64,000 nt of DNA, taken from the NCBI GenBank assembly GCA_030264375.1, contig JASCQW010000162.1, forward strand, positions 115,196,357 through 115,260,356, written 5' to 3'. The DNA comes from Carcharhinus longimanus (taxonomy: Eukaryota). The notes under the pieces were generated by a model, which did no database searches, was not told the DNA's origin, and worked only from the letters and a program-made list of their open reading frames with translations. How positions within the stretch are numbered: the first letter of the stretch is position 1; every line of letters begins with the position of its first letter. This document shows, piece by piece, positions 1 to 64,000 of the stretch. The translations under genes were made by a program, and so were the position numbers.

Positions 1-509
1 AAGGGGCAGCTCTAATTTTACATTATGACATGCCATAAACAGTGACAAATGTTTGTGGAGACAAAATCACTCCTCCAAAAAACTTCGTACGGAAATCAAA
101 AATTATTTTCCTGCAACTCTTTGATCAAAAAGTTCCTCCGTCCCTATGTAAACATAGTATTGAAGTTTCGCACACCGTTCCTGTCTGCACAATGACAAAT
201 TTATTTGACATCCGCTCTCTTACAGCTGAATCAGAGTTTCTAGTACCTGCAAAGCCATGGCTGATGTAGTGTAAGACATACTAAAGGAAATCTGTGACGC
301 ACTCAGTACAATACATAAGTCTTTAGGTCCTGCAGTAATTCCTAGGGTCAAATTTATGAGAGAGAGCTGCTCTTTAGCCATGAGTAACCTGTAATTTCCT
401 CAAATATGTAGCCTATCCTTTTCCCAAAATGAAAAGGAAACCTGAATTTCTGGTTTATAAACCAATTGTGGACATAGTCTTAAAGCTGAGCAATAGTTTT
501 CAGTGGAAA

Positions 510-815
510 GGTGGCGTGGTTAGCACTGTTGCCTCACAGCACCAGAGAACTGGATTTGATTCTCGGCTTAGGTCACTGTCTGTGTAGAGTCTGCATGCTC
601 TCCCTTTATCTGTGTGGGTTTCCTCTGGGTGCTCCAGTTTTCTCCCACAATTCAAAAGACATGTTGGCTGGGTGTATTGGCCATGATAAATTCTCCTTCA
701 GTGTGCCCGAACAGGTGCCAGAGTGTGGCAACTAGGGGATTTTTCACAGTAACTTCATTTGCTGTGTTAATGTAAAGCTACTTGTGACACTAAAAATAAA
801 CATATAAACTTTAAA
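510..815 (+). mobile_element. tRNA-derived V-SINE/HE1-like SINE (tail type A: ...aatgtaagcctacttgtgacactaataaa)
   Basis: tRNA-like head (gtggttagcactgttgcctcacagc), central core (gtgggtttcctctgggtgctccagttttctcccaca) and A-rich tail; related copies at 8348, 39833 and 51470. Confidence 0.8.
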
Positions 816-841
816 TTATCTCTCTGATAGGATGAACACAT

Positions 842-1036
842 GATGTGGAGATGCCAGCATTGGACTGGGGTAAACACAGTAAGAAGTCTCTCAACACTGG
901 ATTAAAGTTCAACAGGTTTATTTGGTAGTAAACACCACTAGCTTTAGGAACGCTGTTCCTTTGTCAGGTGAGTGGAAAGTTCTGATCCCAAACAGGGCAT
1001 ATAAAGGCGCACACAGTTTACAGAATACTGATTAGA
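842..1036 (-). mobile_element. Penelope-like element (PLE) 3' end/pseudo-LTR fragment with degenerate hammerhead motif
   Basis: Reverse complement matches the 3' end of the GIY-YIG element at 4330-4498; degenerate core at 935-971 (CTGACAA...TAAAGCTA on - strand). Confidence 0.75.
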
Positions 1037-1092
1037 ACATAGAACATACAGCGCGGAACAGGCCCTTCGGCCCACAATGTTGCGCCGACCAG
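1036..1092 (-). mobile_element. CR1-type LINE/SINE 3' tail fragment
   Basis: catagaacatacagcgcggaacaggcccttcggcccac is the reverse complement of the tail type seen at 4790-4822. Confidence 0.6.
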
Positions 1093-1229
1093 TCTTATTA
1101 TTTAAAAAAAAACATCATATTGCCATCATAGCTTCATGGTTTATTGCCATCATAGCTTCATGTTAGCATTGTAAATGATATTGTAAACATTAGTTCTGAA
1201 CATAATTCCTATTATAGCATCTTCAATAC

Positions 1230-1403
1230 CTTGTTTTTGTCTTGGGTGTCGACTTCTCCTGGAGCCATAAATTTTAGCAGCAAAGCCAAAAACTTAGGGC
1301 TTTTGTGACGAGTAGCCAAATGAAGCGGAGTCATCTCCTCGAGATCCTTCTGCATCCAGTTGGCATGTCGACTAAGCAACAGCTTCATGAAGCGATAATT
1401 TCC
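1230..1403 (-). CDS. INVS: Single internal coding exon of inversin (ankyrin-repeat region)
   Basis: 174-nt phase 0/0 exon with AG acceptor (ct at 1404-1405) and GT donor (ac at 1228-1229); encodes GNYRFMKLLLSRHANWMQKDLEEMTPLHLATRHKSPKFLALLLKFMAPGEVDTQDKNK, nearly identical to the vertebrate inversin sequence as recalled. No other INVS exon recognised in the window. Confidence 0.88.
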
Positions 1404-1874
1404 CTGTCCGTACAGGAGAAAAAGTAACAAGGTTTATTTTTGGGAACTTGCTTTTATAATCAAGAAATCACTGATGGTTAAAAATAAGCTTCTACATGGC
1501 TGAATGGGTGGCAGAGGTAATTGAATAAATGAATTGAATAACAATTATAAGATTGAGTTTTAATTGTATTCAGTTGGAGGACTGCATTAGCATCTCAGTG
1601 GATTGTTGAATTGCATTATGTTGCACCTTATACTAAGGTGATTCAAAGACAGTGAACCGACAAAGTCTTTGATGCAATAGACTCAAACATCTGTGGTGCA
1701 TCTACAGTGTCAGTTGAATGTAATAAGCCATGCAGGTAAGCAATTTTGGGCGGAAATGTCAGGCATTCATCCAGAAGAATAGCAGTAGACAAGGGGCCAT
1801 GGCAATTAACTAAAAACTAGTGGGAGCGCTACTAATTCATTCCAGAAATTCCTGAACTCTGTCATCCAATCAGA

Positions 1875-2467
1875 AATCTGGACCGCGATTCTCCCATCGC
1901 GACCTGCAACTTTTCTTGAGGACCGCTCCTCCAGAGTGGGAGATGCGCATCGCCGGCCTTGTTCAGGGATTTGTGCACGCGCTGGCAATGCATACGCATC
2001 TCCCAGAGCCTAAGAACAGTCGCCAGTCAGACCATGCTGGCAACTGGCGTGTAGGCAGGTAAGCAATTTGAATCTTAGTAAAATATATTTTAAGTATGTT
2101 TTTAATGTGATTATCAGGAACTTTCAGGTTGCAATTGAATTTTCCACCCAAGAGTACTTCATTCTGGCAGGGTTTAAACTAGCTCCTCCCATTCGGGGAA
2201 CTAGCGGGAGACTCTGCCAGAATGAAGGGGGGTGCAATCAGGGCTCCCCGGGGGTCAGGCGATGTGGGGGGTGCCCCCAGGACATGAGCACTCTGGCAGA
2301 GCCAACCTGTGCCCCCTAGCACTGTCCAAGGGGCAAAGTGCTCATGCCCAGAGGCACCTTGGCACTGCCCACCAGGCATTGGGCAGGGGGCTCCTGTGGG
2401 CAGGGGTTAGGGGGGGGGTCCCGCTGCCACTCTGTGGACAGGATTGGTCTGGAATGGAGGGAGGACA
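1875..2467. repeat. GC-rich interspersed repeat (probable non-autonomous DNA-transposon-like family), truncated by gap
   Basis: Starts gcgattctccc with internal hairpins; similar GC-rich segments at ~6355-6960, ~59850-60460 and ~61445-61900. Confidence 0.4.
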
Positions 2468-2847
2468 NNNNNNNNNNNNNNNNNNNNNNNNNNNNNNNNN
2501 NNNNNNNNNNNNNNNNNNNNNNNNNNNNNNNNNNNNNNNNNNNNNNNNNNNNNNNNNNNNNNNNNNNNNNNNNNNNNNNNNNNNNNNNNNNNNNNNNNNN
2601 NNNNNNNNNNNNNNNNNNNNNNNNNNNNNNNNNNNNNNNNNNNNNNNNNNNNNNNNNNNNNNNNNNNNNNNNNNNNNNNNNNNNNNNNNNNNNNNNNNNN
2701 NNNNNNNNNNNNNNNNNNNNNNNNNNNNNNNNNNNNNNNNNNNNNNNNNNNNNNNNNNNNNNNNNNNNNNNNNNNNNNNNNNNNNNNNNNNNNNNNNNNN
2801 NNNNNNNNNNNNNNNNNNNNNNNNNNNNNNNNNNNNNNNNNNNNNNN
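2468..2847. other. Assembly gap (380 N); other gaps at 8867-8966, 12336-12345, 13280-13373, 17934-18033, 44054-44153, 62947-63046
   Basis: N runs seen directly. Confidence 0.99.
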
Positions 2848-3766
2848 TTCTGTTCACAAACAGGGCACATAAAGACACAAACTCAATTTACAAAATAATG
2901 GTTGGAATGCAAATCTTTACAGGTCTTAAAGGTACAAACAATGTGAGTGGAGAGAGGGTTAAGCACAGGTTGAAGAGACATGTATTGTCTCCAGCGAGGG
3001 CAGTTAGTGAGATTTTGCAAGCCCAGGCAAGTTGTGGCGGTTACAGATAGTGTGACATGAACCCCAGATCCTGGTTGAGGCCGTCCTCATGTGTGTGGAA
3101 CTTGGTTATCAGTCTCTGCTCAGTGACTCTGTGTTGTCGTGTGTCGTGAAGGCTGCCTTGGAGAACGCTTACCCGAAGATCAGAGGTCGAATGCCCCTGA
3201 CCGCTGAAGTGTTCCCCAAAGGGAAGAGAACACTCTTGCCTGGTGATTGTCAAGCGATGTTCATTCATCCATTGCCGTAGCATCTGCATGGTCTCCCCAA
3301 TGTACATGTTTCAGACATCCTTTCCTGTGGCGTATCAGGTAGACAACATTGCTGCAAGTGTGTGTACCATGTACTTGGTGGATGGTGTTCTCATGTGAGA
3401 TGATGGCATCCGTGTCGATGATCCAGCATGTCTTGCAGAAGTTGCTGTGGCATCGTGGTTACGGTTCTCCTGAAGGCTGGGTAGTTTGCTGCGGACAATG
3501 GTCTGTTTGAGGTTGTACAGTTGTTTGAAGGCAAGAAGTGGGGGTGTGGGAATGGCCCTGTGAGATGTTTGCCTTCATCAATGACACACAGACTCCGGAG
3601 AAGATGCCATAGCTTCTCCCCTCTGGGGAAGTAAGTACTGGACGACGAAGGGTACTCTGTTCACCATGTCCCGTGTTTGTCTTCTGAGGAGGTTGGTGCA
3701 GTTTTTCACTGCGGTGTGTTGGAACAGTCAATTGATGAGTCGAGCGCCATATCCTGCTCTTATGAG
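2848..3766 (-). mobile_element. Penelope-like retroelement fragment (RT-EN linker, GIY-YIG endonuclease, 3'UTR), decayed
   Basis: - strand encodes RVPFVVQY (linker) and YIGETMQMLRQWMNEH...GEHFS...EQRLITKFHTHEDGLNQD (GIY-YIG C-terminal half), with frameshifts. Confidence 0.88.
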
Positions 3767-4498
3767 GGCAATCTCCAAGACATGCTGGATCATCGACATA
3801 GATGCCATCATCTCGCGTGAGAACACCATCCACCAGGTATGTGGCACAAATTCTTGCAACACGGCCAATGTTGTCTACCTGATACGCTGCAGGAAAGGAT
3901 GTCCCAAGGCATGGTACGTTGGGGAGACCATGCAGACGCTACGACAACGGATGAATGAACACCGCTCAACAGTCACCAGGCAAGATTGTTCCCTTCCTGT
4001 TGGCGAACACTTCAGTGGTCACAGGCGTTTGGCCTCTGACCTCCTTTGAGTAAACATTCCCCAAGGCAGCCTTCACGACATACGACAGCTCAGAGTCACT
4101 GAGCGGAAACTGATAGCCAAGTTCCGCAAACATGAGGACGGCCTCAACCAGGATCTTGGGTTCATGTCACACTATCTGTAACCCCCATAACTTGCCTGAA
4201 CTTGCAACATCTCACTCACTCACTATCCTGTCTAGAGATAATACACATCTCTTTAATCTATACTTAATGCTATCTTCACTCTCATTGTCTGCACCTTTTA
4301 AGACTTGAATGGCAGATTAGCAGTAAAGACTTGCATTCTAATCAGACTCGTATTCTGCAAACTGCATGTGCCTTTATATGCCCTGTTTGGGATCAGAACT
4401 CTCCACTCACCTGACGAAGGGACAGTGCTCCAAAAGCTAGTGGTGGTTACTACCAAATAAACCTGTTGGATTTTAACCTGGTGTTGAGATTTCTTACT
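3767..4498 (+). mobile_element. Penelope-like retroelement fragment (GIY-YIG, 3'UTR, hammerhead motif), inverted relative to the 2848-3766 copy
   Basis: KTCWIID...NVVYLIRCRKGCPKAWYVGETMQTLRQRMNEH...GEHFS; 3' end carries tcac-CTGACGA-...-AAAGCTA-gtgg at 4407-4443. Confidence 0.88.
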
Positions 4499-4499
4499 C

Positions 4500-4822
4500 G
4501 GATGAACGCACACAGCCTTATTTCTAGGGTAGGGAAATTCTAAACTAGAAGGCATAGGTTTAAGGTGAGAGGTGAAAGATTTAAAAGGGGCCTGAGGGGC
4601 AACTTTACTCAGAGGGTGGTGCGTTGGTGGAATGAGCTACCAGAGAAAGTGGTTGGGTCAGGTTCAGGTTCAATAGCAACATTTAAAATGCATTTGGGTA
4701 AGTACATGGATGGCAAAGGATTAGAGGGATATGGGCCAAATGTTGACAATTGGGACTAGCTTCGATGACATCTTGGTTGGCATGGACTGAAGGGCCTGTT
4801 TCTGCGCTGTATTGCTCTATGA
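4500..4822 (+). mobile_element. CR1-clade LINE 3' end (ORF2 C-terminus plus tail)
   Basis: actagaaggcataggtttaaggtgagagg / RGERFKRGLRGNFTQRVVRWWNELPE; tail gggcctgtttctgcgctgtattgctctatg. Confidence 0.85.
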
Positions 4823-5229
4823 CAAGATTGTCGTTTCTCGACCTGTCTCAACTGATTCCGTGATTTACGTGAACGTAGACTTTTAAAATTTCACTACCAG
4901 CTAGCTTTGGTTTGAAAATATGAAGAGGACTTGTTGAAAGCAACCTGAATGGGAATCCTGACCTTGTTTTTAAACAAACACTTGCTTTTAATAATCGAAA
5001 AGGGTATGAATTATAAAGTTGCAGATACATCTATTTGTTGTGTCTCTGCTATATTCCCTCTAGGTTGTGCTGCTGCGCACCTTCTGTGGTTCCAATTTCA
5101 AATGTTACTCTAAACCCAGATGCTTTCTGTTGTTTCTTTTGCCTCTTTTAAGAGCAAAGGTTTACAAAGTGCTTACTTCTAGGTGGATAATATTTCACTG
5201 TTCCATCCCCATAGTGATTTTTTTTATAT

Positions 5230-5610
5230 AATTGAAAATGCTGGATATGTAAAATACCACTATCATCAGGCAAAGCTCAAATGTTGGTAAAATTCAGCAG
5301 GTCAGGCAACATCTGTGGCAAGAGAAAACATTTTCTCAGCTCTTTCATCAGAGCTGAGAAAAGTTAGAAATATAACCGGTTTTAAGCAAGTACAGTGAAG
5401 GGGCGAGGAGGGAGGCGAGGAAAGAACAAAAGGAAAGATCTGTGACAGGGGAAGGATTAAATGACAAAAGGAATGGTATTAATGCCACCATCAATTGGGA
5501 GGTGGGGAGAACTGTCATTAAAGTGGGAAACTGTTTTGCGTTCTCCAATGAAGAAAAGGTCAGCTCATCAGGAAAGGGAGGAAATGTCGCATCAAAAATC
5601 TGTTAAAGAA
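5230..5610 (-). mobile_element. Old PLE-type terminal fragment (second family); related copy at 46260-46365
   Basis: cagcaggtcaggcaacatctgtgg...agagaaaac...ctttcatcag; CTGATGA on the - strand. Confidence 0.5.
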
Positions 5611-5654
5611 AATGGTTGAAAGCACAGAAACCTTTTTTTTTAAAAAACGTGGAT

Positions 5655-6000
5655 CTGCAGCTAAATGCATGGCCCAGTGAGGACATGAACCATACAAACC
5701 AAGGAAGGTCAAAGGTTCAATCTATAGTCTGTGTTGAGGTAACTTATCTTAGTCCAGGCAATAGACAGCTGGTCCCAATGCCCCTGAGCTACGAAGAGGA
5801 AGAAAACTAGCCAAGGTTCTTGCTCCAGATTGCTATCCAGTAATCACTAGCAGGGACGTATGTGTGCGTATGGATGTCAGCTGATGGGAGGATTGGGTTG
5901 AGCTTCGATCATGATCAAGCAGTCTGACAGCACTCACTATCTTAATTTGTGCAGAGAATAGCTGCTTTGAGTGAAGTATTTGAAATGTGGTTGACATCTG
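5655..6000 (+). repeat. Ancient SINE-like dispersed repeat; related pieces at ~20430-20690, ~29570-29660, ~30940-31010
   Basis: Shared motif 'tgagccatacagac...ggttcaatc...tctgtgctgagttagctgat' in several degenerate copies. Confidence 0.45.
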
Positions 6001-6481
6001 TTGGATAAGCAGAAGTTATTTATCGAGCAATTTTTAACCCTGAGTTCAAAATGCATTTTAAAAAAAAAAGTAAGATGTCTTTGTAAGCCTGGGATAAAGC
6101 ATTAACTTATATCCATTGGATTTCTTCCTGGATTTTTTATTTTTGGATTCTGGAAGAGTCACTGGGTAATCAAGCAGGAACCTTGATTTTATTTTTCCCA
6201 TCACTCCCCACTTGTTCCCACCAAGCCCAAAGCACTATTGGCAGCTCAGGATATAGACTATCTTATTGATAGCAACATTATGATTTAGCTGGGAAGGTTT
6301 CCTTTGCTTTTGTTAGGACTTTGTTTATTTTGGCTGCCCCTAGTTTGATTAGACCCTATGGGCTGAATTTTATGCTCATCCACTGGTGGGTTTGAGGGTG
6401 GGGTGGGTGGGGACAGCATGCGAAAGCCAGTGAGTGGTTTTCCCATTGTCTATCCACCCGCCCTGACCCTATCTGATTTGC

Positions 6482-6705
6482 GACGTGGAGTTGCTGGTGT
6501 TGGAGTGGGGTAGACCCAGTAAGTAGTTTCTCAATATCAGGTTAACGTCCAGGTTTATTTGGTAGTACAAGCTTTCAGAGTGCTGCTCTTTCATCAGCTG
6601 AGCCTCAAGTGTGGCACTCGTCTAATGAAGGAGCAGCACTCCAAAAGCTCGTGTTACCAAATAAACCGGTTGGACTTTAACCTGGTGTTGTGAGACTACT
6701 CCCTG
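6482..6705. mobile_element. Hairpin-shaped non-autonomous PLE-derived insertion with TSD
   Basis: Two PLE ends in inverted orientation; flanking direct repeat tatctgattt at 6470-6479 and 6706-6715. Confidence 0.75.
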
Positions 6706-7654
6706 TATCTGATTTACAGGGGGCAGGGTTGTGTTTGGCCTGCCCACCCTGACCTATTGAGCCTCAAAAGTGGCCAATTAATGTCTACTATGGGTATTTC
6801 ACATGTGGCGGGTGAAAACCCTTTCTTTGCAGAAAGCCTGGCAGCTTTAGCTGTACCGACTGGCATTGGGAAAGGAGGGGGTCATCCTTTGTAGGCTCCT
6901 TACATTCATCGAGGCGCCCTTTTGAAACCGTAATTCCTCCCTCCAACACTTCTGACTAAGATGGGAGGAGTGCACTGTCTGTTGCTGGTTTCACTACTCC
7001 ATGGTCATTACACATGTTCAAATGATTTCTCCAGCTAGTTGCAAGGCCAAATATATGCTTTACCCATGAATCTCAGAATAACCACTCTGTGTCCAGGTTT
7101 CTTCAATAAGCAATTAAATTATTGACTTATATAATACCACACTTTTCAAGTAGAAAGGCGAAGCCCATAAACATGAAAGTATGAAAATATAATAATAATC
7201 CACTGACTCTCTCACACACCAAAACAGATAATTAAAGAAAGTAGCAGAATTCTGCCAAAAAAGGTTAAAAGTCAATGTGTCAAGGGAAAAGGATAGATGG
7301 AATCCTTGAAATGGCACCAAGGTTATATGGCTGGTTTCTCATGACCCTTGTACTACTATTCAGGTGGATTTGAGAAAAGTTCACAAGACAGTCGATTTCA
7401 GAAAGTAGAGCGATTTTGGAGCAAATCCATTCACTCTCTGCTTTGGAACTGGCTCTGAAGTTTCAGGAGCTGATGTGCTCTTTGCCAAAGCAGTTGACTA
7501 TTTTTCCACTCGACCAAAACCCAGCTTCTGAACAGTTTTCCAGGCATTTTATCTCTTTCGAAGCCATAAATCGCCATGTGACCCTTTTGTAAAACAGTCC
7601 ATAAAATTTCCAGCTTCTTTTAAACTACCTAATTACCTTTTTATGTAAAACTCT

Positions 7655-7926
7655 GTCTATTCATAGAATCCCTACAGTGCAGAAAGAGGCCATTTGGCCT
7701 GTCGAGCCAGCATCGACAACAATACCACCCAGGCTTATCCCTGTAACCCCACACATTTACCCTGCTAATCCCCTTGGTACTACCAACCCACCTTACCTGC
7801 AATCTTTGGAGTGTGGGAAGAAACCAGAGCACCCGGAGGCAGACATGGGGAAATTCACACCGTCACCTGAGCCCAGAATTGAACCCGGGTCCCTGGCACT
7901 GCAAAGCACTGTGCCACCGTGCTGCC
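7655..7926 (-). mobile_element. HE1-like SINE (tail type B, CR1-shared tail)
   Basis: catagaatccctacagtgcagaaagaggccatt...gtgggaagaaaccagagcacccggagg...gaattgaacccgggtccctggc...ctgtgccaccgtgctgccc. Confidence 0.8.
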
Positions 7927-8347
7927 CGAGGAATACCAGCATCCTTACAATAACCCTCTAAAGGATAGCAGCTGAAATTCTCCAACCTTGCCCATGATTG
8001 GGATTCGCCAAACCTGCTGCAGTGAATGGAGTTTGGCTGAGTGCCAAATTCTCCGTCCGTGCTGGCAGCGGTGGTGGGGTGAATGGGACTGGAGAATCTT
8101 CATCATTGTTTTCTATTTTAAAAAAAACACCAGTTCTTCCAAAATGTTCTTAGTCCTTGAAGATGAACTATTTTTCATGAGTAAAATGTTTATGACACTT
8201 CCTAGTGTCGTCTTGAACTAGCCCTACCCCTCCACTGCAACATCCCTTCCTCAGCCCAAATTACTTACTTGTCCTCTTTGGTGTGGTTGGTGCTCTGCTG
8301 GCCCAACTACAGAACTGTTGGCCATCCAATAGGCTGGCAGTTCTCCC

Positions 8348-8642
8348 TACAGTGGTTAACACTGCTGCCTTACAGAACCAGGGACCCGGGTGTAATTCCA
8401 GGCTTGGGTCATGACTGTGCAGAGTCTGCACATTCTCCTGTGTCTGCATGGGTCTCCTCCGGGTGCTCCGGTTTCCTCCTACAGTCTGAAAGACGTGCTG
8501 GTTAGGTGCATTTGTTATGCTAAATTCTCTCTCTGTGTACCTGAACAGGTGCCTGAGTGTGGTGACTAGGGACTTTTCACAGTAACTTCATTGCAATATT
8601 AATGTAAGCCTGCTTGTGACACTAATAAGTAAACTTAAACTA
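8348..8642 (+). mobile_element. V-SINE/HE1-like SINE (tail type A)
   Basis: Same head, core and tail as 510-815. Confidence 0.8.
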
Positions 8643-10245
8643 TGGCAGGACTTCCTTCTGAGTCTCACCTTGCATTACTCCCGACATTAAGTTGCTTTGG
8701 GGCAGCCATTTAGCCTGGTGAGGGGTTAGCTGGGATCACGGCACTCTATCAAATCCAGCCCTTTTGTTTCTTCCCTATATTAGTGGTGTCCTAAAAGGGA
8801 CACTTGTAATGATTCTTTCAGTGATTCTGAGACAACCTACTGGTGCACCAAAAAGGTCCAGTCCAGNNNNNNNNNNNNNNNNNNNNNNNNNNNNNNNNNN
8901 NNNNNNNNNNNNNNNNNNNNNNNNNNNNNNNNNNNNNNNNNNNNNNNNNNNNNNNNNNNNNNNNNNTGCACCAAAAAGGTCCAGTCCAGAAGCACCGGAG
9001 ACAATTGTAGTGTTTCTACAATAGCCTGCCTGATGCCATTTTACTCAGCACAGGCAGGGATTGAACTCTTGTCATCTTGCTCTATATATCAGCTACTCAT
9101 TGGATGATCCTGTTGGATCAATGTTGGTGTCCGAGTGATTCAGTGACAACAATGTTCAAAAGCTTTAGGTCTGAGCCTAAGGGATGTGAGCGTACCTCCT
9201 AATGGTGATTTGGGAATCTCACGATTCGGAGTCAATGCGAAATTGAATCCATACTTTATGTAGTGGTCTTTCCATCAATGGTTTGACGCACATCTTGATC
9301 TAGCAGCTCTCTGTATAAATGCCAGGAGATACAGCACAACTCTGGGCCATTTTGACACTATCCATTTGTTACCCATTCAAAAAGGCTCCATCTATGTGAT
9401 ATGCGTGCATAGTGAGTTTGTATTTTAATTTTCATTACAACCAGCTCAACAAATTCTGTTTAATTCTGTTCTATAGCTATCATGATATCAAACCAGTGGA
9501 ATCAGTATTTCAGAAGATTCTGATGGCAAAAATCAGAAAATGCCAGATTGCTTTTTTTCTCTTTTTTAGTTTTTGTTTGTACTTTGACGCCCCCAGCGCC
9601 TGCCCGCATGCATTGAAAACAATAGTTTGGTATCACCTGCTGGAGGAAGACTTTTTAAACAGAAGTAAAATTTGAATAATGTATTTTAAAATGAGCTAAA
9701 ACTGTATTTCAGTAGATATGCTTTGTTGGTCATTTAGACAAAGTCAAGTTTAGTAATTCTGTGCTTTGGCCACTGGACACAGTGAAAGGGCAATGCAGCT
9801 CACTGTCACAGATGCATGGCTGTGGTTGCAACTCTTTCGGTTACACCTCAAGGGCGAGTTAGTGGCAGAGGCCGGTTCCTTACAGGTATTTGGATGCAAC
9901 TGCATACCTGACCTTTTGGTAACAAACTGTTTTGCAGGAATAGTCTAGGGCGGGATGGGCTCAGAGATAAAATAATAAATTCGGAAAAAAATTACACATA
10001 GTCCAATAAAAATATTGGATCAAGCTTGTGCCTGCCTGTAACTTGAAATATTTCCAAGTAGGTGTAATCGTTATGCAGTCCCACCACAACTCCTTGTTCA
10101 TGGTTGTACTTGTTTACTTGCAAAATGTGAAAAGCCCCAGAGTTAATATATTGCAAGTCATCAAGCGTACAAAAAAAGTATACTTTCTATTCGCTCATCT
10201 GTGTGTATTTTGTGACAGAAAATCTCTTTTGTAAGTGAGATTCTT

Positions 10246-11590
10246 TCAAACAAATGAAGACAAACTTAACAAGAACCAAAGATAGTAGGCCTTAAGAAGG
10301 GTTGTAGTGAGTGTGTTTTATTTTTGCTTGCAGAGCCAGCAATATTTGATGTCTCGAGATAGGCCTGGTACTGCCCTCCTTTCTTCTCGCACATTGAAAA
10401 TAGAAGCAGGAGTAGGTCATTTGGCTTCTCGAGTCATTTCGATCATGACTGATCATCAACTTCAATGTCCTGATCCCATCATCTTCCCATATCTCTTGAT
10501 CCTGTGTGTGTGTGCGTGCATGTGAGGCACTCGTTCAAACAAATGAAGACAAATTAAACAAGAACCAAAGGTAGCAGGCCCTGAAAAGTGTTGTAGTGAG
10601 CATGTCACTTTTTTTTGCAGAGCAGCAGTGTTTGTCTAGAGGCAGGCCTGGCACTGCCTTCCTTTCTTCTCTCACACACGCGCACACACACACACACGAG
10701 GAGACAGACAGAGAGAGAGAGACTCAAACAAATCAGCTCAAACTAAACAAGAACTAAAGGTAGCAGGCCCTGAAAAGGGTTGCAGTGTTTTTATTTTGTT
10801 TGCAGTGTTTGGTGTCCAGAGGCAGGCCTCTTTTCTTCACATATATGCACTCACACGTGTGTGAGAGGAGGGCAGTGCCAGGCCTGTCTCTGGACACCAA
10901 ACATTGCTAGCTCTGCAAAACTAAATAAAAAATGAAGTAAAAACACCAACTCACTACAACCCTTTTCAGGGCCTGCTGCTGGTTCTTGTTTAAGTTGTCC
11001 TGGTTTATTTGAAGGAGTCCTACTCTCTTACACATGTGAGTGAGAGACACTCAAACAAATCAGGACAACTTCAACAAGAACCATTTGCAGGCCTGAAAAG
11101 GGTTGTAGTGAGTGTGTTTTTATTTTAGTTTTTGCAGAGCCAGCAATATTTGTTGTTTGGGGGCTGGCCTGGCACTGCCCTCCTTTCTATATATACACAC
11201 ACACACACAACACTTGTGCAAATAAAATAAAAACACTACAACACTTTTCGGGATCTGCCACCTTTAGTTCTTGTTTAATTTGACTTGATTTGTTTGAGTA
11301 TCTCGCTCTCACACACACTGTATTGTGTTTGTGTGTGTGTGAGAGACAGAGAGAGGGACTCTTCCAAACAAACCTGTATACACACATAACGCGTGGGAGA
11401 GTGGGACTCTTTCAAACAAACCAGGACAACTTAAACAAGAACCAGTAGCAAGGCCCTGCAAAGGGTTGTAGTGAGTTGGTGTGTTTACTTCATTTTTTTT
11501 CTTTTGTTTGGTTTTGTTTTTTTTTTGCAGAGCTAGCAATGTTTGGTGTCCAGAAGACAAGATTGGCACTGCCCTCCTCTCTCTCTCTCT
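10246..11590. repeat. Array of ~150-bp units in mixed orientation, separated by CA/GA microsatellites
   Basis: Unit tcaaacaaa...acaagaacc...gcaggccctgaaaagggttgtagtgag...tgcagagc.agcaat.tttg...ggcctggcactgccctcct on + at 10246, 10534, 10724, 11051, 11411 and on - at ~10862-11020 and ~11217-11298. Confidence 0.9.
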
Positions 11591-11689
11591 CTCTCACTGA
11601 CACACACACAAACACAGTGTCTGTTGGTGCATTTTGGAGTGTGTGTGCTGAAAGCAGGAACAATCCCTGACATTTTGGAGTGGGGCTGG

Positions 11690-12295
11690 GGGCGGTAGAG
11701 GGAGGGAGTGAGTGAGCATGCTCGCTGGTTCTTGGCGGTTGGGCTGCGAAGGGAAGCTGGGTGTTGCTCTCTCTCTCTCTCCCCCCCTCTCCTGTGTCTC
11801 TCTCACTCACTCACTCTCTGTCTCTCACACACACAGGATGTCATTCCAGGCATAGCCTGCATGTCTCTGCACTCACAACTTGCAGCGGGGCTGTGAGGGG
11901 AGGGGGGGAAAGCTGGCCCGTCTCGTCTCCCTCAGTCTTCTCACTATGAAGAGCCCGCTTTTAAGAGTTTTTGGCCTGTGAAAGGGGGTAGGGGGGGCCG
12001 GCGGCGGCGGCGGCGGGGAAGAAAGATTTTGTGTTTTTTTAAAAAAAAATAACGTCTTGTGAGGTACAAATTAGAACCTTTTCCTTTTCGCTGGGCCCGC
12101 GTTTTTTTTTTGTTTTTGTACCCCCTTTTTTTGTGTGTGTGCCGGTTACCCCACACGTATCTATCTATATTTTTCTTTTATTTTTTAAAACAAAGATTTG
12201 GATCAGAGAGGCTGGGGCCTCGGCACAGGGGGAGGGAAAGCAGTTAGCGCGCTATCCTGGTGAAGCAAACAGCTGGCCTTTTTGCTGCCCAGTAA
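11690..12295 (+). promoter_or_regulatory. GC/CpG-rich promoter and 5'UTR of VGLL4
   Basis: GC boxes (ggggcgg), (GGC)n tract near 12000 and CpG enrichment directly upstream of the ATG at 12296. Confidence 0.65.
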
Positions 12296-12377
12296 ATGCT
12301 ACTAAAGAAAATGGACCTGTTGAACTATCAGTACTNNNNNNNNNNGAGCAACAATATGGGCATCCTTTGCTTCGAAG
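12296..12377 (+). CDS. VGLL4: VGLL4 coding exon 1 (MLLKKMDLLNYQY[xxxx]SNNMGILCFEG), phase 1
   Basis: Matches recalled vertebrate N-terminus MLFMKMDLLNYQYLDKMNNNIGILCYEG; the 10-N gap preserves frame; donor G|gtaaga at 12378. Confidence 0.88.
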
Positions 12378-12965
12378 GTAAGACTCCCAACTTGTTTATT
12401 ACCCTCCCCTCCCCTCGCAATCTAAAGTATGTTGATCTGTTGCTGCTAACGTGCGTGTGTGTGTATATTTTCTAAGCTTATCCTGTCATATTGCTTTGAC
12501 TCTCAACTTGCTTCTATCCTTCCCTCACTATCCAAAATATGTTGGTCTGTTGTAGCTGTTTATATATATATTTCCTAAACTTATATATATAAAAATAATA
12601 CTTTGCTTTGACTCAACTTTGTTTTTACCCCCATCTAAAATATGTTGAATCTGTTGCTAACATTGTATATGTATATATTTATATTTCCTAAGCTTAGCGT
12701 GTCTTATATATATTTTACATCCTTTGCTTTGATTCCCAACATGTTTTTACCCTCCCCTCAGAATCTAAAATCTGTTGCCGTTCAGCTTGTGTGTAATGTT
12801 TGCTTAACTTAGTCTATATATTACACCCTTTGCCTCAAAGGCAAGACTCCCCATTTGTTTTTACCCTCCCCTAAGAGTGTAAAATGTGTTCGTTGCTGTT
12901 AATGTTGTGTGTATGTATAAATATACACATTGTATTTATTTCAGTTAGCTTGTCATATATATTTA
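12361..12965 (+). repeat. Degenerate minisatellite, ~5 units of 105-140 bp, spanning the exon-1/intron-1 junction
   Basis: Recurring ctttgc...gactcccaac.tgtttttaccctcccct...tctaaaatatgtt...tctgttgct...tatattt.ctaagctta at ~12361, 12490, 12601, 12718, 12824. Confidence 0.8.
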
Positions 12966-15900
12966 AAACAATGGTCCACCTTCCTTCCTTTGTCACACAT
13001 ACGGTGTCCAGTTGCCTGCGCACCACCCCCCCCGCCCCCCAGTTTACCAGATTTGCAGCCGCGCTAACAAAGAAAATTAGCTTGCCTTGTCTGAGGAGCC
13101 ATGTTGTACTTGCACAGTCTGCACTCTTTGTTTAGCTTATCATTTCCTGTGTAGTTCTGAGAAAGTTCTGACATTGAAGGATGTGCCTCTTTCCCTCGAG
13201 CTGAAACAGAGCATGATTGAACCAGTCTTTTTATCTTCCCGTAAATTTACCCTGTGTCAGCGTGTAGTATGAGCCATGCNNNNNNNNNNNNNNNNNNNNN
13301 NNNNNNNNNNNNNNNNNNNNNNNNNNNNNNNNNNNNNNNNNNNNNNNNNNNNNNNNNNNNNNNNNNNNNNNNNAAAGGAATGGCAATGGCGTGTTTTTTT
13401 TTAATTCTCGTGATGTAGGGTTGTTTGACAAAAGTATTTCATAAACCACATTTGGTTGGGTACTCATACTACTAAATCAATTCAGGCTGCATATTTTTGG
13501 GACTTCATTCACACAGTTAATTTCTTGTTGGGGGTCGGTGGGGGGAGATCTGTGTATTTGACTTGTAGATTCAGATAATTTGGCAAAACCCTAAGCCATC
13601 TTGTGCTTGTATGCTAGCTTTATTAGCTTCATGTTTTAAACCCGAATCTGTTAATTAGTTACTACTGTAACAGCCTGAACACAAGTAAAAGTTTAAGAGT
13701 AGGCAACAAAGGAAAGCAGCGTTTCTGTTTTTAAATTATTAACTTACAAATGGCATTTTTAAAAAATAGTGACAGCTTGATTTCTTTATTTCTTTGATTT
13801 TGCCATTTAATTTTCCATTGTAGTGCTGTGGTTTTCAGTGAGTGAAGTTGAACACCTAGTGGAGACAAAGGACTAATAGTTTTCTAAGCCTTCTTTTGTT
13901 TTGGGTTTTCTTCTGAACTTTGAGCTTTTGATTTTCTTCTTCATTTGCCCTAAAATGTTTTCAAAAAGATGGTGAAAAATTTTGGGATTTTCCAGAAATA
14001 AAAATAGACCCATACAAGTGTTGCAACCATTTCAAACATGTGCCAAAAATACAAAGTAAACACAGTAATGTTTTTCCATCAAAATTTTTTTTGGTGCCAA
14101 TAAAGTTTCCTTTATCCGAAATGTTTTTGAGAGATTCAACATAAAATGGAAGTCCATTTAAGGTCCAGTCTCTTTTGGTGGTTATGATGATTTTATTCCT
14201 TTATGATTGACAGTTCCATTCTGGTTTGCGCAGAATTTAGATGTGCATGAAATTAGTGGAACATCAGTTAACCACATCTGTTTTCCAATTTTCAGCTTCT
14301 TGGGCATACTAATTTGGTTTGAAATCGTTAAGAGTTTTAATGCAGCTCGCTGATGCCAAGCAAATTGCAGTTTGGCAACTTGCTGTTGCAGACTCCTGGG
14401 AACTCTTGACTGTATGTTTGAATAATGATCAAAGACTAAAGCAAACTTTTAATGGTGGGAATCAAGCATTCATAATACACAGATTTTATTCTTAATCTTT
14501 TCTTGACATTACAGAATGTATGGTTCCACTTTTCTCTTCACTGGCTGCCTCTGTGTTAGCAGCTGTTGTGACCTGGAAGCAATCCTGTTCAGCAAACAGT
14601 AATTCAGCCACATGAATGGCACTGCCAGAGGTCACTTGGGTTGGTCCTCACATAATTGGCATAAAAAAATCATACATGCGTTGGCTTATTTTTGCTCGCC
14701 ACTTTAACAGGGGAAAAAAATCATTTGTAATATTGATTTCCAATTTTAATTGCATTTTGGGCACCAATGTTTAAAAATATACATATGCTTTATCAATCCC
14801 TACATTCACTGCTGCTCCCAAGTGTTTTTGTATCGAGCTCGTTCCTCATTAAAATTGTGATTATGCCAGCTATCTTCATGTTTTGTTTTGAATACATTAT
14901 TTCAATTGGAGACCTGCAGAGATGAGGGAATGAGCAAATATATTGAATTTAACCTGTATCTTGTGATTTATTAAAATTCACACTGATTCTTGCAACGATA
15001 TTTCGTATATAACTGTCTATATACTGTTGCCTAGCTCCTGAGTTAGTAGGGAAAAGATAAAAACAATTTTATGTTCAGACCATTTGAATGCTTTGGGCTC
15101 TCAATGGTCAGTTGAAGTTTTCACCATTGCACGTTTGAAAAAAAATGAAAAGTTAGTTGTGGGGCATGATAATTTAATATAGATTTGAGTTCATTTTGAT
15201 TTATTAATCAAAGATGGGTGAGCCCCAGAATTGGGGGCCCAGGAAAAGAATCATAATTGACCTGAATTTCTGTGAATTTTTGGTGCCTGTTTTAACTCTA
15301 ATGTTTGGGATTTAGTGTGGTGTGTACTGAGAATGCAGGCATTCAAAAGTCCATTACAAAAGCTGAACCAGCAGCACTGGGGTGAAAAGGCTATGTAGCA
15401 GAACCATCCTGTACCAGCTGCCTACTCTGATGCACAGTGTCAAATGACTGACACTTGATACTTGATGAATTTTGAGCTTCAACATCTGCATCTTATTTTT
15501 TCTGTGAAAATAATGTTTGTTGAACTCATTGCATCGAGTGAAGATAGCTCAAGTATTATGTGTACAGTAGTAGATTAGTTAATCCTTAACTTGCTGCTAA
15601 TTCTACTCTGGAAAGTAATGCAGCGATGTCACTCCCTGTGATGGGGCTAGATTCCCTCGGTAGTGATTTTTCATTTGTTTAGTTTGAGTGTCCAGATGGC
15701 TAAAACAACAGGAGGTATCCTTTTGTGATCCGCAGTCCTTCTGTATCTCTTCTTGGCCTTGAACTGCGGTTACTAGGATGTAGAAACCAAACAATAAACA
15801 GTGAATTTTAGCAGCTGACCTTTGGGTATTTCCTGAACTTGGAACAGAACTAGAGCTCAAGTGCTGGCTCATTGAACAGAAGAATAATTAATACTTTACT

Positions 15901-18033
15901 GATGCAATAATTGATTGGCTTAAGAGATAGTACTTCTGATTTACGCGAGTGATTGTGCTTCAAAATGGATGTTGAAACACATATATTTAAAAAAAACCTT
16001 GTCTGATGACAGACAGAAAGGAGTTGGCTGAATAATGATGTAGTGAGAGTATTCCAGAGCTGTGGAGGAAGGGTGAGAAGGATTCCATTTTAAAAGGGAA
16101 GGATGGCCAAAAGTACAGAAACATCTGTAACTGAAAGTCTTGTATATACTATAATGCTATAAACAATTATATTATAAATTGTTTTGGAATTTAAAATAAA
16201 TTGCATTTATAGTTTTACATTCTGAAATGCAACCTTCAGTCAAGCTTGTTGCATTATGTTTACCCCAGTGTCAATCCCAAGTTTTCATTGTTGCTTAACT
16301 GAGATCCTAATCATATGCACTAAGTTTATGTTAACTCTCCTACCCAGTGATGTAGTAATGGCTTGGATGTGTACAAAGTGAGGGAATGCTGTTTTGTTTG
16401 GGGGGCGTGGGGGGAAGAGGGCGGGTGAAGGAGGAGGAAGTCAAACTAAAGTTCAGTTTCACTTTCTGCCAAGATTAAGTCACTACATTTCTTTTAAGGT
16501 TGCTAAAATCCTAGTGGCATTATTTTTTTGAATGCCAGCTCTGAATTGCAGCTTGTGATTTAATGAGTAGAATGTGAATCTGAATCCAGATAAGCTTTCA
16601 CTTTACACTTGCATCAAACTAACTGAAGTTTAGGCATATTAAGGTACCTTGATAAAAGGCCTACATAGGGGTAAAATGTGAAGCATCCAGATAAAATGAC
16701 TATCTGATCACTTATTTAATTGTGCTTATGTACAAATTGACTTTAATTATTCCTCCATTATGATGGTGACTACATTTCAAAAGTACTTCATTGGCTGAAA
16801 AAGAAGTCTGGATTATCCTGCGTTTATAAATAATACTTTTGTAAATGCAGGTCTTCTCCTTTCGTCTTTGGCATTGTTATTAGTACATTTATGTAACAAG
16901 GTATAATTCTCATGTAAGCCATTTTTGGTTGGATACTGTCTTAAACACATTTTTATCTTTTGTTTACTGCACATTATTTTGGCGGGAAGCAAAATCCGCT
17001 TAAGCCAGAGGGGTCCTGTTCTGGAAAACCTGATCTGCAACTTTATGCAAACTGACTTGACATCTTTATGTTTGCTGCTTCATCTCCCTGCAAAGGGATA
17101 AACAAGGAGGTCATTTTTGGTGCTATCAGCAGTGATCTGAGCTGTGTTTTTCAGTTCCAACAAACCTGGAACAAATTTAAATGGAGTAGAGAGAGGCAGG
17201 GTAGAAATAGAAAAAGACAAAAAGACTGGTTGTGCAAACAACAGTGAGCTTTGTTAAACTACAACTGAAATTAAAACCGAAAATTTACTCATGCATAAGC
17301 CTGTATAATTTCCATCTGTTTTGCATGAGAACAATTTCTCATTATATTTTGATTTGAGACCAAATGCAGATATTACACTCTTCTTTGGCAGCTGGGCCAG
17401 AATTCACAGTTAAGTGTGCTGTTACATCAAGCAATTGCTTAAGAATGTGATTAAAATCAAGTTCAGCAGTCTTGCTTCCATAATTGTGGCAAAAAATTGA
17501 AGTAGCCAGATGGTCAATCTTTATCTAAAATTGGCCAGCACACATCAAAAAAATTTAAGGTTGTGTTGAAAGCAAGATCTAGCTGAACTGAGAGTCCAAA
17601 ACACCAACCATATTTGTGTTGTTTGTACATAAATAATCCTTAATTGACTATGTAAACATCCCCTAATTTTGTTGTCATTTTCAGTTATTTTGAATATAAA
17701 AAGCCTTAACCCTTTGACAAAAGGCATTTTCTTCTATTTGTTTTTAAATGCATTAAAAAAACTTTTGTTAATTATGTAGACATCCCCCAATTTTGTAGTC
17801 ACTTTTTCAGCTATTTTGAATATTTCAGGGTTTTTTTCAGTTTTAAAGCCCAGCCCTGCAACAAAGACATCAACTTTTTGGTTTTGAAATGCAAAAACTC
17901 TCAACTTTTTTTTTCGCAATTTAATGTTTATCTNNNNNNNNNNNNNNNNNNNNNNNNNNNNNNNNNNNNNNNNNNNNNNNNNNNNNNNNNNNNNNNNNNN
18001 NNNNNNNNNNNNNNNNNNNNNNNNNNNNNNNNN

Positions 18034-19780
18034 ATTTTCTCCTCACCTCAGTTCTAAAAGGTTTACCCCTTATCCTCAAACCATGACCCCTAGTTTTGGA
18101 CTCCCCCACTATCAGGAATATTTTTTCTGAATCTACCCTGCCTAATTCTGTTAGAATTTTATGAATTTCTGAAATCCCTCCTCTTCCTAAACTCCAATGA
18201 ATGTAATCCTAACCAACCTAAACTCTCTTCATATGACAGTCCCACCATCCTGGGAATCAGCCTGGTAAACATTCGCTGCAATCCCTCTAAAACAAGAACA
18301 TCCTTCATCAGTTAAGGACATCAAAACTGCACACAATCCTCCAGGTGTGACCTCATCAAAGCTCTGTGTGATTGCAGTGAAAAAAAATCCTTATTCGGAA
18401 GCTCAAATCCTCTCACTGAGGGTCAACATACCACTTGCCACCTTTATTGCCTGTTATACCTGCTTACTTTCAGCAACTGATGCATGAGGACACCAATCTG
18501 CCTCCCTATTTTGATACCAAAGTGGGTAACCTTGCATTTATCCATATTGTACTACATCTGCCATGCATATGACCACACACGCAGCATGTCCAAATCATGC
18601 TGAAGCATCTTTGCATCCTCTGCACAGCTCACCCTCCCACCCAACTTTGTTTCATCTGTAAATTTGGAGATAATACATTTAGTTACCTCTTTCAAATCAT
18701 TAATATATAATGTGAACACTTGGAGTCCTAGCACAGATCCCAGACACTAGTCATTGACTGCCAATTGGAAAGCAACCCATTTATCCCAGCTCTTTACTTC
18801 CTGTCTGCTAACCAGCTTTCTATCAACCTCAAAACACTACCCGCAATCCTCTGCGCTTTAACCTTACATATTTCAAAGATGTGCAGCTTAGGCGGGATTG
18901 GCCATGCTAAGTTGTTCCTTAGTGTCCCAAGATATGTGGGTTAGGGGTATTAGCTGGATAACCGCATGTGGTAAGCGGATAGGGCAGGGGGTGGGCCTGG
19001 GTAAGATACTTTGTTGGAGATAGAGCTGGTGCAGACTCGGGTGGAATGGCTGCCTCCTGCACTGTAAGGATTTTATGACAGTAATCTGCTTTGTGAGACC
19101 TTGTTGAAAGCCACATCCACTGATTCTACCTGGTCAATTCTACTGGTTAGATATTCAAAGAATTCCAATAGATTTGTAAAGCATGATTTCCCTTTCATAA
19201 ATCCATGCTGATTTTGTTTGATTATCCCACTGCTTTCTAGATGCTGTGCAATGAAATTCTTGATAATGGACTCTGGTAACTTCCCTGGTACCGATGTTAG
19301 GCTTACTGATCTGTAGCTCCCTGTTTTCTCTCCCCCTCCCTTTTTGAATTTACATTAACTACCTCCAATCTGTAGGAACCATCCCAGAGTCCTTAAGTAT
19401 TCTGAGATAAAGATTGTCAGACCCTGGAGATTTATCCTCCTGCAATCCCATTAATTTCCACAAAACCATTTCTCCTCTACGAATACTGATTTCCTTCAGC
19501 TCCTCACTAAAACATGTGTTTCTCAGAACTTCTAGTACATTATTCATGTCTTCCTTTGTGAAGACAGAAGTAAAGTACAAATTTAGTTCCTCAGCCATTT
19601 CTTTGTTCCCTTGATTCTGACTATAAGAGGCCTGCATTCATTTTTGTCAATTTTTTTTTCCCTTCTGTACCTTTAGAAACTTTTACAGTTTTACTTTCAT
19701 ACTTGAAAGTATTAATTTTCCCCTTAATCCCTTGGTCTGCCTTTGCTGAATTTTAAACTGCTCTCGACCCTCAGGGCTAT
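18034..19780 (-). mobile_element. CR1-clade LINE ORF2 (RT) fragment, decayed, with SINE 3' half inserted at ~18873-19078
   Basis: - strand ORF pieces: MAEELNLYFTSVFTKED, DKSPGSD, VPTDWR, FTLYINDL...ISKFTDETKLGG, KTRGHGLRIRGKPFRTEVRR. Confidence 0.88.
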
Positions 19781-20097
19781 TGCTTTCTCTTGCCAATCTA
19801 TTTTCCTCCCTTCTCTCCCCATCTCTCCCTTTCTTGCATCATCCTTCCCCTTCCTGCCCTCTCTCCTGCTTGGCTTTATCACATTAGAAGAAGAGGGATG
19901 CTACTTTATGACATATGAACCAATCCTTGGCCCCTGAACAATTAAAATTTGTCTCCAAACCACAGAATTTATTTACTTAGCATAAGATAATCATTTGCAT
20001 TTATTTTGTTTTTTTTATTTGGTTTGCTTCTTTTAATTCCATGCTTCCTTTGGCATTGTCGACTTTTGTTTTATTTTCTTTTGCTGATGCATAAAAG

Positions 20098-20304
20098 GCG
20101 GGCACACCAGCTACAAAGATCTCACCAACCAAAAGTAAGCCACAGCCACCAGCCTCCCTTAAGCGACCTACAACAGCTGCTACAAGCCCCAATAAAAAAC
20201 TCATTGCGTCCACTTCAGCTACGACAGCAGCCTCTACTTCTAAGCGAGTTTCTTCTAGTCTGGTGCGGTCTTCCTCTGCGAACACCAAAGACATGAAACC
20301 AAAG
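20098..20304 (+). CDS. MAP4: Isolated MAP4-like (microtubule-associated protein 4) Pro/Ser/Thr/basic exon inside VGLL4 intron 1
   Basis: 207-nt open phase 0/0 exon; polypyrimidine tract and AG at 20096-20097; donor AAG|gtaagg. Encodes AGTPATKISPTKSKPQPPASLKRPTTAATSPNKKLIAST...SSSANTKDMKPK, resembling the recalled MAP4 segment ...KAKTQPTSLPKQP...NKKPMS...SKDVKPK. Confidence 0.62.
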
Positions 20305-21384
20305 GTAAGGGTTGGAAGTGGATGGACTGGGAGTGTGTGTCAGGTCCGAATTTTGTTTTCCTTTTCCTCAATGGATTTGAAATAAATTAGCTCCCTTCCT
20401 CGCAATGGTTTTTTTGGCTAAATTTTACATATTCAATTCCTCGTCTGTGTTGAGTTAACTGATGTCAGCTGGGACAACAATAAGGACTGCTTGTAATTCA
20501 TCTTGCCCATGCTTCTGAGATGGGGATTCAGGAAAGTCAGCTAAGCTTGTTGCTCCTATTTTCTACCTCTTGGCTCCCATTGGTTATGGCTCCACCTGAA
20601 AGTAGGATCAGCCTTGACAGTAATATTCCCCAGAGTTAAATAACTCCTGCATAAAGAGTGAGTATTACAGTGTACCCCAACAAGGAGTCAGTTAAGATAA
20701 ACAAGGAGGGACAAAAGATAGGTCAATGGGGCCTAAGGCAATTGGATAAATAAACTATTATACCACTGAAGGGGTATGATGTTGGGGAGCCAAAGACAGA
20801 ATCTATTTGGTTAAAATTGAGGAACAAAAGGGAAGCTATTATGTTTGCCAGTAAACATTAAGCCGTCAAATAGTGGAAAGGATTTACAAGAACAAATTTG
20901 CAGGTAAATTACAGAAAGGTGGAAAAGCTATGGAGTACTTATAATGGGTATTTCACAAATTCTAGAGACTAGGATAGTAGCAGTATAAAGTGGGGGAGGA
21001 ATTCCTAAAACGTTCAAGAGAACATTCTGGATCAGTGCATTCTAGCTTAACAAAAAAGGAAGCAGTGCTGGATCTAGTTCTGGTAGGAAAATTGGAACTT
21101 CATTCAGCGGGTGAGCATTTGGGAAAGAGTGATCATAATATCAAATTTAGAAAAGGACAACATGCAATCAAATACAGAAATACTTAGCTGAAAGAAGGCT
21201 ACAGTGAACTCAGAAGGAATCTTTTGATTTGGATAAAATCAATTGGCAAAACAGCAATTGAATAATGAGAAGGCAGTCAAAGAGGAGATGGTTTAGATAG
21301 AGTACACACATTCCTATGAATGGGAAAGGCAAGTGCATCCAAAGCTACAGCTACCTTGGTGACTAAAGATGCATAGGTTAAAAT

Positions 21385-21537
21385 CAGTAAGAAGTCTCTC
21401 AACACCAGGTTAAAGTCCAACCAGTTTGTTTGACAGTAAACCCACAACCTACTATCAAATAAACTGGTTGGACTTTAACCTGGTGTTGTGAGAGTCCTTA
21501 CTGTGTTTACCCCAGTCCAATGCTGGCATCTCCACAT
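21385..21537. mobile_element. Hairpin-shaped PLE-end insertion with 14-bp TSD
   Basis: Arms caacaccaggttaaagtccaaccagttt and aaactggttggactttaacctggtgttg are exact reverse complements; direct repeat taggttaaaatcag at 21374-21387 and 21538-21551. Confidence 0.85.
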
Positions 21538-22254
21538 TAGGTTAAAATCAGGCAGAAAAGTAAGGCTTATGATTGTAAAGTTTATAATCCAGTAGAAAAT
21601 TAAGCTGTGTAGGAAGAACAAAAGGGATCCAGTAAAGTTAGAGGGGCAAAGATGGAATATGAAAATAGATTAGCAGCTCACGTAAAAGGGAATCCAAAAG
21701 GTTTCTATAAACACAGGTAGTAAAAAGATAGCTAAAGCAAAGGTAGAGTCAATTAGGAACCAGAGGATATATCTGAAGTAATGAATGAGCATCAAGTTAA
21801 CACACACAAAGGAAAGCAAACGGCATTTTAGCCTTTTATGCAAGGGTTGGAGTATATAAGTAAGGAAGTCTTGCTGCAATTATATAGGGCTTTAGTGAGG
21901 CCACACCTGGAGAATTGTCTACAGTCTTAATTTCCTCCTTTGACAAAATACTTGCCTTAAAGGAATGCAGTTAAGTTTCACTAGATTGATTCCTGGGTTG
22001 AGTAACTTATGAAGAAACATTAAGTAGAATAAGCCTATACTTTCTGGAGATTAAAGGATGATCTCACTGACATGTAAAATTCAGAGAGGTTGTTTTTCCT
22101 GGCAGAAGAATCTAGAACTTGGATTTGAAGATAAAGTGTTGGCAATTCAAGACTCAGTTGAGATTTTTTCACTCAGAGGGTTGTGAATTTTTGGCATTCC
22201 CTATCACAAGAGGTTGCTAAGTACATGTGAGACGGAGTTTGATACTTGCAGGAT

Positions 22255-22600
22255 ACTGTGAGGTCTGGAGAGAGTGGACGTGGAGAGTATGTTTCCACTA
22301 GTAGGAAAAGTTAGAATCAGAGGGCACAACCTCAGGCTAAAGGGACAATCTTTTAAAACAGATGAGGAGGAATTTCTTCAGCAGAGAGTGGTGAATTTGT
22401 GGAATAGTTTGCTGCAGAAGGCTCTGGAGGCCAAATCAGTAAGTGTCTTTAAGACAGAGATAAATAGGTTCTTGGTAAGGGGATCAGGAGTTTTGAGGAA
22501 AAGGCAGGAGAATGGGGATGAGAGAAAAGTCAGCCATGATTGAATGGAGCAGACTTGATGGGCCAAGTGGCTTAATTCTGCTCCCCTGTTTATGGTCTTA
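22255..22600 (+). mobile_element. Younger CR1 LINE 3' end
   Basis: DVESMFPLVGKVRIRGHNLRLKG...QRVVNLWNSL...FKTEINRFL plus tail cagccatgattgaatgg...gcttaattctgctcc. Confidence 0.85.
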
Positions 22601-22604
22601 TACC

Positions 22605-22870
22605 TGGCTCAGTGGTTAGCACTAGTGTCTCTCAACATTTGATTGAGGCTTTGGGTCACGATTAGTGTGGAGTTTGCACATTCTCCCCATGTCTTGTGGG
22701 TTTCCTGAGCGCTCTGGTTTCCTCCCACACTCCAAAGACATTTAGGTTGGGTGGATTAGCCATGGTAAATGTTACAAGGAAAGGGCCTGGATAAGATGCT
22801 CTTTTGGACAGTCAGAGCAGACTTGATGGGCCAAATGGCCTCCTACACGTAGGAATTCCAAAGTTCTATG
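22605..22870 (+). mobile_element. HE1-like SINE (tail type B)
   Basis: tggctcagtggttagcact...gtgtggagtttgcacattctcccc...gcagacttgatgggccaaatggcctc. Confidence 0.75.
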
Positions 22871-25800
22871 GATAGATTTCTGGCTACTAAGTGAATCAAG
22901 AGGTGCAGCAATAAACAGAAGTTGATGCATCTGTTCATTCATTATCTTATTAAGGGGTGCATGCTCTACTCCTATCTGAGATATTAGTAGTTAGCATCCA
23001 CTTCTCTAGTGAAGACAGGTGCAGTCAATCTGGCAATAAATGAAGAGGTATTAGCAATATTGTATTATTAATAATAATGAAGAGGATATACTAATTAGCT
23101 TGGTGTTCCTCAAAGTTGAAAAGTTTCCTAGCCCAGATGGGACACTAAGTTATTAAGTGCAGTAAAGGTGGAAACTGCAGAGGCTATGGTCACAACTTCC
23201 TCCTGGGATATGGAGGTGCCAAAGGACCGGAGGAATGCAAATAACACGTCCCTAGTTAAATATGTGTGAGGGATAATCATAGCAACTGCAAGCCTGTCAG
23301 CCTATCATTAGTAATGGAAACATTCTTAGAGGCAGTATTCTGGGATAACATTTATTAGCATTTGGAGTATGGGCTAATAAACGAAGGCACAGATTTGCTC
23401 ATGGCAAATTGTTTGACTGAATTGCTCGGGTGCTTTCATAAATGTTGATGAGAATAGTGCAGTTGGTGTGTATAAAAAGACAGACATTTGATAAATCGTC
23501 TAAAGATTTCTGTGAAATTGAAGGCCAAGGAATTAAATAGAAGCAGCATGGAAGCAAAATTGGCTTGGGACCAGGAAGTGGAGATTACTAGTGAATGATT
23601 GTTTTTCAGAATGCAGGGAAATATACAGGAAAGGCAAATAGGAATAGATTTCAGAAGGACAAAGATGGGCTAGTTAAAAAGGACAGATGCAATTTACCAG
23701 TAGTATGAGGTGATATATTTGGCTGGAAGAATGAGAAGAGACAATGTGAACTAAATGATGCAATGTTAAAGGACATACAGGAACAGGATATGGTTAGTCT
23801 CAGCCTAACATTACATCCAAATGACAACAACTCCAAAAGTTGGGCATGAATGATCGGAACAGGTTGAAGATGAGATCAAAAGGGCTGAATGCACACAGCA
23901 TCCTCTCCTCCTGAACTTTATTATGGTAATTTCACAACTTTTGTGCCATCACAGCATTCCATCTATCACTGGTTGACAAAGTCAAAGGCTCTTACATTGC
24001 TAAAGTGCCATTGATTGCTGCTGTGTAGCTCTTCCATGGTAACAATGATTGCCCATGGTCAACAGCATTGTTCTGCTGGAACAAACAGCCCTCTAGTGTT
24101 GCCTTTAAATGCACAGATCCATGTTAGCTCATATGTAAGCTTTCAGTTGAGCACTGCTTTCATGAAAGAAATAGCTGAATGTTGCAATGAAAAGACAATA
24201 GGAGTTGGACTGGTGGGTTAGCTTAAACCCAAACAACTGTAGTTTGAATTTAATGTTTATCTAAACATTGGATAATTTTATCTGATGGTAATGTTAGCTT
24301 CACTAGTTAATAATCATTGCCATACATCATCGTATTTCAATAAATGTTTTACGGGTTTTCTATTTTTAAAATAATTGTACCCAGAGACACTGTTCCTTTT
24401 TATGTGGCAGTGTGACTGGTGGAGTGGTTCCCACGCAGGAAAATGGATCAGGACACAGAACTTAGCAGCTGCAAATATAAATAGTCCTGAGGCAAATTAT
24501 TCTATATACATATTAAAATATGATACAATTTCTTAGTTGTATAGAGGTGAGTCTTATGCATACATTGCTTCTGTACAGATCCCTGGACATATTTGTCTTA
24601 GGACATCTGGTGTGCTTTGCAATTATATTTTTCCATTGCTTGCTGTGGTATCTTTTGAAGGCTATCACAGTAACTGTGGTCTGCCCAGATTAAATCATAT
24701 GGAGCTGACTGAGAATGCTGACAGTTCCTTTCTACGCCTCCCCCCACCCTTCTTTCCTTTTTCCTGCTGAACACAGCCAAAATATTGGCTGCAGCTGAGG
24801 ATGTGCAAATGTGCAGTAGTTATTAAAAATAGGTTTTGGAAAAACATAAATTATTGTAAATGCATAAAATGTGGCAGTGGAAGAAGCAGCATGCTCAGGA
24901 AAAAAATGTGTTGTCATGGACTTAAAAATGCCTTGCATTCAGAAACATGCATTTTGCTTTGTATGGTTAGTTGAAGGTAACTTGCACTGAACCAAGATTT
25001 TAGTAAATCAAATTATTGCTGTAATTGATACCTTGTACATATGTGTTTGTAGTTGCTAGGAGTTGCTAGTGCTGTTGATCTGTTAATGCAGGGATGTCAC
25101 CTGTGGTAATCTCAGTGAAATCCAGTTTGCACTTTTTATATTTGTTTTAATGTCTTTATCTTGAAGGTTGGAATGTTCAGTTGGTTCAGTGGTTGCTTCA
25201 TTAGTTGGATAAGTTGTCAGTTGGAACACTTGGGGATTTCTTAAGTTTCCACAACTCAAGATGTGTGACTATTAACGTGATTTAAACTGGATATCTACCC
25301 TTGGAGGCTTAATGATGTCCAGAAACATTATTGTTTGGGCACCTCTGTGCTAATATATTGAATGTTGAAAGAGCAGTGCTGTTGGTTCCCATTTAGTGTA
25401 ATGCATTGCCTAGGTTTTTGTGCCTTTAAATTTTTGGTACCCATTTTGGGACTATCATACCTCATACAAACATCTGATTCCCTTTGATTTAAGCTCTGTA
25501 ACCTGATTATAGCATCTCCATTTTGCTTCTGAAGTTTCAACAGGTCCCATTTTATGTTCAGTTAATGCTTTTGATGGACCCTGTCTGGCACATTTTTTTT
25601 GTAGCTTTTTCACATGTGTTGCGGGGGGGGGAAGAGCTTCCTTCCTAGGGAGCAAAAGTAACTTGGCAAACATCAGGTTAAAGTTCCATGGGGAGGAGGG
25701 GTGGAAATTCTATACATAGCTGTTCAGCTGGGCAAGGGAATACATATAATTGAATTTTTCTGCCTCAAATGAATAAGCAGTCAGGAAGGAAAAATTGGAA

Positions 25801-26633
25801 ATGCATCAAAATGTTGCCTGGTAATGAGACTGATGACTCGTAAAAAGTCACATGAATATCCTGCATGTGGAATGTGTAGTATCTGGGTCTAGAAGACAAA
25901 AACTAAATTAAATGTATTCAAACTGCTGCTGAAGCATTAAAAAAAGGTCTAGCTTTATCGGAGTGTTTCTTGCCAAAATTATGATGTCATTTTGGTTGCC
26001 ATGGAGTGTGGTTAGACTGGAGGAGACAGCCCAGCCAGTAAAATAGGACATTTGTTTGGTGAACTGCGCTGTGGTTTCCCCTCACTGAATGCAATGGGGA
26101 AAACTATCAACAATAAATCTCTTGAATGTTCAGCTCTTTTTTTTTTGTTTTTTTGTAGCTTGAGGAAGAGGTGTGGGCCTTGTCGCAGATTTGGTACATG
26201 CTCTTATTTTTCCCATGTAGGCAGGGCGTGTGAGCTTGCTTGGAGTTTGGTTTTTATGCCTACGTATATATACTGTAGAACATTAACTGTGTCCAATAAA
26301 CTTGTAAAGTTTAGTTTGGCAAGCTGTTTTTCCCTCTGCCACAGCCCTTACTGTGCGGAAAGAAAAACAACATTTCCCACAGCAGCACGAGTTATATATT
26401 TCATTGCAGTAAAGCAAAGTAGCAAATTTTAAGCAAAATGGAGAGTTTGGTTACACTTATACTTTTTAAGAGTGTGAATACAAAGATATTGAACAAAATT
26501 AATGTACTTGAATGAAGTCTTTAATGTGCAGCATTTTTTTTACGTGGTCTTCTCACAGTTAGATGGTATTTGCAACCTGCTATAGGAAGGATGATGTTTG
26601 AGAGAATAATTTTGTTAAACATTTAATCCATAG

Positions 26634-26820
26634 GTGAAGCTGCACTAAGGAGTGACGGTAGGATGCAGTCAATCCCAGTGTCCTCTGCGCTTACCAACCA
26701 TCGCACAGGACCTCCACCCATCAGCCCCAACAAGAGGAAGTACAGTGGGGACCAGGGAGGTGATGATATGGAAAGTGAGAATGAACATGCCTCTAAAGCA
26801 AGCAGGTTATATGTTCAAGT
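26634..26820 (+). CDS. VGLL4: VGLL4 coding exon 2 (GEAALRSDGRMQSIPVSSALTNHRTGPPPISPNKRK...), phase 1/2
   Basis: tag|GT acceptor, GT|gtaagt donor, 187 nt; conserved HRTGPPPISPxKRK motif. Confidence 0.93.
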
Positions 26821-29800
26821 GTAAGTATTTCTTGACTAGAAGCATTCCATGTGCTGAAAACTAAGAGTTCTTTTGCTACGTCAGTTACAGAAGATGGAAC
26901 TGATTGGAATGGATTAATCCTGAATGAAGAGCAGATTCAGCAACAACTAGGATTCACATTTTTAGTAAAGCCTGTCCTTTGAACTCTAGTATCTGCACAC
27001 ATCTTTACTTGGGTCCTTCTGCTGATTTTACTAAGTAAAGTTTTTAGCAGGAAAATGGCTTGGGGATTAAAAAAAGCTATTGACTAAATAGTATACTTGC
27101 CCAAATACTGTCTGTGCACAAAGCACTGTCCATCATTATCTAACACAAACGTGTCTAGTCTATTCAAACTCCAGCTGTCAAAATTGTTATCCCCAAGGTT
27201 ATCATTTTAATTTTCCAGTGGAAAATCAACATTTTCTAATACCTTTTTTGCAGTGGTTGGGTGGGGAGGTGGAGATGGATATGAAATATATTGTCCTCTG
27301 AAATCTCTGTTTATCTACTGTTATCTGGTTTATTTCTGCTCTGTCTTTCTCAAATACTTTGTGCATACTTGTATGCCATACTCCTCCTCCCAGTTTGAAA
27401 CATGGCTTTACACACACCATGAGTCCTTCCTCAGCTTGTCACACATTGCATTATACCCCTACTGTATAATCTAATCCTTGCCTCCCCAGCCTGTCACATG
27501 GCATTGCTCAGGATACATGGCATTGCGTCATGGATTCTTGATTCCCTTTCATTTTGTTTTGAATAGCAGTCATTCCCTCCCCATGGTTAGTCTGCAGCGT
27601 TGTGATTCTTTATACACGTTGCACAGTTTCTCTTTTGTATTTCAGAGCTTGATCTGCACTGCACTCTGTTCACCTTTTCTACCTCTAGTAGACTATGTTG
27701 TAACATCTACCATCTATAGGGTGCACTGCTTCACCCAGCTTACTTTGACAGCACGTCCCAACCCTTTAATCTCATCCTGATTAGACAATGCTATGGGATC
27801 ACCTCTAAGTGCCACTTCATGTCTCACAGTATTATCATTTGGCTGTGTACTGCTATTCCTTCATCTGTGCTTGCTACAAATCCTGGACTTACCTCCTAAC
27901 ACTAATGCAAAGCAGCATCTCATGAACTGGAGCATTTTAAGGAGAAACCCTCTGTCCCAAGAAGGGATAATTGATGAACGATTTAACATCACCTATATTC
28001 AGAGAGCAAAATTAAAAAATCATGCAATGTTTCCTTACAACTTTTGAGTGTTAGATGGCTTACACTTGTACAAAACCCCCCGCAACTCCCTGCCACCTTC
28101 ACCACCCCCACCAATTCCTAAGGATTTCTGTATGGGAAAGTTAGCATGAGAAAAATATATTTCAGGTTTTGCTTGGTTAACAGGCAAGTATGCTGGAGAA
28201 CAAAATAGTTTTTATGTATCTAAACTAGCTTTTATGTACCTAAAATTATTGTTTGTATATTAATCGTCCTAAATGATGCATTTAATAGAATCTGAACTGG
28301 GTTCAAGAAAATGGAGAAAGCTGAAGAGTTGTTCTCCTCTCTAGTTCACTGTCAGAATGTAGTCCCCCCATTAGCCAATGAATGGAATTTTCCACACATG
28401 AGTTTAAATGCTCATTTATGCAGAGGAAAAAAAGCATTCAGGGTTTTTTAAGTGGCATTATGTGATAAGACTTAATTTTTTTCTGCTTTTGAACCTACTT
28501 GATCTGATCTTGAATCTTTATTCCACCCCCAACAACAACAACCGCCACCACCACCTGACTGTTAATTCCTGGCTCATTCTCCAGGAATCTTGCTAATTTC
28601 TGAAGTTGACTAGTGCCTCAATTATTTATGTATCTGGTTAGAGTGTGAGGCCTTTCAGTCCAGGGATAGGCCAGGGAAGCCAACTATATCCTTGTGTGAC
28701 GTTGAAACAGTTTCACTGTTGGTTAAGAAGTTAATTAGTGAAAATCTTAGTTTCCTTGGCTTAGTGGAGTTACAGCAGTGCATCCTATACATAGTAAATG
28801 CTGAAGCACAGTTGCATAGCACTACATCATTCAAATTAGAATTAGTCTCATTCCTGATCTGTGTTGAAATTGTGTCTCTCAAGCTAAATAGAGCTCAATT
28901 GGCATTAGTGTTTGGGAGCTAAACATGGGGGTGAAAATAAAAATCAGCTTTGGTTACCACTCCAGGTGGCTACACCAGTAAGCCCTGGTGAAATTACATG
29001 TTTTGTGGACATTCACTATGATTTGATGGCCCCGACAGTTACTAAGTCAAATAATGGCTGCTGCATAACAATTCCACAGGTGGCCACAGCGAGCCTCTGG
29101 TATCTAGTCCCTGAATGAGCCCTTCCTCTAAGCCACAATAGGTGAAGGTTTGTAGAAGAATAACATGAATTAGACGTAAAAATTAATTGTACTTTTTATC
29201 CTGCGGATACTGATGCTGCTTTCGCCAAATCTCAGTTTCACTTCACAATATAGGTGTAAGTACTGTACCACTGTTTACTAGACAAGTATAGAACTCATTT
29301 TAATATGTATGTTTTTTTGTGAACAAAGCCATTCACTGTGCTCTTGTCATCAAATTGTAATGAATATTGAAGCATTCTTGTTTTTGGAAATGCAACAGCT
29401 AAAATTCCTTAATGGGAAATTTACAGGTTTTCAATAGGACAGCCAATTTCCTCTAACTCTGGGGAATTATCCAGATACTTTATGCACTTTATTCTTACGT
29501 CTATTTAGTCCTGTGGAGAATGCCTGGGATGAGCTCTTCCAATTGTTTAGCTGATTGTGCATACAACCCAGAGTGGAAGTGAGCCATACAGATCTGGATA
29601 GTCTTGTTATTAATCCCTAATGTGCGCTGAGTCAGCAGATAATCAGTTGGGTGGCACATAATTGTTTTTGGTTAACTCTTTTTGGTTTGGGTGTGGGGGA
29701 GGGGGTGCTCATGCATGATGATGTTGGTGGAATTCATTATATCCACCTTTGCTGGAAGGTATTTGTGTGGAGACATCGTTGGTCTTGGTTGTGACATCCT

Positions 29801-29929
29801 GCTGTCACTGTACCTTCTAATGAGAGGCTCCTGATGCCCTTGGCAATGCATCCTTTCCATGAGATTGAGGTAGAGAAAAACAAAGATTCTTTTTTTCCTG
29901 TGTGTACCGAGTAACAACCTCTTAATTAG

Positions 29930-30335
29930 AGTCATAGAGGTTAATAGCATGGAAGCAGGCCCTTCGGCCCAACTTGTTCATGCGGCCTTTTTTTTAAAAC
30001 CCCTAAGCTAATCCCAGTTGCCTGCGTTTGGCCCATATCCCTCTATACCCATGTAACTGTCTAAATGTTTTTTAAAAGACAAAATTGTACCCACCTCTAC
30101 TACACCTCTGGCAGCTTGTTCCAGACACTTACCACCCTCTGTCTGAAAAAATTGCTCTTCTGGGCACTTTTGTATTGCTTCTCTCTCACCTTAAACCTAT
30201 GTCCTCTAGTTTTAGACTCCTTTACCTTTGGGAAAAGATATTGACTATCTAACTGATCTGTGTCCCTCATTATTTTATAGACCTCCATAAGATCATCCCA
30301 CAGCCTTCTACTCTCCAGAGGGAAAAGTCCCAGTC
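29930..30335 (-). mobile_element. CR1 LINE 3' end
   Basis: EVYKIMR...LFPKVKESKTRGHRFKVR...FFRQRVVSVWNKLPE plus tail. Confidence 0.85.
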
Positions 30336-33300
30336 TAATGCTTCTTTTGTTAATGTTTCAAGAAAAGTAATGAAATGGATAGCATGAGATGAGAGCATGT
30401 GGGTTTGAGGGTGCCACCGATAGCAGGTTCACAGTTATTAGATAGGAAAATTACTGCTAATGGAAATTGAATTTGCTGATCAGCCATGATTAAAATGAAT
30501 GGTGGAGCAGGCTATAAGGACTGAATGGCCTACTCCTGCTTCTAGTTTCTTTTGTAAGTCGCACGCAATTGGTTTGGACTAACTTCAGGAATTGGGAATG
30601 GCCTTGTAATAGTCTGTCTGCCGATTCTCCCTCATGGTTTGGGGCTGCAAGGGAAGTGACTACAAGATAACTTGTGATAAGGGGCAGAAAATATACAAAT
30701 AGGTATTTGCATTCTTCTAGATGCAACTGAAGGAATTCCTTGTACATGAAATCTACTATTGATTAGGTTGTGGTGCACACTCACTTCAAGTTGGTATAGT
30801 TTTGTCTGTTGCAAACTCTTTTCTTTCTCAAAGAAGAGTGTGTCATGTAGGGTGTCTCATAGAGAACTGATTGTGCTTCAGTGATAGAAGAAATGTGAAC
30901 AGAACGTAAATTGCAATCCCGAGAGCTTCTATTAAGATGTAAGCTGAGCCATTCAGACGAGGAATGTCCTAGGTTCTGTCTGCTGCTTTGTGCTGATCTC
31001 TGGAGAGTGGAGGTAGCAGATTGTAGATTCCTCTTCCCTGAATGAGCAAAACAATCTATTTTTAAAAAGAAATTGGCACTAGAAACAGGCATTGAGCCAG
31101 CCCCGTTCATCATGGAACTTGCGTCATGTTGCTGCTTTGAATTTTGATACTGATATATCGACATGTTGAACTATATGTGCAAGATAACCTAGCAAAGCTG
31201 GTACCCAATGGTGGTATGGGAGGCAAAGGGAAAATGTGGTCTTCACTGTGGCCAGAACACCACAACTAGGTAGCTGGTATATTTGGTTGTCATGTTGATT
31301 GACTTTACAAGTATTCGGGCAGGAATTCTACTGCAGATGGAATAATGTAAAGGTATTGATTGAATCAAAATATCCTTTTAAGATTGTGTGGTTTCAAAAT
31401 AAATACTAACCAGTGACTTTAGTTTGTGATGTAACCTAGGGGTTGGCAGGGGGGACTTATGGTTTATTACCATCTGAATATCAGTTGGGGTGTTGGAGGG
31501 AAGAATTGATGGTTACATGTAAAAATACCCCCCAAATATCCTTTTTATACTTGCATCACAGATGTTTAAACATTCACCATTGTAATAATTTCTCTGCCAA
31601 AAATGTGTCTAATCATAACCATTTTCTCATGCCTTTTAAGTAGTTCATATTGTGATCATAGTCTGAGCCGTGTCAGTGACAAATTTAATTTGAGTCCAAT
31701 TATCCCCAGCTCTGGTAAAATCAACCTGAGCCGTCTAAAAATACGCCAAGAGACATTAGCATGTGCCTTCATAATGTACATTTTTGCAGTCAGATCTTTG
31801 ATTTAATATGTAAACATTGACTGGTGGTCAGTTCCTTTTGAGCAGATCTTGTTTTGAGCAGAAAAAAAATGTGATCAGAGCCAACAAAAGTTTGAACATT
31901 CATTTCTTTTTTGTTATTATTTGCATCTCTTTGTTTCCTGAATTGTGTTCACAATTTTGGCCTTTCACCTGCTGTGTGAGCCTCCATAAACCAGTTACCC
32001 CTACCATTATGCTGTCTTTCACTGTAACATTTCACCATAAAGTTTTTAACTTCACTGCAGATGAGTGTTTGAGCTCTCTGTAATTTGGGTCAATAGTCAA
32101 ATTTGAGACCTAATATAAACAAGAAGAATAGTGAACCTGAACAGAACCCTAAAATTTCATCGCTACAGGGCAAAAAAAGTTATTCATTGTCTGGTGTTAG
32201 CCAATTTATGAAATGTTATATTTATTGTAAATTGGTCCTGTAAGCCTAAAATATATTCTTACTGCAAATGTGGGGGGTGGAGAAAATGTCTCCTAGTTTT
32301 ATGGAAGTGCTTTTGTAAAATTGCTTGAAATGATGTTGTAGACATTTGTTTTGAAGAAACTTAAAAAGTTCAGATTTGTAATGTTTTTAAAATACTGGCT
32401 ATGGACATTGCCATTGGGATAAGAATGCCTAGATTTCAAGAAACACTTCTGGTTCTTTTTTTAAAAGAAAATACTCCCCGAGCTAAGAATGCAGCCTTGC
32501 AAATATACAGATTAAGCTTTCACAGTCCAATCTGGCTAGAGCAAATCGGCACTATGGGCTGCTGTTTTCTTCCCAGAATTGTTCACTTCTTCAGTACCAT
32601 CCTAGAATGCAAAAATAACTCCAGGTTCCTTCTCTCCACTACTGTTTCCATGAACTCTCTCTAACAAGAAGTCCAAGGAGCTCATAAACTACTTTATCAT
32701 GAAGAGTGAGACCATTCATTCAGCTTGTCACATTCCTCCCCTCCCATTGCTCACAAGATCAAGAATCCTCCCTGTGCCTTAATGCAGAATTCCCATCTTT
32801 CTGAAGTTGCTTGCTTGTCTCCAAGCTCATCTTGTTTGTGAGATTCATCTCCTGCTTTCTGAATCCTATTCCAATTTATCTTCCTGCTCTCCATGAGCTA
32901 GCACTGTAAGTGGTTCCCATTCCACTTATGCTTGAACATGCAGATAGCTCCACATTGGAATCAGAAATCCATCCCTACCAAAGCAATGAAACAGTCCTAA
33001 GCAGAGTGGAAAGTGATGATCTCTGTCTGTAGCTATAATGTACTGAACTTCCTCATCCATCTTTACCTGTCTGCAGTCTTTCTCGCATTTGACCACGGTT
33101 CTCTCAATTGTCCAGTTAACTAGTCATTGCCAGAGATACTTTGCAATGGATTATCTTCTTGTACCCTACTATTTCTCTTCTATTTGCTGCTCATCGACAG
33201 TTTGGCTAAAACTCTGATCCTAAACTTGTTACCCTCGGACTTCATTATTCCAATATCCTCCTCGCTATTTTCCCAGCTTCCACTCTTCATAATTGTGAAC

Positions 33301-36300
33301 TCAGCAAAACACTGCAGCATGTATTGTAACCCACACCAAGTTCTGCTTATCATCACCCCTCACAGTCTACCAATGCCTTCATTTGAAAATGGTTTCCGTA
33401 CCTCACTCTTACTTACTTTTGTAACCTCTGACCAAAAAACCTTTCTAAAGCACATTTCTCCAATTCTGGTTTCTTGTGCACATCTCACTCTCCTTGCTCC
33501 ATGCTTTCATCCATCAAGTCTCTAAGCATTGGAATTCCTACCCATGACCTGCTTTAAGATGCTCCTTCTCAGTCTTTGCAGAATGCTTTTGTTAGAGATG
33601 GTATTGTGCATGAAATGCTGAATTGAGGAGGAAAATAAAAACCAAAGGGTTTGGAAAATGCATAAAATGTTTTCAATCAAGTGGTAAACGTTGGAAAACA
33701 GCTCAAGTGGTGTAGGCTAATATTTCTGACTTTAGATGTGCCATACCACTCTAGTTTTGATATGTGGAAAATACCAAAATGTTCCCAGAGTTTGGGCAAC
33801 ATCTCATTAAAATTTATGTTGCTAGAAAACAGTCATCGTGTGAAAATTATGCTATTCATACAAGATAATGAGAACAGTGATTTTATCAGTTAATGTGTGT
33901 GCATATTTAAGTGGAAATGCATATTCATATGTGTGCATATATTTGTGTGTAGTGCAGGAAAAGCTTTCAAGATATTTTTATTTCTCTGTTCCCATGACCG
34001 TGAATGGCATTGAGTTGAAAGATTTCACTTATTCCTGACTAGACAAAATGATCACCAGCACATTGTAGGCAGAGGCAGTATGCATTCCTACTACTTACAG
34101 TTCTTAGCTTTAGAGCTTAACTGAAGTAGTCTACATTCCTTGCATTCCATTCCATTTAGAATGTAGTGTGTAGTCATAAAGCATATACAGATTTTTAACA
34201 TTTAGGGAGACTTTGATGAATAGCCAGTTTCTTTTTCATTGCAGGCTACATCAATGTATTTTATCAGCTTAACAGACTAAGTGTATGAATAGTTTTTTTT
34301 TAATAGTATCCAGCCTGTAAAGCAGCCTTTCCAACCTGATCAGTGGTTATTGATGTGTCAAATCAGCCAATTGTTAAATGCATGATGTTTTGCCAAGTTG
34401 TGTGGAGATTTTGATGCTGGTTCTGTGCAGCTCCAGATGATTTGTGGTGTGATCTGAAGTAATATGATCTGCTTCAGATCAGAGTTCTGACTTGCATGTC
34501 TCCCTTTGATAGTTTGCATTAAGGTCTTTTTTGCAGCAGCAGCCTCAACACTGCAGTCTTCCAGACCCTTCCCCCTCAGCCATTTGTGGTGAATTGACTC
34601 TTGTCTGTTGATCCTGTAAACTGTCGTGACTTTCTGACCTGTCTATTGTGTCTGTCTCAATGGAACAATATTGGCTGCTGGTTGATGAGGTCACTGGGGT
34701 GGAGGGAGAGGAGGAAATTTTTTGTTTGTGAGCATGAGCAGCCAGTGATTTGTGTTTCCGGTTGTATTGGGATTGAAATCTGCCATAGCTACTTCATTTC
34801 TCCTGACTCAAATTATATTATGAAACCCAAATAAGATTATATTTCTTTAAAAGCTATTGGTACAAAAATGTGGGTGTTGCCCTCAATGAAGGTGTTTTGG
34901 GAGATCAATAGTGAACCACTTTATCAACAGTAATAAAAATACAGTAATAAATAAAACTCATACATATATCTAGATTTTAAAGGGAAAGAATTTGATAGAT
35001 TGCGTACACTTGAACAAAATTAGCAGCTCCATTCACAACAATCTGTTTCCTTTTATGGTACAGTATAGTAACACAACAAGATTTATTCATGACTTACATG
35101 TGGGTGGTGACATAATGCAATATGTTTTCTGGCAGTGAAGTTGAGAAGAACAATGGAAGTTCGCAATGCTTTGGTTCCAAAAACAGGATGATGTCCCCAC
35201 GTTGTTTATAAAATGTAGTTAAGAAATCCGGTAGTATGTGCACGAATTTATCTGAACACCCAATCAGTTACGTACTTCGCTCTTGTGATATCATGCAAGA
35301 TGAATATTATTGTTTTAAAATCATATCAGTTGTATGAAAGGGACTAACTTTGCTTACTGACACCAATTCATTTTGGCACTAGTAATTTCTTTCCCTTCCA
35401 AAAATCCACGGTGGCAGGAACCAATACAGCGTCATTGGAAATGTGCAGTTGCCAATAACTTGTGTACACAACAGTGCAACAAAGATGGCATTCTATCCTT
35501 GTGCTTACCCGCGAGCTGAATGAGCAGTATGCTCCTGGTAACTTCTGAGATCAGTTTTGCTAGAAAGTTTGACCAATGGGGAATGTCAGAAGAGCAGTTA
35601 ACTTTTCACCCCAGAGGTGGAAAAAGCATGGCTGATGGTGCTTGCTATATGCAGTAATACGGAAACTTGCTTGGGAGTGTGCTTGAATCATGATCATCTG
35701 GGCCTTTTTGGAATTTCCCATTAAACGCAACATGAGAGCTGAGGTTTTGTGCATATCACAAAAGAAAAGAACTGGATTTTTTTCTTTAATCTTTATGCCA
35801 ATTTGTAATTCACTGTTTTTCTAGGTTTTTTTCAATCTGCTAGCAAGTTGGAACTAAGGGATGATTAAAATCAACCAGTTGAGATGCAGTATATTAACTG
35901 AAAACGTAATTCTGTTTATTCTCACACATCTGGCTCACCAAGAAATAAAACCTCTTTGTTTATCCGATGAACGCAATCTATTCTTTTTCAGAAGGAAGCT
36001 GCACCTTGTTTTGTGCTTGTAGTGTGACATGTTTTTCACAACGTCAGCTGAAAATAATGTCTTGCATCAGACTGTATAGAGGGTCACAATCATGTTCAAA
36101 TAGCTGTATTTAAGATAAAGAAAAACGGAAACACCCCTGCAATTTAATGCCAGTAAAAACGGATGGTATATAATTACTTCCAGAACTCTTTCTTTCCCTG
36201 AAACACTCTCGCTCCTGCAGAATACAGCTTTTAGTAAACTTCTGGCTTTCATAACTCACTTTGGCCCATGAACTAAAAGCTGGTTTGTATAAGCCATTGC

Positions 36301-36549
36301 AAACTTGTGGACGTGATCCAAAACCAGATAACCTGCAGAAAGTCCACAGGCTTGATGAGGTACAGAAAGTGAACAGAAGAATAGCCTCTCAAAACAATAC
36401 ATGGCTTTTATATATTTTTAAGTTAATGGTGCAAAACTCTGTTCTCATCTGTTTTTGCCCTCGTTTTACTGTTTGATCTAATTTTGACCATTGGATATGG
36501 ATGTATCAGAGGATGGGTTTGGTTGAACCAAAGAATACCTACTTTCATT

Positions 36550-37120
36550 TCCATAATGCAGCTCATCTCTGTCCCTGCCTCAGCTCATCTGCTAAAATGC
36601 TAATCAATGCCTTTGTTACCGTTTAGACAAACATTTTCGAATGTTCTCCTGGCTGCCTTCCAATCTGTTGTGAACATGAACACTTCCAAAACTATGTTGA
36701 TAATTTTCAGCAAGTCCCATTCACTCCTGTGCTTACTGACCTACATTTGAGCCTCAGTCCAGCGCTGTCTCGATCTTAAAATTCTTTGTTATCAAGCTCG
36801 TCTGTGATTTTGCCCCATCCTATTTCTGTAATCTCAAACTGCCTTCCAGTGTCTCTGCAGTCCTCCAATTCTGGCCTCTCATGATCCCTGATTTTCTTTG
36901 CTGTGTCATTGACAGCTATGCCTTGAACTGCTTGGCCCGATGATCTGGAATTTCCTCAAACTTCATTTCCTTGCCTCTCCATGTTTAAGAATCTTCTTTA
37001 AACCCTACCTCTTTGACAAAGCTTTTCAATACATGGTAATATCTCCATATGTGGCTCGGTGTCTAATATTATTTGATAATTGTGACTGTGAAGCGTCTTG
37101 AACTATTTTACTATATTTCT
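36550..37120 (+). mobile_element. Decayed L2-like LINE 3' end; similar pieces at ~32700-33590, ~53590-54500 (-), ~54780-55075, ~55130-56010
   Basis: ctcagctcatctgct...atgcctttgttacc...ctcctggctgcc...cttgctgacctacatt...cttaaaaccctacctctttgac, which resembles L2-type 3' sequence. Confidence 0.55.
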
Positions 37121-37256
37121 TGTATGACATGATAAGAGCACCATATGTATTCTGTAGATTTTGAAGTCATTGCACTATTTAAATTTGAGCCAACTAGATT
37201 TCTAGATGCAGCCACATTTCCCACTTGGCACGTTCCATATAATCAGAGAAAGTATT

Positions 37257-38506
37257 GGTGCAATTCTCCCATTTTGAGACTTTGTGCAGTGGCAGGCTGT
37301 TCCTGCAACACCTTTCCCATTAGCCAGAATGGTGGGATTGCACACCATTCTCATTAATTATACACAGAAGGAGTCACCTGGTGGACTGTCAGTTGATTCA
37401 TCTGTCCATCAGCAGCTGGCAGGTTTGAAGGTCCTGGCGCCATCTTTAAATACCAGTCCAGCACACACACAAGGTATCACTGTCTTCAGCCCACTTGTCT
37501 TCCCCAGACAGCACAGGGTGTCAGCAACCCCAAGGGAAAAGGCCATCAGCTTCAGGCAGAAGTCTTCTGCTTGAAGAGTTCTTTGATTCAAACCATCCCC
37601 CTCTCCCCTCCCTGAGCCTGTCACCTATGAGGTGCCCATGCCATACTTGGACATCTACCCACTGCACCTGGGGGTCTTCGTGCAACCACTACCTGTAAAT
37701 GATGTTGTATCTGTTTGATCCCTGTGTGAAGTTTTCAGCTTCCCTTCCCTCTGCCTTCCATCATTTATCTTTGTCCACCTCTTTATCCCTCTACTGCCAT
37801 TGTGAGTCATCACCCTCCTTCCACATTGTCCTTCTTGTCTTTATCAGGCCATCCCCTCCCCCACACTCCCAGAAAAACCATCACCTTGCCCTTGACCTCT
37901 GGTTGAACTTAGGTCCTATGTGGCACTGGCTGCATGAGTCTCAGCAGTCCTATGCAGATAAACACTGCTGTGTGGTGTCAAGGGCAAGAGGACCCCTGTC
38001 ATTCCTAATCCCAGGCACAGTACTGATCTAAGTTGGTGACACAGGAGAGTCCTTGGGTTCAGCAGCGTGGTGCTGTCCATGAAGACCAGCTCGACATGGA
38101 GATGGAGGGCAGGAACTGATCTACCCCATCAAGAGTGGTACGCGTAGCAGAGCTTACAGCAGTGTTCAACAACCCAAATATCTTATACCACCAAGTGACT
38201 GTTGGTATTACTTTCCTTCACATGAGCCCTGACGGTGGGCTGATATACTGAAGGCCGCCTTGTTTTAGACTGATAGACTGGTGTAACAAGATTGAAAGAC
38301 ATGATGGGATGCTAGTGGGCAGCTATTTCAGTGAGCATTCCTGAGGTGCAAATGGCTTTCATGCCACTAGCAAGCAGGAAGACAGACCCATTGTTAGCCT
38401 GCTATTGGGAAGATTGCTATATGACTTTATGCTGGCGCGTTTGACTTTTTGACTCCCAGTAGATTCTCTGTTCACACTGCCACAGGCAGGGTGGGAGAAT
38501 TCCACC
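37257..38506. mobile_element. Putative non-autonomous TIR DNA transposon (~1.25 kb)
   Basis: Terminal inverted repeats ggtgcaattctcccat (37257) and gtgggagaattccacc (38491-38506), 14/16 match; more GC-rich interior than flanks. Confidence 0.45.
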
Positions 38507-39832
38507 TTTGTCTAGGTGTGACTTCCAGTTTATATTACTTTCTGCAGTTGCATATTGAGCTTCATTACTGATCAGCCTATAGGTGAATTTGCTATTCAGT
38601 TCTAAATAAGATCTTGCCTGCTTCTTTGGGGTTCAAGCTTGATGTTATCTATAAATTGAACTACTTTGCACTGAGACTGAATTCAGCTCATTGTTGCCAC
38701 ATGCTTGTTCCAGCTTGACAAAGTTATTTTAAAAATGAAGCTGTTTTTTAAAAAAACCTGATTTACATTATTAGTCCATGGCAGGGATAACTCTTAAATT
38801 AATCCATTTCTGTTGCAAAATTGGTGGAAGAACCAGCTGCGCACTCGAGTTCAGACTGACTGCTGTAGAAGTAGATGTCAACATTGAGTTTTGGTTGAAT
38901 CATCTAAACTGAAATTATTTAGGCAACTTGAGTTTCTGATTGAGCAGGATGTTCCGGTTCTATTCAGTGACCTAATCACAATGTTCTAATGACTAGGATA
39001 CTAGAAATGTCTGAATTAAAAGAGTAGCTTAACTTTCACCAATGACTGGGGGAAATCTTCCTTCCATCATGCTTTTGCTCCACCATTTTTCTTGACCTAC
39101 TCTTGTAAAGGGTGCTGGATTGGTGGTTGAGTTGTCTCGCCAAACAATCTGTACCCTTTTCCTCATGCAGTAGGAATTGCTGCTCCCTTTTTAAATTTGG
39201 CATTCTTGCATCTGCGCTGATGTTGCAAAAATAAAAAGCTTCAACAGCATGTCTTTTTTTTCCTTCTGTAATCGTCAGGTCTGTACCACCAAGCAACTGT
39301 TGGTATTACTTTCCTTCACATGAGCCCTGACGATGGGCTGATTTACCAGCAAGGGCAAACTTGACCAGTTTTGTTTTGCCATCTGAAGATCCAAACATTT
39401 GCGACTTTTGAGCAGAGCTGGAATCCTGACTGATTTTCCTATCCATTATCCCACAGATGTTAGGATCAAGTACCGTACTTGACTGTTACATTGCCTATGG
39501 TTGGCACAGACTATAAATTGAAGTAGGGATCTTTATCTTCATGGTGCAGTTCCGTATAATTAATGAACTCCCATTGTGAAGTTTTTGGAGGGAGCAGAGA
39601 AACGAATACTTTTTGAAGTCATTTACCGACCATTTGTGTAGTGAATCCCCATCTTGCCCTTGTTTCACATTTTTGATAAACGTTAGCATTGACAAGAGAA
39701 ACTTTTCATGTGGTGGCATTTAATTTTCCTTTGGACTGGGCCATCATGAATGGGATATGCGATCAATCATCAGAATGATGCTCATGGAAGTACATTCTAT
39801 TTTACTTTGTAGCAAACTACCAGCTCTTAAGT

Positions 39833-40112
39833 TAAAAAGTTTATATATTAGTCACAAGTAGGGTTACATTAACACTGCAGTGAAGTTACTGTGAAAATCC
39901 AAGTCACCACACTCAGGCACCTGTTTGGGTACACTGAGGGAGAGTTTAGCATGGCCAACGCACCTAACCAGCATGTCTTTCCAACTGTGGGAGGAAATCA
40001 GAGCAGCTGGAGGAAACCCATGCAGACACAGGGAGAAAGTGCAAACTCCACACAGACAGTGACCCAACCTGGGTCCCTGGCACTGTAAGGCAGCAGTGCT
40101 AACCACTGTGTC
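39833..40112 (-). mobile_element. V-SINE/HE1-like SINE (tail type A)
   Basis: Reverse complement of the 510-815 family. Confidence 0.8.
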
Positions 40113-41110
40113 ATGTCACCCCTTTGGGATTGGGGCGTTCATCCTTGTTGCAAGCACAAGTGGGATTGACCCTAATAACTGAAGAGATGAATTCTCTTTA
40201 TTGTTTGGAGCAATTATAAAATGTAAGCCCACTTTAACTTTTAAGTTTATTTAATTCCCCACTGGCATGAAAGATCCTCTTGTCAGGACTTGGGTAACAT
40301 GATAATTTGACTATTATCTTTGTGGCAGATCTTGAGGAAATTTTCACCGCCCTCATGCTCAAGTGAGTTATTACCAGAGTCCTCTGCTTTCGCTCACTTC
40401 TGTTTCCAGATGTCTTCACAAACAAAACTTCTGTGCAGAAGAATATATTGAGTACATAAATTGGACTTTAAAAATGCAGTACACTGATTTCTCGTTTTGC
40501 AAGGAGCTTTTATGTTGAGTACTTTAAGCAAAGGGCTTGGGATGACCTGTGCAGTGTGGGTTTCTTGTTTGTCGGCTGGAGCCATTTTCTCATTTTCACA
40601 GTTCAGCTGAAAACAAAGGCCTCCTTATCCTTTCACTGAGCTGTGTTCACAAGCGCTGACATCAGCCTTCCCCCAGCAGGCAAATGTGCTGTGTTAAGAG
40701 TCTGCAGGAGAGTTGGGAAGCTTGACAGAATCCTTTCTCTGGACATTTTATATCGATCAGTTGCTTCGTATCTGTGTCGACAGCAAATGCCACAAGCAAA
40801 AACAGTTGGCATGATGTAGAAAATTAGTTGCCTAGAATTAACCTCAAGTCTTTGACAAATGCCTTTTTTAACATAAAAAGCTTTTGAACTAAATATTGTA
40901 TTATTCTACGGTGAGTAACTTAATTTGCATGTAGTGCAGTCTAAAGGAGATTACGAAAATGTGCAGTGCGCTGATTCCCTGCATTTGCAAGAGGCTTTTA
41001 TGTTGAAATAGCTTCTGCCTGCCCAGCTTTTCATAAGAGAGCTTGCCAAGATTCAGGGGCCCTGGACTTTCTTGTGGGAGGACGTTGGGCTGCCTTCATG
41101 CTTTTTGACA

Positions 41111-41124
41111 ATGATTAAAGTGAG
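41111..41124 (+). CDS. VGLL4: Coding part of an alternative first exon of VGLL4 (MIKVR-), phase 2
   Basis: acaATGATTAAAGTGAG|gttagt splices in frame to exon 3, giving MIKVR-TKPVNG; matches the recalled short human isoform start MIKVRNKTANG. Confidence 0.7.
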
Positions 41125-43274
41125 GTTAGTACCAAACCCTTCCATTCTATTTTGTTTTTAAAACAGATGGTAGTTCCATGTTCAGCTGCAATTAATTTTA
41201 AAGTTTGAGTCAGTGTGTTCTGTAGAGGTAAAATTATTTGTTCAGCAGTGAACATCAATCTCCCTGCTGTACTATTAGCTCACAAGCAGTGGTGATTGGA
41301 GAATATATTGTGCTTGCTCCAGGCTCTAGGACAACAGACTTGAATCAGTGGAATTGGAATCACCAATAAACTCCTTGTACTGAGTGGCAATAATATTGGC
41401 AATCCTCAGTATAAACTTTCTGTATGCTATTCAGCTCTTGTGCCAAGTTGCAAGCTTTGATTATACACACACCAAGTTAAATTCTCCATTCTGCTATATT
41501 TTGAGGATTAAAGAAGAAAGCAGTGCAAGGTCAATCTATTCCTAGCTATTACTATACTAAAGAAATGCAATATTGTAAACATTTTGTTCATTTTAGGCAA
41601 TCAGAAAAATATACATAAAACCATGAAGATGAAGATTTAGATTTAAAGGTTTAACTGCTAATTGATAAATTAGCATGTTAAGCTCCAAGTGCAGAAATTG
41701 TTGATAAACCACCTTTTACTGTGTAAGAGTGCAGAATGCGAACCCTGACTGGGCCCCCTTTAGAATTCGGAGGTCTCGTGTGCAAGGAAGAATACTGTAC
41801 AATGCAAAACTAGCAGATGCAGCCCTGCTCGTGTTTTACCACTTTTTTTAAAAAAAAGAGCAGCAGCACAGTAAATTAGCACAATTCCTGGTCTGTAAAG
41901 TGTTTTAAAACACTTTTTTGTTGTTGTCCCTCCACAGTTGCATTCTGTTTTATTAGTACAATCATGATTACCGTATGGTGTTAGACTGGGCACAAGTGTG
42001 AAGAACATCCTAATCTGTGAGTGAAGTAATGGGTGAATAATAAAATGTGTGTGTGAAGTGTTTTCCATATTAAATGCTGAAGCTTTACTCCATGTTCAGT
42101 CAGTGCCTGTGTCTCTGACAGACTGGTGTGATGTGTTTGAAGAGACCATATTGATGAGTGTGATGCTGGCATTCATAAAGTGAGGATCTTGTTTTACAGT
42201 AGCTTCTGTCATAAGGTGGGCCTGTTCGCCTCAGAGTAACTGAGATGCAGATGGCAGTTGCAAATAGGTTGGATATTTCTTTGGATTGAATTATTTTGTT
42301 CTCTTATTTTGCATGTGTTTTGTTTAAAGAGTTGAAGTATAACCTCGTGTTTATGGTGCTTGGTAATTTTCCTGTTTAATTAATTGTGAAGCATTTTGAG
42401 GATATGATCAATAATGCATGTTTTTTGTATTGTTGGGTGATGTGTGCTGTGGATCTGAAGTAGGATGGGTGGAATCAAGGTCTAGGGAACAAGAAGAGGG
42501 TTAACAATCAACATTGGGTGGCTCATTTGTAGTAGGTCTCAGGGAGTCATTGCATCACGTGATATGTAACCATAATGATCCTTAATGGATTGTAAGAACA
42601 AAGAAAAGTACAGCACAGGAACATGCCCTTCAGCCCTCCAAGCCTGTGCTGATTGTGATGCCTGCCTAAACTAGAACCGTATACACAAAGCTAGCCTTTG
42701 ACTCAAGCCAACATGTGAATGGGTGACTCTATCTTGAATGTCTAAATCAGTGAGTGATTTGATTTATTATTGTCACGTTTATTGGGATTCAGTGAAAAGT
42801 ATTGTTTTTTTTGTGCGCTATACAGCCAAGAATATACTGTTCATAGAGTGCATAGGGGAGAAGGAAAGAGAGGGTGCAGAAGATAGTGTTGATGTCATGG
42901 CTAGGGTGTAGAGAAAGATCAGTTTAATATATGGTGGGTCCATTCAGAAGTCTGGCAGCAGGGAAGAAGCTGTTCTTGAGTTGGTTGGTACATGATCTCA
43001 GACTTTTGGAGGATCCTTCCCCCATATGTACGTTCATAATTCCCTGGACATCATAATGCAAAACATCTGAACTGGAATATTAAAGAGGATATCCTTCGGG
43101 AAGCAGAAAGAAATGCAGGATGTAATTTTCAGGAAATGCAGAATGATGAATATATGTATCTATATTTTTACATGGAATATAAATTATGACTATTACAAAG
43201 TTTTAATACTCAGAAGGGAAGGTTGAATTACATCATAAACTGCAAATGCAAAACTTCAACATATTATTCTGAAC

Positions 43275-44890
43275 ATGTAAGAACATAAAGGGGAGCAAGA
43301 GAAGACCACGTGATGTCTTGAGCTTGCACTGTTACTTAGTAAGATCACGCTGATCTGATCTTGACCTCAATTCCACTTTCCTGCCTGTCCCCCATAACCA
43401 TTGATGCCTCTATATTTCAAAAACCTGTCTAATTCAATCTTGAATATATTTCATGATCCAGCCTCCACTGCTTTGGGGGAGAGAATTCCAAAGATTCACA
43501 ACCTTCGAAGAAGAAATTCTTCCTCATCTATCTTATATAGGAGTCACCTTATTCTGAAACTCTATTCCCTAGTTCTAAGTTTCATGAAGGGAAACATTCT
43601 CTGAACATCTACACCATCAAGCCCCATTGGGATCTTGTATGTTTCAACAAGAGCATCTCAGTTCTCAAACTCCATGAGTATAGGTCCAACTTGCTCAACC
43701 ATGCCTCGTAAGGCAACCTTTTCACTTGAGCAATCAACCTAACGAATCTGTCTGTACTGCATCCAATGGAAATATACCCCTCCTTAAAAAAGACCAGAAC
43801 TCTGCACAGTAATCCAAGGGTGGTCTCACTTGTGCTTATAGCAAGACTTTGCGAGTTTAATGCAAGAGAAATGGAGTACAAAGGCCAACATTAAATTTGT
43901 TGCCCCTGCATGTGAAGTTTTCATATTATAGATCCCTTTGTACCTCAGCATTTTGTAGTCTCTTTCCGTTTAAATCATCTTTCATTTCTGTGTATCTGCC
44001 AAGTGGACAACCTCACATTTTCCCACATTATACTCCATTGGCCAAATATTTGCNNNNNNNNNNNNNNNNNNNNNNNNNNNNNNNNNNNNNNNNNNNNNNN
44101 NNNNNNNNNNNNNNNNNNNNNNNNNNNNNNNNNNNNNNNNNNNNNNNNNNNNNTGGACAACCTCACATTTTCCCACATTATACTCCATTGGCCAAATATT
44201 TGCCCACTCACTTAACCTGTCTACTTCTCCTTGCAGATTCTTTGTATCCTAGCTTTTCCATCTAGCTTTGAATCGTCAGCAAATTTGGCTGCAATACACA
44301 CAATCCCTTCATCCAAGTCATTAATACAGATTGTAAATATTTGAGGCCCCAACACTTGATCCCCTGTGGCACCCCACTAGTCTCAGTTTGCCAACCTGAA
44401 ATTGACCCATTAATCCTGCCTCTCTCTCTCTATACTGTTAGTTAGCCAATCGTCTTTCTATGTTGGTATATTACTCTTAACACTGAGCTTTTATTCTGGG
44501 CAGTAACCTTTTATGTGGCAACTTTTATCGAATGCCTTTTGGAAATTCAAATAATTTCATCTGCTAGTTCCCCTTTGTTCATCCTACTTTTACATCCCCC
44601 AAGAACTCTCATAAATCTGTGAAACACGATTTCCCTTTCTCTGTCTGATTGTATTATGATTTTCTAAATGTCTTGTTCCTAGTTACAGAATAATGGATTC
44701 CAGCATTTTGCAATAACGGATGTTAGCCTAACTGGCCTATATTTTCCTGCTTTTTGTCCCCTTCTTGGAATAGCAGCAATATATTAGTGGTTTTCAAATT
44801 TGCTGGGACCTTTCCAGAATCTAGGGAATTTTGCAAGATAATAATTTGTGCATTTTCTCAACAAATACTTATTTCAAGACTCTAAGACAC
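43275..44890 (-). mobile_element. CR1-clade LINE fragment, decayed
   Basis: WPMEYNVGKCEVVH, RLPYEAWLSKLDLYS; tail at the left end (aagaacataaagggagcaagag...). Confidence 0.8.
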
Positions 44891-46966
44891 AGGTGGGAGT
44901 GGTCCTGTGGCACGGTGATAAATCTCCAGGTTCATGTCCTATTCGCCATGTAAGGTACATTCATAACTTGATTGATTATCAACCAGCAAAACTTTCTGAT
45001 ATGTCTATTTGCAGGTACTAAGTGTGGGTGAATCTCCTGATCAGCTAGAACCTGAAGAAGACGATGGCAAACTACTGTAGTATTTTGCCAAGCATAGCTA
45101 AGGGCCAATATGTGGAAGCCTTTTGTTGTCAATGCCCTCTTAGGGCATGGTAACCGAAGAGAGGATACAAGGGACTTGTTAGCCTTTGTTTTAGTTTGCC
45201 TAGTACTTTTTATCCAGTAAAGTTTCTCCCTCCCATTCGTATGCTCAGTTTCTGCTATTATTAAGAGTCTATAGATATTGTACATTTATCTTCAAAGTTG
45301 CTGCAATTTTAGCTTGATCATGGTTTTTCTGGCTCTTCCTTATGTGAAGAGAAAACCATTTTAATGAACCCAGTGTTACGTTACGGACTGTTGAGGGCAG
45401 CTGATGGAAATGTTTGATTTTACTGAGAAAACATAAGGTTTAATCTCCGTGTTTATTCTGCACAGCAATAAAAATCCGTCATTCCAATTCCTATGCTAGT
45501 TCATTAAATATTGCTCTTCAAAAGAAAATAATCTTATTTTCTGGAGGGAAAAAAATACTTGAACAATTTATCAGTATCTAGCAAGTAGTTGTTAAGTAGA
45601 AGGTTGTGTAAATTTAATTTGTTTTTCTAGTTTAAATACATTTTGTGTAATTCAACAAAGCAAGTACTGTCTCTAAGTTAGGGGATTCTATGTCAAACTT
45701 AATTGAGATGTTAAGATGTAATGCATGTTTGCCTGAGTAGTTGATTACAAACCACACATCCTGTGTTCCCCTATATGACACATTACTGAATATACTATAA
45801 TTTAAAACAAAAACAGTCACAAAACATTGAGCAACAGAAAATGGGAAGACGGATTTGTGTACAGAAAAAACTTACTTGTGGAAACAACACCATTCAGTTG
45901 AGCATTAATGTATTCAATTGTACAAGTGTTTTAATAATCAGAAACTATTTCAGAAAAGCAGAGCAATCGATGTTATTTGTGAGGGGTAACAGCCCTCAAT
46001 GTTTGAAACTATGGATACCTGGCTTAGTTAACAAGTTTTGTACAATCTCCTGTACCCACCTTAAATGGCATCAAGATGGACCTAGTTTTTCACGCTCAAA
46101 CTGATTATAGTAATCAATAAGTGTTCGTAATCCCCTTTTTCATATATACCCCTGATGTGGGTGATGCTGGCAAGACATTTATTGTCCATCACTAGTTACC
46201 ATCAAACATTGCTTTTTTTCAATTCTGTTACTGTTCCACCTGTGAAGAACTGTATAAATTAAAAACAGAAGATGCTGGATAAACTCAACAGGTCTGGCAG
46301 CATCTGTGGAGAGAGAAGCAGAGTTGATGTTCCAAATCCATATGACCTTTCTACAGATTCAGTTCTGTGTCAAATTAAGATGATTATCACAAGTATATTT
46401 CTGGATGCAAAACAATAACACAGAGGCTTACTCTGTATAGATTATTTGTAAAAAAAATTTGAAAATAATTACATTTCTGGATGGACATATTGGAATATGA
46501 TGACTTCATTTAAATAAAATTTAAGCCTGTAAGTGGAAAGTTGCAGATCTTGATAACTAGTATCTCGTGGCTTATATATTTCCAGAATTCTTACTATTAT
46601 TTCACAGTCAAAAGCTGGGAAACCGCAACTGTATCTGGTTGTAAGCTGTTTATGGGGAGCTAGGCTGCTAGGTTATTTATACCTCTGAATGTGGACTGCT
46701 AGTTCATTTCAGTTCATTGACTTACATTAGCCTGTTGCTGACTTTGTACAACTTTAGCTTTTAGTAAATTTCTTTTCCCCCGTTCTTCCTGCTGTCCCAT
46801 CATGAGTAACTTCTTTGAATGGAATGGTTAATTTCTATCATGCAAAGCTCTACATATCTGGTTCTGTTTCAAAGATGCAGTTGTATTGCACATTCACAAG
46901 GTTGTAGTAATTGTTTTCGAAAAATGTTATGTGACTAATGAATACTAACCAAATCCATTTATGCAG

Positions 46967-47183
46967 GACCAAACCAGTCAATGGGGATTTTCGAAAAGAT
47001 CAACATAGGGAGCGAAGTCGTAGTCCAATAGAACGTGCTGCAGTGTCAACCATGAGCCATCTCAGCAATCATGCCTATGCTGGCATAGGACTACCAAGTA
47101 TGCCAATGGAACAGCCTCTAGCACTGACCAAAAATAGCTTGGATGCAACTAGGACAGTCAGCATTGGTGTGGAACGACAGCAG
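46967..47183 (+). CDS. VGLL4: VGLL4 coding exon 3 (TKPVNGDFRKDQHRERSRSPIER...MEQPLALTKNSLD...ERQQ), phase 2/0
   Basis: cag|G acceptor with TACTAAC at 46943-46949; donor CAG|gtataa; 217 nt. Confidence 0.93.
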
Positions 47184-47624
47184 GTATAAATGCTGAACTT
47201 CTGGTTGGTTTTACAAATATATATTATACAATTTTCCTTTTCTACTTTTTTGCAACTCTTGAGTTAGAGGTCAGTTATGCTTTTGCTCCGACAGATTGGT
47301 GATGTGTTGTTGGACCTCTAGAATTAACTTATCTTTACACCCTGCAAATGTACCCCAGGTTGGTTGGGGAAGGAGGGCAACATCCCTTTTGGGAGAATTA
47401 GAAAAATGAACTGGTGTGCTTCATTAGTAATCTATCTATTTGTTGCATCAAGAGTAATTAACTTGTCTTTAACTATTTGTCCAGTCAAGCTTTTTTTTTA
47501 GTTCACAAAAATATAATTTGGCATTGTGTTCCAGTACTGGCATAAAAGTAAAGCAGCAGAAACTCTACCTATATATTTCCTAGATACTTTCCCAGGTATC
47601 TTCTGGAGACCAAAGCTGCACCTT

Positions 47625-47865
47625 GCTGTTTACTTGGAAGGTTCGTAGTGCATTCACCTCTCAATCAGAAAGTCCCATGCCAGGACATAATCTAAGCTGG
47701 TGAATCGTTACCATTAAGGGAATGCTGCATTGTCAGATGAAACTGAGGTGCACGGTCTACCTGTACAGATAGGACTGCACTTCAGAAGTGACTCATTGAG
47801 TGTAAAGTGCTTTAGGACATTCTGAGATTGAGAATATTACTATAGAAGTACAAATTCATTCTTTT
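47625..47865 (+). repeat. Ancient Deu-SINE (SacSINE/AmnSINE)-like fragment; another possible on - at ~50090-50420
   Basis: acctctcaatcagaa...ataatctaagctg...gaatgctgcattgtcaga; tail aagtgctttaggacattctgag. Confidence 0.4.
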
Positions 47866-50673
47866 CATAGCTGCTTGTAATTCACTCGCATAATCCCAAC
47901 AATGCAGCCTGCTTGTACGAACCTTTTCTCGCTATTGGGCTAGTTGCTGTGTTAGAAATAAATGGTGTTTTGTGACTTTCAAACACTTTGAGTTGTTTGT
48001 GCATTGTTGGTTTATTGGTTAATCTTGACAACAGTTGTAACAAAGCTCGCTATTTTGCATCAGATAGACCACTGAATGCAGGGCACAGTTCAGTTTTGTA
48101 ATTCTCCCAGAAGTGATGTTGCCCTCATTTCCCCCCTCAATCTGGGTGAGGGATGCATTTGCAGAGTGTAAAGATGTATTCAAATGGCCTGAGTGCACAC
48201 CACTGATCTACCTTAGAGCAAGCATAACTTGTCTCATGGCTGAGATAAACAGATTTTTAATTAGTAAGGGAATCGAGGATTATGGGAGTAAGGCAGGAAA
48301 GTGGAGTTGATTAAATGGATTGGTCATGGGGATTGAACGGTGGAGCAGACTCGCTGGGCTGAATAGTCTACTTCTACTCCTATGTCTATGGTTTGTGTTA
48401 TCTGCCATGTTATGTAAATGGGACAGATTTTGCTGCTGTTTCAATATGTTGGGAGGGACAATTATTTCTACTAGAATTTGTTCAAATAAGGGGAGGGCAA
48501 TCAAAGCCATTTTGTTTTAAGCTTGAGAATTTGCTATTTTTAAATCAAAAATCCTCACTGTAAGATTGCAATACTTTGCCAACATGGTCACCTCACCGAA
48601 AGTGTGTGGTACTTGAAGTGATGTCATTATGGCGCATCATGATGAGCGCATTCAGACCCAGTGTAAGAAAGTACTGAGTGATTTTTAAACTGATTACTAT
48701 ATTTCCCCTATCTCCAAATTGATTTCATGAACACTGCTTAATTCAAATGTACAAAGTGATACATTTTCTGAAGCAAATTAAAAAGAAATGCTGCACTCTT
48801 AGAGGTGTGGTTAAACATCTACAGTCTCCAGTGGACATAAACTCGCACTACTGCTCTTCTTGGAATCATAGGGGAGTTCTCTTGAGTCCTGGCCAACACT
48901 TATTTCTAAACCAAAGTAATTAAATCACCAGTTCACCTTTATTGGTGTTTAGGCACATTGGGATAAATTTTGTTTTGGGGTGTTCTTGTGCCCAAAATGC
49001 GTGACCCAACTAGTGGGCACCTGAACCAAGAGGATAAATGAAAATCGCTTCTTGGACATTATTAGCATATGAGTTGCCATTATTGATCATGCCAAGTAGT
49101 GGACCTCTGATAATTCCCAGGGAAGTGGTGAGAGGTTGTGCATAAGTGGGAACCACAAAATCCTGCAGAATCAGGAAAGTATCCCTTGCTGTGCCAAATT
49201 CACGCACGTTACTTTAAAATTAAAACAATGTTACTGTCTACCTATTTGAGTGATGGTCAGTGGAGCAGCTGAAAACTCCCGAGTGGGCAGACTCATTGCT
49301 GATTAATTTCTGGACAGGTTCCTCCTATGTCATTAACCTCTTACGGAGTCCAAAACTTGTCCCAGTTGTTTGTCTAGGCTGCCTTTTAAAAAAAATCCTC
49401 AGAGGTTTAGTAGTGGGATTAATGCCTGTGCAGTGCTACTAATAAATCAGCGTGTGCACAAAAAATAGTGTAAATTATATTCTACCCACTTGTGTGCAGA
49501 TTGCCTAATGTGCAGCACTAACTGAACTTCATTGGTTCTGAAGTGCTTTGGGAGATACTGAGGTTGTGAAAGATGCTACGGAAGTTTGTTCTTTAACACT
49601 TAATTTTACTAATGCTAATTTATTCAATCCATATTGGTTTCCAACTATAAATGTAGCATATCAGTAGGCTCCAGCTGGTAATTTTGGGAACTGAAAAAAA
49701 ATCTAGTAATTGTTCTTGATGCCACTGAGGTTCCTTTTGTGGTCTTGAATTTAACCTGTAAGCATTTGTGAGAGAGAGAGAGACCAGAGGAAAATAAAAT
49801 AGTCTGTGACCTGTTCAGGCAAATAATGCTACACTCAGTAAAACCATTTCTGCTGTGAATAGCACACGGATGAGGTGCTTGCGCTTTATCTGTGCGGAAT
49901 CGATATCAAGAGATCTCAGTGAAACCATAGTTTTTGTACTTTTTGTCTGGGAGTGTCTCTTTTGAAATAAAATCTTGTCTAATAAAGGACACATAATTGC
50001 ACAATGTTTCTTGATGTATAACAACAAACAATTTTCTGCAGAGAAAGATCTTAACACTTCTTCACACTCTTAGTTCAGCCCAGATTACTTTGCTTTGTTA
50101 GATTTATTTTAAAGTGCTGTCACTTAAGGAGGGAAATGCGCACAGTCTTTTGCACCTAAAGATCCTGCAAGCAGCAATGAATGAATAGTCTATAATCTGT
50201 GATATTGGATCAGAGAAAGACCTTGGTCAACACACTAAGGAACTTTGCCTATTACATTTTTGAATCTTGCTGTGTGATCTTTTAACATTCACCTGAGCTG
50301 GTAGACGTAGAAGTTTTGGTTCAGTGTCATCTGATGTCACCTCCAAGCGCAGTACACCATGTCATCCCAGCTAATGCACCCAACTCCCTAATGGGACCTA
50401 AAGTCAAATCTTTTGACTCTCAATTTACACTTGTCCAAAAAAAATGCAGAAGTATTTCTTCGAGTCCTGCTAATGTTTCTTTAGAAAAATACAATTAATG
50501 GAGAAGTTGGTTTTTACATTGGCACTGAAAATGCCATTTTATAATTTTGAACTACAATGCATTACATTCAGGATTTTGAATTTTCCTGTAACTAAATATT
50601 AGCTACTATTTATAAGCATTAGGTCTTTGACAGATCATTGGAAGTGTGCTAACGCGTTGTTTTGTCCATCCAG

Positions 50674-50797
50674 AATCGCCCGTCAGTAATTACATGTGCA
50701 TCTGGTAACAATCGTAACTGCAACCTTTCCCACTGCCCTATTGCTCACAGCGGTTGTGTTCCAGCAATGCCCCCAAGCTACAGGAGACCCTCAAATT
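50674..50797 (+). CDS. VGLL4: VGLL4 coding exon 4 (NRPSVITCASGNNRNCNLSHCPIAHSGC...YRRPSN), phase 0/1
   Basis: cag|AAT acceptor, T|gtaagt donor, 124 nt; conserved NRPSVITC and CNLSHCPIAHSGC. Confidence 0.94.
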
Positions 50798-51467
50798 GTA
50801 AGTTGCATTTCAGTGATGTTTATGTACACAATCTAACTCGATCCAGTCGTGCCCTGAAGGTCTATGTTTTTATTTGTATTAAACACATTATTCTCCATCT
50901 GCGCAGCTTTCCCTTGATCGTTTCAGCACTTGCCCTTCAAGTAATGGGGCCTCATGTGAACAGAAGTGAAACAAATTTTTTAAGTTTTGCATTATTTATT
51001 GGTGCAATCTCATCAAATATTTGGTGCAGTTCTAAATTGTTTCTGCACGTCGCAGAATGTAGTGGCAACTATACATGGCAAATTTGGATTCTGAATAGAC
51101 CCAACAACTGGCGGCAATATGGTACTGTAGTGCCAAGTGTATGTGAATTAACAAAGAGTCCTCACTGCAACTGGGCTTCAGCTCAAGCCAATATAGGTCA
51201 TGAGAAACGATCTTTTATATTTCTCCTGTGGCTTTCAGCTTGCACTGTTGTTTCAACACACCCACTATAGAAAGAAAATGGTGTTCTCATCAAAATTTAA
51301 GTACAATTTAAGAGATTATCAGGAAATCATTTTTCTACTAAGTGCTTCTTTTTAATCCTTCCATAGAAAAAGTTAACTACTTTGTGTATAGTTTTCAAAT
51401 GAGCAAGCTGTACTGAAAAGTTAATTATATACCACTGCAAATTATAGAAGAACAGCAGATGCCATCT

Positions 51468-51725
51468 TTTTTTATTAGTGTCACAAATAGGCTTACATTA
51501 ACACTGCAATGCAGTTACATTGAAAATTGCCTAGTCGCCACACTCGGCACCTGTTCATTTTGAAATTCTTCTTACACTGAGGGAGAATTTTAGCATGGCC
51601 AATGCATCTAACCAGCGCATCTGTGGGAGGAAACCCACACAGAAACTGAGAACAGTCACCCAAGCCGGGAATCGAACCAGTGTCCCTGGCGCTGTGAGGC
51701 AGCAACGCTAACCACGATGGCACAC
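51468..51725 (-). mobile_element. V-SINE/HE1-like SINE (tail type A), internally deleted
   Basis: Reverse complement of the 510-815 family. Confidence 0.78.
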
Positions 51726-54700
51726 ATCTTACCACATAAACGGATGGAATCCAGTTACATGGAATATGTTTCCACCGTAACATGATAAAAAGTCATATAA
51801 TTTCACCAGTGTGAAAAGCACCTGATGTCTCCTCACCACCACCCACCTTGCAGCTAGTGAAAATGGGAAAATGCCTTTTCTTTGAATGTTGATAACACTG
51901 TGTTACTCATCAGGCGATGTACTTTTTGGAGTAACTTCCTACAAAGTGTCTCCTTTTATACTCAGCCCCTATTGATACTTTCTTTTTCCTCCCCTCTCAT
52001 TTCATTTTTCCCTTTACTGATTTGTTGTATAATATGTTGCCTCTAAGAATCTAATTGTCAATATGTATGGTCATTTTGAGGATTTTACTTCACTTGCCAA
52101 GGGCTGCTGTACACCTGATTAGGATTTTTATATTTTGGTGCGACTCACTAGTTTAGATTGAGTTTGCTATTAAGGAGAGGAATCAGGTCAACTTAGTCTG
52201 GCTATTTCAAATAATATTGTCATATGTATAAAATGCAAGATAGTTTCTACTGATTAGGATAAAGGCAACTTGAAATCTAATTAAGCAAACAAATGGTTGT
52301 TCATTACAAGAACATTGAATTGTAAGTGATAGCATAAAGTGTGGTTATGTAGCACAAGTCTAGCACTTCCAGAATACCATCAGTCCGCCACAGCGAAAAG
52401 AAAAGCAGTCATGTTCTACACATACGTTATGAAGGTAGTTCTGACTGTAGTTAATTTTCAACCTAGCTTATCCATTTCAACAGACATATTCTGACATAAA
52501 GCTGGTGGAATTATAGACCAAAGCATTTGGGTTGCATCCAAAACAAACTTCTGTTCTAGTTATGTCAGCAGTTTACTTTGGTTTCCACTAGAAAATCTGG
52601 ATAAATGGAAGAACTCTTGATGCTGAGTTTTATCCAATGTGCAAACTTCACACCTTCACACTGTTCAATCCAGATGAGGTGAGGCAAATTGGTCATTTTT
52701 TTTAAATGAGCTGGCACAGATTTTATGATAAATGTCAAATATGATTTCACTGAGAATTTAACCTCCATAAATAGCATTACTGAATAAGATGCTGGGAAGA
52801 AAGTTTGATTTTTGCCATGTATATCATTGCCAAACTATTTTGCCTTTCATTGCATCCCTTAAGTACAATTGTGCAACTCTGTTCAAGTAATGAATGTATA
52901 TAGGTTTAATATTAATAATTTTACATTTCTGAAGTAAGATATTTGAATGAGGTGACCATTGAATTAAATGTATTTACATGCTAGTGGGTGTGCTGTAACG
53001 TTGCATGCAAGGAATCAAATCAAGAAAAAACACAGTCTCTAGACAAAAGACTTGCGAGAGTGTCAAATAATTTGATCAGGGCATGCAGACATAATTCTAT
53101 TCTTATTTTAAGGTCTTGTGTTTTGAACTTGGCATACATTAGAAATATAAAATTATTGATTGAAAATTACATAGATATACATAGGAAGTTTCCAATCGCC
53201 CTAAATCTTGCTATCACTGGTAATACTGCAGTGTCTCCATTGTTGGAAGAGTTTAAATACAACACATTGTTGCATTCCACACAGGATTTAGGAGTAAATA
53301 ATAGAAAAGTGTTTAAGTATATAAAGTATATAAGTCTTTAAGATTTTTAGTAGCATAGTATACAAACTGGTTGGTCACAGGAGGTTTGCATACAGCAGGT
53401 TGGTGAATAGAATCTGTTGCCTCTCTTAGATTATCTGTTTGCTTTTTTCTGTCAAACTCTTTCTTCACCTCAACTACATTTGTTTTTCTGTTTGTTTCTC
53501 CCATGTGACCTGCTTTTCTCTGTCTATTGCTTCCCAGTGGCATGACAAAAGGGAACAGTGTTACTGAGAGCAGCATTTTTTTTAACAATGGTATTTGCAG
53601 GGATGGGGGTGGGGGTAGTTTGGGGTTGACAATTTATAATTTAAGAGGGAGGCAGAAGTGATTAGGGCTGATTTAGGCAAGAGTAGTCAGGAATGAGGCT
53701 GGCAGGTATTTAGTGGAATGGAGCTGGACTTACAAGCCATGACTTGATTTAAAATTATAGATGGCAAACAGAGGGGAGCTAACAAAATCAATTTTTGTGT
53801 TAGGGTAGAGCTAGTCAGGCAGAGGTTAAACCAGGAGAAAGATTGCATCAATGAAGAAGGGGGGACTCAACAGTGGAAAGCAATGAAGCAGAAGCATGTG
53901 CTGATAATGGCTAGAAGGATTTCGGTTGGGATTACAAGGCAGCAGGCAGTTAAGGGGTTGAATCTGATGTGTGGTACAGTTGGCAACAGGGTGGATGCGA
54001 TTGCTGAGGTAACATGCTATTTTGGTGGAATGAGCTCTCATTCCTTTTTGAAATTGAATGACGTTTTTCAAAAATTTGCCTACAATGTTGAACTTCTGGC
54101 ATTTTTAAATACTGCTTTGTTGTCCTTGTGTGACAACTCAGCGTTTTAGCTTCCTGATCCTGCAAAATGAAATTTGCAGCTTTAAATGCTCCATGTTTTT
54201 GCAATGTTGGCCTGCTTCTTTCCCTTTCTCCCTGATGCCTAATTTGCAGGGACAAAAGAAACTGGTCAGCAGTTCATAAGATAACTGTGGCAAAAGGTAA
54301 AGAAACAGAAGGATATGAGTCTATAACGAGAAGACAGGAGGTGGTATGAGAGACTAAAATCAAGGAACAATGGAAGAAGCCAGTGGAAAGCTTGGATGGG
54401 AGCCCACGGCTACTGCAGGCCTTTGATCAGGAAGTAGAAATGGCTGTCAGAATGTACAAAAAATGGATACACCTTGAGTAAATGGGTATTAAGTTAGCCG
54501 CATAGAAAGAAAAACCAATGAAAATAAATGTATTAAATTATTCTGGCATTGAATGAACAAATTGGATAAAAATCACCTGCCATCTAGTGTTGGGAGGATA
54601 GATTAAAAATACCCAGCTTTCGTTCCCCTCACTTTGCTCAGTGCACGATACAATCGTGACAATGTGGGTACATGTGTACATGAAGAAAAGTGATGACCGA

Positions 54701-57260
54701 GATGCAAATATATTCTCCTAATAAGCAACCACGGAAGCTGAATCAATTATCCTTTGAGTTGAAATTCATGGTCTTACCACTCCCTATCTTTAACATCCAT
54801 TAACTCTGTGTCCAGCTGCTGTTTTCTTCTGTTCATCACTGACGCCTGTACCAATCAACCCTAAGCTCTGGAATCCCCCCTCTGCATATATCCTTCCCTC
54901 TACCTTTCTTTCCTCTTTTAAGTTGCTCTTTAAAACCAGTGTCTTGGCCAAGCTTTTCGTCATTTGTCCTAATATCATCTTATGTAGGTTGGTGTTAGTT
55001 TTTGTTTGACATTCCTACAAAGTGTGTTGGAACAATTGATTATGTTTAAAGACACTCCATGTGCAGGTTGTTGTCTGTACAAAGTAAGTTTGATACTTTT
55101 TTTTAAATGGTAGCAAGATGAAGTGCATTGAGTATGGGACTACAGCTAGCAGTTGTTAGGTCAGATTGTCCTAGGCTGACTTTGCTCATCTCAAACCATT
55201 CATTTCCTCCTCACCATCCATCTCTCATTCCTTACCAACATTCCCCATATTGCCAGAACTGTCTCATCTCTCCTTTGAAAATCCATTCTGCAATTAATTT
55301 CAAGTCTGACACCTCTCAACATCTTTCCTTTCGAGTTAATAAGTAACTTCTTGGATCTAAAATTACCTCCACCTCGTGCTCCCCATAGCACTGCCCCTAA
55401 ATATAGGGACCCCTGTCCAATTAATGTTCTCCTCCTCCTACTCTGAAACTGTTAACATGCAAGCTGTTGCTACATATGAGGATTTTCCTTGGAACAAACA
55501 CCTTGATCAAGCAGTTGCTGGAAATCCTCAATCCCACAATTCACATTCAGAACTCTTCTGTCTGTTTTTGCCCAGGGGGTGATGGGCAACTCAGTCTGGC
55601 AACATGAGATGGGTAGTGGGATGGTGATGGGCAATGCTTGCCCTCCAATCTGATCTCAACAGCCCTCTGCGATTTCTGTACTCTACAATTGTAAATTTCA
55701 AAACATCTCTGCTACCAAATTCGGGCTCCATTTCTTTGCTGTTAAACCCTGCACCATGCTGTAATTGTTCCAAATCCCTCGTCTAATACAGCAGATTTTT
55801 TTGTACACTTTTTTAGTTTCCCCCAATCACAGAATCCCCTGGAAAGCTGTGCCACCTGCTGTTACCAAAGCCCAGGATCTCTTCCCTGACATTCTTCTAA
55901 AGCTTGAAGGTCTTTGTATTCCTTTACTCAGTGCCATTAAATACCAGCCTCCTGAACTTCCTTTGAAAAGAAAATGCTGAATGGATCACTTCTTGAATAG
56001 AACTCACTTTCAAAAAGGTTAAGAGCCAAAATTGAATACACAAGTAAAGAAATATATAATCATGGCAGTTTTCATGAGCAAATGGATAGTGATGGAATTT
56101 GATCCCAAAATCTGAGAGCACCTTGTTAAAAGAAATGAAATTTGACTTGATCATTCACTGTAAATCAGGATTCTTAGTATGTGGTATAGCAAAACCACAT
56201 TATTGCAAAATGTTGTAACCTCTTCCAGTTCATGGAACAATGCCATGGAAGATTGAACATTGTCTGTGAATTTCTTTATTGTGTTCATGTAAGCTGAAAA
56301 AAAATCCTGTTTTCTAATGTTTTATAGATTTCACCTACCGCTTGAATTTTTTAATTTCACTGCCCTCACACCATTTTCCCGTTTCTCCTGTACTGACAGC
56401 ATTGACTCCTTTTTAAGTCTGATTGCAGCTGTATATTATTTCACGTGTCCAATGACACAGTGAATATAGGCTAGAGTGAGCCAGAGCCTCTAGAAGATTT
56501 ACAATCATAAGTGTCCTCTGCTTAGAGAAGCTAGCACAAAACAACATACGCAACCAGTTCTTGTATGCACCGTTTGCGGTCTGGAAAGATTATTCTCAAG
56601 GAGTTACTGGCATTGAAAGAGGGGCTAGTATTTATGTACTGTTCAATCTGCCATCCCTGGACTTGTTTGTTCTTGATTGGTGAAGTCCGCTCAAAATATC
56701 ATCACAATCAACAACAAAGCATTACTAGATGGAATTCAGAACAGGTTTCTATTAAGGAAAATACCCATTACAACACTGCTCAGAACAGGATAATTGTTGT
56801 AATCAACAGTTGGAAGTCGATTTTGGTACAGTGCTGTTTGTAATCAAGTGTTTGACGTTATTCCATAATGGCAAATGTATAGAACGGAATTTTCTGGCTG
56901 TGCTTGCCCCAAGGCTGAAAAATCCCACCCAAGGTCAACAAACCGTTGCATGATCCATGTCCTACCCTCTTTGATTCCCATGGCGGGCAGGACAGGAAAA
57001 ATCCCACACGTGATTTGTAATGAGTGCCTCCTTTGTAAAGTTAAGCTATTACAGGGTATGGAGCAAAGGAATATGGGATTAGCCTACGCCTATTCTTGAG
57101 TGGATGGTGTGTGAAGCTTAAGTGACCATAAGATATTTTCATCGTTGGTGTTTCAGATTTTTTTCATTATACTAGGAACAAAATTTGAGAAAAGCTTACA
57201 CTTGACATGATTCCTTCCAATACCATCCTCTACTAACTTTTAAATTTTGTTTTTAAACAG

Positions 57261-57541
57261 CCTCCATAACTACTAATACAGCTTGTGATCCTGTTGTGGA
57301 GGAACATTTTCGCCGAAGCCTTGGAGAGAGGTACAAGCAACCAGAGCCTGTGACAAATTCAGTTTCTATCACAGGGTCAGTAGATGATCACTTTGCCAAA
57401 GCTCTTGGAGAAACATGGCTTCAAATCAAGGCTGCCAAAGATGGAGTTTCGAGCAGCCCTGATTCTGGCTCAAGAAGAGGACAGTCCTCCCCTTCGTCCC
57501 ACATGGTCAATCACAATCACTCCCCTTCAGTCGTTTCATGA
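57261..57541 (+). CDS. VGLL4: VGLL4 last coding exon with both TDU (Tondu) motifs
   Basis: aaacag|CC acceptor, TACTAAC at 57231-57237; CDPVVEEHFRRSLG and SVSITGSVDDHFAKALGETWLQIK...HSPSVVS*; total CDS 891 nt = 296 aa. Confidence 0.96.
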
Positions 57542-58733
57542 AGAGCGGACCACGTTGCATTCTGTGCTGAGTGAAATGCATGGTTTGACTGAGCTTGAAC
57601 ACTGCTAAAATAAGTGGGGAGGGGGATTTTTTTTTAAACTAGACACTTTTGTGTATTTGCTTAGCATTTGCAAAAGGGTGCCCTAAAAAAAATAGCAGGA
57701 ACTATTCATATAAATTGTATGATGTAGCATCCTAATCTCCTGCCTCAGTTACCAAAGAAACCTCTGATGCAATTCTGCTGCCCCAAAAAGCCATGTTAGG
57801 ATTGGTTGACCCAAACGCTTTGGCCTCTGCTAGTTCCTTTGACTAGAGTGTGTGTGGTTTGCTTACATTGCTTTTCTGTTATGTAATTTTGTATGTTTAT
57901 ATACTTGAAAAGAACTGTATGTCTGATTTGCACTATTGGGGAGTGGTGAGGTTGCTTGTCAACTTTACATCAGATTTTCTTGTTTTGTTAGTATTGCGCT
58001 TTACAGAGGCAAAACGGCTTTGGAAGGGAAAGTCTCATACAGGTATTAGCCTTTCTCTAGCTTCAGATTACATTTTGTGCTTGGTGCTCACAACTGGACT
58101 GCATTTGTTGTCAAAGAACACGGGCATTTTGTTTTCCTACACCCTTCATCTGTATTTGTAAGCTTGTTCAAATAGATTTGAGATATGAAGGTCAATAGTG
58201 CTTCTATTAAAGTAGCTGCATGATTTAAAAAAATAGCTGGTATCTATATTGTATAGGCGTAATGAAAATTAATACTAGAGCTTTTTCTTCAGAATTGTAG
58301 TTTATTTTCATCAATAACAGTCCTAGATACTTACTGCTGGTACAGTTTTACTCAATGACATTTAAGCATGTATTCACACTGGTAGAAGCCAGCAAAAGAG
58401 GATAGCCTCAGGAAAGGCCCGCATATTATATTCAGTAGATTATAAATTCCATGGTACAGGCAGCAATAGCTTTGTGCATGACTGAATAATCAATGCATAA
58501 CAACCTGTTTAATAAAGAGGAACTCCCATAATTTCTGTAAAATCAGACTAAAATTTACAGTTAAGCAAGTCATGACTATTTGAAACAAAGAGAAATGCTT
58601 GGCTTTAATGTGGTAATGCAGATTGTCATGGCTTGTAGAAAACAACTTTAATTTTTTTAATGCTTACTCTATCCTGTGCCAAGGTGTACATTCCTCCAAT
58701 AGTATAATGCTACTTTGTTTGCTGTATTAATAG

Positions 58734-58769
<36 letters not shown>

Positions 58770-59790
58770 GAGGCAGAGGTACAGAAAGCAGCTGTGTAAT
58801 GCTTTATAGTTTCCCAATTTAGCCTTTGTCTTTGAGAGAGTCACACATGCCCATACATTCCGTCATCCCAGTAAAACAGTAAACATTTCATCGCCACCTT
58901 ACTGGGTAGTTACCGCTTGTCTGCTTTGGCATTCAGTATCCTACTCTGTAGGAAAATCACTAAATGAACACTTTTTATATAGGTAACTATAAGACCATCA
59001 TTACGCTGTGCGTAAAGAATGTACAAAAAAATTCGTAGGTATTTTTTGAGGAACAATTAATTTGTTAATGATATGTAGCTATTTAATTTTCCCTGTCCTT
59101 TTTGTTGTAATCATGCATTTTTTTTTGTTTGGAGAAAAAAGTTGATCTTTTTTGTTTGGTGTAGATTTGTCTGTTATAAGGTAAAAAGTGCAGGAACACA
59201 GTTATCTATGGAAACACTGCGTTAGCATTAATAGCCACTAGTTCATTACTGCTACAGGCTACTGAGCGTTATAATGGTAGAAGGCTGTAGATGCTGTCTG
59301 TGGACTCTATGCGTCTGGTTACTTGGCTGTTTTTTTTTAAAATGTGAGACAACTGAACAAGAATACAAACAACAATCCAGGGATTGTGGACTAATTATAA
59401 ATTTCGTGGAGACTGCAAAACATTCTAAAATGTATAGACCAGGTTTGTCTACAATTTTTATTACTACAGAGAGCAGAAATGTCTACAGTGTACTTACTGT
59501 TAGTTTCAGTTTGTAAATTTGAACTCTATCCCTCTTGTTTGCGGCCTTGTTTCACCCAAAATGGAAAAAAAGCTTTTGACAGGCCACTTTTTGTACTTAA
59601 AGTAGCCTCAAAGAACAATAAAGTGCTCTTAAATCATTTGTCTTGTGCAGTTTCATTGAGATTTGTTACCAGTTCTCTTTGGATCAGCAAGTATGGGAAA
59701 TATTGCAACCATGTTGAAAATTTAATATGTTGGCAGCAAAAAAAGTTGTAATCTTCCACTTCAAAATAAAATGTTATGATTGAGAGTGTC
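57542..59790 (+). other. VGLL4 3'UTR (inferred extent)
   Basis: Interspersed-repeat-free AT-rich stretch after the stop; AATAAA at 58511, 59617 and 59765. Confidence 0.6.
58734..58769 (+). repeat. (CTA)12 microsatellite in the 3'UTR
   Basis: ctactacta... seen directly. Confidence 0.95.
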
Positions 59791-60511
59791 ACTTCCTGAC
59801 CTGAAAATCCATTTGGTGTTTTTTACCTTTACTATTTTAAATCAATGGACAATGCATGGCCCAGATGCAAGTTGGAATCTTACCATATTTTTTCCAAGTG
59901 TCAGGTTCCGACCGAAAACCAGCATGTAACTCTCTGCACAGGTGAGTATTTGGACCAAATTTTCAGGTACTGCGAGAGAAAAGAGTGAGGTGGGTCTTTT
60001 GCAGTCAACGCTGGTGGGGCAGGGCCTAATAGAGCTGGCAAGGGCTGCATCACCAATGTTGGGCCCAATTTTTAAAGGGCAATCCCGATCAGTGCTAAAT
60101 TGGAACTGTTCTGTTCCTCCACACACACAACACCACCACAGCCCCTCCCCTCCAAAGAACACCCCTGGGCAGTGCCAGGGTATTAGCTGGACATGACCTT
60201 CTCCTTTCTGGAGGATGTACACCCGTGCTGGCTTCCAGCAGAATCTGCTCGCAAGGTACACATTGCGGGAGATCTGTTGTGATTTATGTTGGTATGCCCT
60301 TGCACCGACATGAATAGATAACCTTACAGGGTAGACTGTCAGGAGCAAGGCCTGATAATCAGATTTAACTGCATTCAAATGGAGATCCCATTGGGGGATC
60401 TTTTGTAGCTCTTTTGTTCCCCCTTTTGTAGCTCTTACTGCTGCCCTTTCTATCTTTGTAAAAAGTCTGACAACACCAGGTTTTAGTCCAACCGATTTAT
60501 TTGATAGTAAA

Positions 60512-60548
60512 CTCACAAGCTTTCGGGTTAGCCCCTTCGTCAGGTAAA
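60512..60548 (-). ncRNA. Minimal type-I hammerhead ribozyme motif in a PLE end (60460-60560)
   Basis: - strand TTTAC-CTGACGA-A-GGG(GCTAA)CCC-GAA-AGCT-T-GTGAG: intact catalytic core, stem I, stem II and palindromic stem III. Confidence 0.65.
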
Positions 60549-62870
60549 TGGAGAGTTCTGGCCTCAGGATCTGTTCTAATTTAGCATCTTTATAGTTTTT
60601 TCCTTTAGTTTTGTTTTGTCACTTCACTCTTTAGTGGTGTGTAAATGGCTGTCTTTTTTGGTAAACTGAGCTCCTACCCCTTGGGGTATAACCCGATTCT
60701 TTACCACAAATTATTTTTTGAGTGTCACCCATTGATCTTCTATTGTTTTGCCAATGAGCAGACTTGTTCTGTTGACAACGGATAATCTCTGTTTCATTCC
60801 ATGAAGTCAAATTTTACCTAAATGTTAGCAGCTGTTTCATTTTTTCCATAATTAAACACTATGTTGAACTGGATTGCATAAAGGTTGCTGTGAGAGAAAT
60901 GTTCACACACTGTTAGGCTGTTAACTAAATGTGGGTCATTGCTTATTACTAAATCTAACACAGACTGCTATCCTCCCTTGTTAGTTCCAGGACATACTGT
61001 TGTAGAAAAGACTGCAGAACATGTTGAAATGTTTAGTCACACCCTCTTTCAGATGTGTTAAACCACAGTAGTTGAATTACTTTTCACCTTATTGACACTG
61101 CAGGCACTTTTTTGGTTAGCTGTTGTAAGATAATTATATTCTCAGCCACCTAATTCACAGGGAAATATGTTTTTATATAGAGTATGAAATTGTAGCCCAT
61201 TTTAATCACCTATGTCTTGTGTTTAAGTGATACTGCTTTGGAAAACAATGAGAAACTGAAGTGTCAAAAAGTACAGGTTTTGTTTGTGGTTTAATTTGAT
61301 ACAGTTTAATGTACATTTAATCTTCCTGTTTTAGAATTTTCAGATTCAGTCACCTTGCTATGATTACAAATGAAGCACAGAACTCGCAGTAAAGAACAGC
61401 CAATTCTGTACTGTTCTCAAGTGGAGTGCTTTCACCCAAGTAATGGGGCAGAATTTTACTGGCCACTGTGGGTGGGGTTGCAGGCCATCAAATTCCTCAA
61501 ATGGCCTTCCCACCTCTAATCTGTCCACAATTTTACATGGGATGGACTAGACCAATGGCATTTGCTGCCGTCCCAATTGAGGCTTTTAAATGGCCACTTA
61601 AGAGCAGCTTCCCGTGTGGCCTCAATTTTGAGACTAGTGGGAGGAGCTCAGAAAGGCAGCTCAGTTCAGTACAGGGGGGAAGCTTGTCAGGTTATCCTGC
61701 TCAGGCCTTGGGCAGGAAGGGGAGGGCTCTGTCACACATAGGCCCCATTTCCACATTGGACACTTCAGTGCCCCCAAGATCTGTCCCCCACAGATGCTTC
61801 CTCCCACCAGCCTCTCCTTCAAGACTCTCTCCCCCACCCATTCCCCTGTACTTACCTGGTTCTGGATTCCAGGACATAAAATCTGGAGACTGTTTCTAGT
61901 TAAATGGCTATGGGTTAGTATGATTGATCATTCAATCACACCTACGCATTCCCCACTGATTCTTGAAGTTGTGGTGTGGGAAACACTTTCATCAGAAAAT
62001 TCCTGCCTTTAGACTTTGCTATGGAACTTCCTCACTTCACAACGTTATTTGTGCATCATTCTCTAAATTAACACATCCTGGAAATAATCAAACAACTCAG
62101 TTGATGGGAACAAGATAAGAGGGTGTGGTCACGCATGGCTTCTGCTGCAATGGGGTCAGATAAGAACTTTGATGGTGTAGTGTACACAACACTGATAATG
62201 GTGTATATGGAGATGCTCGGCACTGCTGCAGAGTCTCAAAGAGCATGAAGGAGTCCATCTCCAATGTAACAAACAGCATTACACAAAACTTAGAACCTAC
62301 CCTTTCCTGCATGGAATTGGTGGTCAATTCCATGACAATTACCAGACAAAGCCAAAATAATGGGGCATCTAGCAGCTAAGTCTAAGCTATCATTGTAACA
62401 AACATCTCAGTGCCAAGCTGGAAGCTTAGACTGAGGTCATGAAGTCCATGGCTGGTGCCATGAAAATCCAGCTTGTTGTCATGCACACTCAGACTGCTGC
62501 CATCATTGCTGCAGATGTCAATGTTCAAAGAGGCTTGCAGGCTGACACAACAGCTCATCAACCAGTCCTGCAGCAGAATGCTGGGATTGTAGACGTTCTA
62601 CCCAATGGGAGTGGCAGAATAATCCCACTGTTAGCATTCTCTGCCACCAGTGCCAATTGCTTATTTTCTTCTCTAATGGCCATGAACTGACTGGCTTGCT
62701 TGGCCTTTTCATAGGACAGTTAAGTAGCAACGCATTGCTGTGGCTCTGGAGTCATATGTAGGTCAGACCAGACCAGATGAGGGTGACAGATTTCCTTCCC
62801 TAAAGGACATTAGTGAGCCAGATGGGTTTTTTAATGACAATCGATGATAGTTTCATGGTCACTAATACAA

Positions 62871-62946
62871 TGATGTGGATGTGCCGGTGTTGGACTGGGG
62901 TAAACACAGTAAAAAGTCTGACAACACCAGGTTTTAGTCCAACCGA
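62871..62946 (-). mobile_element. PLE terminal fragment running into a gap
   Basis: tgatgtggatgtgccggtgttggactggggtaaacacagtaaaaagtctgacaacaccagg, same terminus as 842 and 21537. Confidence 0.75.
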
Positions 62947-64000
62947 NNNNNNNNNNNNNNNNNNNNNNNNNNNNNNNNNNNNNNNNNNNNNNNNNNNNNN
63001 NNNNNNNNNNNNNNNNNNNNNNNNNNNNNNNNNNNNNNNNNNNNNNTATCGTTCACTCACGCACACACACACCCACCACCACGCGCACCCCCCCCCCACC
63101 CAAAACACAACCGCATGGGGCTCCTTGGAGGACCTGCCTATTGGCAAGAGGTCAATCTAATATGACTTTAGATTTTACCAGTGATGATGACATCATTACT
63201 CATGAGTGAGCAAAGAACTGTTCTTCTAAGGCAATTTTTCAGGTTCGAGGATAATTTACTTCCACTCCAGTTCCATATGCTCTGAGATGACTTAAAAGCC
63301 CCACTCAAATTGGGTAGATGTGATAGCAAGTTAAATTGTGAAATGCACTTTGTCCAATCCCAAAGAATTCAGGTACTAATCACTAATTTCAGGGGCCCAA
63401 TGGTGAGAGTGACTTGCCTCTTACATTTCCTTCCTTGGTCCTTTTCTGTACTACAACTGAACTACTGTTGTTGGCCAGTGCATTGTACCACCTGAATAGG
63501 AATTCCAAGGAAGCAACACAATATCCTAAACAAAGCAGTCACTAGGATATAGAAGGGAAGTTGCTATGATCTGGGCTAAAATCTATAATTCCATGTTTAA
63601 ATTGGAACAACCATTTTCAAACTGGTTACCAACTAGTAGCAGAGGGCAAAGCATCAGATTCTGGTTCTGCAATATTTTTTAAAAATCAGAGCTTCAGCTG
63701 TGGAATTTGGTTGTCTAGTGCCCATATTTTCAGTGCTATTTTGGGCGTGTGCATGCACAAACGTTTTGTTGGTTACAGCAATGCCACTTTGGTAAGAGCA
63801 TAAGCACGAACACCAGGGATAATGCATTAGTCCTATGTAAAGGGATCAACAACTACTTTCAGGTCAGTTGACTGGTTAGTAGAAGTGTCTAGTGGTGTGT
63901 GTTGCTATATACAGCTGCTGAAGACTACAGTGAACAGTGTGGCATTTGCTGATGGTCTAGATCATGATTTCAAGGGTTCTGCTCAGACCACTTGTTCGCA

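Follow-up and report, generated by a model that had tools for sequence, protein, structure and literature searches.

The MAP4-like exon at 20098-20304 of the window (the whole stretch of 64,000 nucleotides of Carcharhinus longimanus DNA analysed here), which appears to lie within intron 1 of VGLL4, is almost certainly there as an assembly artefact, in which two loci were joined at a shared 22-base word (24247-24268). The headline reading of the initial annotation was a LINE-associated duplication that created a switch for nonsense-mediated decay (NMD) in VGLL4; our analyses do not support this reading, since the MAP4-like gene on scaffold C61 of the same assembly lacks the exon and the join has no contig support. 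In the animal, there is probably no VGLL4 poison-exon switch of the kind proposed. The following features carry the argument:

12296-12377, plus strand: presumed VGLL4 first coding exon, with ATG at 12296, a phase 1 donor and an internal 10-N gap
17918-17933, plus strand: final bases of the upstream VGLL4 contig, matching 24247-24262 exactly, where the true intron would continue
17934-18033, no strand: 100-N scaffold gap forming the left edge of the foreign piece, with no sequenced junction
18034-24246, plus strand: foreign piece of 6,213 bases with the MAP4-like exon, to judge from the run contigs almost certainly misplaced in VGLL4 intron 1
19073-19637, minus strand: decayed LINE reverse-transcriptase remnant in the foreign piece (RVT_1; high repeat depth)
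20098-20304, plus strand: internal coding exon of a shark MAP4-like gene, 69 codons, phase 0/0
21364-23028, plus strand: high-copy repeats in the foreign piece, comprising a short interspersed repeat and LINE-like remnants
24247-24268, plus strand: shared 22-base AT-rich word, taken as the chimeric junction, which closes with a 7-2-7 inverted repeat of 16 bases
26634-26822, plus strand: VGLL4 exon 2 (PF15245, E 5e-18)

Judged by sequence comparison, the exon itself is an ordinary internal exon of a shark MAP4-like gene (MAP2/MAP4/Tau family). Its open frame spans 207 nt in phase 0/0, behind a pyrimidine-rich acceptor that ends in AG and ahead of a GT donor, so that the initial description of 69 open codons with good splice signals is confirmed. 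Its peptide, searched among longer proteins, found 15 matches, all from sharks (12 species) and all with PF00418, at E values of 1.6e-23 to 1.7e-16; the similarity to MAP4 is thus far above chance, and the initial MAP4 call proved correct. The source names of 11 of the 15 proteins are MAP4-like. Identity to the exon peptide is 77-93% as listed by the search and 79-93% after realignment, residues 1207-1275 of Mustelus asterias LOC144495654 showing 93% over the 69-residue peptide. In all 15 proteins the peptide is an internal segment with the same two flanking segments around it. The exon peptide on its own has no Pfam match; its place in the protein is a Pro/Thr/Ser-rich region ahead of the tubulin-binding repeats, four of which are recognised by Pfam in the Mustelus MAP4-like protein P0002. 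As initially stated, the window holds no other MAP4 exon that tblastn of the full shark MAP4-like protein could detect.

The apparent host gene was confirmed as VGLL4 by matches to PF15245 at 26636-26821 (E 5e-18) and 57260-57517 (E 1e-11), while 12296-12377 is what we take to be VGLL4 exon 1, from its position and the human sequence. On paper, splicing the MAP4-like exon after 12377 yields 13 codons followed by the stop TAA at 20136-20138; the frameshift and premature stop were thus calculated rightly in the initial annotation, but they describe a hypothetical transcript, and a literature search pairing 'VGLL4' with 'poison exon' found nothing. The first coding exon contains a 10-N gap at 12336-12345, a sign of thin read cover, and is directly followed by a diverged tandem-like repeat (12382-12913; 65% identity, offset of about 116 bases).

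The join was examined in contigs assembled from individual runs, which drop rare variants and show presence, not absence, so that a rare joined form could escape them; they were aligned to 18034-28000 (four runs) and to 23750-24900 (X4, X1, X8 and X11, from four studies). Among the 21 runs listed, all of them in contig form, the RNA-type runs X14-X21 contained 0.10-0.19 of the sequence words and carry no weight in either direction. Across 18034-28000, where repeats swamped the joints and loose ends, the contigs among the pieces listed share a single breakpoint. In X1 and in X5 (pieces listed), one contig matches 22818-24268 and then runs on for about 800 bases unlike the window, and another matches from 24247 with 1,045-1,150 unlike bases ahead of it; the latter, right-arm contig of X1 extends, among the pieces listed, through VGLL4 exon 2 to 27984. 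X6 was too fragmented at the junction, with no contig reaching it among the pieces listed. Around the junction itself, none of the four runs (X4, X1, X8 and X11) contained a contig or joint bridging 24247-24268. In all four, the left arm passes 24268 into one common sequence that is not the window's, with one or two letters differing between runs, and in X1, X8 and X11 a second shared sequence leads into the VGLL4 arm, the whole 22-base word being kept at both loci. X4 shows no differences from the window at the junction, and its left arm proceeds through 24268 into non-VGLL4 DNA with no branch; since X4 may be the source of the window, it is not independent. The true continuation of its left arm is present as a 41-base stub only, and its right-arm contig starts at 24258 with neither a loose end nor an upstream link. 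These observations are what a chimera predicts, namely no contig over the join and other, consistent partners for both arms. A poison exon would have to lie in its host intron, whereas the word is bridged in 0 of 4 runs, and the VGLL4 arm connects to 17917 in 3 of 4.

In these runs, what stands before 24247 was compared by eye with 17888-17917 of the window, on the upstream side of the scaffold gap: X1 agrees throughout (30 of 30 letters), X11 is shorter by one T and X8 carries a diverged form. Moreover, the 16-base identity between 17918-17933 and 24247-24262 is a match of which about 1e-4 would be expected by chance in that contig. Given that the VGLL4 arm is preceded by the 17917 side and that the two ends share these 16 bases, VGLL4 intron 1 runs from 17933 to 24263, a direct link that comes from X1, X8 and X11, each about 1% or more different from the window. 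The intron would measure about 7.9 kb and not 14.3 kb. Two further gaps of 100 N, at 8867-8966 and 44054-44153, have adjoining contig ends that overlap exactly, by 23 and 50 bases, and hence probably do not represent missing DNA; in both, the following contig opens with the overlap, whereas at 17934-18033 the overlap lies 6.2 kb inside. Hence, the contig 18034-44053, initially described as gap-free, is indeed free of N, but its continuity does not reflect true linkage, as it is with little doubt chimeric at 24247-24268. The alternative of a chimeric contig, which had been raised at the outset, is thereby supported, the run contigs leaving the window's path on both sides of the word. Its suggested route, a join through repeats, was not borne out: a join at the LINE remnants was neither seen nor needed, and the actual one lies about 3.9 kb downstream of the exon.

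We propose that, in a short-k de Bruijn graph (we infer both the assembler and a k of about 21), the shared word would make the two loci cross. As both correct exits were weak in X4 (the 41-base stub and the unlinked start at 24258), the wrong path was probably kept, and the scaffolder would then have placed the true upstream VGLL4 contig ahead of it with a 100-N gap between. Simple arithmetic puts the number of 22-base word pairs that agree by chance in a 2.7-Gb genome at some hundred thousand, so that no biological cause need be invoked for the shared word; the perfect 7-2-7 inverted repeat at 24253-24268 that closes it is probably likewise due to chance. The full word occurs once in the assembly, so the search revealed no reciprocal chimera with it. 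The left arm's continuation past 24268 gave no match in the assembly by exact-pattern searches and a local scan, which does not show that it is absent; consequently, the foreign piece is tied to the C61 gene by protein order and a retrocopy, and not by DNA overlap. Exact overlaps between the foreign piece and the ends of C61 or C148 contigs consisted of repeat words only, none of them informative. A 90-base stretch, 23590-23679, is present in the window and in X4 and missing from X1 and X5 (pieces listed), an indel between individuals or species.

The gene to which the exon belongs was sought by mapping P0002 to the genome under a stricter first-pass setting, with which weak matches may be missed. 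The protein can be followed exon by exon on C61:34.64-34.89 Mb, with two segments missing: residues 1173-1213 fall on C148 and residues 1205-1276 in the window, on C162. Neither exon was found by tblastn in the 62-kb C61 interval where both belong, and this interval contains 18 N-gaps, one of them of 5,214 N. To the question posed initially, whether the true MAP4 locus has the exon, the answer is thus that the C61 gene lacks it and shows N-gaps there instead. A DNA search of the assembly found the window to hold the sole full copy of the exon; the other two matches belong to one deleted retrocopy, at C175:15331299-15331739. This processed retrocopy of a MAP4-like mRNA, with five exons, internal deletions and stops, joins without introns the C148 exon, exon 20098-20304 (96 bases of which are missing) and three C61 exons, at 89-99% identity, which indicates that these exons once formed one mRNA in this lineage. 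The C148 exon ends in phase 0 and the following C61 exon begins in phase 0, which fits a phase 0/0 exon between them. Given this, together with the retrocopy and the lack of the exon on C61, we conclude that the exon most likely fills the hole in the C61 gene; in the animal, it would be spliced in frame between the C148 exon and the next C61 exon. The upstream neighbour, at C148:43698543-43698671, stands alone in a 7.3-kb contig between gaps, and its placement is probably a second misplacement. Weaker matches to the C-terminal part of P0002 (51-67%), at C32:1767886-1782404, C190:3634577 and C154:38306239, are probably other genes of the MAP2/MAP4/Tau family.

Because the repeats from the exon to 22818 are not covered by any single contig, it is only by extension that we infer the foreign piece to be MAP4 intron DNA throughout; this open span has no effect on the exclusion of the piece from VGLL4. 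The two oppositely oriented CR1 LINE remnants initially reported in it fared unequally. On the minus strand, 19073-19351 matches RVT_1 with E 2e-6 and 28 bits, just below the curated cut-off, which favours a reverse-transcriptase remnant, while the plus-strand remnants resemble decayed LINE frames by eye only. Two of the three LINE pieces had no Pfam match, including 22262-22540 on the plus strand, and the CR1 label is presumptive. For the unique DNA at 23029-24268, no second near-identical copy was present among the 40 matches listed. Single-contig depth in X4, over the pieces listed, was 5.2-9.1 in the foreign piece and 6.9-7.4 in VGLL4 DNA, and this similarity argues weakly against a second copy of the piece.

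The window could also be read literally: a genomic MAP4 piece of 6.2 kb would recently have inserted into VGLL4 intron 1 in this individual or species, its target-site duplication being 17918-17933 and 24247-24262, and the exon would act as a poison exon when included. The 16-base direct repeat flanking the piece does resemble such a duplication, there are LINE remnants inside, the exon is undamaged and its phase differs from that of the intron, and the direct VGLL4 link is not seen in X4. We nevertheless regard this as very improbable. In 4 of 4 runs the left (donor) arm has all 22 bases of the repeated word, followed by another continuation, so that the word belongs to that arm and, unlike a target-site duplication, did not arise as a copy of the VGLL4 site; X4, identical to the window, enters non-VGLL4 DNA past 24268 unbranched; and the left edge of the piece is a scaffold gap rather than a sequenced junction. 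Moreover, a fresh insertion should have a parent copy, and none was found in the assembly, the C61 gene lacking the exon, though its gaps could hide one; the depth is not doubled either, which is a weak argument. We give an equally slight chance to a fresh 6.2-kb copy of the MAP4 exon on one chromosome only, dropped by the run contigs, which would be a new frameshifting poison exon in a repressor of the Hippo pathway. Were an insertion true, it would show cleanly how exon capture can give rise to a new NMD switch. What the initial annotation had itself named as evidence against its reading was largely found, as the MAP4 locus is without the exon and the run contigs lend the join no support.

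Alternatively, the MAP4-like gene may truly be spread over C61, C148 and C162, its mRNA being made by trans-splicing. Two consecutive exons on two other scaffolds, yet spliced together in the retrocopy, are what this would produce, but the 18 gaps in the C61 interval can hide both exons, so trans-splicing is not needed; furthermore, the C162 placement fails in 5 of 5 informative runs (for X5, in the pieces listed), and the exon occupies its expected position in annotated proteins from 12 other sharks. We consider this explanation extremely improbable, more so than an insertion.

An assembly chimera at the 22-base word has no biological import, as both genes look ordinary. It serves as a warning for this assembly, in which an N-free stretch does not prove true linkage: two consecutive MAP4-like exons probably stand on wrong scaffolds, and other findings of a foreign exon in an intron here need the same testing. 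A cheap check for such misjoins is to ask whether the final bases before a gap recur deep within the next contig.

Short shared words can yield chimeric contigs in short-read de Bruijn assembly, and the present case has the same traits: a crossing at a 22-base word, a displaced arm whose end, at a gap, retains part of that word, and a gapped donor gene. It differs from the join at long LINE remnants that was suspected initially, the crossing having occurred at a short word shared by chance. SR-protein genes provide familiar examples of poison exons coupled to nonsense-mediated decay; the likeness of the exon to these consists in the frameshift and the stop that its inclusion would bring after 13 codons, whereas it differs from them in lying, in the runs examined, outside the VGLL4 intron and in being conserved coding sequence of another gene. 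Compared with the shark MAP4-like genes of Mustelus asterias (LOC144495654) and Carcharodon carcharias, whose proteins carry PF00418, the exon is the same and only its assembled position differs.
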